This document shows, one piece after another, positions 1 through 9,727 of a stretch of DNA of 9,727 nucleotides (position 1 is the stretch's first letter; the number at the start of each line of letters is the position of its first letter). The DNA comes from a virus (taxonomy: Duplodnaviria > Heunggongvirae > Uroviricota > Caudoviricetes). The notes under the pieces are model-generated. The model was not told the origin of the DNA. It saw only the letters and a program-made list of their open reading frames with translations, and made no database searches. The DNA lies in IMG/VR virus record IMGVR_UViG_2681813145_000002. One strand, written 5' to 3'. The position numbers were made by a program, and so were the translations under genes.

Positions 1-62
1 ATGCTGTGCCCCGGTATCCGTCACCCATTTCTCACCATCCCATTTATCATATGGCGTTAACG
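1..62. repeat. Left copy of a direct repeat shared with 8764..8825 (59/60 identical over the first 60 nt, then diverging); truncated by the window edge
   Basis: Direct comparison of the sequence at the two locations; both copies lie in chaperone genes and encode PLTPYDKWDGEKWVTDTGAQH. Confidence 0.85.
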
Positions 63-384
63 GGGCGATAGTGGTTGTATTTTCAGGGTAATCACCCGGA
101 GCTGTGATTTCTTTCGATTCTCCTGTTTCGGTGCTATAGATGATTTCACCGCGATGGTCTGGCACATATTCCCATGAGTTAAAATCTGCAGAACGGCAGA
201 TTGCATAACCAGCTTTATGTGTAACTGGTGCATCTAAACAAGAACATGCCGGGATACCGACGCCAACCGCAAGATATTCAGTTGATGTGGAAATATATTC
301 CCGCGTTTCACCATCATAATTATAAACGGTTATGTCTCCCGCTTTTATGGCAATGAGTTCGTTATTTAATACGGCTTTATTCAT
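1..384 (-). CDS. Tail fibre assembly protein (chaperone), partial; start codon at 384..382, C-terminus beyond the left window edge
   Basis: My own translation of the minus strand from the ATG at 384..382 is open to position 1 (about 128 codons: MNKAVLNNELIAIKAGDITVYNYDGETREY...NSWEYVPDHRGEIIYSTETGE...PLTPYDKWDGEKWVTDTGAQH). The DHRG..Y motif and the PLTPYDKWDGEKW segment are typical of Tfa/gpG-family chaperones. The start overlaps the H stop (TGATG). Positions 1..60 are 59/60 identical to 8764..8823 inside the second chaperone gene. Confidence 0.8.
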   Translation of the reverse strand, partial: MNKAVLNNELIAIKAGDITVYNYDGETREYISTSTEYLAVGVGIPACSCLDAPVTHKAGYAICRSADFNSWEYVPDHRGEIIYSTETGESKEITAPGDYPENTTTIAPLTPYDKWDGEKWVTDTGAQH

Positions 385-1670
385 CAGGCAGCCCTCACGA
401 TATAATTAAAGGCAATGTTACGAGGTCGGTTTTCGTTTGCAGTTGGAACAACTCTGGAAGCATCGAATGTTACTCGCTTTGCATAACCACCTTTAATTGA
501 ATCAGATGAAGCATCTCCGATGACGCTGGTTGTAAAAACGCCAGAATCAGAAGGGTAGGTATTAAACCTGACATCCACTAATGCACCAATTATATTTCGA
601 ATGGCATCTCCCTGTGACGAAAGCAAGCTACGGTTAGTATCTATTCCTCTTCCGTCATCCCAGCCACGAATGAACTCACCACGTAAATCAGGCAATTTAT
701 TTGTCGGGTAAGCCTTTGCCAGTTCCGGGTATTCTTCAGCAGAAAAAGCCGCACCGTTGCATTTCAGCCAGCCTGTTGGCGGAGTGGCGGAAGGCCACGG
801 AACAGGTACACCAACGGGTAACGCTGAGCCTTCTCCCAAACCAAGGTATGCGAGAAGACCAGCCACATCCTTTCCACTCAAATGAGTCAGCGTCTCATCC
901 AGTGGTTGCTTACCTGACAGCGCATTGTTAATGGTGGTGCTGAATTTCGGGTCATTGTTGATAGCTGCTGCAATTTCCTTCAGCGTGTCCAGCGTGGCTG
1001 GCGCACCGTCAATCAGAGCGGTAATAGCAGCCTGTACAAACGCAGTGGTCGCAATCCGCGTGGTGTTATTTCCTGCGGCAGGCGTCGGCGCTTTTGGTTC
1101 TCCGGTAAATGTCGGATTATGTTTCTGCGCATACTGGGTATGAGGATCCTGTGCGGCAATGTGGTTTCTCATCTGTTCATCCACATACAGCCTTAATTCC
1201 AGGACTTCATCATCCACGTATTTACGGGTCGCCAGTACCACCGACGGGTCGATTTTCAGCGTAATAGCTTCGGTATTCGTGACAACCAGAATCATGCGGA
1301 TAGTCTGGGTACGACCGCTGCCTTCCTGCAACTGCGGTTTGTACGTTTCCGGGCAGTTCGCCACCGCAATGAGTACGCCTTCATCATCATAAAGCCCAAT
1401 CTCACGGATCCAGAATCCGCCCTCGTTCTCAGGGATGATTTGCTCCGCAATAATCTGGCTCTGGTTGTTCGGGTCAACACTCAGAAGATTCAGCGGCGCG
1501 ATGCGTTTCTGGTTAATCAGTTTTGTCTGTGCCGGGTCTGGTGTCGGCAAGACACCATTCGCATCACCAACGGCCATTTGCGTCAGATTCAGCTTACTGC
1601 CGAGCATCGTCGCGTTAGCCAGCCGTGCTGCGCCCTGATTAGTCAGAATGGCGTAGTATTTCACTGTCAT
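384..1670 (-). CDS. H: Tail fibre protein (P2 gpH-like), conserved N-terminal and collar region plus variable C-terminal receptor-binding part
   Basis: 428-aa ORF from the six-frame track. The N-terminus (MTVKYYAILTNQGAARLA...MAVGD...GGFWIREIGLYDDEGVLIAVAN) follows the conserved pattern of P2 H / Mu S type fibres. The collar motif DPKFSTTINNALSGKQPLDETLT and the C-terminal ...PRNIAFNYIVRAA ending are typical of this family. It sits after gene I with an ATGA overlap. Confidence 0.9.
   Translation of the reverse strand: MTVKYYAILTNQGAARLANATMLGSKLNLTQMAVGDANGVLPTPDPAQTKLINQKRIAPLNLLSVDPNNQSQIIAEQIIPENEGGFWIREIGLYDDEGVLIAVANCPETYKPQLQEGSGRTQTIRMILVVTNTEAITLKIDPSVVLATRKYVDDEVLELRLYVDEQMRNHIAAQDPHTQYAQKHNPTFTGEPKAPTPAAGNNTTRIATTAFVQAAITALIDGAPATLDTLKEIAAAINNDPKFSTTINNALSGKQPLDETLTHLSGKDVAGLLAYLGLGEGSALPVGVPVPWPSATPPTGWLKCNGAAFSAEEYPELAKAYPTNKLPDLRGEFIRGWDDGRGIDTNRSLLSSQGDAIRNIIGALVDVRFNTYPSDSGVFTTSVIGDASSDSIKGGYAKRVTFDASRVVPTANENRPRNIAFNYIVRAA
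831..856. other. Candidate Gin/Hin-family crossover site (site 1), TTCTCCCAAACC-AA-GGTATGCGAGAA, inside H at the constant/variable boundary
   Basis: 26-bp imperfect palindrome (12-bp half-sites around a central AA; half-sites match 10/12). The half-site pattern TTnTCnnAAACC resembles recalled gix/hix sites. On the coding strand it encodes LAYLGLGE, exactly where the two H-like proteins in the window stop being similar. Confidence 0.55.
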
Positions 1671-2278
1671 GCGTTTACTCTCAGGTTATCAATTAAATGA
1701 ATGGCCGAGGCCGGGAAATAATCCCCTCCGACAATAATGGCCTCCGGGGTGTAGGGATAAACCGTCAGGGCGTCGCCGTGATAGCATCCCGCACCGGCAA
1801 AAATGTTGCCGGTTGTACTTAAACTGATAGCCAGTCCCGTCAGATGGCGGCTTGCAGGTTTTGCATCAGCAACGAGACGCTCCAGCTCCTGATACATTTC
1901 CTCGGTAATACCCTGCTCAAGCACGCCAACAACGATGCGGAACGTCCCCGGCTCCTCGTTGAGCTGCCACCACTCCCTCACCTCAATCAGATAGCCGAGC
2001 GGCTCCACCACACGGCGAATCGCACCAATAGTGCCCTTATGGCAGTGAATGAAATACGCATCGTGGATAACAGCGCGTTTTGTCGCTTCCGGCCACTTAT
2101 CATCCCAGCGGTCAACCGAAAATGACCATGCCAGCCACGGCAGCAGATTTGCCGGACAGGTATCCGGGTTCCACAGCTCACGAATACTGACCGGCGTTCT
2201 TTCAATTTCCGCACAGGCTTTTGCGGCGGCGACCTCAAGCGGTGATGAGCCGGTCGGCAGCAGTCGCGAATCACTCAT
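1667..2278 (-). CDS. I: Baseplate / tail fibre-associated protein (P2 gpI-like)
   Basis: 203-aa ORF, N-terminus MSDSRLLPTGSSPLEVAAAKACAEIE. Positioned between J and H as in P2; 8-nt overlap with the J stop and ATGA overlap with the H start. Confidence 0.88.
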   Translation of the reverse strand: MSDSRLLPTGSSPLEVAAAKACAEIERTPVSIRELWNPDTCPANLLPWLAWSFSVDRWDDKWPEATKRAVIHDAYFIHCHKGTIGAIRRVVEPLGYLIEVREWWQLNEEPGTFRIVVGVLEQGITEEMYQELERLVADAKPASRHLTGLAISLSTTGNIFAGAGCYHGDALTVYPYTPEAIIVGGDYFPASAIHLIDNLRVNA

Positions 2279-3179
2279 CCGAGCCTCCGGTCACGACGCT
2301 GTATTCGGTGCAGAAAGACGCCTGCGTACTGTTGAGCACAATGTCGGCCAGTGGTGCGGCCAGCTCGACACGCTGCACGCCTTCCACATGCAAAGCGGCA
2401 TAAATGGCAGACAGACGGATGTCACGCCCCAGCCGGTGCTGTGCCGTGATGTACGCTTCCAGTTTTTTCACGGCGGCAGCGCGAATGGGTTCGCTTTCGG
2501 GACCTGGGTAAAGGTAAAGCGTGGCGTTTATCTGGTATTCAACGATGGCGGCAGACTGCACGGTCACGCGGTCGGCCACCGGCCTGACGTCCTCGCCATT
2601 AAGGGCGTTACGCACCACAGCCAGCAGGTCTTCGGATGCGACGCCGTTATTTTCACGTGACAGCACAGAGATGGTGACGCAGGCCGGAGACGGACTGGTG
2701 ACAGAAATATCCGCGACACGCCCGTCAGCACTGCGACCATGATACTGATAGGCACCCACCGACCCGGCGACGCTTAAACCTTCAAACGCCTGCTGAATAC
2801 GCAGACGATAATCGGTGTCAGATTCCATCACTGCCGGTGTCGGCGGGAGGGTCGAATCATCTGCCGGGGTGATAGTCAGGCGCGTGGTGTTGTAATTGGC
2901 ACCAATCACATCAAGGTCATTACCGGCGGCACAGGCCAGCATCACCGCCCGTGCGGCCTCATTCACACGCTGACGCCAGATAAGCTCACGATAAGCATTT
3001 TCCTCCAGAAGTTTGACGAGAGGCTCAGATTCCAGCGTCAGGGTACGGGCGACCGCCTCCTGCTGGTCTTCCGGGTAAAGGGAAATCAGTGTCGCCTTGC
3101 GTTCGGCGAGAATGGTTTCAAAGTCCAGCTCCTCGACCACATCCGGTGCGGGTAGCTGGTTCAGGTCGATAATCGGCAT
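2271..3179 (-). CDS. J: Baseplate assembly (wedge) protein (P2 gpJ-like)
   Basis: 302-aa ORF in the conserved W-J-I position; size and sequence consistent with the gpJ / T4 gp6-like baseplate family (recognised by recall). Confidence 0.9.
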   Translation of the reverse strand: MPIIDLNQLPAPDVVEELDFETILAERKATLISLYPEDQQEAVARTLTLESEPLVKLLEENAYRELIWRQRVNEAARAVMLACAAGNDLDVIGANYNTTRLTITPADDSTLPPTPAVMESDTDYRLRIQQAFEGLSVAGSVGAYQYHGRSADGRVADISVTSPSPACVTISVLSRENNGVASEDLLAVVRNALNGEDVRPVADRVTVQSAAIVEYQINATLYLYPGPESEPIRAAAVKKLEAYITAQHRLGRDIRLSAIYAALHVEGVQRVELAAPLADIVLNSTQASFCTEYSVVTGGSDE

Positions 3180-3183
3180 GGTT

Positions 3184-3531
3184 TCAACTCACAGGAATGG
3201 TTAACGAAAGTGGCTGGCCGGTGTCGTTGTGCTGACCGGTTAACGTGACCGTCATTCGCCCGTCAAAACTGCGCTCAGTGGTGACGGATGACAGGGTGAC
3301 GCGGGGTTCCCATTTCAGCACTGCCATGTAACAGGCGACCTTAATCTGCAACTCAAGCGCCGGAGTCTGCGGCTGGTCAATCATTGACGCCAGCAACGAG
3401 CCGTAATCACGACGCATCACCCGTGAGCCGACAGGTGTGCGCAGGATATCGCCGATACTCTGGCTGATATGCTCAAGGTCAGTGACAGTCAGGCCATCAC
3501 TGCGATTCATTCCGAGATAACGCGCTGTCAT
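3184..3531 (-). CDS. W: Baseplate protein (P2 gpW-like, gp25-like)
   Basis: 115-aa ORF; ATGA overlap with the V stop; conserved V-W-J order. Confidence 0.9.
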   Translation of the reverse strand: MTARYLGMNRSDGLTVTDLEHISQSIGDILRTPVGSRVMRRDYGSLLASMIDQPQTPALELQIKVACYMAVLKWEPRVTLSSVTTERSFDGRMTVTLTGQHNDTGQPLSLTIPVS

Positions 3532-4163
3532 AGAGGACTCCCGGTTGTGCCGCCGCTGTCGCCTGGGTGTTTGTGGGTATGCAGTACCTTCCCGTTTGAT
3601 GAGAGTTCACCGCCGGTGTGTTCAATGTTGCCGCGCATCGTCCCGCCCTTCTGCACTTCCAGCGTGCCGGTAATCAGCTTGTTAGTGCAGACCACCTCCG
3701 GTGTGTCCAGGGTGACGCGGGTTGATGCTTTCACCACGACCACCGGCACCATGGCAGTAACAGAATCAGAAGCCGTCACGCTGGCCGTTTTAATTCCGCT
3801 TACCGTGAGTGCACTGGTTTCGGGTTCATACTCAATCACCGCCCCGTCAGGGAAACGGATATGCATGGCATCCGCCGACGCAGACGGCGCGGGGTTATCG
3901 CCGGAATAAATCCCCGGCAGAACGAACGCCGTGTCGAGTTCACCGCCCACGGCCAGAATCAGCACCTGTTCCCCCACGGAAGGTGCCCACCATGTGCGCG
4001 AACGCCCGGCACGATGGGTCAGCCACTGCAGCCAGTCGGTGCACATGCTGCCGGTCTGCACACGGCAGCGACCGGCGTTAAGGTCGGTTTCGACGACAAG
4101 GCCGGTACGAATCATGTTGCGCAGTGCGCGCGCGAGTTCCTGAATATTTGCAAGAGTGTTCAT
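3528..4163 (-). CDS. V: Baseplate spike / hub protein (P2 gpV-like)
   Basis: 211-aa ORF beginning MNTLANIQELARALRNMIRTGL, which matches my recollection of P2 gpV in sequence and length. Confidence 0.9.
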   Translation of the reverse strand: MNTLANIQELARALRNMIRTGLVVETDLNAGRCRVQTGSMCTDWLQWLTHRAGRSRTWWAPSVGEQVLILAVGGELDTAFVLPGIYSGDNPAPSASADAMHIRFPDGAVIEYEPETSALTVSGIKTASVTASDSVTAMVPVVVVKASTRVTLDTPEVVCTNKLITGTLEVQKGGTMRGNIEHTGGELSSNGKVLHTHKHPGDSGGTTGSPL

Positions 4164-4175
4164 AACGGGAAGGAT

Positions 4176-4197
4176 GCCGCCGGGTCATACCGGCGGC
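4176..4197. repeat. GC-rich inverted repeat (8-bp stem GCCGCCGG/CCGGCGGC, 6-nt loop) in the 66-bp S-V intergenic gap
   Basis: Seen directly: gccgccgg-gtcata-ccggcggc. It lies 13-34 nt upstream of the V start codon on the coding strand and is not followed by a U-run. Confidence 0.5.
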
Positions 4198-4229
4198 AAT
4201 GTGACGATGAGGTGTCGGAAATGGCACAA

Positions 4230-4682
4230 CTAACGGTCGAGATGAGCCAGGATAATCTCTTCAATCATCTGCACATCCTCACCGGTAAAGCCGAGCAGAG
4301 GACGCGCCGGATAATCAATTTTCTTACCGTCTTTCCGGGTTTCTTCCGACAGACCGAACTGATGCACACTGGCGATTTTCGGTGACTTCCCGCCGTAAAA
4401 CTCCATTGATGACTGTTCCGGGCTGGCGCGGATATGCAAAAAACGACTGGTGATAAGTTTCGCAAACATTTTTCGCTTAACACGACCGGTCTTTTTTCTG
4501 GAGCTCTGCTGCTGGCGTGGCGCATAGGGTGTGCCATCCGGGGCTTTCTGTGCCATCACCCGACGCTGCTGACTCTGCCGCAGGCGTTTCGCCAGTTCGG
4601 CACTCAGTCGCCGACGCCCTGACGGTGACAGCGATTCAATAAGTCCGGTCAGCCGGTCTTCAAAACGCTTAAACTCATTCAT
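4230..4682 (-). CDS. S: Tail completion / virion morphogenesis protein (P2 gpS-like)
   Basis: 150-aa ORF; size and position (after R, before V) as in P2; 8-nt overlap with R. Confidence 0.88.
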   Translation of the reverse strand: MNEFKRFEDRLTGLIESLSPSGRRRLSAELAKRLRQSQQRRVMAQKAPDGTPYAPRQQQSSRKKTGRVKRKMFAKLITSRFLHIRASPEQSSMEFYGGKSPKIASVHQFGLSEETRKDGKKIDYPARPLLGFTGEDVQMIEEIILAHLDR

Positions 4683-5142
4683 CCCACTTGCTCACCAGTT
4701 CGCCATTGATATACAGCTCCATCGGGCGGGTGACCGGCTCCGGCGGCGGGGGTTCCGGGATATTCTTCACATGCAGTGCGCCATCCACCTCACTGACCAG
4801 CGTGCGCTCGGTCAGCATCAGGCTGATGCTGATATCAAAGCTGCTGTCATTGTTGATGTCCGCATAAAACGTGAAGCCCTTTTTCTGGCCTGCGTCGGTG
4901 GTCATGATGTCGGGCTGATTTTCCCGCAGCCACGCCAGCACCGGCACGATGAGCAGGTCAAAATCACCGGTAAAGTCGGTCACAATGACATTGAGCGTGT
5001 AACGCTTTTCGAATGACAGCGACGTCGCCAGCGTGGAGGCAATACTCCCGTTATCCACGAATATCCGAAGCATCTCGGGGCTTGTTTTCAGCACCGTGAC
5101 GGCATCAGTCAGCGCCCTGCGCAGGCTGTCGGGTTTGAGCAT
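4675..5142 (-). CDS. R: Tail completion protein (P2 gpR-like)
   Basis: 155-aa ORF; size and position between the lysis genes and S match P2 R. Confidence 0.88.
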   Translation of the reverse strand: MLKPDSLRRALTDAVTVLKTSPEMLRIFVDNGSIASTLATSLSFEKRYTLNVIVTDFTGDFDLLIVPVLAWLRENQPDIMTTDAGQKKGFTFYADINNDSSFDISISLMLTERTLVSEVDGALHVKNIPEPPPPEPVTRPMELYINGELVSKWDE

Positions 5143-5395
5143 CGTTTTCGTCCTGACAGTGTTTAATCATTTTTATCTGGCTGGCACAGCGTGCCAGCGC
5201 GTTCTCAAGCTGCCGGATATCGGCACTTAAATCACCGTTCGTCTCCGGGTCACTGCCCGGCATCGGGCAAAGACTCACTTTCGGGCAGGCGTTGGCGACA
5301 ATCACTGGCGTCGGTGCAGACCGGGCGCTGGTGCAACCGGCGCACAGCATCAGGCAGGCCAGCGCCGTACCAGCGGCGAAAATCTTCGTTTTCAT
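5105..5395 (-). CDS. lysC: Outer-membrane spanin component (Rz1-like lipoprotein, P2 LysC-like); overlapped arrangement
   Basis: The six-frame ORF 5105..5512 is trimmed to the internal ATG at 5395..5393, which has a GAGG Shine-Dalgarno 8 nt upstream. The 96-aa product begins MKTKIFAAGTALACLMLCAGC (signal-peptide-like with Cys at 18 and 21; the lipobox is non-canonical) and is Pro-rich. It starts inside lysB in another frame, runs past the lysB stop and overlaps the R start. Confidence 0.7.
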   Translation of the reverse strand: MKTKIFAAGTALACLMLCAGCTSARSAPTPVIVANACPKVSLCPMPGSDPETNGDLSADIRQLENALARCASQIKMIKHCQDENDAQTRQPAQGAD

Positions 5396-5675
5396 TGAGT
5401 AACCTCGTGATGGTTTTCTCGCGCTGTGCTTCACGCTTCGCGGCGTTCTCCAGTTCCTGACGCAGTGCCACCTGCGCCAGCTCGTTTTTGTCTGCTCTGG
5501 TGAGGGCAACATGAAGCTGATTTTTCAGCATGGTGATGGTCGTCTGCTGCCCGCTGGCGACGTTGTTCACCCTGTCCAGCGAGGCGCGCAGGCTGGCGTT
5601 TTCATGCTTCGCCAGAAACAGCCCCGCCACCGCCAGCGATAACAACACGACCAGCACAATCATCAGCTTTGACAT
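5250..5675 (-). CDS. lysB: Inner-membrane spanin component (Rz-like, P2 LysB-like)
   Basis: 141-aa ORF with an N-terminal hydrophobic segment (MSKLMIVLVVLLSLAVAGLFLA) followed by a charged, coiled-coil-like region; lies downstream of lysA and contains the lysC start. Confidence 0.85.
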   Translation of the reverse strand: MSKLMIVLVVLLSLAVAGLFLAKHENASLRASLDRVNNVASGQQTTITMLKNQLHVALTRADKNELAQVALRQELENAAKREAQREKTITRLLNENEDFRRWYGAGLPDAVRRLHQRPVCTDASDCRQRLPESESLPDAGQ

Positions 5676-6088
5676 AATTCCCGCCCCTCAAGACGCTGAC
5701 GACAGGCTTTACGTATCAGCCGGAAAAACAGCGACGCCACAAGATAAATCAGCGCGGTAAAAATCCACCCGGCAGCGACCAGCGAGATAAACGTCACCAC
5801 CATCACCACCAGAGCTGCCGCCCGTCTGCGCCACGGCACCGGCTGTAAAAACAGCGACGTGACAATCTTCACGGCCAGCGATTCCGGCGGAAGCTCCCGC
5901 CCGTAGCGCTCAAGTACATACTCAGTGGCATACACGCCGACACCACCGGCAACCACACAGATAGCCGTCGCCAGAATCGCCCAGGCAGCGACAAAATTGA
6001 CGCCCCCGCTCTGCGGGTAAATCAGGGACAGTGCCAGCATCAGCGCCAGCGACACGTTCAGCATCAGTGAAAGGGATAATTTCTTCAT
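5663..6088 (-). CDS. lysA: Lysis-timing membrane protein (P2 LysA-like)
   Basis: 141-aa ORF with several hydrophobic helices; position between the endolysin K and lysB as in P2; GGAG Shine-Dalgarno upstream. Confidence 0.82.
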   Translation of the reverse strand: MKKLSLSLMLNVSLALMLALSLIYPQSGGVNFVAAWAILATAICVVAGGVGVYATEYVLERYGRELPPESLAVKIVTSLFLQPVPWRRRAAALVVMVVTFISLVAAGWIFTALIYLVASLFFRLIRKACRQRLEGRELCQS

Positions 6089-6102
6089 GGTGTTTACTCC
6101 GT

Positions 6103-6600
6103 TTAAGCCAGTACGCCGCCAGCGGTACGCCAGACGGTGACCAGTTTTTCCAGTGAATGCTCACGCTGACCGTAACCGGCACCCGGCAGGGACGCCCAGA
6201 TATTGCGACAGCGTGAAATGGCGCGCTCAATGCGTCCCGCCCGGATGTCATCCAGTGCACCGCGTTCGCGGATCAACTGAATGGCGAGTCTGTCCTGTGA
6301 CAACGGACTGAAATCCGGCAGGGCAAGCTGTTTGCGGTAATGCGGCCAGAACAGGTAAAGCTGCTGATAGCGACCGGAGGCCGTGGACTTTTCACCGCGA
6401 CGGTTAAACACCTTCGCCGGTCGGCCATGCGCGAACGGGTGGTCACTGTAGTCGGTGAAAATTTCCGGCTTCCCGTCCAGTCCGGTGACTATCACGTCAT
6501 AGCCCCGGTTTTTCGTCAGCGGATGGTTTGCCGTCCCTTCGGACACGGCCAGCATGTCGAGAAAGGCCGCGATATTCTGATGCGTGTTAATTACCGGCAT
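6103..6600 (-). CDS. K: Endolysin, phage lysozyme (P2 gpK-like)
   Basis: 165-aa ORF beginning MPVINTHQNIAAFLDMLAVSEGT, which matches my recollection of P2 K; start overlaps the holin stop by 1 nt (TAATG). Confidence 0.9.
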   Translation of the reverse strand: MPVINTHQNIAAFLDMLAVSEGTANHPLTKNRGYDVIVTGLDGKPEIFTDYSDHPFAHGRPAKVFNRRGEKSTASGRYQQLYLFWPHYRKQLALPDFSPLSQDRLAIQLIRERGALDDIRAGRIERAISRCRNIWASLPGAGYGQREHSLEKLVTVWRTAGGVLA

Positions 6601-6881
6601 TACGGTTTCCCCCTGCCCTTAAAGCGGCGCTGAATGGCAATCTCAATCACCTGATAACCGGCGATACCCAGCATGGAGCCGATGCCGCACACCGCAGGCA
6701 GTGACAGGTCAGGAAACTGCACCAGAACAACACCGGCAACCATCGAGACAAAACCACCGAGCAACATGCGCCCGATAAACAGACGCGGGGTGATGGGTTC
6801 ACCACCGGCAAGCACCTTGCCGACAACAATCAGAACCCCAATCATGAAAAGCGACAGGACGCTTTTTTCTTCTGCTGTCAT
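6600..6881 (-). CDS. Y: Holin (P2 gpY-like)
   Basis: 93-aa ORF with multiple transmembrane-like hydrophobic segments and a charged C-terminus (RRFKGRGKP); GGGAG Shine-Dalgarno upstream; immediately precedes the endolysin. Confidence 0.88.
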   Translation of the reverse strand: MTAEEKSVLSLFMIGVLIVVGKVLAGGEPITPRLFIGRMLLGGFVSMVAGVVLVQFPDLSLPAVCGIGSMLGIAGYQVIEIAIQRRFKGRGKP

Positions 6882-6884
6882 GCG

Positions 6885-7088
6885 TTACTCCCACAGATTG
6901 ACAGTTTCAGCCACGGGCGCGGTCTGAACGTCGGGCAGTTCGACGGCGGTGCCGTGCGGCAGCACCGCGCCCAGTTCAGCCAGTCCCGGATTTGCGGCGA
7001 GCACGGTCTCAACCACGCCCTCAGTGCGCCCGTAATACCGGACACAAATGGCGTCGAGCGTGTCGCCCTGTAGCGCAAAGGTCTTCAT
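6885..7088 (-). CDS. X: Tail protein X (small LysM-like protein, P2 gpX-like)
   Basis: The six-frame ORF 6885..7157 is trimmed to the ATG at 7088..7086 (MKTFALQGDTLDAICVRYYGRTEGVVETVLAANPGL...), giving 67 aa; the start overlaps the L stop by 1 nt. Confidence 0.85.
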   Translation of the reverse strand: MKTFALQGDTLDAICVRYYGRTEGVVETVLAANPGLAELGAVLPHGTAVELPDVQTAPVAETVNLWE

Positions 7089-7597
7089 CAGATTTGACTC
7101 ACGATGCAGCGCGGCTTGTCCTGGATACGCGCCACCGCCCAGCGCATATCCCGCCACAGTTCATCGATGGTGCTGTCAATGCTGTCAGCCTTCTTGTCGC
7201 CTTTCGCACTGGCATCCACGCCGCGGTAACGCTCATAAAGCGACGCGGTCGCCATCGCACACACGGCGCGCTCGTAGTAAAAAACCTTGATGCTTTCACC
7301 GTCGATGTCGTCCGCCGGGACGTCCGCCAGACGCGTAAAACCGGCGGCAATTTTCTGTTCGCGGTACTCGTACAGCTCCGCATTCGTCTCCGCCATGCCT
7401 GACTTGATGGCCTCACGCAGACGGGCGGGGGCGACGGTCTGCTCAAGGCGCATACGTTCCCGGACGCGCTTCGGGTCGATATCGGGAAAAAAGAACGTGT
7501 TTTTAATCACCGGCTCGTCGCCTGCCGGTTGCGGGATGACCACCGTACCCTCACCGGACACGGGAGCCTCCTTTCGCGGAATAATCAGCGTCATCAT
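7088..7597 (-). CDS. L: Head completion / stabilisation protein (P2 gpL-like)
   Basis: The six-frame ORF 7088..7657 is trimmed to the ATG at 7597..7595 (MMTLIIPRKEAPVSGEG...), giving 169 aa with a GAGG Shine-Dalgarno 9 nt upstream; sequence and length fit P2 L as I recall it. Confidence 0.87.
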   Translation of the reverse strand: MMTLIIPRKEAPVSGEGTVVIPQPAGDEPVIKNTFFFPDIDPKRVRERMRLEQTVAPARLREAIKSGMAETNAELYEYREQKIAAGFTRLADVPADDIDGESIKVFYYERAVCAMATASLYERYRGVDASAKGDKKADSIDSTIDELWRDMRWAVARIQDKPRCIVSQI

Positions 7598-7696
7598 GAC
7601 TACCTCTGAAAAGTCGGGCGGTGGACGCCGGTGCAGTGTCAGGTGATTCACCCTCACTGACCGGCGTGCCGCCCTGGCGCGGGGCGCATTCGGTTG

Positions 7697-7792
7697 TTAA
7701 CTGGCTTTCTTTTTCGGGCGTCCACGTTTTGCCGGTGTCACGCTCCGGGTCTTACGCGGGGTACGGGTGGCCGCTTTTGGCTGCGGCTCCAT
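7697..7792 (-). CDS. Hypothetical short basic ORF (31 aa, [31 protein letters not shown]) with an AT-hook-like RGRP core; possibly a C-terminal remnant of a truncated gene
   Basis: My own translation; it is below the 60-aa cut-off of the ORF track. It starts immediately outside crossover site 3 and ends 100 nt before L. No convincing Shine-Dalgarno was checked, so coding status is uncertain. Confidence 0.2.
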
Positions 7793-7799
7793 CTCTGCA

Positions 7800-7825
7800 T
7801 TTTCATAAACGTTGGTTTGGGAGAA
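7800..7825. other. Candidate Gin/Hin-family crossover site (site 3), TTTTCATAAACG-TT-GGTTTGGGAGAA, inverted relative to sites 1 and 2
   Basis: The right half-site GGTTTGGGAGAA is the exact reverse complement of the left half-site of sites 1 and 2 (TTCTCCCAAACC). The central dinucleotide is TT versus AA in the others. The left half is degenerate (8/12). Confidence 0.5.
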
Positions 7826-8131
7826 GCGGCAAAACGGAATGTGGGAACAGGGGAAAATCAGATACCTAGTATGTCAGAATGGACATCTGGGACAGGATGG
7901 AATAGAGACCCGTCGGGGAGAATAATACAGCGGGGATTTGCTATGACATCAAGCCAAACCAACATTTTATTCCCGATACCATTTCCGTATGACGATTTCG
8001 AAGTTATCGTTTGTGCAGCAGATACAGGAGCAAATAAAGGGGCCGTAAATGTGTTGCGAAAATCGAGGCAGGGGTTTTCTGTTTCACAGGTTGGAAGTAT
8101 GCCAGTCGCATACAGATGGATAGCGGGGTGA
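7826..8131 (+). other. Promoterless alternative tail fibre variable (receptor-binding tip) cassette, about 102 codons, in frame with crossover site 3
   Basis: The plus-strand frame through site 3 encodes GLGE at the site, the same as H at site 1, and stays open to the stop at 8129..8131 (...[42 protein letters not shown]...VAYRWIAG). There is no upstream constant region and no good Shine-Dalgarno for the internal ATG at 7871. It is followed by its own chaperone gene. Confidence 0.6.
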
Positions 8132-8574
8132 TTGAAATGTATAAATTTGATCCAAAGAATGCATTATTCTATCCTGCTGCGTCAATTTCCGATTATAAAT
8201 TGAGCGAAGATGAAATCGCCACATTCACTGATATTAGCGAGGAGGATGCAACCGAGTTTTTAGGATTCCCGCCGACTGGAAAAATCAGAGGGTCGGACGG
8301 TTATGGCAATCCTGCATGGGTTGAAATACCTCCACCATCACATGAGGAACTTATTGAACAGGCCGAATCAGAGAGGCAATTATTGATTAACCATGCCAAC
8401 GAATACATGAACAGTAAACAATGGCCTGGTAAAGCGGCTATTGGTCGTCTGAATGGTGAGGAACTGGCGCAATATAATTTGTGGCTGGATTATCTGAACG
8501 CACTGGAACTGGTTGATACCTCCAGTGCGCCAGATATTGAATGGCCTACGCCTCCGGCAGTTCAGGCCAGATGA
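8116..8574 (+). CDS. Tail fibre assembly protein (chaperone) paired with the silent variable cassette; true start may be the ATG at 8137 (MYKFDPKN...)
   Basis: 152-aa ORF with a Tfa-family C-terminus (...[26 protein letters not shown]), similar in pattern to lambda Tfa and Mu U C-termini. Its 3' end overlaps the 3' end of the minus-strand chaperone gene by 29 nt, as with the convergent chaperone genes of the Mu G segment. Confidence 0.8.
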
Positions 8575-9139
8575 CATCCGGCGCGGTGCTGGTATCTGTT
8601 GCCGTCACCGCGTCAATGTAATCCAGCACAGCGTTAAGTCGGGTGGTTTCTGCCTGCGTCAGTTTACGTCCGGCCTGCAATTTCAGTTGAATCAGACTGA
8701 TGGAAGCCATTGCAGTATCAATCAGCGACTGGCGCTGTGCTTCTGCTGCATCTACTGCGGCGCTATGCTGTGCCCCGGTATCCGTCACCCATTTCTCACC
8801 ATCCCATTTATCGTATGGCGTTAACGGTGAAAGCGTGACATAACCGTCTTTGATGGCACCGATATAATCCACTGTAACAGCTGCGCCATTTTCGATTGAG
8901 TAAACAGTCTCATTGCGGTGGTCTTCTTCATGGCTCCATCCCTTACCTGTAAATACTGCCACTCTTCCCGGAATGTTTTCGCCAGGATCAATACCAGTGG
9001 AACAGGCGGGCATACTTACGCCAGTATTAATATATTCATCAGACCAGCCCGTATACTCAGATGTTTCAGCATCATAATAAAAACAACGCATATCGCCCGG
9101 CACTGTAGCCAGCCCATTTTCATCAAAAACAGGTTTCAT
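8546..9139 (-). CDS. Tail fibre assembly protein (chaperone, P2 gpG-like) paired with the right-hand fibre gene
   Basis: 197-aa ORF (MKPVFDENGLA...PLTPYDKWDGEKWVTDTGAQH...[26 protein letters not shown]). The Tfa-family C-terminal motif is present; the start overlaps the stop of the upstream fibre gene by 1 nt (TAATG). Confidence 0.85.
   Translation of the reverse strand: MKPVFDENGLATVPGDMRCFYYDAETSEYTGWSDEYINTGVSMPACSTGIDPGENIPGRVAVFTGKGWSHEEDHRNETVYSIENGAAVTVDYIGAIKDGYVTLSPLTPYDKWDGEKWVTDTGAQHSAAVDAAEAQRQSLIDTAMASISLIQLKLQAGRKLTQAETTRLNAVLDYIDAVTATDTSTAPDVIWPELPEA
8764..8825. repeat. Right copy of the direct repeat shared with 1..62
   Basis: Direct comparison; single mismatch (atcatatgg versus atcgtatgg). 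Confidence 0.85.
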
Positions 9140-9727
9140 TATTTAGCCCTCACCAGAAAGTTAAATGCAATATTTCGCGGTCTGACGGCAATAAAATTCA
9201 CACCATCCCCTACAGCAGAACTGGTGAACTGAAATCTTGAAAAGCCAGGCTGATTACCTGTAATTCCATCATGACTATTAATCGCATGGCCGGACCCTTC
9301 TGGATAATTACCGCCAAATTGCGATAAAGATGTTGCTGCCTGCCAGCTTAATAATTCGCGACCACCATCTGCACCTCGCCCGTCATCCCAGATACGAATG
9401 AAATCACCGCGGGCTTCAGGTAATACCAGCGAAGGAAACACTTTTGCCAGCACAGGGTAATCAGAGGCAGAAAATTTCGCCCCGTTGAACTTCAAAAACA
9501 CCATACTGGACCAGCTGTCGATTACAGTATTTGGCATTGCAGCGGACGGCCAGAAGAACGGAACGCCAATAGCTGGAGCACCTTCTCCCAAACCAAGGTA
9601 TGCAAGAAGACCGGCAACATCCTTCCCACTCAAATTGGTAAGCGTATTGTCCAGCGGTTGTTTACCTGCCAGCGCATTAAGCATTGTCGTGGCAAAGTTC
9701 GGATCATTCCCCAGTGCCGCCGCCAGT
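9139..9727 (-). CDS. Tail fibre protein, 3' portion only (collar plus variable C-terminal domain); 5' end beyond the right window edge
   Basis: The minus-strand frame is open from the window edge (LAAALGNDPNFATTMLNALAGKQPLDNTLTNLSGKDVAGLLAYLGLGEG...) to the stop at 9141..9139. The collar is about 80% similar to that of H at 384..1670 and close to my recollection of the P2 H collar; the part after GLGEG is a different variable domain, ending ...PRNIAFNFLVRAK. Confidence 0.85.
   Translation of the reverse strand, partial: LAAALGNDPNFATTMLNALAGKQPLDNTLTNLSGKDVAGLLAYLGLGEGAPAIGVPFFWPSAAMPNTVIDSWSSMVFLKFNGAKFSASDYPVLAKVFPSLVLPEARGDFIRIWDDGRGADGGRELLSWQAATSLSQFGGNYPEGSGHAINSHDGITGNQPGFSRFQFTSSAVGDGVNFIAVRPRNIAFNFLVRAK
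9583..9608. other. Candidate Gin/Hin-family crossover site (site 2), TTCTCCCAAACC-AA-GGTATGCAAGAA
   Basis: Differs from site 1 at one position; same orientation as site 1 and inverted relative to site 3. It lies at the constant/variable boundary of the right-hand fibre gene and encodes LAYLGLGE. Confidence 0.55.

Follow-up and report, generated by a model that had tools for sequence, protein, structure and literature searches.

Two P2-type prophage pieces carrying tail-fibre switch modules, probably placed side by side by an assembly program

The window, the whole stretch of 9,727 nt analysed here, corresponds to positions 1-9727 of the draft scaffold KQ087901.1 (assembly GCA_001030505.1), and base 7791 is the sole difference between the two. 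Position 1 is the end of the scaffold, position 9727 is followed in KQ087901.1 by 2667 N and then by a further contig, contig c, and base 7791 divides contig a (1-7790) from contig b (7792-9727). The window spans the scaffold's first two contigs and is not a single sequenced molecule. Its features are as follows.

1-384, - strand: 5′ part (128 codons) of chaperone gene G3 of the left module, Pfam Caudo_TAP, truncated by the scaffold end
384-1670, - strand: tail-fibre gene H (428 aa) of the left module, Pfam Phage_tail_fib and Collar
831-856, + strand: putative crossover site A, TTCTCCCAAACCAAGGTATGCGAGAA, inside H, encoding ..LLAYLGLGEG.. and forming the core of the left "collar" repeat (829-956)
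1667-7597, - strand: P2 late operon I, J, W, V, S, R, lysC/lysB/lysA, K, Y, X, L, from ORF sizes and order
7697-7790, - strand: last 30 codons and stop of gene M (terminase small subunit), from translation; contig a ends here
7791, no strand: join of contig a and contig b, N in the public scaffold (KQ087901.1) and A in the window
7792-7799, no strand: remnant of an invertase-proximal flank, TCTCTGCA (reverse complement TGCAGAGA), from its overlap with contig c
7800-7825, - strand: putative crossover site B, TTCTCCCAAACCAACGTTTATGAAAA in the - strand reading, inverted relative to sites A and C
7826-8131, + strand: silent alternative tip Hv2′, lacking a constant part, Pfam Gp53-like_C
8116-8574, + strand: chaperone G2′ of the silent tip, Pfam Caudo_TAP (E = 5e-31)
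8546-9139, - strand: chaperone G1 (197 aa) of the expressed tip, Pfam Caudo_TAP
9139-9727, - strand: 3′ part of a second H gene, with tip Hv1 (9139-9582) fused to constant part Hc′ (9609-9727)
9583-9608, + strand: putative crossover site C, TTCTCCCAAACCAAGGTATGCAAGAA, oriented as A and forming the core of the right "collar" repeat (9581-9708)

Contig a carries the late region expected of a P2-like phage (Peduovirus), with the order L X Y K lysA lysB/lysC R S V W J I H G and the domains of the family. The same late-operon genes carry Pfam labels in the locus L004, and positions 1845-7790 are 96-97% identical at the DNA level to Peduovirus genomes. The left H is divided into a constant part (857-1670) and a variable tip, Hv3 (384-830), and a protein identical to it is present in an intact P2-like prophage, L003. 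On contig b, the reading frame of the right H stays open up to the contig end in translation. In strain 22AR0750 the same sequence as Hv2′ forms the in-frame tip of a full H gene, and a listed ORF at 7694-8131 is a spurious upstream extension of Hv2′ over the join. The start annotated for G2′ in relatives (L007) corresponds to position 8137.

A sequence-only reading of the window had proposed that paralogous fibre modules, each an H variable tip with its chaperone, lie at the two edges, and our analysis supports this. It had overlooked two features: the "collar" repeat occurs a third time, in inverted orientation, at 7800-7825, and a tip/chaperone pair lies on the + strand at 7826-8574. Because of these two features, the right module reads as a site-specific inversion switch, and the "collar" repeat would be mainly a recombinase crossover site. 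Inverted sites of ~26 bp, 7800-7825 (-) and 9583-9608 (+), flank a segment in the expected ~1.8-3 kb range, and exact 16-nt site cores occur three times in the window, where 0.01 are expected by chance. The cores are of the Pin/Cin type and identical to the e14 P-segment inverted repeats quoted in PMC12529663, as is that of site A. The site lies in frame at the boundary of constant and variable parts, giving ..LLAYLGLGEG.. in both H proteins, and Hv2′ reads GLGE past site B. Two convergent sets of tip and chaperone are found between the sites, Hv1/G1 on the - strand and Hv2′/G2′ on the + strand, with Pfam matches to Gp53-like_C, to Caudo_TAP twice and, weakly, to Collar (16.3 bits, below the gathering cut-off of 24). 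The serine invertase gene adjacent to such a segment lies outside the window, on contig c of KQ087901.1 and directly past a crossover site; it encodes 197 aa with Resolvase and HTH_7 domains.

Comparison with relatives points the same way. In the intact relatives E7, 22AR0750 and L003 there are exactly two inverted sites, 1.8-1.9 kb apart, the invertase gene adjoins the segment, and the gene order is FI-invertase-[segment]-Hc-I...L-M. Across genomes the segment is seen in both orientations: E7 has that of the window, and in 22AR0750 it is flipped, Hv2 being fused to H. On the opposite strand, 7792-7826 can be overlapped with the first 35 nt of contig c, leaving 1 mismatch, and the flank represented by 7792-7799 is also found in E7; these eight bases are invertase-gene flank and foreign to gene M. 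From its sites and genes, we interpret 7800-9608 as a complete Pin/Gin-type invertible tail-fibre segment, containing two tip/chaperone pairs between inverted 26-bp sites. The left module would then be the expressed half (tip Hv3 and the start of chaperone G3) of a second inversion switch, and the right module appears to belong to a different H allele from the left. As judged from the intact relatives, the segment would sit between the H constant part and the invertase gene, and the invertase would flip it, attach the other tip to H and thereby alter host range.

The directly repeated stretches reported at the two edges are present, at coordinates no more than 1 base from those first given, and their similarity is far above chance. 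In the chaperone genes, 1-63 (within G3) and 8765-8827 (within G1) are identical at 62/63 positions and, over the first 60, at the 59/60 originally described. For the collar, 829-926 and 9581-9678 are 86.7% identical, and the ~80% initially quoted agrees with the 81% that we obtain over 128 nt (829-956 against 9581-9708). The DNA between these stretches was said to diverge in the variable tips and chaperone N-terminal halves, and it does: in a global alignment, 60-column blocks show ~50-65% identity and many gaps, the left and right H proteins share 52% identity over their C-terminal 195 aa, and the chaperone N-terminal parts are 45% identical. The left and right modules are homologous over their whole length and highly similar in two short stretches only, so the pairwise alignment that had been suggested finds high identity in 63 nt and in ~100-128 nt, with weaker homology elsewhere. 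The collar stretch appears to be the crossover site together with in-frame collar codons next to it (LLAYLGLGEG), and the 63-nt stretch is most simply read as the conserved C-terminal chaperone domain. Both are parts that each such module has to retain.

These results do not describe a duplication of the intervening block. The sequence between the copies is interrupted, the N at 7791 falling exactly at the homology breakpoint, and the copies are not collinear and alike throughout, high identity being confined to the two short stretches. A fresh tandem duplication of an 8.75-kb unit was considered and rejected, since the two copies represent different alleles and an N stands at the junction. 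A circular contig with overlapping ends was likewise rejected; the ends differ, and the edges of the window are a scaffold end and the 2667-N gap.

Could the three sites instead belong to one shufflon-like inversion locus, with the left and right modules as alternative cassettes of a single H that were assembled in scrambled order? The sites have identical 14-nt cores, two in the same orientation and one inverted, with a fourth on contig c, and both KQ087901.1 and a sister scaffold of the same assembly, KQ087897.1, stop at the chaperone C-terminal repeat. P2-like loci with multiple variants are documented as well, including an EPEC P2-like prophage with four coexisting variants (PMC4272514), and the plasmid locus p15B Min is an example of multi-site inversion. 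However, the right module has its own 120-nt constant region upstream of site C, in frame and open to the contig end, and since this region is only ~80% identical to the left Hc it looks like part of a second complete H and not like a silent cassette. The four sites of KQ087901.1 are also spread over three contigs linked by N only, whereas L003, the closest intact relative and the one with an identical H protein, has just two. We therefore regard a single multi-site locus as very unlikely, and favour two separate switch modules.

The placement of these modules depends on the join at 7791. Homology to the P2-family late operon stops at 7790 and homology to tail-fibre segments begins at 7791/7792, so that the last 30 codons of M abut the invertase-flank remnant and P2 synteny is broken. 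In the sister scaffold KQ087897.1, the sequence reads on into gene M past 7790, as it does in other P2-like prophages. A 301-nt probe over the join found no place with at least 80% coverage in 5,426 complete E. coli genomes, and a junction pattern allowing a gap of 0-20 nt had 0 matches in the genome_contigs, viral_contigs and metagenome_contigs collections. An initial count in which 231 E. coli genomes held at least 80% of the window was set aside; it sums separate pieces, and E7 and 22AR0750 keep the segment on the other side of H.

The same assembly contains a second copy of 22-7790, which differs by 109 SNPs that all lie within 3027-6969. The two late-operon copies are 98.6% identical, and the flanks, 22-3026 and 6970-7790, are kilobase-long stretches that are identical between the two scaffolds. 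With a second copy flanked in this way, repeat-induced trouble in scaffolding is to be expected. Many scaffolders write a single N where the gap estimate is non-positive.

Together, this makes it very probable that the window consists of two P2-type prophage pieces with ordinary host-range switch modules, which were set side by side by the assembly program over an unsequenced base. The argument draws on the observed contig boundaries, site architecture and gene content, and on a junction absent from every other collection that we searched. We hypothesize that the strain holds two or more P2-family elements sharing repeats and an invertible segment, and that the scaffolder joined a and b wrongly as a result. 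Contig a would represent a P2-like prophage, covering its late operon between the 3′ end of M and H and the expressed half of its switch. If the join is an artefact, sequence past 7790 would run into gene M (GGCTTCGGTTTCAGC...), and sequence leaving 7792 would run into the invertase flank (...TGCAGAGAT[T/A]ACGG).

Three observations on the join run counter to a wrong placement. A single N could be an ambiguous base call in contiguous sequence, some pair links must have led the scaffolder to place a beside b, and the window shows an A at 7791. Simple schemes for the error, namely links from a flipped segment, a mate-pair orientation error or a chimeric contig a, were also tried, and none reproduced the scaffold order a-b-gap-c cleanly.

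A real join would make this a rearranged, defective P2-like element in which the second switch, moved or partly duplicated, has taken the place of M and the head genes immediately upstream of L, with the two modules as genuine direct repeats on either side of the L-to-I block. The public record does list the pieces in such an order and leaves a minimal gap between them, and more than one P2-like copy in the genome would provide material for rearrangement. Yet the breakpoint base is an N, although assembly normally proceeds without interruption over a unique junction, the break is in the wrong orientation relative to the invertase flank, the prophage would be without M, and none of the 5,426 genomes or three contig collections holds the junction. 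Nor is this an invertase product, the break being 9 nt outside site B and not at the central dinucleotide. For the same reason we rejected the idea that the invertase created the junction by acting on a secondary site in M; the break is off the central AA/TT, and eight flank bases remain. We consider a real rearrangement quite unlikely. Were the order of the scaffold right, the late operon (L to the H constant part, ~7 kb) would lie between the inverted sites A (831-856) and B (7800-7825), and the invertase could flip the entire operon and attach Hv2′ to H, giving a giant invertible segment with three alternative tips; this arrangement is highly improbable.

The two late-operon copies could also come from a mixed culture or contamination, with the copies and fibre modules derived from two strains and not from two prophages of one genome. 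Two scaffolds that share a region with SNPs in the middle and identical flanks would fit such a source, but E. coli genomes commonly carry multiple P2-family prophages: the number of places per genome that match the window has a median of 2 and reaches 10, and two such prophages occur in 22AR0750. A mixed source is unlikely on these grounds, and it would alter where the pieces come from while leaving the conclusion on the join unchanged.

With misplacement by the scaffolder as the preferred reading, the earlier proposal of an ~8.75-kb offset in direct orientation is upheld for the repeats and unconfirmed for their placement on one DNA molecule. Because both the offset and the bracketing of the L-to-I block rest on the scaffolder's join and not on sequence, they are unproven, and the bracketing finds no support, with an N at the homology breakpoint, a join unmatched in every other assembly searched and a break in P2 synteny. 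The suggested role of the repeats as a substrate for deletion or duplication of the block loses its support along with the one-molecule bracketing. The "8.75-kb duplication" is no demonstrated genome structure; the apparent direct repeat arises from treating a scaffold as contiguous sequence, and windows taken from draft scaffolds can conceal single-N joins. If both modules lie in separate prophages of one chromosome, 22-3026 and 6970-7790 would be far better recombination substrates than the 63-nt repeat.

The underlying biology is already known, being Pin/Gin-type tail-fibre switches in P2-family prophages with a probable scaffolding artefact on top. The closest parallel is the e14 P segment of E. 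coli K-12 (PinE/PinQ/PinR), which has the same inverted-repeat cores (CCTTCTCCCAAACCAA / TTGGTTTGGGAGAAG), nearly the same length of ~1.8 kb (1797 bp in e14 and 1809 bp here, including the sites) and sites within convergent tail-fibre genes with Tfa-type chaperones. Unlike e14, which is a lambdoid remnant, the present switch lies in a P2-type (Peduovirus) late region and its invertase gene is on the next contig of the scaffold. As in the Mu G segment (Gin) and the P1 C segment (Cin), a crossover site links a constant fibre part to either of two tips, every tip comes with a chaperone of its own, the two sets converge and an adjacent serine invertase performs the flip; the scaffold's invertase matches the Gin structures 3uj3 and 4m6f at E = 3e-94, whereas the phage backbone and the tips differ from those of Mu and P1. 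The order ...V W J I H G and an H protein with a conserved N-terminal domain and variable C-terminus are those of phage P2. To our knowledge, canonical P2 has no invertible segment, while this lineage has one, together with an invertase gene, between G and FI. P2-like prophages with invertase-driven phase variation of tail fibres are also known from EPEC E2348/69, where both orientations were present in one culture and inversion was measured from read pairs (Goldberg et al. 2014, PMC4272514); the switch described here is known from assembled sequence.

The claim of module shuffling holds. When the right cassette is cut exactly at the crossover sites (7809-9596), a cassette with 99.6% identity to it is found, in the opposite orientation, in strain 22AR0750, whose prophage at that place is a different one and 186-like. 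This supports exchange of fibre cassettes between phages, which would take place at the crossover sites. That unrelated phages exchange fibre modules horizontally is reportedly long established (Haggard-Ljungquist 1992; Sandmeier 1994).

A repeat search, together with a self-BLAST of the window, confirmed the direct repeats that the sequence-only reading had placed at both window edges, with 62 of 63 bases identical between 1-63 and 8765-8827, and 86.7% identity between 829-926 and 9581-9678 (81% over 128 nt). When the two modules were aligned globally (1-975 against 8765-9727), 59 of 60 bases matched in the first block and 53 of 60 in the collar block, and the remaining blocks were gap-rich and ~50-65% identical. 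At the protein level, the two H proteins share 52% identity across the C-terminal 195 residues, and the two chaperones 45% in their N-terminal parts. Based on these nucleotide and protein identities, the modules proposed as paralogous are homologous over their full length, while near-identity is limited to the two short stretches. The repeat at 1-63 and 8765-8827 codes for LTPYDKWDGEKWVTDTGAQH, with which the conserved chaperone domain begins. The similarity is real: what the two paralogous tail-fibre switch modules have conserved is the crossover site, together with its collar, and the chaperone domain.

The repeat search also identified a third, inverted collar copy at 7800-7826 (pairs I1 and I9), which had been overlooked. 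The 16-nt core TTCTCCCAAACCAA[G/C]G has three exact occurrences in the window, at 831 (+), 7825 (-) and 9583 (+), where 0.01 would be expected by chance; we designate the corresponding 26-bp crossover sites A, B and C. Four genes are enclosed by the inverted pair:

9139-9582, minus strand: fibre tip, continuous with an H reading frame that is open to 9726
8546-9139, minus strand: Caudo_TAP chaperone
7826-8131, plus strand: second fibre tip, without a constant part (Gp53-like_C)
8116/8137-8574, plus strand: second Caudo_TAP chaperone

The crossover sites are in frame, and LLAYLGLGEG is encoded in both H proteins. The right module is thus built as an invertible tail-fibre segment of the Gin/Cin/Pin type. 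Its site cores are identical to the e14 P-segment inverted repeats CCTTCTCCCAAACCAA and TTGGTTTGGGAGAAGG (PMC12529663).

Cut inside sites B and C, the cassette (7809-9596) shows 99.6% identity to 9001-10788 of a locus in E. coli 22AR0750, where its counterpart resides in a second, 186-like prophage adjoining ssrA. Because this identity ends at the crossover sites and the flanks of the two cassettes are unrelated, the comparison supports a cassette exchange bounded by those sites, and the module shuffling suggested earlier is borne out. The 22AR0750 cassette has the opposite orientation, with the tip Hv2 fused to a full H gene and the tip Hv1 annotated as a partial gene, which shows that both switch states occur in nature. 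The G+C content of the tips and chaperones (43-46%; window 1-1000 and 7750-9727), compared with 55-60% in the operon, fits horizontally exchanged cassettes.

The remainder of the window is a P2-type late operon and a piece of the terminase gene:

384-1670, minus strand: H
to 7597, minus strand: I, J, W, V, S, R, lysC/B/A, K, Y, X and L
between the end of L (7597) and the M remnant: 99-nt spacer
7697-7790, minus strand: last 30 codons only of terminase gene M

Homology to Peduovirus genomes, at 96-97% identity, covers 1845-7790 and goes no further. In all three intact relatives (E. coli E7, E. coli 22AR0750 and a contig encoding the identical 428-aa H protein), the order is FI, invertase, [site, tip', chaperone', chaperone, tip, site], constant H, I, J ... 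L, M, N, O, with exactly two inverted sites spaced 1.8-1.9 kb apart. The window differs from this order, as its segment adjoins the 3' end of M. The E7 H gene (21349-22854 of its locus) is annotated as two pseudogene pieces ~650 bp apart, and the tail fibre gene of that prophage looks disrupted.

The exact window H protein is carried by KQ087901.1, a 19,686-bp scaffold of assembly GCA_001030505.1. The window differs from KQ087901.1:1-9727 only at base 7791, which is A in the window and N in the public record, and its text therefore conceals a contig join. The left edge (1) is the scaffold end and the right edge (9727) abuts a 2667-N gap (9728-12394). The scaffold thus consists of three contigs: a (1-7790) and b (7792-9727), joined by the N at 7791, and c, which follows the gap. 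With a 301-nt probe across the join, none of 5,426 complete E. coli genomes gave a match that spans it; matches end at 7790-7794 on one side and begin at 7791 on the other. A search pattern for the junction, with 0-20 nt permitted between its two sides, gave zero matches in genome, viral and metagenome contig collections. Contig c (scaffold 12395-19686) comprises:

at its start: crossover site, then TGCAGAGATTACGG...
after the site: serine recombinase gene, 197 aa (Resolvase + HTH_7; E = 3e-94 to Gin structures 3uj3/4m6f)
after the recombinase gene: FI, FII, E, T, U and D

Once reverse-complemented, the left terminus of contig b (...TTCTCCCAAACCAACGTTTATGAAAATGCAGAGA) and the first bases of contig c overlap at all but one position, and E7 has this flank too. 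The natural neighbour of 7792 is therefore an invertase gene, not gene M. Past 7790, the sequence runs on into M in the sister scaffold and all relatives. A break made by the recombinase is ruled out, since it lies 9 nt outside site B. Among P2-like prophages, gene M has a six-base indel polymorphism (GCGGCT) at window 7775-7790, just before the end of contig a, which may be the graph branch that terminated this contig. A listed 145-aa ORF (7694-8131, plus strand) crosses the join into gene M antisense; the real, silent fibre-tip coding segment within it is 7826-8131 only.

The sister scaffold from the same assembly, KQ087897.1 (792 kb; compared over 780715-792363), terminates in a region of ordinary layout, ...P O N M L ... 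H G. Its alignment with window 22-7790 contains 109 mismatches, none outside 3027-6969; the flanks (22-3026 and 6970-7790) are identical, and both scaffolds end in the conserved chaperone region. As two scaffolds carry the same late operon with mismatches confined to one interval, the strain has at least two P2-family elements sharing long identical stretches, plus invertible DNA, which are classic circumstances for contigs to break and scaffolds to be linked wrongly. The shared operon could come from two P2-like prophages that are mosaics, from gene conversion between the two, or from common flanks that entered the assembly twice. The 8.75-kb spacing, the direct-repeat bracket around the L-to-I block and the substrate for its deletion or duplication, all described in the sequence-only reading, depend on the scaffold join across the N at 7791 and are for that reason very probably artefacts. 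The components themselves are known biology, and invertible tail-fibre components in P2-like prophages have been documented by read-pair analysis (PMC4272514).

The site beside the invertase on contig c (scaffold 12396-12421; 6729-6754 of the extracted locus L006) reads ...CGTTTAAGAAAA and differs by one base from site B, which reads ...CGTTTATGAAAA; contigs c and b may thus come from different prophage copies.

Follow-up and report, generated by a model that had tools for sequence, protein, structure and literature searches.

Tail-fibre switches of the Pin/Gin type are textbook systems for changing phage host range, and the closest described relatives of the locus reported here are the P segment of the Escherichia coli K-12 element e14 with its invertase PinE, the G segment of Mu with Gin, and the C segment of P1 with Cin together with the Min system of p15B. 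In p15B six sites lie within one 3.5-kb region, and in the known Din-family systems a Fis-dependent enhancer is located in cis, within the 5' part of the invertase gene. Comparable segments occur in the P2-like prophages of E. coli: sequencing and PCR have demonstrated inversions of ~1.8 kb in the fibre loci of such prophages in EPEC (E2348/69; Goldberg et al. 2014, PMC4272514). The cassette described below is itself already known, being a common and annotated feature of E. coli P2-like prophages in many RefSeq genomes. With switches of this type in the textbooks and one of its sites identical to pixR, its biological weight is small.

The window, i.e. the whole stretch of 9,727 nucleotides that was analysed, corresponds to bases 1-9727 of the draft scaffold KQ087901.1, where one N stands at 7791 and a gap of 2,667 Ns follows 9727. 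Bases 7792-9727 are very probably one small contig (contig 2) that holds a complete Pin-type invertible tail-fibre cassette and owes its context to a contig join; the DNA to its left is referred to as contig 1, and the source scaffold beyond the gap as contig 3. Judged by sequence comparison, the cassette appears to reside in a P2-like E. coli prophage of the type found in strain 22AR0750 (comparison locus L002) and to belong to the Din-family serine invertase class. Its features, and a related site on contig 1, are the following:

831..856, plus strand: site A, pixL-like (23/26), inside a complete 428-aa fibre gene (384-1670) on contig 1
7791, no strand: scaffold join, read as the artificial left boundary of the element; N in KQ087901.1, displayed as 'a' in the window
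7792..7799, no strand: invertase-side flank, eight bases TCTCTGCA with which contig 2 ends; L001 and L002 have the same bases between site and recombinase gene
7800..7825, minus strand: site B, invertase-side crossover site; reverse complement TTCTCCCAAACC AA CGTTTATGAAAA
7826..8131, plus strand: tip 3, the alternative fibre C-terminus, 101 aa (Pfam Gp53-like_C, E = 1.2e-8)
8137..8574, plus strand: tfa3, chaperone of tip 3, 145 aa by the annotation of the homologous loci (Caudo_TAP, E = 4.9e-31)
8546..9139, minus strand: tfa2, tail-fibre assembly chaperone of tip 2, 197 aa (Pfam Caudo_TAP, E = 5.6e-27)
9139..9582, minus strand: tip 2, variable fibre C-terminus of 147 aa, fused in frame to Hc'' in the present orientation
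9583..9608, plus strand: site C, crossover site on the side of the constant region; TTCTCCCAAACC AA GGTATGCAAGAA, core AA at 9595-9596
9609..9727, minus strand: Hc'', the final 40 codons of the constant part of the fibre (by translation), running off the window into the 2,667-N gap

A preliminary description of this DNA had placed two inverted 26-bp sites, at 7800..7825 and 9583..9608, around a segment of ~1.8 kb, and two kinds of search agree on it. The inverted-repeat search returned an 18-nt pair (7809-7826 / 9582-9599; 94% complementary, spacing 1,755 nt), and the window has exactly three copies of the 12-mer TTCTCCCAAACC (at 831, at 7814 on the minus strand and at 9583), with four matches at two or fewer mismatches against 0.61 expected from shuffles. 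The three 26-mers, whose alignment to known sites had been called for, were compared with the sites in Table 3 of PMC3241671 and with the e14 sequence read directly. Site B is identical to the published pixR (26/26) and likewise to the site read from K-12 e14 (5106-5131 of locus L010), and the same sequence adjoins a recombinase gene in loci L001, L002, L004 and L005. Site A matches pixL at 23/26 positions and site C at 22/26, the latter also matching mixQ''R' at 23/26 and cixR at 20/26 and sharing left half-site and core with pixL and pixR. Left half-sites and cores are identical in A, B and C; sites A, C and a fourth site, D on contig 3, match pixL/pixR at 22-25/26 with the left half-site and AA core unchanged, and the core dinucleotide AA is common to all four, B being read on the minus strand. 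The likeness to gix and hix sites suggested earlier holds insofar as these are invertase crossover sites, but their closest relatives are those of Pin/e14, with gixL matched at only 16-17/26. Other inverted repeats of 12-19 nt exist in the same 3.2 kb, as would be expected if the repeat were a chance match and the segment two convergent fibre-gene remnants; the chance of this is close to negligible, and the reading is refuted by the identity of site B to pixR at 26/26 positions and by the breakpoints of a natural inversion between strains E5 and E7, which lie exactly in these sites.

The segment between the sites contains alternative tip-plus-chaperone modules on opposite strands, as the preliminary description had it: both chaperones are Caudo_TAP proteins, and tips 2 and 3 are unrelated by BLASTP. 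Tip 2 shows 43% identity with tip 1, 39% with e14 StfE and a weak match to the Collar domain, and tfa2 is 64% identical to e14 TfaE. BLASTP found no similarity of tip 3 to tip 1 or tip 2. This module lacks a start of its own and constitutes the C-terminus of an intact 455-aa fibre protein in L002; the counterpart of tfa3 in L001, L002 and L005 is annotated as a 145-aa tail fiber assembly protein (WP_032252818.1), an alternative start being possible at 8116, and the C-terminal half of tfa3 is 67% identical to e14 TfaP. Across its adjoining site each tip reads GLGE in frame (the minus-strand translation of site C is LAYLGLGE), and inversion in silico produces an unbroken Hc''-tip 3 fusion that ends in IAG* and matches the C-terminus of the 455-aa L002 protein, which bears out the earlier proposal that a flip would yield an in-frame fusion. 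The Hc'' flank is itself 100% identical over 146 bp to the gene of that protein. Promoter-like matches within the segment are at chance level (3 against 3.4 expected), and tip 3 and tfa3 are silent in the assembled orientation.

In E. coli P2-like prophages (RefSeq loci, strains 22AR0750, E5 and E7) the cassette is 96.4-99.6% identical and lies between a fibre constant region and a serine invertase of 189-197 aa. The gene order in L001, L002 and L005 is I, Hc, site, tip/tfa, tfa'/tip', site, recombinase, sheath, which puts the cassette between H, itself behind the baseplate genes J and I, and the invertase and tail sheath gene FI. The recombinases of these orthologues share 86-87% of their residues with PinE and 75-80% with Gin. 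The proteins flanking the cassette are the same in strains E5 and E7, and the 1,788-bp cassette itself, 99.94% identical between them, points the opposite way, the endpoints of the inversion falling inside the 26-mers. L002 carries the same cassette (99.55% identical) in the other orientation, where it yields the intact Hc-tip 3 protein of 455 aa. More broadly, the tip 2-Hc'' junction is present in 73 complete E. coli genomes and the Hc-tip 3 junction in 312. Both orientations thus occur in nature, across strains. Taken together, the sites, the orthologous loci, the two orientations and the inversions in the literature establish a genuine Pin/Gin-type host-range switch; the assignment to the class of the Mu G, P1 C and e14 P segments is upheld by the pix sites, the PinE-like invertase of the orthologues and the inverted cassette in nature.

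The constant part of the fibre lies outside site C, and the convergent tip 2-tfa2 and tip 3-tfa3 modules lie inside the segment. By analogy with the established mechanism of the family, dimers of a PinE-like invertase would bind the two pix sites and form a synapse with an enhancer, bound by Fis and situated in the 5' portion of the invertase gene. Cutting at the central AA, a 180-degree rotation and religation would exchange the last ~100-150 residues of the fibre along with the co-transcribed chaperone, and the new tip may give the progeny phage a different receptor specificity. With the segment as assembled, the late operon would express tip 2 and tfa2, leaving the tip 3 module silent.

The window contains no serine invertase gene (~190 aa, Resolvase catalytic domain plus HTH_7) adjoining a site, although such a gene stands directly outside one site in every orthologous locus (L001, L002, L005). 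Its absence is attributed to the break in the sequence at 7791 and is an effect of assembly rather than a property of the element. Beyond the gap, contig 3 encodes a 197-aa Resolvase+HTH_7 protein that adjoins site D and matches the Gin structure 3uj3 (E = 3e-94). Because site D differs slightly from site B (by one base, in the outer half-site), this gene is assigned, with probability rather than certainty, to another prophage copy. In a scan for degenerate Fis motifs each of the five invertase genes had one conserved 15-mer at +71, and no motif pair 48 bp apart was seen in these genes or in the window, but the same scan also missed the Mu gin control. Should no compatible invertase or enhancer act in this strain, the cassette would be a locked relic with intact-looking sites and genes. 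The assembly has no invertase gene beside site B, and some relatives are indeed disabled, e.g. in EC9952, where an IS21-family element separates cassette and recombinase and the N-terminus of the latter is altered. This reading is nevertheless very unlikely: all four cassette ORFs and both sites are intact, site B matches pixR at 26/26, a complete prophage that has its invertase carries a cassette of 99.55% identity, a PinE-like invertase gene lies on the same scaffold, and contig breaks at the crossover sites fit mixed orientations or repeated flanks.

In the window a fragment of the terminase gene M abuts site B. The only trace of the join is the single N at 7791, displayed as 'a'. The P2 identity of the left-hand DNA stops at 7790, and the sole mismatch between the window and locus L007 is base 7791 (an N run at 3880-3880 of L007). 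Over its last 821 bp contig 1 has an identical second copy in the same assembly, which continues into full-length M, N, O and P. The flanks of contig 2 are 100% identical to the P2-like locus L002 over 146 bp and 36 bp, and thereby to a prophage lineage in which the late genes reach just ~66% identity with those of contig 1. The late genes of contig 1 and the invertase and sheath genes of contig 3 lie on opposite strands, unlike in L001, L002, L004, L005 and L006, and the order and orientation of the three contigs fit a P2-type map only with at least one contig flipped. The M fragment beside site B and the missing invertase are therefore explained by contigs of different prophages having been joined in the scaffold, and their adjacency, which was never sequenced, appears from these comparisons to be a scaffold artefact and not biology.

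The competing view takes the 7790/7791 junction as real, an illegitimate deletion (e.g. between tandem P2-like prophages) having removed everything from the invertase gene through to the 3' end of M. An orphan cassette of this kind would flip only with a trans-acting invertase and an enhancer several kb away, and the compatible site A could support a 7-kb inversion that brings the neighbouring late operon onto tip 3. The scaffolder did set the two contigs just one base apart, the left half-sites and cores of A, B and C are identical, the title of PMC12529663 refers to trans-acting Pin paralogues, and a deletion between tandem prophages would be expected to give exactly this gene order. A real junction is nonetheless quite unlikely, since the N falls exactly where the homology switches, no microhomology is present at the join, contig 1 ends within 821 bp whose identical copy runs normally into M, the flanks of contig 2 match the other lineage at 100%, contig 3 has an orientation relative to contig 1 that is seen in no comparison locus, and searches for the junction elsewhere were negative (in 5,426 complete E. 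coli genomes, the GTDB species-representative genomes, IMG/VR and the JGI metagenomes). A composite of two P2-like prophages, with an invertase-less pix cassette truly placed beside a second late operon, is highly improbable. If it were true, a PinE-like invertase acting in trans could flip either the 1.8-kb cassette or the 7-kb block between A and B, the latter event bringing an entire late operon, V promoter included, onto tip 3, and one fibre constant region could reach the tips of two cassettes. The scaffold join remains the preferred reading, and with it site A belongs, outside this cassette, to the fibre gene of another P2-like prophage copy; the counterpart of its 428-aa fibre gene in L004 and L006 has its own cassette and a recombinase downstream.

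Three readings of the arrangement, one of them the deletion just described, were considered and set aside. Recombination by the invertase at a pseudo-site in gene M is at odds with the break at 7790/7791, which is 22 bp from the crossover core, and the P2 sequence there has neither a site-like motif nor microhomology. A tandem-prophage deletion fits the gene order but is not needed given the N at 7791 and the repeated sequence in which contig 1 ends. Reading the window as a circular or permuted element, with the right end running into the left fibre gene, is countered by constant-region fragments that are only ~90% identical beside the sites, and by the L001 fibre gene, which has about 220 extra bases.

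The practical lesson concerns draft genomes. Invertible fibre loci of prophages present in several copies break draft assemblies at the crossover sites, scaffolders can then fuse pieces of different prophages, and to a reader of the raw sequence the join looks like a 'missing invertase' or like a gene cut short beside a recombination site.

Among the described systems, the invertible fibre segments of E. coli P2-like prophages (EPEC E2348/69, PMC4272514; 22AR0750, E5, E7) have the same gene order and differ in nothing substantive, the flanks of the window being missing through assembly and the identity figures referring to 22AR0750, E5 and E7 only. The e14 P segment with PinE shares the site family (site B equals pixR, and A and C have the pixL left half-site and the AA core), invertases that in the orthologous loci are 86-87% identical to PinE, and two convergent tip-plus-chaperone modules with tfa2 64% identical to TfaE, tfa3 67% to TfaP in the C-terminal half and tip 2 39% to StfE. 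It differs in that e14 is a lambdoid remnant whereas the prophage here is P2-like (Peduoviridae-type), in that tip 3 (Gp53-like_C) has no detectable similarity to StfP, and in the outer half-site of C, which departs from pixL at four positions. The Mu G segment with Gin has in common the mechanism class, the architecture (S/U versus S'/U'), 26-bp sites with 12-bp half-sites and invertases 75-80% identical in the orthologous loci; the gix core, however, is GA as opposed to AA here, gixL is matched at only 16-17/26, the G segment measures ~3 kb and its tips are unrelated by BLASTP. The C segment of P1 with Cin and the Min system of p15B, finally, likewise use Din-family sites with an AA core and have several compatible sites in one genome, whereas, in contrast to p15B Min, the extra sites here, A and D, lie on separate contigs and in different prophage copies.

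The DNA between sites B and C is the invertible fibre cassette commonly carried by P2-like prophages of E. coli, and it holds the two opposed modules of fibre tip and chaperone that the preliminary description had placed there, with one Gp53-like_C and two Caudo_TAP matches:

Genes of the cassette and crossover sites in the window
7826-8131, plus strand, fibre tip (tip3), Gp53-like_C
8116/8137-8574, plus strand, chaperone tfa3, Caudo_TAP
8546-9139, minus strand, chaperone tfa2, Caudo_TAP
9139-9582, minus strand, fibre tip (tip2), reading on from 40 constant-region codons (Hc'') that run off the window end
831-856, plus strand, site A, TTCTCCCAAACC AA GGTATGCGAGAA
7800-7825, reverse complement, site B, TTCTCCCAAACC AA CGTTTATGAAAA
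9583-9608, plus strand, site C, TTCTCCCAAACC AA GGTATGCAAGAA

The reading of GLGE in frame over the site was borne out for tip2 at C and tip3 at B, and a simulated flip at the core gave one open fusion, as had been anticipated. BLASTP agrees that tip2 and tip3 are unrelated, while the likeness of tfa2 to tfa3 is confined to the C-terminal third; promoter-like matches in the segment are at chance level. A 63-bp stretch is common to tfa2 (8765-8827) and to tfa1 (window 1-63), the chaperone beside the site A gene, at 98.4% identity, and the chaperone repeat covers about 400 bp at about 92% with other chaperones. This repeat is located at the break points of both assembly scaffolds, and homologous recombination there is a likely route by which fibre modules are exchanged.

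The position and inverted orientation of sites B and C had been given accurately: an inverted-repeat search of the window recovers 7809-7826 and 9582-9599 (18 nt, 94% complementary), and motif matches agree. Exact TTCTCCCAAACC occurs at 831 (+), 7814-7825 (-) and 9583 (+) and nowhere else in the window; allowing up to two mismatches gives four matches against 0.61 expected. The proposed alignment to published invertase sites (Din family, PMC3241671 Table 3) found a close match, site B being identical to pixR at 26/26 positions, as it also is to the e14 element of K-12 (L010 5106-5131). Sites A and C carry the left half-site and AA core of pixL/pixR and match pixL at 23/26 and 22/26, respectively, and site C matches mixQ''R' at 23/26. 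Because the pix matches reach 22-26/26, against 16-17/26 for gix and 18-20/26 for hixL, the sites are classed from these alignments as pix-type, not gix-type. Inside tip3, the 14-mer CCAAACCAACATTT (7954-7967) matches the core region of site B in inverted orientation (93%), resembling an inner half-site plus core in the orientation of site C. Widened to a 26-mer it agrees with site B at only 15/26 positions, and it is probably a chance match, possibly a weak secondary site.

Both cassette orientations occur in nature. Strains E5 and E7 encode the same I, J, recombinase and chaperone proteins and are collinear in the flanks, but their 1,788-bp cassettes, 99.94% identical, lie in opposite orientations, and the alignments share an overlap equal to the 18-bp repeat. 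The cassette of strain 22AR0750 is 99.55% identical to that of the window and flipped relative to flanks that are 100% identical to window 9582-9727 and 7791-7826; its fibre gene encodes Hc fused to tip3, intact at 455 aa and equal to the product of the simulated inversion of the window. Among complete genomes, 73 contain the tip2-Hc'' junction and 312 the Hc-tip3 junction. In EPEC E2348/69, sequencing and PCR showed inversion at fibre loci of P2-like prophages: one locus has two variants, and another has three repeats and four variants side by side, with inversions of about 1,800 and 2,200 bp (Goldberg et al. 2014, PMC4272514).

The full cassette, at 96.4-99.6% identity, recurs in no fewer than seven complete E. 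coli genomes. In E7, 22AR0750 and E5 it is carried by P2-like prophages in the order baseplate J, I, fibre constant part, site, tip/chaperone, chaperone'/tip', site, recombinase and tail sheath FI. In strain EC9952 an IS21-family element (ISEc12 istA/istB; L004 5331-7633) separates the fibre cassette from the recombinase gene. The annotated recombinase there (206 aa) has a differing N-terminus, MLLTDLLHGNTH..., which suggests that the switch is disabled. A separate, replicon-sized record of 37,446 bp in the complete assembly of E. coli 13P477T, CP019275.1, contains the Hc-tip3 junction (96.5% identical) together with roughly 1 kb of cassette DNA, window 7809-8827, at 99.6%; it may represent a P2-like phage genome in excised, circular form.

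Left of site B the window lacks the invertase expected there and has P2-type DNA instead, 99.5% identical to P2 itself, which spans L and the last 30 codons of the terminase gene M and ends exactly at 7790; identity to the invertase flank begins at 7791. That this junction is real is very improbable: no complete E. coli genome crosses 7790/7791, and it is absent from species-representative genomes, IMG/VR and JGI metagenomes. The window, traced through an exact match of its 428-aa fibre protein, corresponds to positions 1-9727 of KQ087901.1 (19,686 bp; E. coli draft assembly GCA_001030505.1), the sole difference being 'a' at 7791 where the scaffold has N. Since this single N coincides exactly with the switch from gene M to invertase-flank identity, the window joins contig 1 (1-7790) and contig 2 (7792-9727), and the odd surroundings of the cassette are a scaffold artefact. 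The right end of the window adjoins a gap of 2,667 Ns; because this is not a round number, N counts in the scaffold would be gap-size estimates, and one N the join of an estimated gap of about zero. Contig 2 has flanks 100% identical to the 22AR0750 lineage, whose late genes are only about 66% identical to contig 1. Past the gap, contig 3 encodes D, U, T, FII, FI and a 197-aa recombinase (E = 3e-94 to the solved Gin structure 3uj3). These genes and the late genes of contig 1 lie on opposite strands, an arrangement seen in no comparison locus. By this recombinase contig 3 ends one base beyond the inner edge of a fourth pix-like site, site D (25/26 pixR; L009 6719-6745), exactly where two orientations, or the cassette contents of two prophage copies, diverge; mixed orientations in the culture that was sequenced may account for this end.

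Another scaffold of GCA_001030505.1, KQ087897.1, repeats window 22-7790, there with the usual gene neighbourhood of P, O, N, full M, L ... H. The two copies are separated by 109 substitutions, all of them in window 3027-6969; the adjoining 3 kb towards the fibre gene and 821 bp towards M are identical. The end of contig 1 thus falls within an 821-bp repeat, a further sign that the join at 7791 is artificial. Two prophages of mosaic make-up could explain the pattern of substitutions, as could gene conversion between them or the assembly itself. Site A lies inside a complete 428-aa fibre gene (384-1670, minus strand) of a second P2-like prophage, not that of the B-C cassette, followed by the TfaE-like tfa1 (window 1-384, 89% identical), which is cut by the scaffold end. 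In the relatives EC9952 and L006 this fibre gene is followed by its own alternative tip, chaperone and recombinase, which here would fall off the left end of the window. Because the site A gene has its own cassette and recombinase in these relatives, the source strain carries two or more fibre switches of the Pin type, whose inner half-sites are identical.

The demonstrated parts of the mechanism are the pix-type sites with an identical core, alternative tips that are in frame and each come with a chaperone, the PinE-like invertase adjoining the site in orthologous loci, and the two natural orientations. In the known systems Fis works from an enhancer in the 5' part of the invertase gene. A degenerate Fis-motif scan of five invertase genes gave one conserved 15-mer at +71 in all of them and no pair spaced by 48 bp, though it missed the pair in the Mu gin control as well; the window has no such pair either. 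Following the established Gin/Hin/Pin mechanism (summarised in PMC3575834), invertase dimers on both sites would synapse and Fis would activate catalysis; serine-linked double-strand breaks at the AA core, 180-degree rotation and religation would follow. The late operon would read Hc''-tip2 and tfa2 in the assembled orientation and Hc''-tip3 and tfa3 in the flipped one, and by analogy with Mu, P1 and carotovoricin inversion would change receptor specificity. The cassette is already known, being annotated in RefSeq and its inversion already demonstrated. Among named systems the e14 P segment with PinE comes closest, having the same sites and TfaE/TfaP-like chaperones; the invertases of the orthologous cassette loci (189-197 aa) are 86-87% identical to e14 PinE and 75-80% to Gin.

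Follow-up and report, generated by a model that had tools for sequence, protein, structure and literature searches.

How a short tail-fibre tip, read from the plus strand and followed by a chaperone gene, comes to lie against the broken end of a terminase gene is the question raised by this locus. The window, by which we mean the whole 9,727-nt stretch of DNA that was analysed, corresponds to positions 1-9727 of draft scaffold KQ087901.1 in assembly GCA_001030505.1. On the minus strand, positions 1-7790 are the late region of a P2-like prophage, and beyond them the plus-strand tip faces a second set of fibre sequences. We conclude with good confidence that the tip is the OFF half of an ordinary flip-flop fibre-tip switch of a P2-like E. 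coli prophage, and that its odd context is very likely the product of a scaffold join. On the late-region side, the features are:

1-7790, minus strand: late genes, in the order M (end), L, X, holin, lysozyme, lysA/B/C, R, S, V, W, J, I, H and chaperone.
1..384, minus strand: chaperone of the tip called tip1, first 128 codons, cut by the start of the scaffold.
384..1670, minus strand: tail-fibre gene H, complete (428 aa), with a Phage_tail_fib N-terminus, crossover site A and tip1 (384-829).
830-856, inside the minus-strand gene H: crossover site A.
7697..7790, minus strand: terminase endonuclease subunit gene M, last 30 codons and stop, broken off at 7790 (from its translation and match annotation).
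7791, no strand: N in KQ087901.1 and A in the window, the sole mismatch between the two.

And on the side of the tip:

7800..7826, no strand: crossover site B (reverse complement CTTCTCCCAAACCAACGTTTATGAAAA), inverted relative to sites A and C.
7814..8131, plus strand: silent (OFF) tail-fibre tip cassette, here tip2 (GLGE, 101 residues and a stop).
8137..8574, plus strand: cognate tail-fibre assembly chaperone of tip2 (145 aa; Caudo_TAP, phrog_188).
8546..9139, minus strand: chaperone of tip3, the ON tip (197 aa; Caudo_TAP_N and Caudo_TAP).
9139..9581, minus strand: tip3 (ON), currently fused to the constant part; a relative of the Collar-domain tip1, with the motifs WPSA and PRNIAFNFLVRAK.
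9582..9608, no strand: crossover site C (CTTCTCCCAAACCAAGGTATGCAAGAA), which pairs with site B as an inverted repeat at a distance of 1755 nt.
9609..9727, minus strand: constant part of a second H gene (Hc'), last ~40 codons (from its translation), with a run of N after 9727.

After the shared residues GLGE, tip2 continues for 101 codons and a stop, ending in ...VAYRWIAG (7826-8131, in frame from 7814), while those on the minus strand run to 148 and 147 residues past the same point. A preliminary description of this DNA had the shorter length and the VAYRWIAG end right; it is the start that has to be moved, from 7826 to 7814, after the crossover dinucleotide. The layout of the cassette is a conserved adaptor of ~20 residues followed by a ~80-residue domain of the Gp53-like_C type, a discoidin-like lectin “foot”. 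This domain matches Pfam PF21882 (Gp53-like_C) with 35.8 bits against a curated gathering cut-off of 24.9 bits (E 1.2e-8), over profile positions 1-81 of 84. No Collar (PF07484) match is found for tip2 in the Pfam profile search. The tip of the 428-aa H protein, tip1, does match Collar above the cut-off, and tip3 scores 16.3 bits, below the cut-off of 24. These two are 43% identical to each other (E 3e-30), and both carry WPSA and PRNIAFN(Y/F)(I/L)VRA, as the preliminary description had said; neither WPSA nor PRNIAFN appears in tip2, and a BLASTP comparison of tip2 with tip3 finds no significant similarity (E 7.2). A search of six fibre and chaperone proteins against NCBIfam returned no match. 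The assignment of tip2 to a family other than that of the minus-strand tips is thus borne out, Gp53-like_C on one side and Collar on the other.

The suggestion that tip2 may be the more novel specificity module is not supported, since its family is a curated one in Pfam with a solved structure, and proteins 100% identical to it are already catalogued. A 119-aa NCBI protein, known from both E. coli and Salmonella, is 100% identical over the whole of tip2. Tip2 is a receptor-binding domain of a known class, and it is not new because identical copies are on record. The locus offers little as a discovery: neither tip, chaperone nor switch is missing from the catalogues, and NCBI has the very same protein.

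What makes the locus intelligible is the set of crossover sites. Sites A, B and C share the core TTCTCCCAAACCAA, and B alone is inverted. Compared with C, site B forms an inverted repeat that is 94% complementary over 18 nt, and 0.00 occurrences of the crossover-site pattern are expected by chance. The central dinucleotide of site B is the TT at 7812-7813, and the coding sequence of the cassette starts right after it, at 7814. In the three-site alignment the crossover falls within the codons for L-G-L-G-E, so that any cassette can be joined in frame. Between sites B and C the two cassettes are opposed tail to tail, and the 3' ends of the tip3 chaperone and tip2 chaperone genes overlap. Nothing fibre-like is found upstream of site B in the window, in keeping with the earlier statement that tip2 is silent here: it is oppositely oriented, and lacks a promoter, a start codon and a shaft. 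The Collar-type tip at 9139-9581 is the one that is made, because it is currently joined to the constant part.

From these parts, a mechanism can be proposed. Positions 7792-9727 would represent one state of a serine-invertase tail-fibre switch in a P2-like (Peduovirus) prophage, in which a 1.8-kb segment with two opposed tip and chaperone cassettes lies between the inverted sites at 7800-7826 and 9582-9608. The constant part of H would lie outside this segment (9609 onward, minus strand), and would now be joined to the Collar-type tip at 9139-9581. A flip by the invertase, with the strands exchanged at the central dinucleotide within the L-G-L-G-E codons, would join the constant part to tip2 in frame, and the tip2 chaperone (8137-8574) would become the next gene. 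The flipped state would be expected to give the virions a second host range.

Mu, P1 and e14 carry invertible segments of the same design, known as G/Gin, C/Cin and P/Pin, respectively. The nearest described counterparts are the switches in P2-like prophages of E. coli, for instance in EPEC E2348/69 (Goldberg et al. 2014), which have a constant 5' part outside the segment, inverted intragenic sites, and opposed tip and chaperone cassettes, just as here. Inversion switching of P2-like fibres has been shown experimentally in EPEC, where two or three inverted repeats give rise to alternative C-termini (PMC4272514). For 7792-9727 there is no difference of substance from the P2-like E. coli fibre switches. 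Those relatives have a serine invertase beside the segment, whereas here it is absent from the window and gene M abuts the switch instead. The recombinase gene adjoins the segment in E7, 22AR0750, EC12, T22 P2 and MET_P1. No invertase gene is found in the window; on the same scaffold, past position 9727 and a gap of 2667 N (2.7 kb), lies a contig that carries a crossover site of its own, the tail genes FI to D, and a Resolvase/HTH_7 gene that is a candidate for the invertase of this switch. The Fis-dependent recombinational enhancer typical of such switches would sit within the invertase gene, and hence outside the window. The fourth crossover site (TTTTCTTAAACGTTGGTTTGGGAGAAG; locus L008, 6690-6745) ends this invertase-bearing contig beyond the gap. 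If read in this way, the locus shows neatly how a single fibre shaft can switch between receptor-binding folds that have no structural relation to each other, one of the Collar type and one of the lectin-foot type.

Both orientations of the segment occur in nature, as a comparison between strains (rather than between cells of one culture) makes plain. In the complete genome of E. coli 22AR0750, the interior of the segment (window 7809-9599) is 99.55% identical and has the same orientation, while window 7792-7826 and 9582-9727 are 100% identical and in inverted orientation, the latter matching the H gene of that genome. An interior that keeps its orientation between inverted flanks is just what a flip of the segment between fixed flanks would leave. 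In 22AR0750, tip2 forms the in-frame end of a 455-aa H protein. The annotated gene coordinates place it likewise at the end of a 455-aa fibre gene in EC12, and place a matching cassette at the end of a 202-aa fibre gene in a Mu/e14-like prophage of LF3-1. The silent state of tip2, with a recombinase gene alongside, is seen in E7 and again in another prophage of 22AR0750. Between E7 and the window there are two nucleotide differences in tip2 and one in its chaperone, with no amino-acid change in either. The preliminary description had proposed looking in related strains for frameshifts or stops as signs of decay; what is found there is an intact and conserved tip2, with in-frame ON fusions elsewhere.

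Tip2 and its chaperone, at full length and with at least 98.9% identity, are found in 20 of 5426 complete genomes. A tip that is 97% identical sits on a different fibre N-terminus (protein P0004). The presence of the cassette in both P2-like and Mu/e14-like prophages indicates that the tip and chaperone module moves between phage types. The locus thus illustrates how the same module is exchanged between P2-like and Mu/e14-like prophages at the conserved crossover and adaptor sequence. In LF3-1 (locus L011, 7323-12749), IS26 interrupts the partner tip of the matching cassette, with tet(B)/tetR/tetC coming next, and the annotation of the displayed stretch has no recombinase gene next to the segment, so that tip2 may be fixed ON in this strain. 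The “complete” genome of E. coli 13P477T has the cassette on the chromosome as well as on three separate records of 37, 15 and 22 kb, which may be extrachromosomal or unplaced P2-like phage contigs.

A tip is paired with a downstream chaperone in every relative examined, and tip2 follows the same rule: its stop codon occupies 8129-8131 and the chaperone opens with an ATG at 8137. The assignment of the gene is firm, with 108 bits to Pfam Caudo_TAP (PF02413; E 4.9e-31, cut-off 22.1 bits), an E value of 1.6e-53 to phrog_188, and more than 1500 homologues, the closest of which is 99% identical. The PDB sequence search with this chaperone gave nothing meaningful. An in-frame ATG at 8116 would lengthen the protein by seven codons. 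Position 8137 is the more likely start, as it matches RefSeq WP_032252818.1 (145 aa) and has GGGGTG 7 nt upstream. The order of tip2 and chaperone stands as first described, and the start once placed at 8116 probably gives way to 8137.

It had also been claimed that the N-terminal half of this chaperone is unrelated to those of the other two, and this holds. When the 8116-8574 protein is compared with the 8546-9139 chaperone, the alignment is confined to the C-terminal 87 residues (33% identity), and no alignment is obtained with the 128 N-terminal residues of the third (tip1) chaperone. The N-termini of the tip3 and tip1 chaperones are 45% identical to each other. Such a pattern is the published norm and not unusual, since Tfa chaperones are modular, with an N-domain for fibre binding that varies and a C-domain for trimerisation that is conserved (PMC9608196). 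The same modularity appears among the chaperones of other gp53-like tips, which share 32-38% identity with that of tip2 in the N-domain and 71-90% in the C-domain; the divergence of the N-domain parallels that of the binding domains of gp53-like tips (29-33% identity). In its predicted model (pLDDT 93), the tip2 chaperone has an alpha/beta N-domain at residues ~1-63 and a helical C-domain with helices at 69-124. This is the modular build of N-domain and helical C-domain known from TfaMu of phage Mu (PDB 5YVQ) and the Caudo_TAP family.

The fold of tip2 itself is predicted to be all-beta. In an alignment-based AlphaFold monomer, residues 21-105 have pLDDT values mostly of 87-93, lower at ~71-80, and the model has the jellyroll/discoidin-like fold seen in gp53 of phage AP22 (4MTM). 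Its structural relatives include the C-domains of the LKA1 and phi297 tailspikes, discoidin, Helix pomatia agglutinin and the SLL-2 lectin, and a Foldseek structure search of the model agrees on the same relatives. By sequence, 4MTM is matched weakly in the PDB (E 0.13). The likeness to receptor-binding domains, whose absence had been named as grounds for giving up the idea of a functional tip, is therefore present in the model. In the alignment of homologues, the adaptor is almost invariant and core positions are conserved (P..G.I.Q, FP), while the remainder varies freely.

The gp53 protein of AP22, an Acinetobacter phage, is the founder of Pfam Gp53-like_C, and its fold is common to tip2 and to the fibre foot of R-type pyocins (PDB 6CL6, 6CU2, 6CXB). 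For the pyocin foot, the same set of structural relatives has been reported by Salazar et al., who propose that the lectin jellyroll binds LPS sugars via variable distal loops (PMC6363177). In these systems too, a separate chaperone gene lies directly downstream, and pyocin fibres are soluble only when chaperones are co-expressed (PMC6363177). By analogy, tip2 would trimerise with the help of its chaperone, on which it would depend, and would bind a surface sugar through its own variable distal loops. The likeness has its limits: identity to the pyocin foot and gp53 is a mere 18-21%, and the fold of tip2 is predicted where theirs are solved. The distal loops, which would make the receptor contacts, are unrelated in tip2, and so the receptors of the pyocin foot and gp53 cannot be transferred to it.

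A distant relative is the fibre protein Gp15 of phage HeidiAbel (Bas97, Jilinvirus), whose tip is 40.6% identical to tip2 over 98% of the query and is followed by a Tfa gene, Gp16, as tip2 is followed by its chaperone. HeidiAbel differs in belonging to another phage group with no inversion switch described, and much of its identity with tip2 lies in the conserved adaptor. This phage depends on the O16 O-antigen (PMC11990801), no more than a hint that LPS glycans can be recognised by tips of this class. The receptor of tip2 would be a surface sugar, probably LPS core or O-antigen, to judge from these analogies. That tip2 recognises a receptor different from that of the minus-strand tips, as had been supposed, is a reasonable reading of the models, since a predicted lectin foot differs in fold from a Collar-type tip. 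Once found, the tip2 receptor would be one entry for the host-range prediction of E. coli prophages and engineered tailocins.

There remains the question of why the switch adjoins gene M. Homology to the P2-like L/M region ends at ~7790-7794, and from 7791, the position of the N in the source record, the sequence is homologous to the flank of the switch on the invertase side. The 37-nt junction (7780-7816) has no exact match in either of two collections, viral_contigs and genome_contigs, and in a megablast of 7400-8000 against the 5426 complete E. coli genomes no match spans the gene M/site B junction. Every contig end in the scaffold lies at or near a crossover site or the shared chaperone repeat. 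This repeat, of 63 nt, is found at 1-63 and at 8765-8827 (98% identical), in both cases within the conserved 3' part of a chaperone gene, which codes for the C-terminal region. In a prophage of 22AR0750 (L009), window 7791-8827 (99.7%) continues into 1-464 (98.7%) through this very repeat, giving the order invertase, tip2, chaperone2, chaperone1, tip1, H ... L, M. Because 7791-8827 runs on into 1-464 there, the window reads as the usual locus in permuted order. That gene M adjoins the switch is very likely due to the scaffolding of short-read contigs from a genome in which several prophages resemble one another. The single N at 7791 could in principle be an ambiguous base rather than a gap. 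The locus serves as a warning that short-read assemblies break at prophage segments that invert and occur in several copies, and that a single N can yield an odd-looking gene order.

Several candidate features of the junction were considered and rejected. A 145-aa ORF at 7694-8131 (TTG start) is not taken as a real gene, as it is a product of the join and runs antisense to gene M over its first 40 codons. A circular contig or a recent tandem duplication, suggested by a period of ~8.76 kb (repeats D1, D2, D3, D6 and D10), does not hold, since the overlaps are different alleles (75-98% identical) and there is an N at the join. Nor is the junction attributed to an invertase acting at a pseudo-site, as 10 nt separate the breakpoint from the 26-bp site.

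A scaffold join leaves room for more than one placement of the cassette. The best surviving alternative, whose chances we put at somewhat less than even, makes tip2 the OFF partner of the 428-aa H protein (384-1670), lying just beyond position 1 by the invertase, with 7792-8827 being a collapsed two-copy repeat that was assembled onto the tip3/Hc' of another prophage. This is the arrangement in 22AR0750, where 7791-8827 continues directly into 1-464, and a similarly joined match to window 1-8827 is found in 13P477T. Two copies in one genome have a precedent, as 22AR0750 has the cassette in two P2-like prophages. The source assembly itself has at least two: scaffold KQ087897.1 carries a second P2-like prophage, which matches the window at ~98.6% identity over the shared 7.8 kb and without any difference over 22-3026 (chaperone, H, I and a portion of J), and that scaffold also ends inside the chaperone gene. 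The identical stretch 22-3026 could stem from recent inter-prophage recombination or from repeat collapse in the assembly, and the tip and chaperone repeat is probably present in two prophages of the source genome. Against a collapse stands the fact that 7792-9727 is one uninterrupted contig, and that the same arrangement is contiguous in E7 (96.3% identical over 7792-9727) and in 22AR0750 (99.6%), so that it is natural and need not be chimeric. The collapsed repeat is nonetheless compatible with our preferred reading, tip2 as the OFF half of the switch at 7792-9727, as both copies may exist.

Far less probable, and in our view very unlikely, is that gene M and site B are genuinely contiguous, the prophage being a rearranged or tandem hybrid with its cassettes upstream of the late operon, in which inversion between A and B flips a 6.9-kb L-to-H block. 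Sites A (830-856) and B (7800-7826) are indeed inverted repeats of 27 nt, 81% complementary and 6.9 kb apart, and to judge from the shared LGLGE codons their inversion would put the 428-aa H protein onto tip2 in frame. If true, flipping the whole L-to-H block to change the tip would be a layout undescribed for this class of switch. The breakpoint at 10 nt from the site boundary is not what site-specific recombination produces, however; it coincides with the N in the record, gene M is cut to its last 30 codons, and the join is absent from the 5426 complete E. coli genomes and the two contig collections. Least credible of all is that the cassette is a decaying remnant no longer usable, for although tip2 is silent here and its upstream frame in the window is antisense to gene M, its ORF, chaperone and crossover site are all intact, its protein is unchanged relative to E7 despite the nucleotide differences, it is fused in frame in 22AR0750, EC12 and LF3-1, and its model is confidently folded.

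Within the late region, one gene call differs between sources: gene L is 189 aa long in the ORF list, with a GTG at 7657, and 169 aa long in the calls of the source record (7088-7597, starting MMTLII...), the 169-aa form being the likelier.
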